NCBI GenBank assembly: GCA_024679065.1
Contig: JAGIQG010000011.1
Location: 55,552,001 to 55,616,000, forward strand
DNA from: Sphyrna mokarran
Lineage: Eukaryota
Direction of reading: 5' to 3'
DNA: 64,000 bases
Part shown: positions 1 to 64,000 of the stretch, piece after piece
Position numbering within the stretch: the stretch's first letter is position 1
Layout of the letters: every line of letters begins with the position of its first letter
Position numbers and translations under genes: made by a program
The notes under the pieces: generated by a model
What the model saw: the letters and a program-made list of their open reading frames with translations, nothing else
What the model was told of the DNA's origin: nothing
Database searches by the model: none

Positions 1-624
1 CTGAAGTCCTGCATTCGGGCTTGAACACATAACTCTGAAGGAAATCTGTTACCACTAATCCAAGTTAACCTTTACGTCTAATTTATTCCTCCTGCTTTTT
101 TCCTTATCTTTATCTGACAAGGGAGTTTGTTTTTCATTCTGTTTTCAGTTCAGTTCAGTTTCACTTTCTAATGTCTTTACTGTCAACAGATGGAACTGCA
201 GTTTATTTCTGATGTTTTCTGCTTTTACTTCAAGGATCCACACTTGTGGCTTTCAAAAAAAAATCTATTTAGCATCTTTTTTAATTCTCTTTTCTTGCTT
301 TCCTTTGAAACTCATACATCATTGACATGCAGATGTATCTGTTCAGCAAAAGCATGGCACTCAGTGGAATTGACTTTGATATTGTGCGTTCAACCCTTTC
401 ATGCAGGCAGCTAGTAGCATATGTTTCTTATTTTGTTGTGTTCGGAGCTGTCCAAGAAGATTTCATAGTACTTGTTATCATCTTTCACACAGAAGCATGA
501 AGGCACCAGTTCAGATCAATGCACCGTGGCTTACAAAGACAGCATCAGAAAGAAGGACCCTATAATGTACTTAATGTAATTGGAATGTAACAAATTGAGG
601 TGTCTACAGAAACATTCTAAATGA

Positions 625-1035
625 AAGTCCAGGCCAGATATTTTCCGCTGCAGTGGCCATACATTCTTACCTTGCAGGAGGGGCCCCTACTTAAGCAGAC
701 TTCTGTAGAGCAGAAATGTCCTTTGCGCCTCTTCACTAGAGCTTCCCTGCATAATATGTCAAATTCTCTGTAGAGGTGGTACTTTGATATCTGAGAGACA
801 TTCGGAAATCTGCAGGTCAATACGGAACTGATGGCAACTCCATCGAGAGCTGCACGAGAGTTCCCCCCTAGGGGAGAGATCCAAACCATAAACACATGGA
901 TGGGATTTTCCAACTTTGCGTGCCCCAAAACTGGAAATTCCCACCCGGGATCAATGGGCTTTAAATGATCTGCCAAATTTTCTCTCCTTCCTGTTAAGAT
1001 TCCTGCAGCAGCAAGACCAGAAAATCTCATCAAAT
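625..1035. mobile_element. Old non-autonomous TIR element remnant
   Basis: Ends resemble the GGCC.GAT.TTT and GAAAATCTC termini of other elements in the window, with weak inverted similarity to 44420-44675. Confidence 0.35.
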
Positions 1036-1137
1036 AGTTTTTCTGGTAAAGACTATAACTATGACAACTGAAATTTTGCATTCCAATTCACAGGGTGTCC
1101 TCACCTGCTGATGACTGGCTTGGGGTCTCGCTTTTAA

Positions 1138-1470
1138 AATCATAGAATTATTCAGCACTGTAAAAGCCATTCAACCCATTGTGTCTATGCTGACCCTCTG
1201 AAAGAGCTTTCCACTTAGTCCCATTTATCTTGCCCAAGTACTTCTAAAACATGATTTATCCACTTCTCCTTTAAGAACTATTAGCATTGACTATATTGTT
1301 TCAGGTCAAACAATCCTCTGTAATTAAAACAATGCTCAAACTTTTCTCTTTGCTGTTTTGATGATGATTAATTTATATTCAACTCACCAATTAATAGACA
1401 TGGATTTTCCTTATTTACTTTTGCAATATCCCATATAACTTGGAGCATTTCCAGCGGATCTCCTTTTTAT
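1138..1470 (-). mobile_element. Degenerate CR1-type LINE 3' end
   Basis: aatcatagaa...gccattcaacccattgtgtctatg is the reverse complement of the CR1/HE1-type 3' tail. Confidence 0.6.
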
Positions 1471-1654
1471 CTCTTTGTCCAAATGATAATCATTTTTTAT
1501 AAATGAAAACTTCCACCTCAGCAGATCAATTCTTTGTCTCACTATCGTGCCAATTATGAACAGGGTGGATAGCAGAGGCAAGCTTTATCGACTGGATAAA
1601 ATGCCAGCTCTCTCACCTATAGGTGAGCTCTCCCACCTATTACCAAATGAGCGC

Positions 1655-2300
1655 AGCAAGAGCAATTTGTACCTTTCACAGTAAAAACATCCCAAGGTAG
1701 TTTAACAGTAGCAGTATCGAAACAAAATATGACACCGAGTCACATAAAGAAATAGATGACCAAAAAAAATAAAGTTTGGTTTTAAGGATCATCATAATGA
1801 AGGAAAAGGAGTTGTGAGGAGGAGGTGTAAGGAGGGAAATCCAGCGCTTAGGGCCTTGGTCACTGTCAACACAGTTGCCAATTGTGGACTATATCGTGGG
1901 CTGCACAGTGGCACAATTGTTAGCCTGGTTGCCTCACAGCGCCAGAGATCCAGATTCGATTCCTGACTTGGGTCCCAATCAGTGTGGAGTTTGCACATTC
2001 TCCCCAAATCTGAATAGGTTTATTCTGGGTGCTCCAGTTTCCTCCCACAGTCCAAAGATGTGTGGGTTAGGTGGATTGGGCATGCTAAATTAGTAGTGAG
2101 AAACTACTGAGGGTGAATGCATGGGGTTATGGGGTAGGGCCTGGTAGGATTGTAGTTGCTGCAGACTCAATATGCCAAATAATCTCCTTCTGCACTGTTG
2201 GATTCTATGATTCTACAAAATCTGAGGATGGACAAGTGTTCAGAATTGGAGAAGAAGGACAGATACCTTATAGAACTGGAGGAGGTGACAGAAGCAGGAA
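1655..2300 (-). mobile_element. L2 LINE 3' fragment interrupted by an HE1 SINE
   Basis: ggagggaaatccagcgcttagggcc is the reverse complement of a degenerate L2 ORF2 C-terminal GPKLWNSLP-type region. The sequence resumes after the SINE at about 2216. Confidence 0.6.
1898..2215 (+). mobile_element. HE1-type V-SINE
   Basis: tRNA-like head (A box gtggcacaattgttag, B box gattcgattcc), V-domain tgtggagtttgcacattctcc...tttcctcccacagtccaaaga and a CR1-type tail ending gattctatgattcta. Confidence 0.9.
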
Positions 2301-3683
2301 ACTCCCATCTGAAACAGGTAGGAGACACACACACATATATAGGCTAAATGGACTCTGATTAATTCATTAAGCCCAAGACGCCATTTTCTTCTCAGCCTGC
2401 CTGAATGTCGTCAGTGTTAGCTCTCAGGCATAGGGACGGGGTTACAAGTTAGGAGATGATCATTTATAATGAAAATTAAAGTCATTTTCTGTTGCAATTA
2501 GGAAAAGCTACAGGGAGCTCAGGAAACATTTTTATATTTGTGGGATTAGAGCTTCCAAGCTTTCCATATGTGTTGCTGTATGTTTTGCAGACATGATGTT
2601 TATTGCCATCAGTGAAATAGTATGTTCTTGCTCCTGAAGTTGATACCCCTCACCTTTCAGTCCCCCGTTTTATTTCCCATTCCCAGAGCAAAGGGCTGCC
2701 TATTAAGGAGTATGCTCATTCCAGCAACTTCTCGACTGCATTATACTGAGGCCCTAGGAACAAAATACTGACTCCTCTAAGGCTCTGCAAACTTCCCAAC
2801 TGAAAATATTCCAAATGATTTGTCCCGTGTGAATCTCTCTTCACCCTCTTCTTGGCCTTATTTTTTCAATATATTTATGGGATGTGGGTGTTGCTGGCTA
2901 AGCCAACATTTATTGCTCAGTCTACTTGCCCTACATTGCTCCCAAAATTGGATGTAAAGGCCTAAAAACTGAATCACTGATAGCGACAAAAGGAATTGGT
3001 AGCACAATCATTGGTAATTGAACTGTTCGTCTCAGTGTATCGTGAGTCATGGCCCTCAAGGCAGCTTGCTAGTCAAGTGAGGAGGGCAACCTAGAATGCC
3101 AACAGCAGCTAGCAAGTAAATCTAGTGGGAGGCAATGCTAAGTGGTGATTTGTGGTCTTTCTGGCTCCACATTCAGAAAGCTATCCTTTTAATAATGTTA
3201 CAATTAGCAATAGGGCAATATAACCACTGCCAGTTTTACATTGGCACCATGGGCAAGTGCTGGTGTGCCCTAACCTATTCGGTTTAGGTCACAGAGTGGC
3301 TGTTGATGAGGGAATACCTCAGGCTACCAAGGTGTGCCAGCAGTAAAGAGATGAATGGTGGTTTCACAAAAGGAAAGGGCTGGAATCCAAGTGGAGAAGG
3401 CTACAACATTGTGTGAAGGGTCCAGCAGAAGACTCCTACTTCCTTACTTAGGGGGCTTTTTTGTCTTCCCCTCCAGCTGATGAACTTAGTGGGAAGGGTT
3501 CCCACTCAGACCATAAAATGATATTGCGATCTTACGAATGGGACTGTGATTAGCATTTTTGCATGATGTTACTACCTGGTGGGCAAAGTCAAATTCTTAA
3601 GATCGGAGATTCACAGGAATGAATGAATAATATTTTAACTGCTGGCCTGCTCCTTTACCACCCTGAGATCAAATTAGAGTTAT

Positions 3684-4025
3684 TGAATCCATACAGTGCA
3701 GAGGAGGCCATTTGGCCCATCGAGTCTGCACTGTCTTTCTCTGATAGAGTATCACACCCAGACCCTTTCCACCATGCTATCCCAATAATCCCACATTTTT
3801 ACCATGGCTAATCTATCTACCCTACATATCTTGGAACAATAGAGGATAATTTTAGTATAGTCAATTCACCTAACCTGCACATCTTTGGACTATGGGAGGA
3901 AACCAATACACCTGAAGGAAACCTACACAGACACAGGGAGAATGTACAAATTCCACACAATCACCCCAGGCTGGAAATGAACCGAGGTTTCTGGTGCTGA
4001 GAGGCAGCAGTATAATCACTACACC
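3684..4025 (-). mobile_element. HE1-type V-SINE
   Basis: Reverse complement of the head, V-domain and tail seen at 1898-2215. Confidence 0.85.
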
Positions 4026-4294
4026 CTCTGCAAATTTCAGCATGAGACCCTTTTATATGGAATCAAGAAGTGGAATGAATTATGGACATTCTGTGTGAAG
4101 CTTCCTAATATTAGAAAACTTAGTAATTTGCTGGTATGACATGAATGGCTTTCTTGTTCCTTCATCCATTTTAGCAGGGCCTGTTCCTGAATATGAGTGT
4201 GGATTATCTGAATGCAAAAAGTCGCCACTGGGTGTGCTGCCTATTCAGCACTCATACACAACATTGAAATAGAACAGTTATTCGCTTAAAAATG

Positions 4295-5262
4295 AAAGAT
4301 AGATTGATGTATGTAGGAAACAATGTGGCAGAATCAACATGATTTTGTGAAAGCAAAATGGATAAATCGGTGAATCTACTGTACTTAGATTTCCAGATGG
4401 CATTTCATAAGTGCCACAGCAAAGTTTATTGTGGAAAACAAAAGCTCATGGTGTAGTGGTAATATATAGGCAAAGGTTGGAGATTAGCTAGGTAACAGGA
4501 AACAGAGAGTTAGCAGAAATAGGTGTTTTTTAATTGATAGGACATAACAACAGGGATTGGTGCTGGGACCTCAACTTTTTACGATTTATATAAATGACTT
4601 GGATGAAGGGATTGAGGTGTGGTTGCTAAGTTTGTTGATGACACAAAATTAGGCAGGAAAGTAAATTGTGAAGACAATATAATGAGGATACAAGTGACAT
4701 AGATAAGTTAAATGAGTGGCAAAAATCTGGCAAATGGAATATAATGTGGGAAAATGTAAAATTGCCCCATTTGGCAGGAAGAATGAAAAAAATGTTATTC
4801 TCTAAATGGTGAGAGAAGGCAGAGCTCTGAGGTGCAGAGAGGATCTGAATGTCTGAGCACACAAATCACAAAAGTTTAGGAGTAGAAGTTAATGTTTACT
4901 GTGAGAGGGGAATTGATTACAAAAAGGGGAAGTTATGCTTCAGTTGTATAGGACATTGGTGAGGCCACATCAAAGGTTTTATGTACACTATTAGTCTTCT
5001 TATTTAAGGAAATATGCAAAAGAACTAAAAGCAGTTCAGAGAAGGTTTACTAGATTAATACTGGGAATGAATGGGTTGGCTTTGGACGAAAGGTTGGAGA
5101 CATTAGATTTTTATTGACTAGAGTTTAGAAGAGCAAGAAGTGTCTGGGGACCAAGACATTTAAGATTCAGAGGGGCACTGACAACATGGATGTGGCAGGA
5201 GAAACTAAAACTAGGAGTCATTTTTAAAAATAAGGTCATTTTAGACAGAGATAAGGAAAAAT
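4295..5262 (+). mobile_element. CR1 (HER1-like) LINE reverse transcriptase fragment, decayed
   Basis: Encodes YLDFQMAFHK, LGPQLFTIYINDLD and KFVDDTKLG RT motifs, with stops and frameshifts. The probable tail resumes at about 6555-6615. Confidence 0.9.
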
Positions 5263-6555
5263 TGTTAGGAAAACAAATGTAGTTCTAAGGGATTTATATT
5301 TATATTGATAAACATTAGAAATAAGATATAGTTTTAAGTGTACTTAATTTAATGTTTCTGTGCCTGGAAGGATAAAACTTCTAGTTAAATTCATGCTGGA
5401 CAAAGGCGTTTGTACATGTGGAGGTTGCTTTAGCTCCTATTGTGTTTGTACTGGGCTAAGGGAGGGCTATCCTTTTTATTATTAAAAATATATATCTATT
5501 TCCTTTTTGAAACCATTCAATGATTCAGATTCCACCATACTATAGGGCATGAGTTCCACAGCCACCCTCTGCAAGAAGTAGTTTCTCCTCATCTCAATTT
5601 TAAATCTACCACCTCTCAATCTATACCTGTGACTTCTTGTTTTAGATTGCCCCATAAGAGGAAACATTTGGTGTATATTTATTTCATCAATCCCTTTTAA
5701 TATTTTATATACCTTGATCAGATCCTCTTTTATTCTTCTAAAGCCTAAACAGTTGGACATAGTGATAAGAGAAACGCTTCTCACAGATCTGCTAGAAGCA
5801 GTTGGTTTAGAAAGCTAAAGAGGAAACAACGCTCTCAGCTTTGATAGAAGAGAAGCCATACCATGGAGTAGTAGTTAAGAAAACCAGTGCAGAGATCCAA
5901 ATAATTAAGGAAACTAGAGGAATGAAGAGATTTTGGAAGAAAGGCAAATGAACAGTTTGCCAAAGACCACTGAAATTCTACAGAGAACTGGACTGTGATA
6001 GTTCAGTAATTGTGCAAGAAGGTTAAAGGGTTTGAACAAACTATGAAACTTCGAAGAGAGGACTAGATTAACATGGCTCAAACAGAATTGAAATTCATTT
6101 GTTTGAAATGGGACTGGGGGAAACAACAAGCTTACAAAAAGTTCAAAGAAGAAACAAAGCAAGAATACAAAACTCTTTTGAGTGAACCCAAGAAGTTTCT
6201 TAGCAATATTCCTTAAACAGCTTAAAGAGATTTTGACAAGAGAAGAAAATAAATGTTAGCGCACAAAAATTATATTTTGACTTTAAAATTGAAATGCAAA
6301 TTTACTATATGCGAATTTGGCAAGTTGGCTTGAGAGTGCTTGTGCCTATGAGTGACAGAAAGAACGATTGCACTGTAGATTTAAATAAAGCATTCTTTTC
6401 TGAGCCATAAACAACAAACCAGAATAAAAAGAAACACAACTTTTGACATAGTAGCATGACAATGCTATTATGTATAGATTCTGATGATACTATTGAAGTT
6501 ATTGTTTTTGTATTGGCTAAATCATTGTAATTATGGCGTATAATTGTGAACTAGT
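5263..6555. mobile_element. Unclassified LTR-like insertion inside the CR1, itself interrupted by a minus-strand CR1 piece
   Basis: Starts TGTTAGG exactly where the CR1 breaks off, is A-rich with AATAAA motifs, and CR1 tail sequence resumes after it. No clear CA end or target-site duplication. Confidence 0.3.
5480..5750 (-). mobile_element. CR1 ORF2 C-terminal fragment
   Basis: ORF RRIKEDLIKVYKILKGID...TRSHRYRLRGGRFKIEMRRNYFLQRV is a typical CR1 ORF2 end. Confidence 0.9.
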
Positions 6556-6619
6556 AATCTTATTGAATGTAGAGCAGGTAATAAAGACTGAGTGGCCTAT
6601 TTCTGCTCCTAATTTTTTA

Positions 6620-6958
6620 AATTCATTCATGGAACGTGGGCATCGCTAGCTGGCCAGCATTTATTGCCCATCCCTAGTGGCCCTTGTGCAAGGGGCAGTT
6701 GAGAGTCAACAACATTGCTATGGCTCTGGAATTACATGTCAGCCAGATCGGGTAAGGACAGACACTAGTGAACAGGATAGGTTTTTTTTGATAATTGACA
6801 ATAGTTTTATGGTCATCAGTAGATTCTTAATTCCAGATATTCTATGTGGAATTCAAATTCCATCAACTGCCATTGTGGGATTCCAATCTGGATCCCCAAA
6901 ATATTAGCTGGCTTCTGGATTAATAGATTAACAATATTACCAGTAGGCCATCACTTCC
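6620..6958 (-). mobile_element. SacSINE1/DeuSINE-like tRNA-derived SINE
   Basis: The reverse complement has a tRNA-like head, a gaatttgaattc...gaattaagaatctactgatgaccat core and a gggatgggcaataaatgctggcc tail. Related copies lie at 51165 and 61985. Confidence 0.75.
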
Positions 6959-8024
6959 CCTAATTCGGATGTTTGTATAGATGTATTTAGAAGACTGAAA
7001 ATCCTGATAAATGAGATCATAATCAGTTCACAATCATGGTAAAGTTGTTGCTTCAGGAAAAATGTGCATAAATGGAATATCTTAGCTTCTAGGAGTAATT
7101 CCCAAATATGGAACAAAATTCTATTTTCTATAAATTAGAAATGCTATTTTTGCAGATTATTGACAAAAGTAGAAAAAGATTTCATTAAATAATTTAAATC
7201 TAATTAATTGTGAATGTAAATTGGTGAACAATAAAATGTATTGAGATTTTGCAATGCTTTGGCTTTAGCACAGAGACAACAGCATGATTCTGGAAAATGA
7301 CATCACCATTCATTTTATCTTTAAATTATCAATTAAATGATTTGTAACTTGTGTTCTCTGGTCAGAGTGACCCTGCAATATGGAAATACAAGTTCATTAC
7401 TATGCTGTCTTCCATCTACTCACAGCTCAAATGTATTTTACAACATTTCTGACCTTTTCAGAATTTTAATGAGTGCCATAAAGCTATAAATTAGAAATAG
7501 TCCATTAGGTAACTCAAGTTCAAACATAACCTTAGTGTACACTAACAAGCAGTTATTTGAAACTATAGTGAATTGAGGAAGAATTAGATTGGAATCCATG
7601 TCTTCGCTAACAGGATTTCAGTTGATTTATACACAAATACTGCATACAAATGAAAATCCAGTTAGCTGCTACTTCTCATATAAAAAGCTTTAGAAATCCC
7701 CTCTGACAAGAATGAGACTATTGGTATAATGTGAATTAAATGCAATCCTGCCTTTCCTCCTTGTTAAAGTTTAGCCCAACTGCCAGTGTATATCCCAATT
7801 AGTGTTAATCTATAGAACTGCTGCTGCAGGAGCTCTTCAAATGCCATTTTCTTGTTCAAACGGTCTATTAATAGTTTCTGCAAACATATCTCTCGCTTTA
7901 CAACTGGGAATCCATATTTTTTTGCCTTCCATAATCGAGATCTAACAAGCAATAATGCAATTTCCGATCTCTGATGTTCAAGTTGGGATGAGGAGAGGAG
8001 GTTTTGTGTACATTGAATATAGTT

Positions 8025-8250
8025 CATATCCGAGCCAAAGCTTTGGATTCAAGTTCCACTGCAGGATTTGATAGCCACAGGAGGTGCGTTCATCATGTGG
8101 CCAAACAGATTGATTGTCAATGTGAACATCCTTTCAATAAGCCTATAGCAGAGGCTGAGTGTGAGAGGGTCTTCTGGTTAGTCATGCTTGATGTGGAGTA
8201 GTGCCTCTAAAGTTATAGCCTCCAGCAACAGACTAATGACCTGTTCAGGA
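8025..8250 (+). mobile_element. tRNA-derived SINE fragment related to the element at 20570-20795
   Basis: B-box-like ggattcaagttcc followed by ggatttgatagccac...tggccaaacagattgattgtca, shared with the minus-strand copy at about 20690-20745. Confidence 0.45.
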
Positions 8251-8254
8251 AATT

Positions 8255-8600
8255 GAAGTACATAAAGGTCCTGAATGGTCTTGACAAAGTAGACATGTAA
8301 AGAATGTTTCCTCTTGTTGGTGAGTCCAGGCTTAGGGGGCACTGTTTGTAAATTAGAGGTTGTCCTTAGAGGACAGAGATGACGACAATTTTTTTCTCCC
8401 AGCAGGTTGTGTGACTTTGGAATTCTCTAGCAGTAGTGGTAGGGTATTTCAAAGGCAGAGATAATAGATTCTTGTTTGACAAGGGAATCAAAGGTTTTTG
8501 AGGGTAGATGGGGATGTACAACTTGAATCACAATAAATAGGCATGAACTTATTGAATGGCGCAGCAGGCTCGAGGGCTGAATGGCTTACTTCTTCTCCCA
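8255..8600 (+). mobile_element. CR1 3' end
   Basis: ORF2 C-terminal coding remnant plus the tail cttattgaatggcgcagcaggctcgagggctgaatggcttacttct. Confidence 0.85.
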
Positions 8601-9646
8601 TTTTTTCTGCTTGCTTGCCCATACAAACAGGTATATGCATGTGCTTTGTCTGACTAGCGCATTTCGAAGAATGGAAAAGAATCAAGAACAATGTTCAAGT
8701 TATTGTTTTCCAAAGCATAGTATCGGACAAAGCATTACTCAAAAGCAAAAACTTACATAAAAAAAATATAAGCAAAACTCATCCTTCTTAAGTGATTAAT
8801 CATCTTGCCAAAATTAAAGAAGTAATTCCCAAAGAACTGATAATTTTTTTTATCTACTGTCATTTGCTAGTCTTCTAAAAACTGATTGGAATAATATTTT
8901 TTAAAAATCTGCTATAGTAAATTAGAAAACAAAACACTGAAATGTTTAAAATAGCTTGTGTCCATTGGACATGCAAAGTCTTCTGGTTCCCAGAAGTTCA
9001 AAATAATCCCACTTTTAAACTCAATTTGCTGGAACTTAATCAAACTGTATTTTTCACTGCTCTCCTGGTGGCTGGTGGATTGATACATAGTCGCTCAGCA
9101 CCTGATTGTAATATGGCAGTAAATGTGGCACTCTGGATATACAATTAATTCCTAACTCTTTATATGATAATATTAAAAAACTTGCATACCAGTATAACTG
9201 TTCCAATCATTAACTTGTTTCATATCTAAACTAAAGGAGGCTGACAACTGACTTTTACGAATAAACTGAACATTTACAAGTCTGTTAAAGGTTGTTTCTG
9301 TTTTTCAAAATATCATTCACAGTGTTACTTAGGTGTAGGATGTTGTACTTCCATCTTTTAGATTTGACTTTTCACTGCTGTTAGTGGTGGGTTGGCACAC
9401 TGCACAGCTGATGTTGTACGTACAGTTCCTCGTGTGGAAGGAGTTGTGCTTGACATTGCTCGTGTCATGTCACTTGCTGGTGCTGATGTTGATGTTATAC
9501 CATTTCTTAATGGTGTAGTTGATATTGTCTCCCTGGTTAGTAATGTTGCTGGTGTTTGTGATTATCTTTTCTGCTTTTCCAGGCTCAGTTTTATGTTAAA
9601 TATTGACTCTGTTCCTTCTCATTCGCTGACTGTTTTTGCTCTCAAT

Positions 9647-9977
9647 GCAGCAGTGCAGTGTCATAGTGGATAGCATTGCTGCCTCAGAGAACTAGGAACC
9701 TAGGTTTGATTCCAGCCTTGGGTCACTGTCTGTGTAGAGTTTGCACATGCTACCCGCGTCTGCATGTATTTTCTCTGGGTGATCTGGTTTCTTTCCACAG
9801 TCCAAAGATGTGTAGTTTAGGTGGATTGGCCATGCTAAATTGCCCCTTAGTATCGGGGGATTAATAGGATAAATAGTTGGGATTATGGGGATAGGGCCTG
9901 TGTGGGATTGTTGTCAGTACAGGTTCGATGGACTGAATGGCCTTCTTTTGCATTGTAGGGTTTCTATGATATATGAT
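9647..9977 (+). mobile_element. HE1-type V-SINE inserted in the Gypsy relic
   Basis: Head, V-domain and CR1-type tail as at 1898-2215. Confidence 0.9.
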
Positions 9978-10184
9978 GTATCACTAACAACTTTTTACTA
10001 GGTTCCAGCTTTTCATTCTGCACATACATAGTCTAACCTTCCAACAACTCAGACAGGGATTTGGCATGCTTGTTGAAGTATTGACTTCCTTCTATTGGTG
10101 CATTAGTGAGTTGTTTTAGCTCCTCCTTGTCACTTGGAGGAAGTATCTCGGTGGTTAAAGTTCTCGTCTTTTTTTTCTGCAGAG

Positions 10185-10485
10185 TGCAGGGTCTTAAATA
10201 GGGTAGATGTGGGAAGAATGTTTCCCCTTGTGGAAGAATTTAGAACTAGAGTTTAAGACAGAGATTAGAATTGTATTCTTTAGGAAGGTCATGAGTCTTT
10301 GCAACTCTTCCTCAAAAAGGCAGTGGAAGCAGAGTTTTTGAATATTCTTAAAGCAGGCATTGATAAATTTTTGATATGCAAATGATTGAAAGATTATTGG
10401 GGTAGGCAGAATTTACAATCGGGCCAACGTAATCTTATTGAATGTTGGAATAGGCTCAACGGTGTGACTGGCCTACTCCTACTAA
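10185..10485 (+). mobile_element. CR1 3' end inserted in the Gypsy relic
   Basis: gggtagatgtgggaagaatgtttcccc...aatcttattgaatgttggaataggctc...ggcctactcctact. Confidence 0.85.
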
Positions 10486-11264
10486 TTCTCCTTTGTCTCT
10501 CAGCAAATCACAAGAATTCTGTTTGGAAGTAACTTTCTAATAACCCATGTCCTCTTTGGAGTGATGTGGTGAAAAGATGATGATGTTAAACTCATACTGT
10601 TCTAAAAATACCTTTAATTCTCTGGAGGTGAATTGGATTCCATTATCACTTATTACTCTTTCAGCAATCCTTTACTCAGCAAACAGAGCTCATATTGCTG
10701 AGAGAATTTTTCAAGTCTCAAATCTTTTTCACTTTTCAGATAAAGGGAAGCTTTGAGTAGCAGTCTGCAATGATCATTTTTGAATGTGTTTGTATAAATC
10801 AGCTCCCACATTATGCCAAGGTCTAGTGATGCTTCAGTAGCTATCATCTCCCCTATCTGTTGTGCATTTCTGTGCTTCTGGCACACTCTGTTTATAGACA
10901 ACATTCTTTCAATGACATTTTGCTGTTGATTCAGCACACATCTGATCTGGCCCTGAGCTTACACTTCTCCATTCCCATATGGCCTTCAAATATTTTCTGC
11001 AGGACTTTTTCCTGTATTGTTTTGGTATGATTATTTTGGATCTGGTTAACAGAACACTATCTTCTAGAGATATGCCATTTTTGCCTGAGCAATATTGCGG
11101 TAATGCTGGCTATATTTGCTGTATCTTATCAGGCCATCCGCTGATCAGTTGTGGAGAGAGCATCTGTAATTCATTATTAATCTGATTCAGCTTCAGTGGT
11201 GTAATGTTTACTAGATGATGTACCTTTATACTTAAATCTTTTAACTCATATTTCTCCTGCGATG

Positions 11265-11567
11265 ATGGCAACATAGTGGTTAGCAATGCTGCCTCACAGC
11301 GCCTGGGATTCATGTTCGATTCTCGGCTTGGGTCACTGTCAGTGCAGAGTCTGCACCTTCTACCTGTGTCTGTGTGGGTTTCCTCTGGGTGCTCTGGTTT
11401 CCTCCCACAGTTCAAAAGACATGTTAGTTAGGTGCACTGGCCATGCTAAATTCTCCCTCAGTGTACCTGAACAGGTGCCAGAGTGTGCCCACTAGAAGAT
11501 TTTCAGAGTAACTTCTTTGCAGTGTTAATGTAAGCCCATGTGTGACATTAATAAATAAACTTAAAAA
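11265..11567 (+). mobile_element. V-SINE with HE1-like head and body but an alternative (probably L2-derived) tail
   Basis: Same head and V-domain as HE1, but it ends gattttcagagtaacttctttgcagtgttaatgtaagccc...aataaataaactt. Confidence 0.85.
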
Positions 11568-13199
11568 ATAACTGAGATGGATTATCTGCTAGCACCATTT
11601 CTCTATCTGACTGGTATGTCAGAGTGAAATCGTAATCTCTGCAATCTTGCTGGAGATTCACCTGGATTTTCTTATATATCTATTCCAGTAGACATTAATC
11701 ACTCTCCACTATAAACTTTTTCCAAAATAATTTTCTTGCATCCATATGCAACTGACAAAAGTTTCCTAGGTTTGCATAACTGGTCTCAGTATTTGCATCC
11801 AAAGCTCCAAGGGCAGTCATCAGTTTTCTTCATGTATCAAGACTGCTCCCAGTCTTTTTATAGAATTATCTACTTGCAGCATGACACATTTCTTTCTGTT
11901 TGGTGTTACACACTTGTATGCTAATGTATTTTTTGAGTTTGTTGGAACTTCTTTGACCACTGTTGCTCAATATCATCTTTCATCAGCTGTTGTAGGTTTG
12001 CTGTTTTTTCTAACATGAGGTATGAAACAACTCATGTACCAGATCAAGCCAAGTAAATCTTTCAACCTTTCTTGTTTCTTTAAGTCTTTATCTCTGGGAT
12101 AGTTGTGACTTTTTCGAATTTTGGCGCAGTTTCAATTATGGTTGTCATCTTATTTTTCACCTTCTTCCTGATCTGAATGGTTGAGTGGATTTTTTTTCAG
12201 CCACTTCTCACAGTTATATGGCTCTTATGTCTAGTGTATCCTCAATCGTATCATCATCTTCCAATGTACAAATTTTTCCACTCTTTTTCCTTATCATTTT
12301 CCTTCTGATTTGCCCTGTCGCCCTGTCTCTGATAACTCATTTTTCATCTTCTTTTCTTTGTTCTGTACTTTTTTTTCCCAAATGATTGGGAAAATCCACA
12401 AGCTGTGCAGTTTGAGCCATAAATGGGACATTTCCTTCGGTCTGTGATCTCAAGTGACTGTTCATAGCTCTTACATATCTTTCTCAATGTCTGGTGTGAA
12501 TTATTTTGTCGCTGCTTCACTGCATTAACCCTGCTGCCTTTCCCTTGACTTAATTGAAGGTGTTTGGGTAGTCAGCATCTTTATCTATTTGTGACTTCAT
12601 GAGCTCTGGCATGTCCACAGCTTGTGATATTGCGAGCTTGTCCATTCCAATCAAATCTTTTTAAAACAAATTCAGAGTGTGCAAAGCCTCAAATGAGCTG
12701 ATCTTTGATCTGTTTGCTGGAATTTACATTGCCTGGCTGTATTTTTCAATTTTGATGAGAAACTGTGAACAGGTTCTCTTGGTGCTTGTCTCAGGCTTTG
12801 CAACGTATGCGGGTGGATTCAATGATTTGATTTTGGCTGGAGATGTGTGCCAAATTTTTCAAAGCTTTTCTCTGGCCACAACAACATGTAGTTTTCCTTT
12901 CCTCATTGTTCGAGCCTTTTAGAAAGTTATTGAATGTGAATCTTCAATATTTTCTAAACTTCTTAAACGACATTATCAGCCTCTCAACTTACAATGGGTT
13001 AGAGTTGTACATTCATTGATGTGGCAGTGTGCTTGTACAATTCACTCAGCTTTTCTTTCTGACACTAATTTCTCGCTGACTTGATTTTTTTTCTCAATCT
13101 AACTCCGCATTAAATCCATTTAAATGTTTTGATTTTTACTCACAGATATCAACTGCCACTATGTCACGTATTCTGGTTCCTATAGGTTTGTTCATATGC

Positions 13200-14027
13200 A
13201 TTAGGAGCAGGAATCTGCTCTTCAAGTCCTTAAGCCTGCTCTGTCTTTCAGGAAGATCATGGCTGAGCTGACTATGGCCTCAACTCCAGATTTCATCCAC
13301 TCTGAATAATCTTATTACTCTCTTGTTCTGTCAAAAATCCATTGAGTATCCCCTATTCATTGATCCTGTCTCCAAAATTCTCTGGAGAAAAGGGTTTCAA
13401 AGGTTCACGACCCTCTGAGAGAAAAGATTTCTTCTCATCTCTGACTTAAAAAGAGACCTTTTATTTTTAAACTCTGTTCCTTATTTCTCATCCCTCCCAC
13501 AAGAGGAACATCCCTTCTGAATTCACCCTATCAGTCTCCTCAAAAGCTTATATGTTTCAATAAGATCACCTCTCAATCTTAAAAGCACCAGTGGATACAG
13601 GCCCAAACCTGTCCAAACTTTCCTTGTAAGATAACCACCCTTCTCGGATATCAGTCAGGTGAATCTTTTCTGAAAAGGTTCAGAATGTATTGATACTATT
13701 TCTTGAAATAAGGAGACTAAAACTATACACAGTACACTAGATGCAAGCTTATCATTACAAATGTAGAAAAAGATTCTTACTTATACCTTCCATTACCCTT
13801 GCAATAAATACTAACAATCCATTTGCCTTCCTAATCATTTGCTACATACGAACTTTTCCTGACTCACATACAAGATACCCAGACCCCTCAGTACTTCAGA
13901 GTTCCTCAGTCTTTCTCTATTTGAATAATATGCTGCTTCTCTATTCTTAAAGTGGACGAGCTCACACATTTTACTACTTCTGCCAAACTTTTGTCCACTT
14001 GCTTAACCTATACATATCCCTTTGCAG
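13200..14027 (-). mobile_element. CR1 3' portion inserted in the Gypsy 5' LTR
   Basis: Reverse complement of the CR1 tail (taggagcaggaa...aagatcatggctga) and ORF2 end. Confidence 0.85.
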
Positions 14028-14479
14028 TTAGGAATTACACATTTAGACTCAATTAAGTGTGTTTCTTGCAGCCCTCCATATGGTTGATGGACTGACATGT
14101 TGTTGCTTGACGTGCCATTGCATTGTGACAGTAAATGTGGCACCCTGAATGTATAGTCAAATAACAGTTAGCTTCTAACTCTTTATGAATAATATCACAA
14201 TATAACAGGCACCCTAGCATGCTTTACATCCACTACAGTATTTTTGAAGGATAGTCACTGTTATACTGGTGGAAAAATGAAGCAGACCATCTTTAGAGAG
14301 CAAGGTCTCACAAACAACAATGCTGATGGTTGATGGATTAACTTTGACTAAAATATCTTTTCTCTGTTTAAAGTAGTTCCATGTGACTTTTATGTTCACC
14401 TGAAAGCAGTCTTCTCTGAAGTTAGAAAGATAGAATTTGCCTGTTGACTGTGCATTTCCAGCATTTAAAGGAAAACATT

Positions 14480-14616
14480 GGGTGGAATTTTCCCATTCTG
14501 CCTACTATGGGAATCATGGCAGGTGGGTTAGAAAATTTGGCAGATCATGTAAAGGTCTTTTGACCTCGGATGCGAATTTTCGATCTTGGTTCACGTGTGA
14601 CTGAAAAGTCTCACCC
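14480..14616. mobile_element. Short MITE (PIF/Harbinger-type termini)
   Basis: Imperfect TIRs GGGTGGAATTTTC ... GAAAAGTCTCACCC. Confidence 0.6.
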
Positions 14617-15197
14617 AGTATTTCAGATTCCCAGCATTCATTCTAATTCTTTATAAATTTCCTCAGACCAATGTAATGTCTTCCTAGTATTTAGTCTCCA
14701 TTAGTCACCTTCCGTTCTTGAATGTCTGAAGAAATATTTTAAAATATAACCCCTTTTTTGGTTTTCTCTTATATTTGTTGCTTCGTGGTGCCAGTTTCAG
14801 TTGGGCCACCTGAGCTTGCATAGAGTCATGATCAGGTTTCAGTTGGCTTACCTTTAGACTAATGACTTTGCTAAGTCAAGAATCAAGTGAGAGCAGATGG
14901 AGCAATAGTGAGAGCACCAAATGGCAGTGTGCGGCCTGCTGTATTTACATTCACCTATCTATGCTATACCAACAGCATTTAGCAACAAAGCCAACAGAAG
15001 GCTTGACCACATTTCTTGCCTAGGATGAGACAGTGGGCTTTGAGCATGCCCACTCAATACTTGGACTTTTTCTGTGGCCTGTGTCTATCAAATGAGGAAA
15101 GTTGAGTAGCAATTGTAGACTGTCTAACTCTCACAGCGGAGAATTTCAAAATCAGTTAGAAACAGAAATCAAAATGGCCTATGGAGTTTGAGTTATT

Positions 15198-16079
15198 GGG
15201 TGGAATTTTCCCATATTTTTTCAGAATGCCAGGCTCTCACTGAAAACTGGCTTGCAGCTCTCTAGCTGCACAGCTGAGATTTTAGTCCGGATTCTCAAAC
15301 ACTCGAAGAAAACGAGGTTAAAGGCATTATTCTGGTGAGGCAGGAACTGATATAACCAGCAAGGCCGCTGCAAAGAGATCAGGGTGCTATCTTTAAAGGG
15401 AAGCACAGACAATAATTGCCAGCCCCTCTCTATGGAAATGGGGGGACCTCCCTCACAAGTATCAGAGATGCTCCAACACCACAATGGGGCACACTTCCCA
15501 AATGCTAACATTAGGGCATTCCCCACTCCTCTAGCACTGCAGTCTCAGTGACAAGCTCCCCATCAGAGGCACCAACTCTCCCCCAAACACAAGGGGAACT
15601 CTCAGTTGGCACTGCCCCCACATGTTGGCATTGCCAGTTTGGCACTATCAAGCGGCAGCGCAATCTGTGCTGGGTTAGTGCCAGGGCACTGCTTCGGCAC
15701 ATCCCTCTCCCCCGGAAGTTATACTTAACTTTGTACTCCAAGGGAGCGTGGATAGGGTGATGGGAGAGGTGGGAATTCCCTTGACTGATTCAGGTATTTA
15801 AATAACTGTTGTAAACCTCTCCAACATCATAGTATGGATACTCAGTGCAGGGGAATCATGTGGTGGGGGTGGCTGGCTAATAACATGTCGATGTATTACA
15901 GAGTATTACAAAGAATTTCTCACCCTTTGTAGGTGGGAGCCTTGTTACATCATCAGCATGGGGCACAGAAAATTTGGAAATGCAATCTCATTAGTGAGAA
16001 GTGCAACTTCCGATTCCTATACTATTTTGCATTCACATCGCTATACTCACTGATGACTAACACAGCACAAAATCACCCC
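15198..16079. mobile_element. Non-autonomous Harbinger-type TIR element, about 880 bp
   Basis: GGGTGGAATTTTCCC start, AAAATCACCCC end and a GC-rich interior with ggca/tgcc motifs, as in sister elements. Confidence 0.6.
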
Positions 16080-16788
16080 TGTTGTGTGGCTGCCTTAATT
16101 TAGATTACCTGCATGCCTGGAAATTAAAATTTTGGACCCATGAATGGACGAGATACACATCTCCCAGCAATGAGAAACAATTCACACAATCTTTTTGCAC
16201 AGAGTTACAAACTACTTTGAATTAAACTGAGCTGGACTTCTTGAACTGGATATAAAAAGCCACATAATTGCCAGTATTTTACCACTTCACCCACCCTAAG
16301 CTCATAAGTTCTCGCATAAGGCCAACGGAGAATCGGAGAGCCGGAATTGAGGCAGGTGTGCCGGTAAAATTCCAGCAAATTTCTAAAAGATGAGAAAATA
16401 AATGCAAAACAAAGTGGTGACTGTTTTAAATAGGTGAAGAACAGTTATGTTTTAATCTTTATCAACTTTGAGACACATCGGAACTTGTAGTAATGAATAA
16501 AATAAAATCATTCACTTCATTCGTTTCCTATGCTTGTTGTACAATGTGTGGAATTTTATGAAATCTATTATTTTCTCAGAATTGAATGCAGCATTGCAGT
16601 ATTATTAGCTAATAAGTGCAATAATTACCTGATATTTTTTGGCGAGGGCATCACTGTGATTACAGCCAGTGTTTATTGGGAATCACACATGAGCAAGTTT
16701 CAAAATTATTAAGAATAATTGTTATTAATGAAACTAGTCTTTAGGAAAGTTCATCAAACATGTTTTGTCCTATGACCAAATTTCTTAC

Positions 16789-17003
16789 CTGTGTTACTTT
16801 TTCTGTCACGTTGTGTGTCCTTTCCTTCACTTTCGGTGCAATGATGGTCTTCTCTGATGAAGGTGGGGATGAGCTCTTCTTTTCAGCTTTTATATCAGAA
16901 AAGTTCAGGGTGATTTGAGGAATCTTGCTAATTGTGTTATATTTGTTGAGATTAGAATCAGATGTGGAGCCCAGTAGGCTTGACTTGATGTGATTAAAGG
17001 GTC
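16789..17003 (-). CDS. KCNH7: KCNH7 coding exon ending just before the S1-containing exon (human exon 6 equivalent)
   Basis: Translation [72 protein letters not shown] is the ERG-family signature. Acceptor ttttctccAG at 17004-17005 and donor CAG|GTaaga at 16787-16788. Length 215 nt, phase 1 to phase 0. Confidence 0.96.
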
Positions 17004-18364
17004 CTGGAGAAAATTCATAATAAAATAGGTAAGATGCGCACTCAGTAATGTTGCACAAATTCACATTTCATATTGTGTTCTCTGATCTGCAAAAGTAGAT
17101 CGAGCTTTTTGATTATCATGATAGGAATGACTATTTAATAATATTTATAAATCTGTAATTAATAATTTCCATTATTATAATTGAATAAATTTTTAAAATA
17201 CATAAATTATATACATCTGCTCACAATATGGATATTCCTAATGTACAAAGTGCAACTTCAGTGCGTTAACTTGATTGCTACATTGCATGCAAGCACAACA
17301 CCTTTTGATAGTACAAATGCCTAACTCAGATATCATCTGACAATTCAGCAAAAAAAAATCAATGAACAGATAATCACTTATTCAATTAGCAATCAGCTAA
17401 CGGTCATTCATCGATGAACTACCAGTGCACATGTATTTCAGCTAGATGCAGATAATACAGTAAATTACATTTGCTTTTTTTACAGATTGAATATACATCT
17501 ATACTTCTCATGACTAAGTTAATGCAAATAGCTCAGGGCTTCCAAAAACAGTACAGCCTTTTGTGCAACAAGTATCTGAAAATCATCAGCACAAGTTAAT
17601 GGAATTTCAAAAACACATGCCTTGGAAAATTAATTTCCTGTCATTAACTATGATCCATGAATGAAGTCATGTTAAAGATCAAGTGACATTCTTGTCACTA
17701 AAATGCATTTTACATCATTATTTCTATTTGAACTTCCCCTGTTTCATTTAATATTGTGGAACCTAACTATATTTTGTACAGAATTATAACCAGATGACAT
17801 TTTCCCATTTGTGCTAACCGAAGTGACAGTGTCATTTGATTGTATACTTCCTTTTCACATTTTTAGGTGCTCTTATTTTATTTCAAATCTGCTTTTGGTT
17901 GCACTGACAAGGAGGCTGGAAGGAATCTCTACAAATTGATTCCAAAACTTGGAATCTATCTCTGATTTGACTGTGATGGAGAACTCACAAGAGAGAACTT
18001 CTGTGCAGCATGTCAGAGCGCTGTGCATTTACTGGCTCTATGACACTGGAATGTTCAGTTAAGAACATACAAAGCTACCTGACAATTAGACTCATCAGTT
18101 TCATAACAGTTACTCAATAAAGAACAAGAATGTTTTACAATATTTTTGTTATTTTGGTGCAAGATAAAATGACTACCAAAGTAAATACTGCCATGACAAA
18201 AATCTTAAGGTAGACAACTTCATTATCATCTTGTAAGGTCTTTGAACTTTCAATAAAAATCAATATTACTTTTTAAAAATATCCTTACACTTCCAATTGC
18301 TAAACTAAATTATTTAAAAATAATCTTATGGCAACAGTTACGACGCTCCAGCTACGTTCAAAAA

Positions 18365-18426
18365 ATAAAGTTAATTTAATGTAAGGCTTACATTAACACT
18401 GCAATGAAGTTAGTGTGAAAATCCCC
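18365..18426 (-). mobile_element. Isolated SINE/LINE tail (same tail as 11265-11567)
   Basis: aaggcttacattaacactgcaatgaagttagtgtgaaaatcccc. Confidence 0.75.
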
Positions 18427-19171
18427 ATTCTGAGGCAATACCCAAAATTTACTAACATTGTTACAGCCAGTCACATTGATTTAGTTTTGTGGTGATTGAC
18501 TGTTAGGCTAAACATCCAATGTCTTTTTAACGACCATGCCATTGAACACATAATGGAACAACATATCCCAATCAACATACTAGTAAAACAAACATCACTT
18601 CCAACCTATATTTAAATGGAAAACCACAGTAAATCATGAAATAACATATGTACTTTCAGGAAAATAAACTATCATTTGTTTAAATTGTTTTTCTTTGTTG
18701 CAGTTCTGATAAAAGTTTCAATCCTGTTGCTTGACCTTTGAGGAAAGTAAGCTCTGATGATATCAGGTGTCATACTATGTTAAGGAAGATTGTAATAAAA
18801 GTGCTGGCAGATAGCAAACGTTATATGGCATCTGACAATGAGAAGCATGGCCTAACGTTGCAGATAAAATAAATGAAAAATTCACAGTTTTTTTTTTCAT
18901 TCTGGGTTCTTGCTGATGCCAAGTCCGTGCTGTGCAATATCTTTCCATTTTCATCCTGATCAAAAAAATAATTTAAATGCATCAAAACGTTGGAAACCTC
19001 TTAAAATGGATGACCGTGACAGTTCTAGAATGAGTGTTAGTTCCAACAATAGTCCTAGCTAATAAAACACAATTGACATAACCCACACAAAGGATCTGAG
19101 ATCATTCTGCTTGTCAATTTGGTAAATGATAATTCCATAAATGTTACAAACATAATTGATAAAAGTGGGAT

Positions 19172-19946
19172 AGTATGATGACATTGTAGTTCGTACTGCT
19201 GCCTCACAGCACCAGGGACTTGGGTTCGATTCCCAGCTTGAGTCACTGTCTGTGTGGAGTTTGCACATCAGAAGTTTTACAATGTCAGGTTAAAGTCCAA
19301 CAGGTTTATTTGGTAGCAAAAGCAACTAGTTTTTGGAGCCCTGCTCCTTTGTCAGAGCATATAAAGACACAATTTACAGATAATAATTGGAACGCGAGTC
19401 TTTACAGCTAATCTTAAAGGCACTTACAATGTTAGTGGAGAGAGTGTTAAGCACAGATTAAAGAGAAGTGTATTGTCTCCAGACAGAATGGTTAGTGAGA
19501 TTTTGCAAGTCCAGGCAAATTGTGGGGATTACAGATAGTGAGGCATGAACCCAAGATCCCGGTTAAGGCCATCCTCATGTGTGCGGAACTTGGCCATCAG
19601 TCTCTGCTCAGTGACTCTACGCTGTCATATGTTATGAAGGCCGCCTTGGAGAATACTTACCCAAAGATCAGAGCCAAATGTCCGTAGCAGTGTCCGTGAC
19701 TGTGTGGAGTTTGCACATTGTCTCCATGTCTGCATGGGCTTTTTCCGGGTGCTCAGGTTTCCTCCCACAGATGGAAGATGCGCGGGTTATGTATATTGGA
19801 CATGCTAAATTGCCCTTCAGTGTTCTGGGATGTATAGGTTAGAGGGATATACGGGATAAATATGAGAAATTACAGGGCTCATTAGGATTGGTGTCAATGC
19901 AGGGTCAATGGACTGAATGGCTCTTTCTGCACTCTGCATCTATGAT
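19172..19946 (+). mobile_element. HE1-type V-SINE split by a Penelope insertion
   Basis: Head at 19172-19268, with body and tail resuming at 19700. Confidence 0.9.
19269..19699 (-). mobile_element. Penelope-like retroelement 3' fragment with a 19-bp target-site duplication
   Basis: The minus strand encodes the GIY-YIG C-terminus VTEQRLMAKFRTHEDGLNRDLGFMPHYL*, followed by pseudo-LTR sequence. Flanking direct repeat CTGTGTGGAGTTTGCACAT at 19250-19268 and 19700-19718. Confidence 0.88.
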
Positions 19947-20569
19947 TTTTACAAAGTTTATGAAGTACAGTAAATACACCAAAGCGGCAAATGGTTATAT
20001 ATTCGCAGTTTGTTCTTAATTTTAGATTCACCAAATCCAACAGTAAATTCGTAAGGCTAGGTTTGCTTGATTGATAGCAGCCAATGTTTGAGTGAGCATT
20101 CCATTCAGAGAATTGGGAGAAAATCGAACACATCAGAAGCAGCTGCTGTTTGGGAGCAGATACACGTAACTGACCTGAAAATTATTTCCACATTATGTAC
20201 AAGATTTCATTTTTATTTTCTGGCATATGACTTTTTAACCTAAGTCCCGCTTGAAGTACCTAATCACACAGTCAAAGTTGACATTGCGTTGCAGTACTTT
20301 GGGAGCATTTCATTGGCTTTTTGAGTTAAATTATTGCCTGATCTGTTTAAAAGGTCCAATTGAAGAAAAGCTTGTTTTTTGTTTTGGGCAACATTTAATA
20401 CCCACCCCATCCACCCCTCCCCCCCACTCCAGAGAACATCTCCAAATACATTAGAAATATATGAAAAGAAGGAGGACATTAAACCTCTTGAGGTTCCATA
20501 ATTCACTTAGATCATGGCTGATTTGCACCTCAGTTTCTTAACTCTCTTGTTCCACATCCTGTGAAACTT

Positions 20570-20795
20570 CTCTCTTTAGGTACCATGCCCGAAAAGGGCA
20601 TTGGCAATCATGGACTTCCATAAGTTGACCCATGGTTATATTTGACAAGGTACAGCAGTGGTTTGCCATTGCCTTCTGCGGGTCTTGGCTGACAATATAT
20701 TTGGCCATGTTATAATTGTACCTCACGTGGCCATCAAGTCCCAGAATGTGACTCAATCTCAGGTTTCTGGCTCAGAGGCAGGGGGGGCCACAAAA
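20570..20795 (-). mobile_element. tRNA-head SINE with an RTE-like segment
   Basis: The minus strand has the head ctgcctctgagccagaaacctgagattgagtc and GAAGGCAATGGCAAACCACT, a motif recalled from RTE-clade 3' ends. Confidence 0.5.
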
Positions 20796-21624
20796 CCCCT
20801 TCCTTGATGCCTTTGGTCGAAGGAAAAATCTCTCACTTATATTTAACCCAGCATTCCCAGTTACTTTGGCTGAGTTCCTAATTCGGAATACCATGTGTGA
20901 ACAAAGGATGACACCATCCTATTCTGGATTTTCCCACTAGAGAAAAGAGATTCCTTTTATCTATCCTATTGAACTTCTTGATCATTTTAAATGTTGTGAT
21001 TAGATCAACTTTCAGTCCTCTAAACTGAAGGGAATAAAAACCAACTTAATGAATCCTCATTTTCAGAACCCTTATGTCATTCTGCTGAATCAGCACTGTG
21101 CCTCTTCCAAGGTCAATGTATATTTTTTATGATGTTCGGGACTCAAAATTGAACCTAGTATTCCAAATGAGGACTCACCAAAGCACTGTGCAGCCGAAGC
21201 ATCCCCTTCTCACTTTTGAATTCCAATCCTCTTGTGATAATGCCTAATATTCCATTCATACTTTGATTACTTTTTATATTTGTATATTAATTTTTAGTGA
21301 CTTGTCTACCTGAAGAACTCAACAATTTGCTCCTCCATAGTTCTTATTTTCTCATCATTCAGAAAACATTCCATTTTTGGGTTTCTCAGATTCAAAGTGA
21401 ATGATCTCACACTTTCCCAGATTGAAATCAATTTGCCACAGATATGCCCACTCATTTAGTCATCCCCTTGTAATGTTCTCTGTCCATTCATACAAGTAAC
21501 TTAGTTCATCTGTAAATTTGGACATTCATCTCTCTATTCCTTTGTTCAAATCGTTAATACATGCGGTAAAAATTTGAAGTTCTTATACAGGTCTTTGGCA
21601 TACACCACTTGTCACATCCCAAAC

Positions 21625-21782
21625 AGTAAAATATCGCTCGGGCAAAATCATAAAATCCCGCCCAAGGCCAAAGGAGATTTCCATTCTGTGAGCTACGCCC
21701 ACCCTGGAATTGCGAACGGGCAGGTGAGGCATAAAATGGGATTTTATGAGCCTCGCTCGTGTATGGTTGTAAAATACCGGCC
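21625..21782. mobile_element. CpG-rich MITE remnant
   Basis: Internal inverted CATAAAATCCC/GGGATTTTATG and terminus GTAAAATACCGGCC, interrupting the CR1. Confidence 0.55.
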
Positions 21783-22639
21783 TTGATGACTGACTCACTT
21801 AGTTTAATATTTTGAGGCGGTCACTAGCATGGTAGTTAGGGGAATTTCAATGAATTTGTCAACATGAGCTTCCAAAAGACATCTGCTAAGGTTTCCGTAC
21901 AAGAGATTAGAAGGGTGAAGGCACGATCCACTGCTACTCTGCTGCGAACAATGAGGGGGAAGGAGGGGTCCACTGTCACTCTGCCAGTGAGCAGTGAGGG
22001 GGAAGGGGGTTCTGCTGCCCACTCCGCCTTAGATCAGCGGGGAGAAAAGGTGGGTCCCCTGCAACTTTGCCTGAGAGCAGTGAAGGGGAAGGACAGGGGG
22101 ACAAAGGAGACGTTTTTAAGGGAAGTGAGTGTGAAATATTAGATGGTGTAAATGTAGTGAGGGAGGAAATGTTAAGGTATTCTTGAAAATGGAATGAATG
22201 GTATTCGCAGGCTGCTAAAGAAAGCAATGAAAGAAATAACAGCAGCTCTGACCATCATTTTCCAATCCTCTCTTGTTATAGACTCATGTTGGATGTTTGG
22301 AGAATGGCTTTAGCCATACAGGCTGATGATACACTTTCCCTTCACCCACACCTAACCTCTGAAACCCAGGCCCCAACTCTCTCTGGCCTCTCTGGAGGAA
22401 GCTATACACCGGACTTAACTCAGATCTGGGCTCCTCTTTGTCAGTTTGGGCTGTCATTCCCACTGTGGTCACCATTCTTGCCTGGTGCTGCTGCGACTAC
22501 AGAGTTGCTGGCCAATCAGCAACATTTGGGCTGAGATTGGAGCGGAGATCTCACCTTAACATTGCTGCCAGTGTTAAATTGCTGGAGTGCAGTCATCAAT
22601 CATATCGTGGTGGGCAGGCTTGCCACTGGCCTATTATGT

Positions 22640-22880
22640 GGAGAAGCGGCCTTCACGACACACAACAACACAGAATCACTGAGTAGAAACTGTTAGCAAG
22701 TTCCGCACACATGAGGATGGCCTCAACCAGGATCTTGAGCTCATGTCAGACTACCTGTAATCTCCACGACTTGCCTGGGCTTGGAAAATCTCACTAACTG
22801 TCCTAGCTGGAGGGAATACACAAGTCTTTAACCAGTGCTTAACTCTCTCTCCACTCACATGGTCTGTACCTTTAAGACTT
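22640..22880 (+). mobile_element. Penelope-like fragment
   Basis: Encodes KFRTHEDGLNQDLELMSDYL* and is homologous to 19269-19699. Confidence 0.85.
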
Positions 22881-23142
22881 GAGGACTGAGTTGAGGAGGA
22901 ACTTCTTCACCCAAATGATTGTGAATCTGTGGAATTCCCTGCCCAATGAAGCAGTTGAGGCTACCTCATTGAATATTTTTGAGGGATATTCAGATTTTTG
23001 AACAGTAAAAGAATTGAGTTATGATGAGCGGGCGGGTAATTGGAGCTAAGCCCACAAAAAAATCAGCCATGATCTTATTGAATGATGGAGCAGGCTTGAA
23101 GTGCCAGATGGCCTACTCCTGCTCCTAGTTCTTATGTTCTTA
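22881..23142 (+). mobile_element. CR1 3' end, relatively young
   Basis: Encodes RTELRRNFFTQMIVNLWNSLP, with the tail ggcctactcctgctcctagttcttatgttctta. Confidence 0.9.
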
Positions 23143-24344
23143 GATCTTTTCTGTCTAATTTTTATAAGAGGAGATGAATTTCAGGTGTTGATTATGTTGT
23201 TTCTAAGTTGCCTGTCATTTGGGAGGGTGGGAAATCCTGTAGGCTTGCCATTTCTTACAAGAGAACATGGAGGATGAATAACTTATTTTCAAGGTAACAA
23301 GCAGAATGATCGGACAGCATGATTTTTAGATCCTTATGTCATCTGAGGATCATATTTTCTTTTGGATTGAGAAGTAATGTTCCATTAAGCAGCAGCAATT
23401 GATTGGTATACTGGTATGCCTGTGTAGATCAATGCTTGCAGCACATCAGATTGCAATGCAGTATGAAATTTAAGAAGGGAATTTAATGATGTTAGTTGTG
23501 GAGGGAGGGGGGTGTTGTTGTAAGAGGCAGGGAAAGAATTAGATTGGAGTTTTGCCAGTATGAATAACCTGAAGAAGGCAGGATGCCAATTAGGCTCATT
23601 AGCAAACCACTTGAACCCAACTGAGCCAAGTGGGATTTATACTGGTTCAGGGATTTATTGGGACTCACAGAGGTCATCCACACCTCCTCAAAGCCACCCA
23701 GCAAATACTGTGGCGTTTATCTGCAGCCTCTTAGAGGAGTTCCCATGTTCACATTGCAGGCATCAGGAAGGAGATGTTGCTGAAAGCCAATGCCTCCTGA
23801 CTCTACTCACTGGCGACTCCCTACCCCTGACCCCTATCCTGCCTCTCTTACTTCTTTCCAGTAATTCAATGACAATTCCTGGTGAAGGCATCAATGTATT
23901 CCCAACCAGTCAGAGCTTCCAGTAGCATTGTCGGAATAGAGAGCTTGTGGACTCTGATTGGCTGACAGTTCTCAGGGGTGGATATCTACCCAACTAAGGC
24001 CTTGTTTGGGTGGGAAGCCCAGTGCTGCCCCAGTAACTGCTTGATTGCTCTTAAATAGAGTTGGGCCTACCATGAAAAGGCAACATGATATTCTGAACTG
24101 ATGTGTGTAACTGTGATCACCTCAACTAAATTCTGCCCAATGCATTTGACCAGGATTGCTTGGCTGAGATTCCTGCTCACAAATCTTTACTGTCCTTAAT
24201 ACCAGATTTTAGGCCCCACATTAAAAATCCTTCCCTCCCTCATGCTGATTAACAGGGGAATTCATTACATCTGCTTGCACACATACATTCAACCTGCCTG
24301 CACCAAGACATTTCCACTTATTCAAACCTGCCACTTCTTCCAAG

Positions 24345-24419
24345 TTAGAAGTCTCACAACATCAGGTTAAAGTCCAACAGGTTCATTTGGTAGCAAAAGC
24401 CACTGTGGCATCTCCACAT
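24345..24419 (-). mobile_element. 75-bp Penelope terminal fragment with a 13-bp target-site duplication
   Basis: Matches the pseudo-LTR at 19269-19325 and is flanked by CACTTCTTCCAAG at 24332-24344 and 24420-24432. Confidence 0.8.
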
Positions 24420-24661
24420 CACTTCTTCCAAGGATATTCCGTCAAGCCATGTCACATCGAGCAAACATTAACCCAGTTCCACTTTTCTTGCAGAAGAAAC
24501 CTGCACTTAATCAGGAGAGCTCAAGGATAGGAAGAAGTCCAGTCACCCAAGACATTTTGACTTTAGCAGTGGATGCTAACATCAAAATCATTATCAGAGG
24601 GAGCACAAGCGGCATTGGAGGTAGTAACATTATTCTTTAGCTCACAGACTCATGACAAGTT

Positions 24662-24700
24662 GAACTTTAACCTGATGTTGTGAGACTTCTTACTGTGCAC
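24662..24700 (+). mobile_element. 39-bp Penelope terminal fragment with a 14-bp target-site duplication
   Basis: gaactttaacctgatgttgtgagacttcttactgtgcac flanked by ACTCATGACAAGTT at 24648-24661 and 24701-24714. Confidence 0.8.
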
Positions 24701-25626
24701 ACTCATGACAAGTTAAGATTGCCCACCATCTGCCAACATTTACCCCACCTTTATTTGTGAACTCTTGTTACTCTGCCCTCTGTTCTTCAGACAGCATGGG
24801 GTCTGTGCTGTACGAAAACAGAAGCACCTTGCTTAAAATGCACTGTTCTTTTCCCATATCTTTTCTTCTTATCTCTCTGGCAGAATGGAATTGCTAGAAA
24901 GAAGCCCATTATTTTTATTGAGATAACGAGCCATCTGGGCCCACCGCTGAACATTGAACTGTTGACTGGAATGACACGCACCACTGCACATGAGGCATGT
25001 TTATGGCAAGACTCAAAATGTTGAGCGATGAAGAACTTACTGTCATTTAAAAAAAATGCCACTTTGCAACAAAAGATTTATCCTCTGGTTTCTTCTGTAC
25101 TATGTACTATCCAAATTATTTACTACTGGGAATCTGCAGGTATTTTGCCTTGAAAAATGAGGGAAACCTGTGTTTATTTTGAGTGATTGTGATGTGCTTC
25201 AGTATGTAGTTATTTGCAAACATGAGACTAGGAGAGATAATTGAGGTGAAAAATGATATTCAGTGTAATGCATGTAGATGGAAGCAGCAGACAGAGAAGA
25301 AAGCAAGTGGAGACAGTTCAAACATACACGTTTATGTTAAGGGCTTCCAATTTAAGTTCTAACCAGGATACCAATACAAATCCTTCACCCAGTTTGAAAT
25401 ACTTTGTAGACCTCTCCTTGATAAATTGAATTCAAAATAATAGCTCCACAGAACTCCAATTACATTTCAGCTGCAGCATTTATTCGATAAAATATCCATT
25501 TTTACTTTTAGCTTGCTGGCTGCATTGAAATCAATGTTGTTGACTGCAACTCATTCTATAAACCTGGCAGCAAATAGAAACCATGCAATTAATATAAAAC
25601 TGCAACTGTATTCTCATAAAAACCAC

Positions 25627-26592
25627 GGGGGTGATTCTCGCAGCCCACTGCGGTGCATTGGACCGAGAGACATCAGGGGAACCATTTTGCAGACTTTCTG
25701 CTGGGCGCCAGAAATCGATGCTGAGCTGATTACAATATGGAAATTGTGATTTACATTTCATTAGCAAGTCTGGGACTGATGTCTCTGTGCCCACCAGCAT
25801 CTCCCTCCATCAGTCCCACCTTCCTCGCTGCGAGTTGTTCACTCCCATGGGGTTTACTCCTACTCCAACTAATGCGGAACAGGCAACCTGTACCTGCTGG
25901 AGGGAACAGAGACCATTGAGGTCCCCCAGGAGATTGGAAGTAAGGGGGAAGGTGTCCCTTGGGCAGTGCCAACCAGACAATGACATCCCAACATCACTGC
26001 CATAGGGGCAAACTGTCAATGCCCAGAGGGAACTTTGACACTGCTCACCAAGCATCAGGCAGTGCCAAGGAGACTGGGCCAGAGAGAGGCAGGGCCTATT
26101 TTGGGAGGTGGGGGGGGATAATCAATAGGGGGAGAACCGTTGCTACTCTGCATTGTGACGATTGGGAGAGTGAGGGGTGATCAGGACTGGCTATCCAGTG
26201 ATAGGGAGTGTGGGAGGACTGTCGGGAATTGGGGCTAGCCAGGTGGGAGGTTGGGCAGATCGGCACTGGCTGGGCAGACATCAGGGCTGGCTGGAGAACG
26301 TTGGGAAGGCCAGCAATTAGATAGTGAGGGGGATATCTGAAGGCCATTGATGGGATTGTGTGGCTGGCCAGCGATCGGGCTGGCCAGTGATCCGGAGACC
26401 GACAAAGAGGAGGGTGGGGGGCACAGCGCATGTGAAATAGGTGCCACCCCAAATTTTCAGAATGAATCATTCTTGGGCACTCTGTGATGTACAAAATGTC
26501 AGAGATTCAAGCCAGAAATAACGCCAAAAAAAAGCTGTATTTACATTTTCCCTCACATTGGGAAGTTATAGAATTTTTTTAGAATCCCACCC
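25627..26592. mobile_element. Non-autonomous Harbinger-type TIR element, about 965 bp
   Basis: GGGGGTGATTCT ... AGAATCCCACCC termini with a G-rich interior. Confidence 0.6.
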
Positions 26593-26619
26593 ATGCTCTC
26601 TGTAACAATATGACAACTT

Positions 26620-27010
26620 AATAATAACAATAACTTACATTTATAAAGCACCCTTGATTTAAGAAAATGCCCATGAGGCATCACAACAGTATAGCCCAAC
26701 ACAGATGAGAAATGAGGAACATTGACGAAAATCTTGATGAAAGTAGTAGATTTTCTGATAAACATCTGCAGTTAGGTGGATTGTCCATGCTAAATTCACC
26801 CTAATGTCAGGGGGATTAATAGGGTAAATATGTTGCAGGAAGAGGGCCTGGGTGGGATTGTGGTCTGTACAGACTCAATGGGCCAGGTAGCCTCCTTCTG
26901 TAATGTAGGGATTCTATGGTTCTATGATTTGAAAGACAGGGAATGGGAAGATATTGGGGAGGGAATTCCAGAGCTATTGGCCTTAATGATTGAATGCATC
27001 ATCACCAACT
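26620..27010 (-). mobile_element. L2 3' end containing a plus-strand 3' half of an HE1 SINE (about 26768-26928)
   Basis: L2 tail aacaataacttacatttataaagcacc and ggagggaattccagagc flank HE1 sequence gttaggtggattgtccatgctaaatt...gggattctatggttctatga. Confidence 0.7.
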
Positions 27011-27134
27011 TGATGGGTGGCTCATGTTACTTTTATTCCAGTAACCGTGTGCTCAGGCTAGATCCTGGATAAGAACTGTGGGAAATATAACTGTCTTCTC
27101 CCATTAACTCACCAGCTGACAGCAACTTTTGATT

Positions 27135-28160
27135 ATTCAGTCCTGGGATGTCAGCGTCCTTGACAAGAATTTATAGCTCATTCCTAAATGTTCTTGAGAA
27201 GGAGATAGTCAGTGACCTATAAGAACTGCTGCAACTTGGTGGCAGGGTGCGGGTTGGTGGTGGGGTAGTAGTCAACTGGGGGCATGAAGCAGGGGGTTGG
27301 ATCTCCCCTAGTTCCCTCTTCCTTGATGTTGGTTCTCTTGATTTGGCACTGAGTGCTTGCTACAGAAACCTGAAAACATAATGCAATTAAAATGAACTCT
27401 TTGAACTGGCTACAGCACTTCATTGATCTGAATGTCACAAAGTGGATGGAAGAAACTAAGCAACAACTGCATCAAAGGGATAAATGTCAAACACAAACCA
27501 CCAGCAGGAATCATAGGCAAACTGGAGCAAGTCTAATCAGATATATTACTATGATGGAAGTGATCCTCAGAATGATAACTGTCCAGGAAAAGGCAAACAA
27601 TCTTGTGCATGCAGCAGATGAGATCACTTATCCCAGAGTTGACAATCATCCACACATATATCTCCACAAAAGCATCCAATTAATGATGGTGACCCAAGTA
27701 TATATTCACCGTGATAGACTCAGTGAATTCAGCACAGTGTACAATAGATTGTTCAAACAGGAGCTAATATTGGAAGTGCTGAGTGATAATGTAAGGCTTA
27801 TCCATCTTTTATAACATCACATCTTACAAGAATAATAGTTTTTGAAGGTATGCGGATACAACTCATAGTTGATTACTCTGGGGATGGGGAAGATGTGAAG
27901 AGAGACTCTCCAGCCTCCCAGCTACATGTTACCCGCCGACGGAAGGTGATGTGTTGTTTGCTAGAGGCAGGATTCTTTGGTCCCACTGTTACCAAAGGGA
28001 ATTCCCTTGAAATCAACCTATGCCGGCAGGAATGCACTGTCAGCTGGGCCAAAGAATCCCACCAGCATGAAAGGCCAGAGAATTCTGGCTATGACTTTCA
28101 ACTGCTGGTGACCCGCTTCTCATTTGAAAAATGGATGGTAGTAATTGATAATTGAAGTGA
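27135..28160 (-). mobile_element. Old CR1-like LINE remnants
   Basis: Starts with a degenerate reverse complement of the tail seen at 46020-46078 and 52780-52850. The interior is too decayed to translate reliably. Confidence 0.4.
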
Positions 28161-28939
28161 TGATAGTGATGGGGTGGAGATCTTAGCTTCTCTCTGGGTG
28201 TCTTGGACCTGACAGTTGCAATTTTCCTAAGAATAAGAGAGCTGCTTGTCAGCCTGAAGCAGGGACCTAAATATGCAAAGTGGTTTTCACTCCAGTCAGG
28301 GGAACACGTTTGCAATTTTCATGTACAGAATGGGCTGACTCTGCACTTTGCACATTTATATTCAGAGTGAGCAATCTTAAGTAGGTCGTTCCAAAAAACA
28401 ATCTGGAGCGTATCAGGAGGAATTCTTGTGAGGTCATAAGGCACAGAAGAGAGAGTTTCAGATTTCAATGGCATTGGGATAAGTTCTGGGAACAAAAAAA
28501 ATCATAAGATATTAGGCCAGAGTTAGGCCATTCAGCCCATTGAGTTTGCTCAGAACTCTTAGAATTATAATGATTTTCACCAAAACCAAACTGCCGTAAT
28601 GTTAACTTGGAGTGGGTAAATATTGAAATGGGGGAGAAAATAAACAGCTGAGGCAGTGGTTAAGCACCAAATCCAGGAATAAATGGAGAGTTCTAAGATT
28701 ATGGTGAAGGGACAAAGAAGTTTCAAATAATCTCAGGAGAAGTTATGAGGAGATGCATCTCAGGCTGGGTAGTGAAGGATAAAATAATATAATATTGAAG
28801 AGCCTAGAGTATTCAATTTTTACATGTGATTGTGCAAAGCATTAGGAACCGTTAGTAATTAAAAGGAAAAGACAAAATTAGCATTGAGGGGAATGGTTCC
28901 ACAAAGATGGGATTGTAAAATTATTATTAGATACACAAT

Positions 28940-29130
28940 GGGTGAGATCTTTTGGCTGTTCATGCTGGCGGGATTTCTGGTCCTGCTGAGGGTTTCCTGA
29001 GGCCTTGGCATGGATTCAATGAGAAATCTCATTGACAGTGGCAGGACCAGAAGATCTCACTGTCAGCCAATAGCAGACGACCCCCTGCAAATAGAGAAAC
29101 ACAATGCAGGGAGGCCGGAGAATTTCACTC
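28940..29130. mobile_element. About 190-bp MITE with an internal palindrome
   Basis: GGGTGAGATCTT...GAATTTCACTC ends and an internal tctggtcctgctg/tggcaggaccaga pair. Related copies lie at about 40940, 58770 and 62140. Confidence 0.7.
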
Positions 29131-29999
29131 AATATTTTATCGACAGTACCAAATTAGAGGACATGGCAAACCAAGAAGAAGAATAGGGGAGAACACTAAT
29201 AGCAAGATAAAAACAGATAAACAGACCTTAGGTCACATGCAGAGAAAGGTAAAGTCATGAATTCTAGGGATCAGAACAACGAAAGGAAGTAGACCATCAA
29301 TTTTTTTTCTGCAGTTTGAGTGGTCCACATTGAAACATTGATTGAACTTGGCTGGCTGCCCAATATCTTACATTACCTCTGTGATATTCCGTTAGAAAAT
29401 AATGTTAGGTTTATAATATACCTGCCTAAAAATGGGTGAACATATTATAATGGACACAGATTACAGGATGCATTGTACATATTTCATATCATTTGTACTC
29501 TAATAATAGTGACACAAGTGATATCTGTGTTTCCTCGGTGAGTCAAGCACTGTAAAGAGGTTCATAGTTAAATTGCTATATTGCTTAATGCAATTAATTG
29601 GAGAGTAATCCATCCCCATCATATTTGCATGGAAGTATATTCTCAATGATAAGGCTTCTAACTGCAGGGGAAGGAAGGACAAAACGTGATGGAGAGATAT
29701 AGGGCTGGTGGAGGAACATCCTTGTTATGGTCCTCACATAGATAGAGCAGGGACAATGGAAATAAATGGCACAGGAAGAGCTCATAGTTTCAGAGAGAGT
29801 AAAATTTAACTTTTCTGAGCAGGATAAATGCTTACCCATTTCATCAGAACCCTGTTGTAGGACTTTAGTCACTGACAGAAGATGCTTCCAGTGAAACCAG
29901 AACTAGGGCCACATATATCAAAGATTTAAGGCTCTGCCATCAATGGTGCATTAATTCAAATTGAGGATGATCAAGAAGCTAGACTTTGAGGAGTACAAA

Positions 30000-30480
30000 T
30001 ATCTCAGAAGCTCGTGGAGATGAAGTAGAATTGCAGTTAGGGAATGGCAAAGCCATGAAGAAATTTGAATTCAAGGATGAGAATTTAAAAATTGAGGACA
30101 AGTTTAACTGAGAGTCGATGCAAGTCAGCAGTCTCATGTGTAAAGATTGAATGGAATTTGATACAAGTTAGGAAATGGGCAGCAGAGTTCTGAATGACCT
30201 CAAGTTTATGGAGTTAGGATATGAAAGAACAGCCAGGACCATGTTCAATATTCAAGTTTAGAGGTAATGGAGGCATTTTTTGAAACTTTCTGGAGCTGAA
30301 CAGCTGAAGCAGCAGTGGAGTTGGGCAATGTTACAGAGGTGGAAATAGGTGGTCTTCGTGACGGTGTGGATATGCAATTATTATACACCAAGATTGCAAA
30401 CAGTTCATTGTCAAGGAGAATGATGGAATCAGTGGCTAGGGATTGGAGTTTGTAGCTGAGAATGACAACAATGGCTTAAA
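30000..30480 (-). mobile_element. L2 LINE fragment
   Basis: gcagcagagttctgaatgacctcaagttt and gggcaatgttacagaggtggaaataggtggtctt are reverse complements of L2 ORF2 motifs (LEVIQNSAA and KTTYFHLCNIAQL). Confidence 0.8.
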
Positions 30481-31409
30481 AAATGGATGTTACGAAGTGT
30501 AACTTCACTTCCAACTGGTTTTCCATTATAGAAGAACAGAATAGAATTGTAGAATCCCTACAGTGCTGTGGCCTGTCAATATATGATGATGGGGTGGGTT
30601 AATACAATGTAAAATCATGGAAATGTATTTAAATCAGGTTCATGCCCATTATGGGCATAGACATGATTACATCGTTGGCGAGGGGCGCCAAAAATTGGCA
30701 GTCACAGATCTCGCCACATCTTGAGCCTCCACCAGAAATCTCGTGGATGTGAGAGTTGGCTCAAGATCCTGTTCTTTGTTTACTTAAGCATTCCTAGGGT
30801 CTGTTTGGTGTTATTTCCTGTCGTGGGACAGCTCTTTGTGTGTTTGGGGTTTGCACTAGAGTTATGATTCTTCAGGTAAGTGAATGGTCCTTCTCTTCCA
30901 GTAGCAACCTCCTGCTTTGTTGTAGTTGCTCAGATACTGTTAGTACAGTGGACTGCAGCAGAATGAAGGCATTATCACTGCTGCTAGGATACTGAGTATT
31001 CACCTACGTGTTGTACTAAGCAAGGTCACACACCAACTGCATATTTAGTCGGTGAAACAGCTTTCTCTATGTGTGTAATTTCACTGCGCTATGGGGAAGC
31101 CTGCTTTCCTGAAAAAGCCACGTGCCTGTTTCACCTGATTCTCTCTCAGTGAAAGCACAGTAAATAGCTCTCACTCCTCTCCTGCATATAAAGTGACTGT
31201 CACGTACATAGCAGCGGCCAGTAAACTGGGAGTTAGTACAGATATCAGCTGCTCCAGCCTAGAAGGAACACAATATAAAAAAGCTGATGGCCATGTCTTC
31301 ACGGCCAATGGCAGCACACTCCTCGCCCTGCTTTGTGGGTTAGGTCTGTCTGCAAGAGATGGCAGTTTTCAAGACATGTCCTTGATAAAATGAAGATGTT
31401 ACACATCCT

Positions 31410-32227
31410 GGCCATGATTCTCCCATCCCAACCTGCAACTTTTTGGCGGGATGTGCGTCGCTGGCCTTTATCTGGGATTTGCGCATGCGTTGGGAATGCA
31501 TGGGCATCTTCCAGAGCCGGAGAACAGTCACCAGTCAGATCAATCTGGTTACCGGTGGGAAGGGAGGTAAATAATTTGAATCTGTTTTTAATAAAATGTT
31601 TTAAATGTAATTATCGGGAACTTATTAATCCCTATTGAATCTCCCAACCCACCAGGAATATTTCACTCTGATAGGATTTAGAATAGCTCCCCACATTCAT
31701 CGGGCATTGCGCGCTGCCAAGAGAGCAGGGCATATTGTAGACAGGATTTAGAGGCAATCAGTGCGATTGGGGGATCCCGCTGTCACTCTGCATAGGGACT
31801 AGTCTGGGATGGTGACAGGACAGCGATTGGAGCAGGCAAGAGGGTGGGGTGGTCTGCCATGGCGGCATGCCTCTGGTGGTTCTGACTCTGGGGGGGAGTC
31901 AGCGAGTGCGAGGGATCTGGCGGGGTGAGAAGAATGGAGGATCGCCACTGCTGGGGAGGGTGGCCTGGCCATCGGGTACTCCGGGGCATGGTGGTGTGGG
32001 GGAGATGCGATCAAGCTGGCCAGCAATGGGGAGTCTGACAGATCAGGACCACTGCGGAACTGTCAGAATCTGGTGCAAATAGGTCCCCTAGGTTTTTAAT
32101 GAGATTCACGACTGGGATCTCTGCAGTGCTCAGAGTGGGAAGATTCAGATGAGATGTTGAACTGACAAAATAGTCGGGATTAGAACAGTTTTCCTGCCAA
32201 TTCAGCACTTTTGGAAGAATTGCGGCC
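31410..32227. mobile_element. Non-autonomous Harbinger-type element, same family as 60561-61452
   Basis: TIRs GGCCATGATTCTCCCA / TGGAAGAATTGCGGCC. The first ~280 bp and last ~140 bp align with the 60561 copy. Confidence 0.8.
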
Positions 32228-32799
32228 CCCCCTTCTTGTGGAGGCTGAAGTAAGAGAAAGACAATTGTTCAGGTTTTATATTGGACAATCTTGGTTGAGA
32301 GCTGGTTCAACCCCTGACTGGTATCTAAATGGCTTTAAATGTCGCCTCTTTATTTGAAATTGTTTATCTTCATTGGAGCAGGTAGTGTCCCTTATAGCCA
32401 ATGAGCATAGTGTTTATAGTCTCACCATGGCTGATAAACTGCTGGTTTGTACCTGTCTGGTCCCTGAACATCACCTAATTCCGTTCTTAACTAGACCCCT
32501 GAACTTGGTCTCTACCCTTGCCTTTGCCCCAGCCTAACCCTTGATTACATTGTAATGAGCTGAGTAAAGAGTCAGTACCTCAATCTTAAAGGAGATGCCT
32601 CCTTGGAGAGTCACAATGTGAGTGTTGGTGGAAGAGTATTCTGTATTCTTGAGATCCAGCAATGGTTACCCTACTGGAGACCCTCAATGAACATGACCTT
32701 CTGCTGAGACCCTTCTCCTCCTCTCTCCAACTGCATCCATTCCTTCTAGTGCTACCTCTTTTTCTTTCAAGCTAAAGGTGATGTTAACTATACCAACAG

Positions 32800-33780
32800 C
32801 TGGAATTTAATGTCCTCCTTTATGATAAATTTTACTGTGGGAACATTTAATCAGACACAGTGTGGATGGGAACCCTGCCTCCTTTTATCTTCCCACCTCA
32901 ATTAAGTGGGTGTCTGCAAGGCCCATGGCCAGCAACTCCTTCCCCCAACCCTCAATCAATTCAGCCTTTTAAGTGGCTAGTTAATGCCCTCTTGAGGCCT
33001 TCAGTCTACCACCACTGGTATGAGTCGAGTAGTGGGGAAAGGTGAGGCAGGGAGTTCACCAATTGGGAACACAAGCAATTCTGTGCAGGATTACTTGTGG
33101 GCTCCCAAGGGAGATCATCCCTTGTTCAAAAGCATTCAGTTGATTGAGGGGCTTAGTAGCAGAAATGGAGGCCTGCTGAGAGCCATTCCATGCTGTTGAT
33201 GCTGAAACACCTCCCCTTCTCACATAGCCCCATCCTGCGACCACCTTTTGCTATCACTGACCTGTGTCCTAGGATCAAGTGACAACATTAAGTCTAAAGT
33301 GGGTGTCATAGCTGTAATGACTTCCACGAGGCCTGAGGTCGTAGAGTATGAGTTCCCTGATAGAAGTCATAATTGCTTGCCCAATCAGGGAGCCTCACAT
33401 AAATAAATATAGGAGTGTCAAGGCTACTGACACTCTGGATTCCAACATCGTACCTGAAGCAGTCTTAGAAGTGGAATTGAGTTGGTAAATGAAGGAAATC
33501 TGGTGAAGAGACACTGGCCTCTGAGGAGTTACTTCAATAGCAGCAGCAGCCTCCCCAGTCGCACCACAATTAAGCAGATCTACTTGTCTCTGATTGGTCA
33601 GTAGCTCTCAGCAAGCAGAAGCTCCGTCCCTAGGCCTTTGATTGTGTAGAAGGCCCATCATCGTCCAGTTAACTGTGTGCTTGGTATTTAATATGGCATA
33701 CCTTCCCTAAAAGAAGCAGCATGGAGATCTTGCCAACTATCCAGCCAAACCCTGTCACTGTTATTGAATATTGGCTCTGA
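32800..33780. mobile_element. Old TIR-element remnant
   Basis: TGGAATTTAAT start, TGAATATTGGCTC end and ctgattgg...cagctctca motifs shared with 23560-24140. Confidence 0.4.
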
Positions 33781-34199
33781 ACAGAACCCTTAAAGTCAGA
33801 ACCAAGGCTTTCATTACTTGTAAATTTCATCAACTTTCACCAGCAATAGGAAAGTTAGCATTTAAAATCAACCAAAGTCAGTAGAAATCAACCAACAACT
33901 AATTGCAAAGTAATTGAAGAGCTCTATAAATACTGCTGCTCATGCAAGTGATACCTAATGCCATTTTGGTGTGGGTGTTTTCACTGGCATTAGGAACACA
34001 TGCAAGAAGCATGCAGAGTACGGAGATCATGACATTAAGCAATATGTACATTGATTTATGCCAGGCTCCTTCCTTCTGCTGAACATATGTGTGTATTTTT
34101 AAGAGAAAACATTGGCATTACTAAGAAAATAGTTTGTCAAAGCTTTTTACCTTATACTCACCAGGTCAATACACAAGGGGAAGGACACCAATGTCTGGT

Positions 34200-34630
34200 G
34201 AAAACATCCAATTTATATTGTATGACTAGAAAGCACTGATTGCTTGGCAAGTGGAGTCTGATTGGTAAAGGCATTGTCAGGGAGAATGTACCAGTTTAAA
34301 GCAACTGAAAGTTAACTGCCAAGAACTGTTTGAAACTTCCAGGCAGCTTGACTCTGATTAGCTAAGTCTTTGCTCTGAGGAATGAGCAAGTGACTGTATG
34401 TCATTTATTTTATTTAGTTAAAACAGTCACAATGTGTGTGCATGTTATTTCTGACTGCAAAAGCCCTATGTATTTATATGTGCAAACATGCCACACTGAC
34501 AACTCAACTGACAATCTTAACTTGGTTGTTAGCGTAATTCTTAAATCAGTGATGATTATTTAATAAATGTTGTCCAATTGTGGAATCACATCTAATGTTG
34601 AGCACTGTGTTTTGAGTTTTCTGAGCATGG
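34200..34630. repeat. Probable interspersed repeat with repeated CTGATTGG-type motifs (unclassified)
   Basis: Internally reiterated gactctgatt(g/a)g...ggcattg segments resemble a recalled common shark repeat. Confidence 0.35.
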
Positions 34631-35247
34631 GCTAATTGGAGGCCATCTGTAATTTTCCATTATGAACAATGGTAGGACATGTTGCTTAATACAACATTTT
34701 GGGACATATGGTCTACATAGCTAACTTCACACTGACACTGAAATTCAGTGCCAACCATTCAGCACCTCTTTTCATGTAGTGCAAACTTGTTGTTTCCCTT
34801 ACAGTGGCATTCTTGTGAACTGTCCTAATGAGTACAAGATGAAAAATCGACAAAATGTCTATTTTTTCATCAATATTCAAGTTCTGTACTACAAATTGAC
34901 TAGAAGGCATTAGCTAGGGCTGTGAGTTCAAAAATGGTACCTGGCATAAATCAATGCTACATGCTACCTAACATCATGATCTCCATATTCTATATGCTTC
35001 CTAATGCCAGTGGTAATACCCACATCAAAATAACTTTTGGCATCACATGCACCTGAAGTATACATACGTGTGCACTGAACAGACAGCAGCTTATACGCAA
35101 AGTGGCAGCTGGAAATGTAGATGTTACAGAACTAAATGTTGTAGCCAAGGATCTGTGGACTGCTCATATTGGAAATGCTTACTGTTAATGCCAGGAATAA
35201 CATTTTATGACAAGTTTTTATGAGAGTGTATACAATCCTGTTTCTGT

Positions 35248-35384
35248 AGAAATACCATCACAGACTGGATTGTGTTGAATATCTGTTTCCATGCAGTAAT
35301 GCTCCAGATGAAGACTGGGGTATAAAAAGCATTACCTCATGGAAACAGGACGTTTGACACAATCCAGTCTGTGTTGGTATTTCT
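35248..35384. repeat. Long inverted repeat (hairpin), arms of about 56 bp and a 24-nt loop
   Basis: The left arm (35248-35303) is the reverse complement of the right arm (35328-35384) with 7 substitutions and one 1-nt bulge. Confidence 0.92.
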
Positions 35385-36177
35385 CATCTACAGGAACAAT
35401 AGTATTAATTTCATGTACCTGTTCTGTTCCCATATCCCTTTCTCTCCTTTCCTCCCTTTAACAACTTAATTGTTCTTTGAAGCTAAATTGATCTCTGCTT
35501 CAATCATTAACCTCTACTTTGCTAAGATGATTCTTAAAATCCTCTTTTTTGACCACACTTATGACAATCAGACCTAAAATCTCCTTACTAGGTTCATTGT
35601 CAAACTTTGTTTTATAATACTTCTGTGAAGCACCTTGAAATATTTCATTACATTAAAGCCACTAAATTGCTGTTGTAACCAAAATATATTGGAGTCAGTT
35701 AACAACAATACAACCCTAGCAATATCTTCCTCCATTTACACCAAATGAATTTAGCAGAGTTGACAAAGTAAATTAAGGCATATCCAGAAGTTACCAAAGA
35801 AGTTTGGAATAAGAAACCAGCAACTAAACTATAAGTACTTAATATATGAGTGTTTAATAAAGTGCTGGTGTGGTAGACTGCCTAACAGTTAGCACACGGT
35901 GAATGAGATAGAGGATTTTCAAAAACAACACTTAAATAACAAAATCCTGCCCTTTAAATAATCCCTCAATGCTCTTACAGTAGCATATCCTCTTGTCCAA
36001 AATAGTGAGTGATGCCATAGGCTGGTTAACAGACAAACGAACAAATTTCTCAGCCAAATACGCAATCGGATTTCAAAGGAAAAAGAATGATTGAATAAGC
36101 TGAAATAATTGGGAAAAAATTAAAAGTACTATAGACACAAATGTTGTGAATATTTTCAATATTTTGCAGCTTCTTCA

Positions 36178-36452
36178 TAAAGTTAAAGTTTATTTATTAG
36201 TCACAAGTAACTTTACATTAACACTGCAAAGGAGTTACTGTGAAAATCCCCTTGTTGCCACACTCTAGCACCTGTTTGGGCACACTGAGGGAGGATTTAG
36301 TATGGCCAATCATATGGCACATCTTTGGAGTGTGGGGGAAACCAGCTCAAACCAGCAAAAACAGGGAAGAACATGCAGACTCCACGCAGCCAGGAATCAA
36401 ACCCAGCTCTCTGGCACTGTGAGTGGCAGTACTAACCACGGTGCCACCATGC
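36178..36452 (-). mobile_element. V-SINE with the alternative tail (family of 11265-11567)
   Basis: taaagtttatttattagtcacaag...cacggtgccaccatgc is the reverse complement of the tail and tRNA head. Confidence 0.85.
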
Positions 36453-38532
36453 TTTCCTGCAGACTTTACTCATCTATTCCAATATAGTATGAGCATGTGG
36501 ATCCATACAGTTAATGCCAATAAAGTGTGATGATCATTCAACATAGCAATATTGTTCCTCTTTGATATTTTAATCATTTAGCCTTTAAAAAATCCATCTC
36601 TTTTGCTGCAATAAAATGAATGAGAAGCTGATTCCAACGGCAGGAATAATATCCTATTTGAGAAACGATGTATCACATTTAGATCAATTATAGTTTTCAG
36701 CACCTAATCATCAAGGCAAGATACAGTGATCAACAGTGACACAATCACTTCAGCCAACAACGTGATACTGGACACCCTCCTAATGTCAATTCTTCTGTTA
36801 AATCTGTTTAGATTCTACAACCTAGCAGCAAACATTAACAAAAATCTGTCATGTTGTATGTAACAGTTGCATTTTTCAGCAAAAATGAAAGGTTTGTCAC
36901 TTGATCTTTCAAGCTAAAATGCATGTTGTATTTTGAATTCTTAAGTGATTCACTGAGCAAGGTCTTGGTGCGATGTTTCCACAACAATGGCCATTAATTT
37001 ATGTAGACGTCAGAGCCCCTGATCTACAGCACCTAATGCTACCAGATATTTGCTTGCACTTGCTAATATCATTTTGATCTGACAAGTTAATATATCTTCT
37101 TCGCAGCTGGTGGGATAAGCAGAATTTGGAATGGGGATTATAACTGCTGACGCAAAAAGTAAATAAATGTAATTTGATTTGTCCTTTCCTCCAAAAACGC
37201 TGACCCAGTAAACTGTCCACACACTATTACTAATATTTTAAGTTTTGCCAGATAAACATATTAACATAAGTTGAAAAGGTCAAGAGGTTTGACTGATATA
37301 TAGACATCATTTCAGACAATAATGCTGAAAACACAGTGACCAATTTGACTAGGCTACAGTGACTGAAGTTGCTTCCATTTATGCAGCTGTCATGCAGTAA
37401 CAGACTATTCTGCTCATAGAACTGTGGGTCTAAACAGATAAATTCAGTATAACTGTCCGCACAATGATGGGAGGCCACATGGAGGACATTGCTCAGCCAA
37501 ATACGCACAAGCAGGATGTCACTTGTAAAATGTACCAGTAAAAAGATAAAAGGAAGTTAATTATGTTGTAAATAATACTTCATAGTTTACAGTCTAAAGT
37601 TATAAGAACAAATTGCTCTAAAATATTTGAAGGCACATCTATGTTTTGGTTTCTGCTCACAAATGGATGAATGTGCTAAGGTATTACTGTCAAAAAATTG
37701 CAAAGAAAACATCTTTTTTTAAATTATGAAAATAGTTAAGTGAAAAAAACTAGACTCGATGAAATGAAGTATGTGGTCTGGACACATGCATATTATTTCA
37801 AAATTAGAGTAAGCATACCCCCTGCCATCCAGGAATGGGAAACTATTATTAGAAAGAAACACAGAAGGGAAGCTGTAAGAATAGTCTGCTATAAACAAAC
37901 ATTGTAGTAATAACCTATTATGTTTCATCAGTCACATTTTGTAACAGTCTGACCTAGTTATAACACATTGTGAAAATTACAAGGTTCATGTCTCTCTTCA
38001 TCTTTGCCATTCAACAATTGTTTTTATCACAGATTAAACCATTGGGGATTATATTTTGTTTTGAACTTAGTCTCATTTTTGTTTTTCAAGGAGATCTTGT
38101 TAACCTAAACTACCCAATGGAAGGACTCAGATCAACTGTCTGTTTTGCAGTCCACTCTATTCTATAATGAAAAATACAGTTGGGCAGGGTGTCAAACAGA
38201 TGGCTGGCTAATCCGATCCATTCAATTTCCCAGTAGATACATCAGATTTAAATTACCCCCGGTGTTTGCAATGCTAGCATTGAAATTCTCCCATATTTCA
38301 AGCACCAGAGACAGCAAGTTATTGCTGGGGCTCACCACAAAGGTCCATATCAGTATATACTAGTAAATATAACAGCCTGTTTCCTTACCATCAGTCTACC
38401 AGATGCCGGGAAACAGATCCATTAACATTGAATTTATCTCTTTTTAAAATAAATCTCAGGATGTGGACAAGATCTGTACTACTTGTCCATACATAGTTGC
38501 TTGTGAGAAGGTGTTGGTGGACCTACTTTAGT

Positions 38533-38800
38533 GAACATAGAACATAGAACATTACAGCACAGAACAGGCCCTTCGGCCTTCTATGTTGTGCCGACCAAAA
38601 TAAAAAGCAATGCCCCTCCTAACTAAACCATTCCCTTCTCATCCATATACTTATCAACTAACCTCTTAAACGCCACCAAACTTGGCGCATCTACAACAGC
38701 TGCAGGCAGGGCATTCCACTCCCTAATCACTCTTTGAGTAAAGAACCTACCTCTGATATCCGTCCTATAACTCATACCCCTTAATTTAAAGCTGTGTCTC
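38533..38800 (-). mobile_element. Young CR1 3' end with an intact ORF2 C-terminus
   Basis: Encodes RHSFKLRGMSYRTDIRGRFFTQRVIREWNALPAAVVDAPSLVAFKRLVDKYMDEKGMV*, with a (GAACATA)n terminal repeat. Confidence 0.92.
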
Positions 38801-40424
38801 CCAAATTTGTCTCCCATCAGCTTCTTTAGGCAAACAGTGACTTTTTTTGAGGTATAGTTCCAATCTTCAGCTATCTCACTTGATTTGCCATTCTGCATAT
38901 ATAAACCTGGTGAATGAGTCTTAGCAGTCTTAACTCAATGGAACTTGAAATGACTCTCCCTCGATATTCACACTCAAACTCTCTGACTGATGACAATGAG
39001 TAATGATTGGAGCGGGAACAGTAAACATTATATCTGTCCACAAAAGGGCTCATAAAGAGGCAAAATAATGGAAAATACTGCATTTTTTGCCTGTCTTTAA
39101 AAGTAAATTATGAATTTAATATTGAATTTTACCTCTGTATAAGCAAAGGGGCAAATTATACATTTATGTTCTGATATTAGTCAGGATGTTAGTGAAAGAC
39201 TTAACGCAGGTAATTATTACTAATAAGGAGCTGGAAGTATCAGGTACCAATTCTATAAACTGCATTATGAAAGTAAATATATTTCTTAACTGAATAATTA
39301 CAGGTTTGAGTTATGATGCATTTGCTGTGGTCTTAATATGCTTAAGCTGTTGCACACCTGAAACAATCAACATATCAAAGACCAGTTTATTATATGGTAC
39401 ATAAAATTAGAGAGCGTGTAGAAATACAAAAGACAATCAAGGACTGCCAATAGAGTTTTGTTGGAATCAGTCATCATTTTTAAATGTGCTTTTTAAGAAA
39501 TAGTCGACTGACTTATAAGTAGTCGTTTTGTAACGTTGAAAGAAAACGTTTACCACAAACATTTAAAAAAGGCACAATGTAATTTTGTAAACATTCCTTC
39601 TGGTATGCTGTTCTCAAGATTTCTTCTGGAGATGGGGAATTAGAATGCAGCTTTCTACATCCTTTTGGTTGTAATTTTATATTCTCTTCATACTAAACCA
39701 AAATTCTCAAATTTATCTGTGTGATCTCAGTGTCACATTTTAAGTTAGCAATTACTGATTGATTTACAACAATCAACAATTTGCTAGAACATTCCTCCTT
39801 TTTAAGTCATCTTTTCAATTACATACATGATTTATTTTCTTTGTACTATTGGCAGTGATACTAAAAATGTTAACCTAAATTTTTATTGCAAGATAACACT
39901 GAACAGTCAAAATTCCTTTCTCTACTATTAACTGTTCAGTATAAACAGGCTGTGGACAACTTTTTTGAAAACATGCACAGAGGAATTTCAAGTAAGTAGC
40001 TGTATATTAATATCTTGTGTTACAATCTCAGACTATAGATGTAGGGATTTTGAAACATTTATGCTTATATCTGTGACTGCAAATATACTAAATTTTGCCT
40101 GGTTAATTGACTTTGCTTTAAATCAATAATGACCAGAATGATTTGCCATTAAACAAATCAGGGTTCATTACCCTGATATCGATTTCAAATTGCAATGCTT
40201 TGTATATCGCATCCTAGAAAAAATGGACTCTTCTACAAGGAGAAATAATGTATATTCAATTCATACAATAACTGATAAAAGTCCAAAGTAGTATAAATTG
40301 TCAAACAGTCTTAAACCAGTCTCATCTATCTGGCACTGGCCAAATTTTTCTGATCTTGCAGCGACAAATTTACTCCAGTCTATAAACGAGCAGATTAATG
40401 TATTGAACATCGGTTAAATAAGAG

Positions 40425-40517
40425 CATGCAAGTTTAGTTGAAAATATTACCTTTAATATTTCGTCCGTTGTCTACGTTGCACCACAGCGACAAGTAAGAA
40501 AAAAGAGACAAGAAAGG
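40425..40517 (-). promoter_or_regulatory. Splicing-regulatory context of the microexon: displaced polypyrimidine tract, UGC near the 3' splice site, downstream UGCAUG
   Basis: On the minus strand the pyrimidine tract lies at about -20 to -46 (40491-40517), TGC at -10 to -8 (40479-40481) and TGCATG at +21 to +26 after the donor (40425-40430). Confidence 0.6.
40451..40471 (-). CDS. KCNH7: KCNH7 21-nt microexon encoding (D)NGRNIK
   Basis: Minus strand reads caacgtAG|ACAACGGACGAAATATTAAAG|GTaata. Splicing it in frame between the flanking exons gives RHASE-DNGRNIK-GPFNH, matching the recalled mammalian ERG3 sequence RHASEDNGRNVKGPFNH. Confidence 0.93.
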
Positions 40518-40939
40518 TACTAAATGCTAAACTGTAAATTTGAAAACGGAATCATTTTACTTCAGAGTGTAAGTGCTCAGTCTTATAAATACACCATCTC
40601 TCACTATCAGGACCTCCATTATGGGGCTATACAGCCTTTGGGTCTGAACCTTTAATGATACATTTTCTGGTATTTCATGCAGCATGCATTCAAAGGGAAC
40701 CTCACGATAAGTTGCAATAAGCTTTTGCAGAACATACCTCATCACAGCATGTGAGATAGTTGCTTTTCAAAGGTTGAGTGATAATGAGAATGAAGAGGTG
40801 CTGCGAAGAATGATAAAAAGAACCAGGGGTTTTAATATACCCATTAGATTCATACACAGTTCTGGTGGCTGGTTTCAGATGTACATGAAAGACTGCTGAT
40901 GAATGGGAGGATATTTTAAGCTTTAGTCTTAAAAAAGTT

Positions 40940-41050
40940 AGATTTTCCCACACCACCACTGTTGTCTTGCTGCTGGGGAATCCGCTGCGGGGGTTCACTT
41001 CGGCAGAACTGGAATATCCTGGCGGTGGGAAGGACTGGAAAATCCTGTCC
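40940..41050. mobile_element. Partial MITE (family of 28940-29130, inverted)
   Basis: ttcggcagaactggaatatcctggcgg...actggaaaatcctgtcc terminus. Confidence 0.6.
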
Positions 41051-41786
41051 AAAGTTAGTTTTCCAGTTGAGACCTATAATATCTGCTACACTTAAAATGG
41101 CAGAGACTCATAACACTAATTAAATAAATGCTCAAGTGGGGAAAAACTGCGACAGACTTGAACCATTACTGTGAGCAGGATTATCTGGCCTTGCCTGACA
41201 CCAGTATTGTCCAATCCCACAGAAAGTCAATGAACATTTGGCTGGGCCACCTCGTTGCCCATGGTGGGTCTCACTACAGCAGGGCTGGAAGATCCCAACC
41301 TGTATATTAATATTCTTTTGTTTATGTCTAAGAATGCTTGTAATGATATTGAGGAAAAAATTCAGTTTACATAATAATATAACTGAGGTGGCCATTTTAC
41401 TAATAACTACAACCAGAATTTTACATGATACCAAGCTTCAATGATGTGTATTGCAGTAGAGGGTAATGTTTCAAAGACAAAAGTTATCTCAGCCTGGAAG
41501 ACAGTAATGGACATTTTTCTCAATAACTTTTCAGATTTTCTGCTGATGACTTTTGAAGGTAAATGCAAATATAAAAATATTCTTCTTGCAGCAAAACATG
41601 AATTCCAAAGCATCTTCACCTTAGAAAAAGAAATCCCAACAAACTTAATTCACCAAGATAAAAATAAAGAGTGCTGAATGGACTGTTCATTACTGGGATG
41701 TATCTGCAGGATCATAGCTTACCCGCACTGCTTAAAGCACTACTTAAAGGCAAAGTGTATTGTGGCTGGAACAGGTCCTGGAAGTC

Positions 41787-42034
41787 ATGGCTGAAGGAAA
41801 TTTGACACTCCAGACAAGAGCACTGGATCAAAAGTTTTCAGATACTATACTGGAGGTCTTAGTGGAAGAGTTGAAAAGGAGGAGCAATGTCCAGTTGTCA
41901 CAGGGGCAAGGAGGCCCTCCAGATATATTATCAAATGCGAGTGGGTGCTTGTGTCATAGAGTTCAAAGCTAGGAGTCAAGCCCCGAGGACCTAGGTGCAG
42001 TGGTACAAGAAGTTCAATTATCTCATCCAAGTGT
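41787..42034 (+). pseudogene. Relic of a PIF/Harbinger-associated Myb/SANT-like DNA-binding protein gene
   Basis: RALDQKFSDTILEVLVEELKRRSNV, then with frameshifts RRPSRYIIKCEWVLV...RSQAPRT*VQWYKKFNYL. This fits the Myb/SANT-like pattern F.....L..LV.......W..........R...Q..KK...L and contains stops. Confidence 0.75.
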
Positions 42035-42329
42035 TTATGTCCTGCCCCTGTGTGCTCCTTGCCAGTACTTGTGAAATTGCACAGAGCACTGTTAAATCAA
42101 GTGAGAAAAGTCAGCTGTGAAGCACTCTGAGCAATTTCATACAAGTAGTCAAGGTCATTGAATGCATCATCGAATGCCATATCCTACCAACTGCATTCTT
42201 AGCCTCAGCTACAGCTCAAATCAACCTCCCCTCACCACTGCCATGACTTAACTACCAATCTCTTTCAACAGGCTTCATTCCAAACAATCATATGGTTCAC
42301 ATTGCCCTCTCACACTTGGGGTGGAAGAG

Positions 42330-43100
42330 TGTTGATCAGGGGTGAAGAGCTGTGCAAAACGAGTCGGTTTCACATTAACATTTCTCACTTGATTTAACAG
42401 CATTCTATGCAATTTTAAAGTGGTGACGAGTATCACATAGCGGCAGGGCATAAACATATTGGCAATGCAGGAAATCTGAGATTGGGGTGCTATTTTTGAA
42501 GATGTATAATTAAAGAACACCCTCACCCCCACAATAGACATCTGCGTCACCCTACAGATATCACCCCACCCCAGTGGATAAGGGGAATATCCTCCCTTCT
42601 CCACACACATAGAAGGGACCCTCTTCAATGGCAAATGGTAACCACATATCCCAAAGGACAGTGCCAACTGGCAATACCCCCTGCCTGTGCACCCTAGCAT
42701 AATGCCAGGGGGTAAAGTTAGGGTCTACAGGCATCTTCGCGCCTCCGGTTTGATTATCATTGGTTTTTACTTTTGAAAAGCACTAGTGATTTGAGCTNNN
42801 NNNNNNNNNNNNNNNNNNNNNNNNNNNNNNNNNNNNNNNNNNNNNNNNNNNNNNNNNNNNNNNNNNNNNNNNNNNNNNNNNNNNNNNNNNNNNNNNNNNN
42901 NNNNNNNNNNNNNNNNNNNNNNNNNNNCCATGGCGGGGGTGTTGGGTGGTATTTTGGTATTTCTGGGTGCTCCTGGGTGTGAATCTGATCATGTCACCAG
43001 CAGGGAGGCAGGAGGTGGGGATGATCTTAAACTGAGATCCTACCAGTGCAAATCCCATTCCAGGATTTGTGGCTGTGGCTAAGGGGGCTGCTAAATTGCA
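42330..43100. mobile_element. TIR-element remnant spanning the assembly gap
   Basis: GGGGTGAAG start, ggca/tgcc-rich interior like sister elements and a GCTAAATTGCAGC end. Continuity across the gap cannot be verified. Confidence 0.4.
42798..42927. other. Assembly gap (130 N)
   Basis: Run of n characters. Confidence 1.
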
Positions 43101-43104
43101 GCTT

Positions 43105-43672
43105 TCGTATTAGAATAGAACAGATCAAAGTGTTGCTTCAGCTATATAAAAGCCTGGTCAGATCTCACCTGGAATACTGTGAAAAATTTACCATGACTTA
43201 AGGACTTTGACTCCAAATATCATTCTGATAAATCCAGTTTGTACTTGGAACAATTACAGGTTGGATTTATTAGAATGATATCTGCACTCAAAGTGTTAAA
43301 TTACAAGGCAAGATTCTTAAAATCCAGGATTGTATTCACTGAAATGTAGAAGGCTAAATGTGACATGATCAACATATTAAAGGAAACTGCTGGTTGGATG
43401 GGGAGAAACTATTTCAGCTAAATGTCAATCGTTTAGGAATGAAATTAGAAAAAGCCTCTAACTGTAATTACTGCTAAAAGTTTGGAACTCTGCAGCAGTT
43501 GATGCTAATGTTAATTTTAAAACCGCAACTTACAAATTTTTGTTAATCAAGGATATTAATGTATATGGAGCACAGGCAGGTATATGGAATTAGTTTGCAG
43601 ATCAACCACAATTTTATTGAATAGAACAGGCGTGGGGGCTAAATGGCTTACTCTTCTTCCTATGTTCATATG
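43105..43672 (+). mobile_element. Decayed CR1 3' portion
   Basis: Encodes LQLYKSLVRSHLEYC, with the tail ttattgaatagaacaggcgtgggggctaaatggcttactcttcttcctatgttc. Confidence 0.85.
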
Positions 43673-43799
43673 CTGCAAGACACCTTTCAAAGACTGCATA
43701 TCTGCCAACCATTCAATTCTGACAGTCGTATCAGCCGAATGCACAATCGCTTTGGCCCAATTCTTCTGATCAGTGTTGAAATTGTTGCATCTAAGGCTA

Positions 43800-44675
43800 A
43801 TCTGACCCAAAACTACCCACTTACAAGAGCTTTAAAAAGGCCAGACTCCCGATCTGCAATGCAGAACTCCCTCAGTGCAGGAATCCATGCAGAAAGCAGC
43901 AATGAGAATCTACACAAAAGCCATGCTCTTCTTTTCATGGCACTATCAGCTGTAAGGTAAGTTTAAATGTCCATTGTGAATTTAATGATTGGGTAATGAA
44001 TGAATGCTAGTGAACAGATAAATGAATGAATGAGGGAATATGTTGTGTGGTGAGATGGATGCAGTCAGTGGGCAAGTGGATCGTGTTAGCATAGTAAGAT
44101 GGCAGGTGGATAGGTGGTAGGGTGGCATGTGGGTAGAGTAGGGGGTAGCATTGCAGGTGGGTTGGGGAGGTAGGGGATTATTTGTGGGGGCAGGGCTGCA
44201 GGTGGGCAGTGTGGTTAGTGGCCAGGATGGCAGATGGGTTAGGTGGATAAGCGGTTTGGGAAATAGTTGGATCAGGTCCAGTCAGGATGTAGGCAGGTTG
44301 GTGGCTAATCAGGTCAGGCTGGGAAGGAGAGTCGGAGTGGGTTGGGTCCAGTGTGGGTGTTGAAGGTTGGTCATGGGGCTAGCTAGGCAGTCATTGTGAA
44401 TGATTGCAGGGTCACTTGTATAGTTACCCAGGAATTAGACTAGGATTTTTTGACTTAACATTTCCAGGGTAATTATTTAGATAAGTTTGTTGGAACTATT
44501 CAAACTCTATCTCAGAGCTAGAGACTTCTTCAGAGGGTCCTGGGGAGCAGATGGTTCAAGTTTCTCAGACAATTCCCTGAGAGTCTGAGAGTTGGGACAT
44601 CTGCAGGATTCTAACCAGCATCTTGCATTGTATGTCAGGACTCCAGTGATCCAAAGACTGGAAGATCTGGGCCTT
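43800..44675. mobile_element. Old non-autonomous TIR element with a G-rich low-complexity core (44040-44390)
   Basis: GGAAGATCTGGGCC terminus and a GT-rich interior like other elements here. Confidence 0.45.
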
Positions 44676-44909
44676 TATTTCCCAGCTGCATCTGCCAGTT
44701 CAGGGGACAGGTCGGCTGGAACCCTGCAAGCCCCTTTGCACATGATGGTAGCAAGCAGATATTGCATGACAGCAAACAGAACTCTTGCTGCTCTTCAAAC
44801 ATTTTGATTCACTCCACATCATATCTTAAAATGGCTCAATGCATTGGATACAGCAATTGGCCCTGTCAACATCAACTGTAGTGCTGAAGACTTGTGCTCC
44901 AGGACTAGT

Positions 44910-45130
44910 CAGAATTCGTATAGAGCAGAAAGAGGCCATTCAGCTCACTGAGTCTGCACCAACCCTCTGAAAGAGCACTCCCTCACCCTATCCTTGCACA
45001 TTGATCACGGCCAATTCATTTAACCTGCACACCTTTGGACTGTGGAAGGAAACTGCAGCATCCGGAGGAAACCTGCACAGAAATGGGGAGAATGTGCAAA
45101 TTCCACACAGCCAGTCACCCAAGGTGGGAA
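44910..45130 (-). mobile_element. HE1-type V-SINE (5' truncated)
   Basis: ctttggactgtggaaggaaactgcagcatccggaggaaacc...gagaatgtgcaaattccacacag is the reverse complement of the V-domain. Confidence 0.85.
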
Positions 45131-45139
45131 CAAAATGGA

Positions 45140-46080
45140 ACATTTTCTACTGATTGGAATCTTACCTAGCACAAAAGAAGATGGTTGTGATTGTTAGAAG
45201 TCAATTATTTTAGTCCCAGGACATCACTGCAAGAGTTCCTCAGGACTTCCCAAGCTTCATCATCTTCAGCTTCTTCATCAAAACCTTGCCTCCAACAAAG
45301 CCCAGAATAGGGATGCTCTCTGATGATTGCACAGTGTTCAGCTTCATTTGCAACTCCTCAAACTCTGCATTCGGCAAGACCTGGCTAACATTCAGGTTTG
45401 AGCTGAGAGTTGGCAAATAACATTTGCATCACATAAGTGCCAGGCAGTGCCATCCCCAATCAGAGAAAATCTCCCCCTTTCTCCTCAACATTCAATGGCA
45501 TTACCATCCTTGAATATCCCATTGTCAATGTTCTGCAGTTACCATTGACTCGAAACTAAACTGGACCAACCATTATGAACAATGTGGCGAAAGCTGCGTG
45601 TCAGAGGCTAGGAATTCTGCAGCAAGTAACTCACCTAACTCTCCAAATCCTGTCTACCATCTGCAAGGCACTGATCAGGACTGTGATAGAACACTGGCCA
45701 CTTGCCCGGTTGAGTTGCCAGATCAACAAAATTCAAGAGGCCCAACATCCTCCAATACAAAGCCCACTTGATCTGCAGCCCAGTCCTCACCTTAAAAATG
45801 AATTCCCTCCACTACTGACACACAGCAGCAGTCTATATCATTTGTAAGACATACTACAGTAACTCACCAAAACTCCTCCAACAATATCCTCCAACCTGTG
45901 ACCACCTAGAATGGCAAAGGCAACAGCTGCATGGGAACTCCCATTGTGGGAGCACTGCAAGGATACCTACACCACATGGACTGCAGCAGTTGAAGAAGGC
46001 CATGGCATGTTTTCAAGGGTAGTTAGGGGTGGGCACCACATGCTGGCCATGCCAGCTGTGGTCACATCCCATGGATGAAT
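45140..46080 (+). mobile_element. CR1-like LINE (second subfamily), RT to 3' end
   Basis: Encodes SYLAQKKMVVIV...DITARVPQ, MLSDDCTVF and WTNHYEQC, with the tail tttcaagggtagttaggggtgggca...tgctggcc. Confidence 0.85.
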
Positions 46081-47885
46081 GTTGTCTGTTAGCGAACCAG
46101 CCCGAGCTGATTTTGCCTGTGTGTGAGATGGTGCAGAGGCAACTTGGGAGAAATACAATCAAAAGCACAAAGCAGATAGATTCAAAGTAAGAAATCAACC
46201 AGCACCTAAGTAAGTGGCTGATGATTTCTTCAAATAAAGCTGCAAGTAGGGGTGTTCATTCTGCTGTAAATTTGTTTTTGTTGTGGAAGTTGAGAGAGGA
46301 CATTGGCTGAAATGTAGCTCCAAATGGTACCACTGACATCAGATCACTGTGATTGATGTCAGGACCTGCCTTTTCTGCACACTTTCAGTGGATGTTCACT
46401 TTGCCCACGTGAGTTAATGTCTGCACCCAATTGCATCAGACACAATTTGCCCCACAAATGTACGTAAGTGCTGCAGGTGCCTTTTGGAGCTTTGTCAGTG
46501 CTCAGAGCATCTAATAAAATGGTGCCAATGAGACTAATTTCTCACTCAAGGGTTTAGTACAGAATCCTAAGGAGTAGAGCTGACTTACCATCAAAGGTTA
46601 GCAAATCAGCAATGGGTAGCTGAGGGTATGGAAGGGGATATATAGGTGGACAAAGGTGTAGCGATAATGGTGGATGAAATCACAGACAGACTTGAAGATG
46701 AAAATGAATGTTTTACATACAATATTTAGCATGACTGGGAATATGGAACCAGGAGGCACCTGAAGGGTTCCGTTCCAAAATATTACTGGCCCCCTCTCAG
46801 CACTCCCAGACTGCTTCCTCCTCACATTGCTTCTACTCCTGATCAATCTCTATCCCTTGTAGAATCTACCTGAGGACTGCCACCAAAATGGAGACTGGCC
46901 CAACTTTGTCCATATGGATCTTCCTCTGGACACCCAATGGCATTCCCAGCTCACCAGTAATATGCTGATGAGATCCAATATCCACGTTCCAGTGAGACCT
47001 GGGCTTTTGATATCAGGTTTGCATTCTCAAAAGTGTTGCTTATTTCAGGTTCAATTGCAGTCAATATCATTTTCATCCATCAAGTCTAAAGATGACAACA
47101 ATGTGGATAAGGCTTTGGCAGCTTTAGACTAAGGTAGTCTCACATGGAGTGAAATATTATACAGCTGTAATATTGATGGATTTGTTGAGTGAGATACAAA
47201 AGGGCCATTATTCTATGATTCTATCTATTTTAACTAATCCTATATATACTTTCATTTTCTATGTTTACTGGGCTGCCTCTGGTAAAGGGTGACTAAATAT
47301 ATAAGGAGGTTCACTCACCCTGAATATAGTGATTGTCTGACACATCATGCCTAAAGATGCTGTTAAGAGTGACTCATCCTACATCAATTGACTCCCCTTA
47401 GTAATTCACAAATGGCTATTTATAATGACTCAACCGACATTTGACTCATTGTACGAAAGGCCATAACTACTGACTCATTTTCTATATAGAGACCATCTAT
47501 AGGGCTCAACTCTCTTCAGGGTATATGTTTTATAGTTTTCTCTGCAATAGAAGACCACCAATTGCGAATATTCTCTATACAATACAACGGTCCATGTGTA
47601 CAAAGGGTTTGCCTAATTTTAATCACCAAAAGAGGCACAATGACTCACTGGGCATAACTGTAGGGAACTGGGGAAATACCATCTTTTTCATAGACAATTC
47701 CATTTGTTGTCCATTCCCCAGAAGGCACTGGGAAATGTATATTGAAAATCAGGATTTGTGGACTGAATGATTAAAACTTATTAACCTTGTGATTAAATCA
47801 TTTGCAAGTCCACATTTTCTGAAGTAATAACATGTAAAATCTAAACTCATAGAAAACATGCTTTGTAAAGCAGTGAGATGCCTAC

Positions 47886-48320
47886 CTTCACTTGCATGTC
47901 GATCCCTAAATATAATCCGAGAGTTAACATGGTATCCTTCAATGTCATGGGCGGAAGAGGCTCTTCTCATACTGCACACACTTTCTCTTGACTGACTGTA
48001 CGTTAGACCAGAGGTAGACTGCAATGTGTCTGGATTCAGTCCATCCCAATGTCGCTTTGGTGAAGAATGATCCAGGGGTCCTGGCAAATTTACAAATGGC
48101 GGAGAACTATCTGGCTCTGTCAATGCTTTAGTGTCTTCGAACTCAGAAGGGCCACAGCTTTCGCTTGTGGGGGATTTCAAGTCTTTCATGGCCAAAGAAT
48201 CATCGCTTACTTGAGATGGCTCCACTACAACCGCATCTGGGTCCTCTTGAGGAAGAGATTGTTTGCTAGATGTAAGAAGTCTTATTGCAGGCAGCTTTAG
48301 TCTGAAAAATCTTCCTCGGC
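47886..48320 (-). CDS. KCNH7: KCNH7 (ERG3/Kv11.3) internal coding exon, proximal N-terminal cytoplasmic region (human exon 4 equivalent, numbering from memory)
   Basis: Translation (G)[32 protein letters not shown]...[13 protein letters not shown]...[19 protein letters not shown]...FRDRHASE matches the recalled ERG3 motifs [24 protein letters not shown] and RDRHASE. Minus-strand acceptor tttactgtAG at 48321-48322 and donor GAAG|GTaggc at 47884-47885. Length 435 nt, phase 1 at both ends. Confidence 0.95.
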
Positions 48321-48847
48321 CTACAGTAAATGAAGTAAATGAACATGAACAATAAATACTAATCATTTGTTTACTCAGACTAAAATACCCAATAACAAGA
48401 ACATACAGGAAACAAAAGCAGACATTGACAATAGCAAACACATGCCAGATCTCTCCATCTGCTGCTACATTTAAAACAGAAATTCTGTTCCTTGACAGTG
48501 GGCTGATATGTTAATTGCTCACAATTAACAAGATGCACAAACTACTAAATTGCAATCTGATCAACTTTGAAATATTCATAAATGTTTCATTGATATGCCA
48601 GGAAAAGGATTCAAGAGTTGTGTGTGCATTGAAGAACATTTTTGAGCAAAAAGAACAATTTTGATTATAGATGGCATTTTAAATATACACATGATTTTGT
48701 CATCATTTTCTGAACAAAGGAGATGACAAATACAGGGAACAAATCATACTGTGGACACTAGAATAAATTAAGAAAATAACAGAGACTACGTATTATCATG
48801 CACAAGCTTGAGACCATTCCTATCCTGCCAGATTTCATATACACAAT

Positions 48848-49206
48848 GCTGGCACAATGGTTAGTGTTACTGCCTCGTAGCGCTAAGGACCCAGGTTCAA
48901 TTCTCTCCTTGGTTTGCTGTCTATTTAAGTTGATTTATTATTGTCACAAGTAAGCTTACATAAACAAGCAATGAAAATCTGTGTGGAGTTTGCACGTTCC
49001 TTCTGTAACTGCAAGTGTTTCCTCTGGTTTCTTCCCACATTCCAAGGAGTGCGGGTTAGGTTAACTTGCCATGCTAAATTGCCCCTTAGAATTAATGAAT
49101 TAGCAAGGTAAATGCGTAGTATTACGTGATAGGACACGGGTGAGCTTGTGATTGGAGCAGGCTCGATGGGCCAAATAACCTCCTTCTGCGCTGTGGGATT
49201 CTATGG
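48848..49206 (+). mobile_element. HE1-type V-SINE containing a ~52-bp antisense tail insertion (about 48924-48976)
   Basis: Head, V-domain and CR1 tail are present. The insert matches the tail at 36180-36230. Confidence 0.85.
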
Positions 49207-50895
49207 TAAAACTGGCTACTAACGATGAAGTAAAAAATATTTCTCAATGGGTATGCTGAGAACTTAAATTTTTAATAAAAGGTCAGGCGAAACACAAACA
49301 TTATATCACACATAGGTATTTGTAATGAATTCACAAATCGGAGTTAGGATTGAGATTCTGATCTTGATGGTACTGACATTCTATTTAATTTCACACTTTC
49401 AGCTTGAGCTTTGTGATAGCCAAACGATTTCAGTGACTGATGAATCATCTTTGTCAGCCTCTTGACAAAGTGGTAAGCCTACAGGAAGCTGAGCATTCTT
49501 TGTCTTGATCATTCTGCTCATAATGTTCTGAACCATCATTTTTCAGAATGAAGCAAGTGCACTTGCAGACTAGGAAAACACTTCAGATTCCAGAACTGCC
49601 ACCTCTCATTACTCAGAGGTTGTCTTTGACAAAAGCTGTTATACATGATTTGGGTTGACTTGCGCTTGACGACAAATTGAATATTTGTTGCCCTTGGATA
49701 TTTTAGAACTGTGTTGCTGCAGTGGTTTAGTAGCTACTGGTGTTCTCAATTTTGCGGGAAGCTTTGACTTTTTTTAAAACTTGGATGGCCCTTTTCATTT
49801 GACAAATTATTGTTGCACTGAATGTTGACATATTGCTTTTTTGATGTGCTACCTCAATGTGTCCAGCAAAGGCGTTTGTCAAAAAATGACTGTTGGCAAA
49901 TTAATAAACGAATGCTTAGCATGTTCGTATGATATCCCTCTGTCCATTATTTTAACACAGGCATCGATTCATTTGTTTTACACATTTTGACAATCTTTCA
50001 AAACAAGTGAAAGGAATTTCATTCAAACTTCTTAATTGTTCTTCTGCTCACATTAATTTCAGTCATTTCTGTGTCATATTTTCCTGTGCTTCTTTATTTT
50101 TAGAAATGAATTTTAGCTCACTTGAAAGATAGAAAGAGGAGTAGAGATAATTTGGTGACCAGCACTCCCAAGGGAAGCAGACTTCCCAGAGATTATGGGC
50201 TTAAGAATTAGCACCAGACATTTTAACTCCAACTCCAATCTGCCTTGCCATTGGTTGCAGTTTCTTCACAGGGAGTCTGAGAGCACACTAGTGAAAAGTA
50301 TGAAAAAGTTGTTAACGTCAGCAAAATCCACAGGGAGTCTTAGACTTAGATGTGTGTAAAAAGTTCCAGTGATATTATCATACTCCTGAAGCCAATTTGG
50401 TCCAGGAAAACATCTAAATGATGCAAATGCCAAAACCAGAATGAAAAATATGATCCAAGCACACATTTTTAATCATTAAAAAATGTTTGTTTCAGGATGT
50501 TGAGAAGACAACATACAACCTCCTGAGGAGCTCTAAGTGTGCTATGTGTTTACCTGTGAGTACTTAAATGGCAAGATATGTATTATTCAAACATCATGGT
50601 TTTCACGAAGCTCCAATGCAGAGGAAAAAGTAAAATACCACATGCAATAAGTCTGAAATATAACATTAGACTGTGTGATTCCCAAAGAACTTTTACCTTG
50701 TTCCAACTATTTATGCATAGCCTTTAATGTGCAAAATTTACAACATTTCCAAACTTCAGAAGAACTAAATTAATATATACATATCCGTTCACCTATAACA
50801 TCATCCAACTTCACTCCTGCCTAAGCTTATCTACTGCTGAAACTGTCAACAGCACCTTTGTTACCTTCGAGCCTTAACTATCGAAACACGAACAT

Positions 50896-52445
50896 GGGGC
50901 AGATTTTTCCATTTTGGAGACTGAAGCCAAGATTTCCCATTCCTGTTTGTATCAGGCCGGTTTGGTGGTGAAAATGCAAAATATTGAGAAGAGGCCAAAG
51001 TCACATTTTATATTGACACAGAAGCAGGAAGCGATCATCCTCTCCCCCTGTCAGAAGTGGCCCACGTTTCCCACTGTTCAACATGAAGAATTTAATTGTA
51101 ATGCATCTGCATATCATTATCAGGCCTTCATGCTGGAATCATAGCCCCACATTAGAAACTGAAACTCAACCACATTGCTTTGGCTCTGGAGTCCATGATA
51201 GCTAGACCAGATAAGGATGACAGATTTCCTTCCCCAAAGATATTAACGAACCAGATGGGCTTTTTTGACAATCGACAATGGTTTTGTGGTCATCAGTAGA
51301 ATCTTAATTCTAGATTTTTTTTAAATTGAATTCAAATCCCACCATCTGCCATGGTGGGATTCAAAACTGGGTCCCCAGAACATTAGGTGATTTTCAGGAC
51401 AAATTGCCTAATGACAATACTACTTTAACAGTGCAATGCATAGCTGGGCTTAGAAGACATGCACTTATTGAGCAAAACACCAAAGAAACTCAGACCCTTG
51501 GTGGGGAGGTGGGGGTGCGGAGAATAGCGTAATGCCAGAGGTGCAAGAGTAATGTCAGGATGCCAGTGTGGTGCCGGGGGTGCAAAAAGGTGAAGAATGT
51601 TTTCTGGTGTACTCACCGTAGCAGCTTTGGGGGAAGCTTTGGGTCAGTGTCAGGTACTGACAAGCATGGGCCTCTCCCCTGGACTGTGCTCACCTGTGTG
51701 CCTCTGGTGGGTTTTGTTCACCAGATGCCCATTATGGTGATCCTCTCATGAATGTCCAATCAGTGGAAACACTTGCAGGGTGATCTTACCAGCTCATCAC
51801 ACTGGTAAATCAGCATGGCAAGCCGGTAGGATTGTGAGAGAGGTGAAAAATCGGATATACGCCTAGTTTCTCGCCCTTCGTGAGTTTACAACTCTGGATT
51901 GCTGGCGTGATTTCAATATTTAAACCTTTATTTAAATATTATTAGTGAACCATGGACTAATTGACCAGGTTCACTTATTTTAATGGCCTCAGCAAAGGTG
52001 TAGGCTTTGGGCGGGGAGGGGAGGTTACATACTCTGCACGTTGAGGGGGAGGGGGCGGTTGTTCAGGCCAGTGATCAAATGGGCTGGAAGAGGGTAGGGT
52101 CATGATTGGCCAGGGTGTGTATTGGGGTGTTGATCAGCTAGGTGGTGGGGTGTTATCAGGGCGATATCCGGAGAGTTGAGGGGGGCAGAATCAGTCAAAC
52201 TGGGGTGGGTGATCGACCAAGGATTGGCTATGGCTGGGAGGTTTGGGGGGTGCAATCAGCTGGGGTGGGTATTGGGGTGCTGAATGGCCAGGGGTGTGGA
52301 GGTTTGTTAGGGCGATATCCAGGAAAATGTGGGGGTAGAGGGGCAATCGGCCAGTGGATGCGATCAGTGGAGCATCCAAGCACGCTCCAGGTCCCCAACT
52401 CTTCAAGGAGGTGGGGGGTGGAGGTGACATTTGACACCCAAAGGG
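50896..52445. mobile_element. Composite of Harbinger-type TIR element remnants with a nested SINE
   Basis: GGGGCAGATTTTTCC start and a G-rich core at 52010-52430. Confidence 0.45.
51160..51425 (-). mobile_element. SacSINE1/DeuSINE-like SINE
   Basis: Aligns with 6700-6950. Confidence 0.8.
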
Positions 52446-52499
52446 AATAGTCAGGCACTCTAGGGTAGTGGGAGAGTGTAGTTGCATGGGTGCATCCAC

Positions 52500-52858
52500 C
52501 CAAGGAATTTAAGAATTCCAAAAGATGCGCAGTACCAAGGCTCCTTCACAGTACCCTCCAAACCCCAGCCTGTATCATCTGGAAGGACAAAGGCAATAGA
52601 TACATGGGAACACCATCACTTCCCCTCCAAACCAAACAGCATCCTGAGCTGGAATTATATTGGTTGTCCCTTCACTGTCTCTGCGTTAAAATTCAGGTTC
52701 TCCCTTCCTATCAGCATCTTGGAGGTACCGATACTACATGAGCTGTTGCGGTTCAAGTAGACAGCTCACCACCAGCTTCTAAAGGGCAATTAGAGATGGG
52801 CAATAAATGTTGGCCTAGCCAGTGATCCCCGAATGCTGTGAATGAATAAATAAATAAA
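52500..52858 (+). mobile_element. CR1-like 3' end (subfamily of 45140-46080)
   Basis: Tail aagggcaattagagatgggcaataaatgttggcctagccag...tgaatgaataaataaa. Confidence 0.85.
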
Positions 52859-55800
52859 ACATTTTATCACCGCATAGTGGATTTTTTTGTGGCAAAATTT
52901 ATTTGAACTTTTTCTTCACTAAGTAAATTGTAGGCTATCTATCTGCAATTCGGTTTCTGAGTCAGAGTTAACAATTGTTTACAATTTCAAAAAAAAATCT
53001 TCCTCCCAGTACACGTTGACTTTCTTCTTCCCCCAATTTTGTCAGATCTCCTAGGAACACCTTCAGTTCTCCTCCAAATCAGGCTGCCACTTTTCTCCTT
53101 CTTCTGTTTAAGGTGATACGTTTTTCTTTCGCCACCCTAGTGTGTGTCATCTTCTACTTCTCTTTCTCAGCTGAAGCTGGCATTCTTCTATCCTTTCTCC
53201 TTTCAGTTCACATCAAACTCCTTCTCTCCTTCCCTACAGTTTACATTTTATTAAACTCCCACTGCATTTAATTTCAAAAGTCTTCTTTTCCTCTCTTCCT
53301 CCCTGTTGTCCTCATTGTTCTTATCATTTGCTGCTGATCAAATGAAACAGACTCAGTCGTTCACTTGAAGTGGGAGTGCTTAATTTCACAAGGCTGGAGA
53401 AATTCTCACTCATCCCTTGCCCCACACCCACCTCTCCACCACTTCAGGTGATGAAGTTTATTTCATCCTTTATTGCTGGTTGATGGGTCACTGTTATCCT
53501 ACACAGTTACTGTCATTCACCTTCAGTTTCAGTACGCACTAAAGTTCAGGCCCTAAGTTAAGTGACAGAAGCACAATTTAAGAGCTGGGCTTGGAACAAT
53601 GGCTTGATGGGTGACCTCTATGAAGTTCAGCAATTGAAGTTCACTGTTTGAATTTTGGCTGCAAACACTGACACGTAGACACCAGGTCCAAAACACTGTC
53701 TCTTCATGTAAAACACGTAGATAAGGAGGGCGTCATCTACACAGTGCTGACAGTACATATCTGATAGCATTTGACATTCTTGGCCAACCTCCTTTGATTC
53801 TACCCATCCTCATCTATTATGCCTAGTGGCAGTGGAGTACTGAAAGGAATCCCCATCACTGAGTACCATCTGCCAGCAAAAAATGATTGACAGTGTGGCT
53901 GTAAATTTTCGATTCCCAATCCACATGAACTTGGCCAGGTTTGACCACTCATTTCCCATGGGTAATGATTAGCACATTGTACATGTGGGAATGAGCACAA
54001 CAGCTTTGCAAAAATCCCTCTACAATAATGACCAGCTTTGCATGGGAATAACCTCAACACAGTTTGAATGCTGAAGCACATTGCTCACTGAAAAGTCACG
54101 CAGCATTTTTATAGCAGGCGCGAAATGCAGAAACTTAAACTGCTAATTTTTCACATCCCACCTACACAATTGCTGTTGGTACAAAGCAGCACTTCCTATA
54201 CTTACATCTGAGTTTTCAAATAGAAGCATAGATTTTATACTCTTATTACTGCATGGAATTACAATACATGTTACATTTTATAAGATAATCAACTTAATGC
54301 AATTTAAATTAGGAACTAAATATCCTGATGTTTGAAACTAATTGATCAAATATTTTTATAAAAATAAAACTGAAATTCACATTGTTGATATGAAAGATAA
54401 CACTTCAACATTAATAACCTTCTAATTTATTCTGCATTTTTGTAGGATTTTCCTATATCTTTTAGATGGGCTTTCGGAATGGTATAACCCACCAATTACA
54501 CAGATTGTACATATTTAGTTTTGACAGTTTATAAGAGAGCGATTTGTTTTTATGTTATAAATAATACATACCATCTTACTGATTAAACATAAAATATTAT
54601 TTTTCCCCCTGACCCCTTGTATGTACACATGGTCCCTTCTACTTCACTGCCTTAATATGAACATGCTAAAGTCTATTACTGATTCCATTGTCTGAGGGCC
54701 ACTCAGCTGGAAATGAAACATGAATTTCCTCTGCTTTGACAGCTGCACAATATATGAAGAAACAATATGTGGCATATTCAAGGAATGAATGCACTTCAAA
54801 GCAAGCAATCATCTTCCCCTGATGTGTTAACATTTTACAGGACTCAGTCAGGCTGAAATAGATTCCAATCTGCAAATTCAAATCATTGTGGAGGTTGGCT
54901 GCAACCACATTTACACTGACATCATTTGTTCCTGACCAGCTGCTTTGGTGGGGAAACCCTTCCTTTGTCAAGCTTGATTTCCCAGGAGAAAGGGGCTTAT
55001 ACACAGTTAGGCCCAACAGTGACAGGCAAATAATTGAACATTTGGATATGTATATATAAAGTGACACTATGATTATTTATAGGAAGTGAAGCAATTAAAA
55101 AGACTGGCAATTGAAGTGCTACTTGTCTTTGAACAACTGACTCCATTGCAATTTATTCTTACAGCCCAAGTTACACACAAAAAACACAACTGTTGTACAT
55201 TTCTCCATGTTGTACCCCTTTATTCAATTTTTAAAGGCAGCTTTGCGTTTTGAAAATATTTCACAGATGATAGATTTGTTGCAAACAGCACAAGATAAAC
55301 CTTTGACATTTTGGAAGCAGTAGAAAATAAAGGAGTTCAATATTAAAGCTCAGAACAGTACAATGGGAGGATTTAGACTGTGCTTACTGATCTTGCATTG
55401 GGTGCCAATGATGGAAATATTCAGAAAGTGAAGTACCGGTACCCCTCACTTTAATAAGTATTCATCAAAAATATACATTTGAATTGTTCAGAGGAAGCAG
55501 GGTATCAGATGCCGTTTTGATGGAAATTTTTTAAATGGAAATCTTGGGGCTCCTAGACAGAAAATGGTTGATTTGTATTTGTACATAAATGTTTCTAAAA
55601 ATAGTAACTGCTGCTTATTAAATAGTCTGCCATCTGTTCCAATTAGAGCAGGAATGTTGTACAAATAATCATTGAATATGAAATTCCTGTCAGCGTCTAG
55701 AAAGATCTAGCTGCACCATACAATAAAACTTAAATACAGAACATATCAGGACTGACAGCGGTGAACTTTACCTGCAGAAGTGTCACTGGAGATAGGATTG

Positions 55801-56789
55801 CCATCTGAAATACAATTGAACTACATTTGTTGAAAGCAGCATGGTTAGTGAAAATTCAAGAACAGTAACATGTAGCAAGATATATACTGATCAAAGACAT
55901 TTTGTTCTATTAACCTTGACAAATGTTTAAGGCTCGTAAAGTACCTTGTGAATCCATAATCATTTCTCTTCAGCCGTAAGATTCATCCTATTATTGCATC
56001 AAATAGAGATAATTTTTACTTACCTTTTCAACTGACCTCCACCAAGCAACTCTGACCACTCCTCTGGCCTTCCAGTGTTGCACAACGTTATAGATGTTTA
56101 CATTTTTGCCACACAAAGAGCTATGAAGTATGTACATTGGGGAAACATAGATAAACGAGATTCTGGCCACAACCAGGAATCAAAGCTCATTTCTTTCACT
56201 GCTATGATACTCCTGTAGTAAGGAAGCTCTCAAAACTCTTATGCAGACACAAATATAATCACTAAAATAGCCAGGAGACTCTGAACCTGTGACTTGTGTG
56301 ACATTGAAGGTGGATTCTCCAGCATTGTAGTACAGGACTGTCATCCACAATGGCTCTAAATCTTGAAAAGAACCTTGGGGAGTTTTTGTCTTCTTATCAG
56401 CTGGACTGGGCATGTTTGCTCCTACAGGCGACCTGGATCGACTGGGTCATGTTATTCATTGTAATCCATTATTCCATGTGGAGAGGCTTGTTTGTACATA
56501 GAGCTGAATCTCTCCCCTTTTTCAGTGTTAGAACTTCCAATGAGACTGTCCTTATCAAGTGTAAAAGAAAGATGTGCAATCCCAGAAAATCACTTATCAG
56601 TTCTGACAAAATTGTTTCTCTTAAAGGATTATATCCTTTAAAAATAAGTTTGTGCAAATTCAGCTTGATTTTTCTTTTTAGGTAACATTTTGCAGCTGTG
56701 TTGAGAAATTCATCCTATTCTTTGGCAAAATTATTTTGAAAGATTGATTTGAATTTGAGGATCATTTTCTGTGGATTTCTGCTTTCTGT

Positions 56790-58730
56790 CATGTGTGAAC
56801 ACCGTGGAAAAATACAACAATTTATTTAATTCAGAAGGAGGCTGTTCTGCCCACTGTTTTCCTGCCAGCTCTTTAAATAGTTCATCTAACTGCTGTGTTC
56901 TGTGTCAATATTTTTTTCTTATATATACACAAATATCTAATTACCTTTTGAAATATACCTTTGGAATTGCTTGCTGAACCCGGAACTACACTAATTTGTT
57001 GCATTAGAATAATCTTCCGTACTTTCCGTCTGCCATTTTTGCTAATTATAATAAATCTGCACCCAATGCTAACTGACCCTTCTGAAGCTAGAAAGGGTTT
57101 CTCCCACTCTACTCTCAAAACTGTTCAAAATTTTGAACAACTTTACTTAATCTTAATATTTCCTGTTCTAAAGAGAGCATTCACGGAATGTTTAGTCTCT
57201 TCACATCACTGTAATTCTGCATTATGATACTATTCTGATAAATCTCCTCTGCCCTCTCTCTGAGTCCTTGGCAATTTTGTTCAAGTGTGGTGTATTGGAC
57301 ACAATAATCTAGCTGAACCAGAGCCAACCTTTAAATTTACAAATATTCAATCTAACGTTCTTTGCTTTTATACTTTATGGGCAGTATTTTACAAGATTTT
57401 TTTTTCTAAATGTCCAACTGGCATGAAAATGGGATTTGGTTTTTGGGTGAGTTTTCACTCCTAATCTTATGCGCTCAGCGGCAGGGTCCAGGTGATGGCT
57501 GAGTCACAGCAGGCCACAGCAGAGTCTCAAAGGGACATGGCTGAATCACAGTAGACCACAACTGAGGACCTCAACAGGCTTACTGAGATTCTGCAGCTCA
57601 TGGCTAAAAGGCTTGAGAGCTTGCAGGAGACCCAGCAGGATAGTGCTGAAACACAGTGGGCTTTGGCTGCAGCCTTTGAGAATATTGCCCACTCACAGAG
57701 AGTCATGGCTCAAGAACTACAGAGTGTGGTCCAGTCTCAAAAGGCATTTGTTTCTGCCACTTACAAGTGGCCCCTGACTCAGAGAAGGGCCATCGCTGAG
57801 GGCATGCCTAACATGGCAAGAAAGCAGGTGATCCTCCAGGACTGGCAGGACCAGGTGACGTTGGGTCACAGGAGAAAGAAGAGCTCAAGCCTGTGTTAGG
57901 CCTTCCAATCAGCAGACTGTGGCTGTGGCTACAGCTTTTGGCTCCCCCTTTCCTGACACAAGAGCATCTCAGGGGCAGCCGGATGAAGAGGGTGTCATGA
58001 ATACACCCTTGACACAGCTGTAGCAAATGAGGTGGTTAAGGTAGATGAACTGGAACAATTGCGAGTGAAGCTCGCTAATTACATTGTGACGAATGTTTAA
58101 AAAATGCAAATTGACATTTCCACTCATTTTGGGTGGGCTCCCAATTGTGCCTTTTTTTGTGGTAAAATGGGAATGGCGCGAAGATGGGCACTATTCCCAT
58201 GAGGCAATTCATGCCCGATTTTATGACATTTTCTCACCACAAAACAGGCGCGATGAAGTTGTAAAATTCCATCCCAAATGTTGAATCTAACATTTTTGCT
58301 TTGATGCTTTATGCTTCTATTTACAAAACCAAGAATTCTGCATGCTGTTTAAGAACCTTACAAATTTATGCTGCTCTCTTCAAAAATTTGCGTATGTTAA
58401 CCCCCAGGTTTTTGTGCTCCTTTATCCATTTTAAAATTACAGCATTCCATTTATATTGCCTCTCCTTACGTTTTCTTCCATGAAGGATGACTTAACGCTT
58501 CTCTGTGCTCAATTTTATCTACCATGAGTCTACTAATTTCTCCAACCTGCCCATGTCTTTCTGAAGGCTGTTATTACCTTCATCAATTATTACAATTTCC
58601 AACTTCATAATATATGCATACTTTGAAATTATGCCCCCAATACCCAGGTCTAGGTCAATGGTACTTATGAAAAAGAGCAGTCATTGCAATACTGGCCACT
58701 GGGTTTACGACTGTACATGCTTTGCAGTTT
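56790..58730 (-). mobile_element. Old CR1 remnant interrupted by a TIR element
   Basis: Reverse-complement CR1 RT features (tgcatactttgaaatt reads ISKYA, and ggtctaggtcaatg) are present on both sides of the insertion. Confidence 0.6.
57378..58276. mobile_element. Harbinger-type TIR element carrying a heptad-repeat coding fragment (about 57480-57899, plus strand)
   Basis: TIRs GGGCAGTATTTTACAA / TTGTAAAATTCCATCCC. Internal ~21-nt periodic units (atggctgagtcacagcaggcc-like) encode coiled-coil-like MAESQQATAESQRDMAESQ and MAKRLESLQETQQDSAETQ. Confidence 0.7.
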
Positions 58731-58767
58731 AAGAATCAAATTATAAAATAAATATATACACACACCA

Positions 58768-58941
58768 AAACCTTACCCCCAGTCCTTGCAGGTGGGATCT
58801 TATGGTCCTGCTAATGGTGCACCCCTGTCACGGATTTCCCAGTGGCAAAGTGTGTATTCAATGGGATACCCCGTTGAAAACAGCAGGACCATAAGACTCC
58901 ACCACCAGCGAAACACGCTGCGGAGTCGGAGAAAAGTCCCA
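58768..58941. mobile_element. MITE (family of 28940-29130)
   Basis: Internal palindrome TCTTATGGTCCTGCT / AGCAGGACCATAAGA and terminus ggagaaaagtccc. Confidence 0.7.
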
Positions 58942-60560
58942 TATAGTTTCTATCGATGAGTTCCCTGATGTTCACATGGACTACAATAAATAATAGTTAT
59001 ACAGTAAAGTTAGGCATGATGGTAGGAACAGGTAGGAAACATTTTATTTTCCAATTTTGACTTTGGTTTCCTTAAAATGTTGCCTTTTCCAAGCAACACT
59101 TCTAAATACTGATAACTGCTGCCAGTTTCCCTGGACAGTCAGATGATATACATGCACCTTTAACACTAGACAAGTGATGGCAGGACAGAAAAGTCCCTCT
59201 CAGCCTTGCTGGAGAACCCGAATTCGATCATTCTTTCGAGCTTCACTATATGTACAGGCTGTACTAGATCAGCAGGTAGATGTAAAAACAACTTACATTT
59301 GTGTAGCAGTGCTTCCAGTCATAAGTGACAGCTGTTAGCTGGAATGAAGATGGGTATTCATCTGGGATAGGTATTCATAGAGGAGCGCTTTGTCGCTTAT
59401 TCCCAGTCAGTCTCAATTAGTATGTACTTGCACAGATGGCGGTCACTTGCCAAGCAGACTGGTGGGAAATTAATTGCTAGACACAGAAAAAAGCTTGAAT
59501 CTGGGGACAATTCCTTCTTCTGTGTATCGACATTGCCTTTTTAAAAGGCAAAAGCATATCCGAAAGTCAGGTTTTTGAAACAGTCTAAATACATAGCTGT
59601 GCATATCATACCCTTTGATTCAATACCAATATGGTAAAATTTTACCAGTTAGAAGATGTGGTGAGAAGTAACTGTCTTACTCCACTATGAGTAGCTGTAA
59701 CACTGAAAATATACAGTCAGTTGGTCTAACAAAGATTGGAAAATTATGGCCAATGGTACCGTAATTTCCACTGTTAATTTATCAGAGTTCAATTAGCATC
59801 TAATTTCATGCCTGATGATGTCACAGTGAAACATATTTAGCCAAGCAACGTAAAACATCTGCCTTCCCCGCTTCCAAAGTTGTCCGCATTTTCCATGATG
59901 AAAACATATGGGTTAGAATTTTACTGCCTTATCTGCCCCAGAATCCTGAGTGAGGTTGTAAAATATCAGCCATGGGGTGCAAAATGCACCTATGCAGTGA
60001 CTAGTTATCCAGTGCCACAGACGGTAGCTTGTTTCCAAGATGGCATCTACACTGTGCAATTGTACAATGCACACACACCTGTGCTGGTTGCATAGAGGAC
60101 ATTTTGGTGAGAACATTTAACATACAAACCATCCTGACTTGTAAATTTACCACCACTCCTCCTCATATCAATCATCAGAAAAATGTTGGAATCTATCATT
60201 AAGGATGTCCTGATAATGCTGTTAGAAAAACAGAGTATGATTAGGAATAGTCAATGTGATTTTACAAAAGGAAGATCCTGTTTGACAAATTTAGTTTATT
60301 GAGGGTGTAACTAGTAGGGTATATAAAGAAGAGACAGGGAATGTTGTATACTTGGATTTCCAAAGAGCATTTGACAAGTTGTCTTGCAAAAGATTAATAC
60401 ATAAGATGGAGTTAGAGATTATATGATAGCATAGACAGAGGATTGGTTAACGGGCAGGAAGCAAAGAGTAGAGATAAATTGGGAATTTTCAAATTGATAG
60501 GCAGTGAATAGTGGATTGCTGCAAGGATTAGTGCTGGGTTCCCAGCTATTTAAAATCTAG

Positions 60561-61452
60561 GGCCACAATTCTCCCATCGTGACCCACAACTTCTCTGGTG
60601 GGTAGGGGTGGGAGATGCGGATCGCTGGCCTTGTACTGGGATTTGCACATGTGTTGGGAACACATGCGCATCTCCTAGATCTGGCAAACAGTCGCCAGTC
60701 AGGCCACACTGGAAACTGGCAGAAAGGCGGGTAAGTAATTTGAATCTTTTTAAAATATAGTTTAAGTACGTTGAGCAGGTCATGATCGGGAATTTTCAGG
60801 TCCCGATTGAATCTCCCATCCCGTTAGGAATATTTTACTTTGGTGGGGTTCAGACTAACTCCCCATGTTTGTGGAATGAGTGGGAGACCCCGCCGGAATG
60901 AAGGGGGGAACAATCAGGGCTCCCCAGGGAGTCGAGCAGCAGAGGGGTCCAACCCCCCAGGGCATGGGCCCCTGGCAGTGCCAGCCTGTGCCACCAGGCA
61001 TTGCCCCAGGATTAAAGTGCCCATGCCAAGGGGACACTTTGGCATTGCCCACTGGGCATCAGGCAATGCTGAGGGGTGTGGTCTGTTGGGAGGGGCCTGC
61101 TTCCGACGGGGTGTGGACTGACTCCGGGGTGGGGGGGGGAGATCAGCGGGAGGGTCTGCTGTGGTAAGCAGTCTGCTGGAGTGAGGGGGGTGGGGGAGAA
61201 TGACATTGAGTGGGGGGTGGTGCCTGGACATCGGGGCGCTCCTTGAACTCCGCATGTGCAGAATTCCAGAACTGTCAGACTCTGGCGCGAATAGACCCCG
61301 TCTCCCCCACGCTGGGGGTTTTTAATGAGATTCAATACTGAGAATGCTGCAGTGCACAGAATGCGGAGATTCAGGTAAGAAGCTGAACTGGCAAAACAGT
61401 TGGAATTTGTGTGTTTTCCTGCCAATTCAGCACTTTTGGGAAAATCGCGGCC
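60561..61452. mobile_element. Non-autonomous PIF/Harbinger-type element with a 3-bp target-site duplication
   Basis: TIRs GGCCACAATTCTCCCA / TGGGAAAATCGCGGCC (13 of 16 match), with TAG at 60558-60560 and 61453-61455. Removing it restores the CR1. Confidence 0.88.
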
Positions 61453-61895
61453 TAGATTTGTCAACTCAGATGGGAAAATGGAAGGTAGTCACCAGCAGCA
61501 CTGCTGGATTTTCCTGCTGTATTTTTAAACACATTGCCAAAAGAAGGTGAAAGGCAAGTGACACTGGCGAAGTGCCCTCTGAATAAGCCCTGCACCCCCC
61601 AACCCCACCACCAGCAGCTTTCGTTTTTTGAATATTTGGATGCTATTATTAAAGGGTGCCCCAATTTATAAATATAGAAATCAAAACACCTTCCCTTCTC
61701 ACAAAACACACACTCCCAAATATGGAATTCCCTCCTGCAACATGGATTTCCATTTCCCCCACCACCACTGGGCACCTCCTCCCTGAAATCCCTTGATGCC
61801 CCTTCCCTATGGAATACCTGGCACTTTCCCAAAGTAACCTTCCCTCCTTTCCCTCCATGCTTATGGAACACCAGCCTCAGCACAACTTTCTGGCG

Positions 61896-61947
61896 CTGAC
61901 TCCTGACACTGCCCTCTGGCACTGATTCCTGGCACTGCCCTCTGGCA
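61896..61947 (+). repeat. 26-bp tandem duplication inside a TIR-element remnant (about 61500-61950)
   Basis: ctgactcctgacactgccctctggca followed by ctgattcctggcactgccctctggca. Confidence 0.85.
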
Positions 61948-61984
61948 GACAAGGCCTACATTTGTTACCGATCTCTCAACACCC

Positions 61985-62485
61985 TTGAAGTGAGTGGTCA
62001 TTTCAGAATGTAGTTGAAAGTCAATCACTTTCCAATCACATGGAGGCCAGATCAGGTAAGGATGGCAGACCACATAAGTTTTTCAACAAACAATGGTGGA
62101 TTTGTGAGCACCATTACTGAGCCTATAGCTGAAATTGACTGGTCATTCATGCTGGTGTGATCTTCCAGTCTTGCCAAAAGTGAGCCCCTGTAATGGGCTT
62201 CTCGGTGATGGAAACCCATTGATGGTGGCAGGACTGGAAGATCCCGTCATTAGCCAATGACAGGACACCTCCGTTGCTTCCACTGCCACAAAACATTCCG
62301 CGGGGAGGCAGCAGAAATTCTTACCCTTTAGCTTTCATTGCTAGATTTATTCATTGAATTTAAATTCCACCAGGTGCCATAATGAGTCTTGAACTTGCTG
62401 CCCCAAAGCATTAACCTGGGACTATGGATTAATAATGTCCAATATTATTACAATATTGGTACATTATTACAGTACCTCCATCTCC
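61985..62485 (-). mobile_element. SacSINE1/DeuSINE-like SINE containing a MITE at about 62130-62326
   Basis: SINE halves align with 6690-6950. The MITE has the palindrome GATCTTCCAGTCTTGCCA / TGGCAGGACTGGAAGATC and the terminus GAAATTCTTACCC. Confidence 0.72.
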
Positions 62486-63744
62486 CCCATTTGCAGAGAG
62501 ATGCAGAGCATCGTGATACATAAGGATTTGGGTATTTTCATAAATGAATCACAAAAAAAGTCACCATGCAGATACACAAAGGAACTAGAAAGATTAATGG
62601 AATGTTGACCTTTATTGCAAGAAGGATGGAGCACAAAAGAAAGGAAGTCTTGTTACAACTGCATCGAGTGTTGGTGAGGCAACACTTGCAGTACTGTAGT
62701 TAGTTTTTGTCAGCTTACTTAAGGAGGGATATGCTTGCATTGCAGGCAGTTCAGAGAAGGTACAGTCAGCTCACTATGGTGAACGAAAGATTGGGTAGGT
62801 TAAAGGTTAGATGAATGAGAGGTGATCTCACTGAAACATTTCAGATTCTCAAAGTGGATGCTGAGAGGATGTTTCCCATTGTAGGGTAATCTGGAACGAG
62901 GGACACCAATTCAAACTAAGACAGAGATGAGGAGGATTTTTTTCTCTCAGAGAGTTGTTAATCTTTGGAATTCCCTACCCTAGATAGGTTGGGTCTTTGA
63001 ATGCCTTCAAGGCTGAGTTAGATTTGGATACATAAAAGAGTCAAAGATTTTTAGATGGGACAGGCAAGTAGAGTTAAGGCAACAGTCAGATCAGCAATAG
63101 TCTTTCAAATGGTGGAGTAGGCAAATGATCTACTCCTGCTTCTATTTTTCTAGGGCCGGGAAATTCTTGTTGTATTCGATTCTATAAGTTAGTTTTCAAA
63201 AGAAAAGGAAAATCTTTGGTCAGAGATGGATTATGACGAACAATTATGTGAATTGTGTAAGTTCTTCATGGAAGAAATGATGGAGAGATGATATTATAGT
63301 TTTTGTTTAGGATTCTGAAGGAGCAAGATAATATAGACCATGACAAGTGGGAACAATTCCTGGACTTGAGGCGCAGGCACAAATCTTTCCCTTTTTTCCC
63401 CCCTGCATAATGACAAGAGGCAAGTATCAAGTAACTAAAGACATCTTCACCAATAATTTACAAGACCAATTTATTTCTACTCTGCTAATAGCGAAAGGAG
63501 ATTTTTAGGCTTAAATATATGAAAATATTCCTGCGTGCGCAACAAGTGCTTTCTGGATACTCTTGGTGTGAGCTATTCTCTATTCAGAAACATACTGTTT
63601 GGTGCTACTACTATTCCAGCCAAACAATCAGGTTCTAGGCTGGCTTTGATAAGGGATATCCCAATGAGATATAGCTCACGACTCCAGTCAGGAATTTGGA
63701 TATAAAACAGGCCTACAATGTGAGCAATGCTGTCACTTTATAGC

Positions 63745-64000
63745 AAAGATCTTTTCCCTAGATAGGGGAGTCCAAAATTAGAGGGCATAGGTTTAAGGTG
63801 AATGGGGGAAGATTTTAAAGGGACCTGATGGACAATTTTTTCACACAGAGGGTGGTGCGGATATGGAATAACCTGTTAGAGGAGGTGGGTATAATTACAA
63901 CATTTAGAAGACATTTGGACAGGGACATAGATAGGAAAGGTTGAGAAGGATATGGGCCAAACACAGACAAATGGGACTAATCAGTTTAGGAAACCTGATT
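63745..64000 (+). mobile_element. CR1 3' end, truncated by the window edge
   Basis: Encodes ESKIRGHRFKVNGGRF*RDLMDNFFTQRVVRIWNNL. Confidence 0.9.

Follow-up and report, generated by a model that had tools for sequence, protein, structure and literature searches.

The vertebrate neural microexon programme comprises exons of 3–27 nt, which are SRRM3/4-dependent and RBFOX-enhanced. A displaced pyrimidine tract combined with a UGC is described as a mark of SRRM3/4 targets, and the regulation by these factors, including its dose response, as conserved from shark to mammals (10.1101/2024.09.17.613571). The hexamer TGCATG is reported to be enriched downstream of alternatively spliced micro-exons, where bound RBFOX enhances the inclusion, and few pyrimidines adjacent to the AG together with a displaced tract are given as the layout of alternative, and not of constitutive, micro-exons (PMC4317164). 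The second relevant system is KCNH7, the gene of ERG3, which is reported to shape neuronal resonance (PMC7839749). Its public isoforms contain or omit two small exons at one junction, called here ME1 and ME2: human XP_016860708 carries ME1, human XP_016860710 carries both, and macaque XP_028686603 carries neither. The isoform sets of gar and shark in RefSeq are of the same kind. Presumably, two curated human KCNH7 isoforms differ by seven residues.

The window analysed here, which is the whole 64,000-nt stretch of Sphyrna mokarran DNA, contains a pair of exons that does not differ in kind from these sets. The gene, the junction and the in and out forms are the same, and the peptides are within one residue of the public ones. 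The ME1 peptide reads DNGRNIK against human DNGRNVK (6/7 identical) and the ME2 peptide VSHSWMAG against VSRSWMAG (7/8); identity to human is 92/142 for the upstream flanking exon and 63/72 for the downstream one. An earlier note on this DNA had given DNGRNVK as the mammalian peptide, and XP_016860708 indeed contains it. With the neural microexon programme the pair shares the size (21 and 24 nt), the canonical AG/GT bounds, the preservation of the frame and the conservation from shark to human. ME1 also shares the UGC and the displaced pyrimidine tract, and both exons share the downstream TGCATG, whereas ME2 differs in being without the UGC. ME1 is a conserved microexon of an ordinary and familiar class, already known to the databases, and one of a pair. 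The reading preferred here, with a probability of about 60%, is that neurons likely turn on two optional jawed-vertebrate microexons, which in turn likely tune the activation or regulation of KCNH7.

The flanking exons belong to KCNH7, and not to KCNH2 or KCNH6, as the upstream exon shares 86–99% identity with 16 proteins of sharks and rays that are named KCNH7 (99% with that of Mustelus asterias and 86–97% with the others). The downstream exon matches residues 310–375 of hERG (E 1e-20). The features of the locus are collected in the table. At the 48320 acceptor region, some shark models open the 435-nt exon with RRGRFF and others with RKFF, which suggests a nearby alternative acceptor or a difference in annotation.

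Table. Exons and candidate splicing signals of the KCNH7 locus in the window
Feature	Positions	Strand	Length (nt)	Phase	Details
ME0	55772..55804	minus	33	1-1	cassette exon upstream of the 435-nt exon; bounds CAG / GTAAAG; tblastn
Upstream constitutive exon	47886..48320	minus	435		ends in RDRHASE
ME1 acceptor region	40472..40519	minus			46-nt AG-free zone; pyrimidine tract about 40515-40496; TGC at 40481-40479 (-10)
ME1	40451..40471	minus	21	1-1	cassette microexon; DNGRNIK
TGCATG (RBFOX motif)	40425..40430	minus			predicted site, 21 nt downstream of ME1
ME2	37819..37842	minus	24	1-1	cassette microexon; VSHSWMAG
TGCATG (RBFOX motif)	37785..37790	minus			predicted site, 29 nt downstream of ME2
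Downstream constitutive exon	16789..17003	minus	215		starts with GPFNH, ends in EKVTQ

On the minus strand of the window, TAG stands directly before ME1 and GTAATA directly after it. Spliced between the upstream exon, whose donor follows 47886, and the downstream exon, whose acceptor precedes 17003, its inclusion reads RHASE-DNGRNIK-GPFNH; when it is left out, the junction reads RHASE-GPFNH and the frame is kept. The exon and the in-frame skip junction described in the earlier note are therefore both found in the window. Such AG/GT bounds are no proof by themselves: in the 30,882 nt that separate the constitutive exons there are 81 AG-21nt-GT candidates free of stops, and eight of these also have YAG and G|GTR. 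Only ME1 among these eight spells the conserved peptide, and a chance AG/GT match is ruled out by this peptide together with the acceptor layout, a combination unique to ME1. A DNA search of the shark's own genome assembly with the 181 nt around ME1 returned a single match, which is ME1 itself. A stretch of N at 42798–42927 makes the letters of the intron upstream of ME1 unreadable there. ME1 is confirmed as a genuine frame-preserving cassette microexon of KCNH7, and its existence and conservation are near certain.

ME2 was missed in the earlier reading of the window, as was ME0. It lies between TAG and GTATGC, and a search for its peptide motif in six frames gives this single match in the window. 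The exon divides a 23,447-nt stretch into 2,608 and 20,815 nt. The intron lengths given in the earlier note, 7,414 and 23,447 nt, are thus arithmetically right, but the second one describes a single intron only if ME2 is skipped.

The distribution of the pair was followed in 190 KCNH7 proteins, consisting of the best 120 of 518 matches and 70 cluster members. At the junction after RHASE, 79 of them have ME1 alone, 49 neither exon, 48 both and seven ME2 alone, with seven uninformative; the models are predictions from shared annotation pipelines, so these counts are not independent, and not all isoforms are among those listed. All four forms of the pair are hence present in annotated vertebrate proteins, all four being annotated in gar and three in dragonet. 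The ME1 peptide occurs at the same position in 127 of the 190 listed proteins, and its carriers include sharks, rays, chimaera, coelacanth, bichir, gar, axolotl, reptiles, birds, monotremes and placentals, human among them. In teleosts it was found in two lineages, dragonets and smelt. The ME2 peptide is present in 55 of the 190, and 53 of these 55 copies read VSRSWMAG.

Among the matches listed, 47 models are chondrichthyan, and these comprise 29 with ME1, four with ME1 and ME2, and 14 with neither. By a hand tally of names, models of 19 of the 23 chondrichthyan species listed contain ME1; both the in and the out form occur in seven, and four were seen only as the skip form. The earlier note considered ME1 hidden and easily missed by shark annotation, an idea excluded by its presence in 33 of the 47 chondrichthyan models. 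The exon more often missing from shark models, through either loss or a gap in annotation, is ME2, found in four of the 47 models and two of the 23 species among the matches listed; bony vertebrates have it commonly (51 of 143 non-chondrichthyan proteins listed). The inclusion of ME2 is known from annotated proteins only. ME1 and its skip form are already in the public protein records for many vertebrates, and since shark and mammalian records both contain ME1, little is gained here as an annotation finding.

The occurrence of ME1 from sharks to bony fish and tetrapods supports its being ancestral to jawed vertebrates. The comparison of chondrichthyan, teleost and tetrapod orthologues proposed in the earlier note finds the peptide in all three groups, as well as in gar, bichir and coelacanth, in agreement with the ancestral cassette that the note envisaged. 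No lamprey or hagfish protein is present among the nine named representatives of 142 matches.

The splicing of the exons can be followed in assembled contigs, which come from related organisms other than this shark and from runs guessed to be RNA, with the tissue not recorded; contig letters and window exons were compared by eye. Six of the 21 listed runs were aligned. On the upstream exon, three of four runs (X1, X2 and X4) gave one contig each, all leaving the genomic sequence at the splice sites of this exon, and X5 gave none. The X1 contig (9,688 nt, depth 22.5), identical to the upstream exon in 436 of 442 letters (6 differences), joins 47886 straight to 17003 with 29/30 downstream-exon letters matching, and thus skips both microexons. 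Its opposite end includes ME0 (26/27 loose letters match). The X4 contig (340 nt, depth 4.3; 293/314 identical, 21 differences) continues past the donor with 19/21 letters of ME1 and then 4/5 letters of the downstream exon, a form with ME1 and without ME2. The inclusion junction is weak, with 26 letters on the short side, under the bar of 31, and of its two differences from the window one would create a stop in frame, probably a mistake where the contig ends. In the X2 contig, the letters beyond the 48320 acceptor do not resemble ME0, which is therefore skipped. None of the contigs aligned to the flanking exon in runs X1, X2 and X4 includes ME2. Contigs of X1, X2, X3 and X8 on 39500–48600 leave ME1 uncovered, which carries no weight, the 21-nt piece being probably too short to align. 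Hundreds of contigs of the same four runs match a high-copy repeat of the intron at about 44,700–46,200.

ME1 is therefore seen in both states in spliced contigs, with strong skipping in X1 and weak inclusion in X4. Together with both forms annotated in seven chondrichthyan species, these junctions bear out the cassette status proposed earlier. As ME1 is the commonest annotated form, it may still be included nearly by default wherever KCNH7 is expressed, and not act as a neural switch. In this alternative, which we regard as improbable, ME1 is a near-constitutive small exon, the peptide is a part of the normal protein, and skipping reflects occasional mis-splicing or errors in the models. Its presence in 127 of the 190 listed models agrees with such a view. 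Mouse 'exon 6' would presumably correspond to the 215-nt downstream exon, with ME1 numbered as exon 5. The size of this 'exon 6' in a mouse knockout comes to about 0.21 kb (0.8 kb minus 360 and 232 bp; PMC7839749), a further point in favour of near-constitutive inclusion. However, the best-covered contig, X1, skips ME1 cleanly, both forms exist in the seven chondrichthyan species, gar and dragonet, and the layout of the ME1 acceptor is that described for alternative micro-exons (PMC4317164).

This layout is pronounced. Starting 44 nt upstream of ME1, 19 of 20 letters are pyrimidines, and only eight of 17 are pyrimidines beside the AG. The combination of a UGC with a distant pyrimidine tract is found at ME1, with the TGC inside the AG-free zone. 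By acceptor and motif criteria set post hoc, after the ME1 sequence had been seen, two of the 994 YAG sites in the span have an acceptor of this type, ME1 being one of them. The other, at 22070, was rejected, having no nearby GT donor that yields a small exon. For ME2, the TGC is absent from the last 40 nt before the exon, as it also is in about a quarter of the known SRRM3/4 targets described (10.1101/2024.09.17.613571). Predicted RBFOX sites follow both microexons, against a background in which 2.0% of the span positions have a TGCATG within 40 nt, and no such motif lies within 300 nt downstream of ME0 or of the two constitutive exons. Two more copies are located at 40688–40676 on the minus strand, 217 and 210 nt upstream of ME1. 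A cluster of YCAY after ME2 (five in 100 nt) was not counted, as it occurs in 6.7% of windows.

The acceptor of ME1, which is of the SRRM3/4 type, and the RBFOX motif after each of the two exons make neural inclusion of ME1 and ME2 likely. Under the preferred reading of neuronal microexons that tune the channel, SRRM3/4 would act at the ME1 acceptor through the TGC, the displaced tract and the AG-free zone. RBFOX bound 21–29 nt downstream would promote the inclusion of both exons.

In the protein, the pair adds 0, 7, 8 or 15 residues to the N-terminal linker. ME1 starts at residue 300 of a KCNH7 protein (P0001), about 110 residues before S1. The sequence RDRHAS directly before ME1 fits the RxRxxS consensus of basophilic kinases, which makes its serine a putative site. 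An insert placed directly after RDRHASE would alter both the sequence beside this serine and the length of the linker. The expected effect is a modest, neuron-biased modulation of activation or of regulation by kinases or partners, with no new fold. The link to ERG gating is drawn by analogy from the work on hERG, in which the proximal domain (135–397) is reported to regulate activation, its deletion altering activation; the same review terms this domain erg1-exclusive (PMC7174612). An AlphaFold2 model, built from a 75-row alignment for a bichir KCNH7 that carries ME1 and ME2, has pLDDT below 50 at residues 135–417. Most of its transmembrane part is also below 50 (mean 41.7), so the model is no proof of linker disorder.

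Alternatively, the exons could be regulated while their peptides have no effect on gating, serving trafficking, partner binding or subunit assembly, or acting too weakly to be measured; we consider this unlikely as well. The insertion site does lie in a long linker deleted from the hERG cryo-EM constructs (5VA2, 7CN0), in which the chains pass directly from the PAS domain to the later linker and the insert region is missing, and by its title one study finds that removing microexons has minimal impact in zebrafish (PMC12626420). Yet the near-invariance of the peptides across jawed vertebrates (53 of the 55 ME2 copies identical) argues for a sequence-specific role, and the effect of proximal-domain deletion in hERG (PMC7174612) also speaks against the absence of a gating effect.

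The origin of the pair can be approached through the paralogs. The intron that precedes the (N/G)STSDS exon is in phase 1 in KCNH2 (hERG) and KCNH6, as it is in KCNH7, and a KCNH6-like gene elsewhere in the same assembly uses the same phase-1 acceptor at the equivalent junction. The paralog set comprised the best 120 of 1,101 matches to this KCNH6-like exon, mostly KCNH2 or KCNH6 by name, some of them fragments without the upstream exon. Neither peptide was found at the junction among these 120 matches, and the lone motif match among them lies at residue 874 of one protein. Such a distribution makes the pair look KCNH7-specific, and its birth in this gene probably falls between the ERG duplications and the split of sharks from bony fish.

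Some bird models of KCNH2 have an optional 9-residue insert of their own at this junction, which is unrelated to ME1 and ME2. It resembles the end of the preceding exon (P0245, P0275 and P0281 compared with P0255, P0280 and P0283). Three ray KCNH6 models (P0196–P0198) have a longer insert at the equivalent junction. The KCNH6-like exon is present twice in the assembly, on contigs C794 and C849 (L003, L004), with identical printed flanks, possibly as a haplotype duplication; the search that found it returned no KCNH2 exon.

The third cassette, ME0, is seen in chondrichthyan (sharks, rays and chimaera), bird, turtle and lizard models among those listed. No mammalian model among those listed has its peptide, so the exon was possibly lost in mammals. 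A broader and only tentative extension of the preferred reading would join the three cassettes of 33, 21 and 24 nt into a module as old as the jawed vertebrates, with ME1 under SRRM3/4 and RBFOX and ME2 under RBFOX. Its four ERG3 linkers would give distinct gating or kinase responses by neuron type, and ME0 would have been lost in mammals.

In the KCNH7 literature searched, apparently no paper treats these exons, and no functional comparison of the four ERG3 linker forms was found; subscription papers, bioRxiv supplements and VastDB-type tables may list them. Supplements were examined for four papers on microexons or SRRM factors and two related ones. No KCNH7 row is present in the searched supplements of PMC12626424 (12 files), PMC12626420 (12 of 13), PMC9303857 (12 of 18), PMC12868881 (one file) and PMC4317164 (four of five). 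The searched supplements of PMC7935315 (12 of 19 files) contain gene-level expression rows of KCNH7 and no exon row.

The N-terminal linker of ERG3 can take four forms, which are conserved from sharks to humans, and the role of each of these forms is the question that can now be tested. Physiology obtained from one cDNA may describe only one form of the linker.
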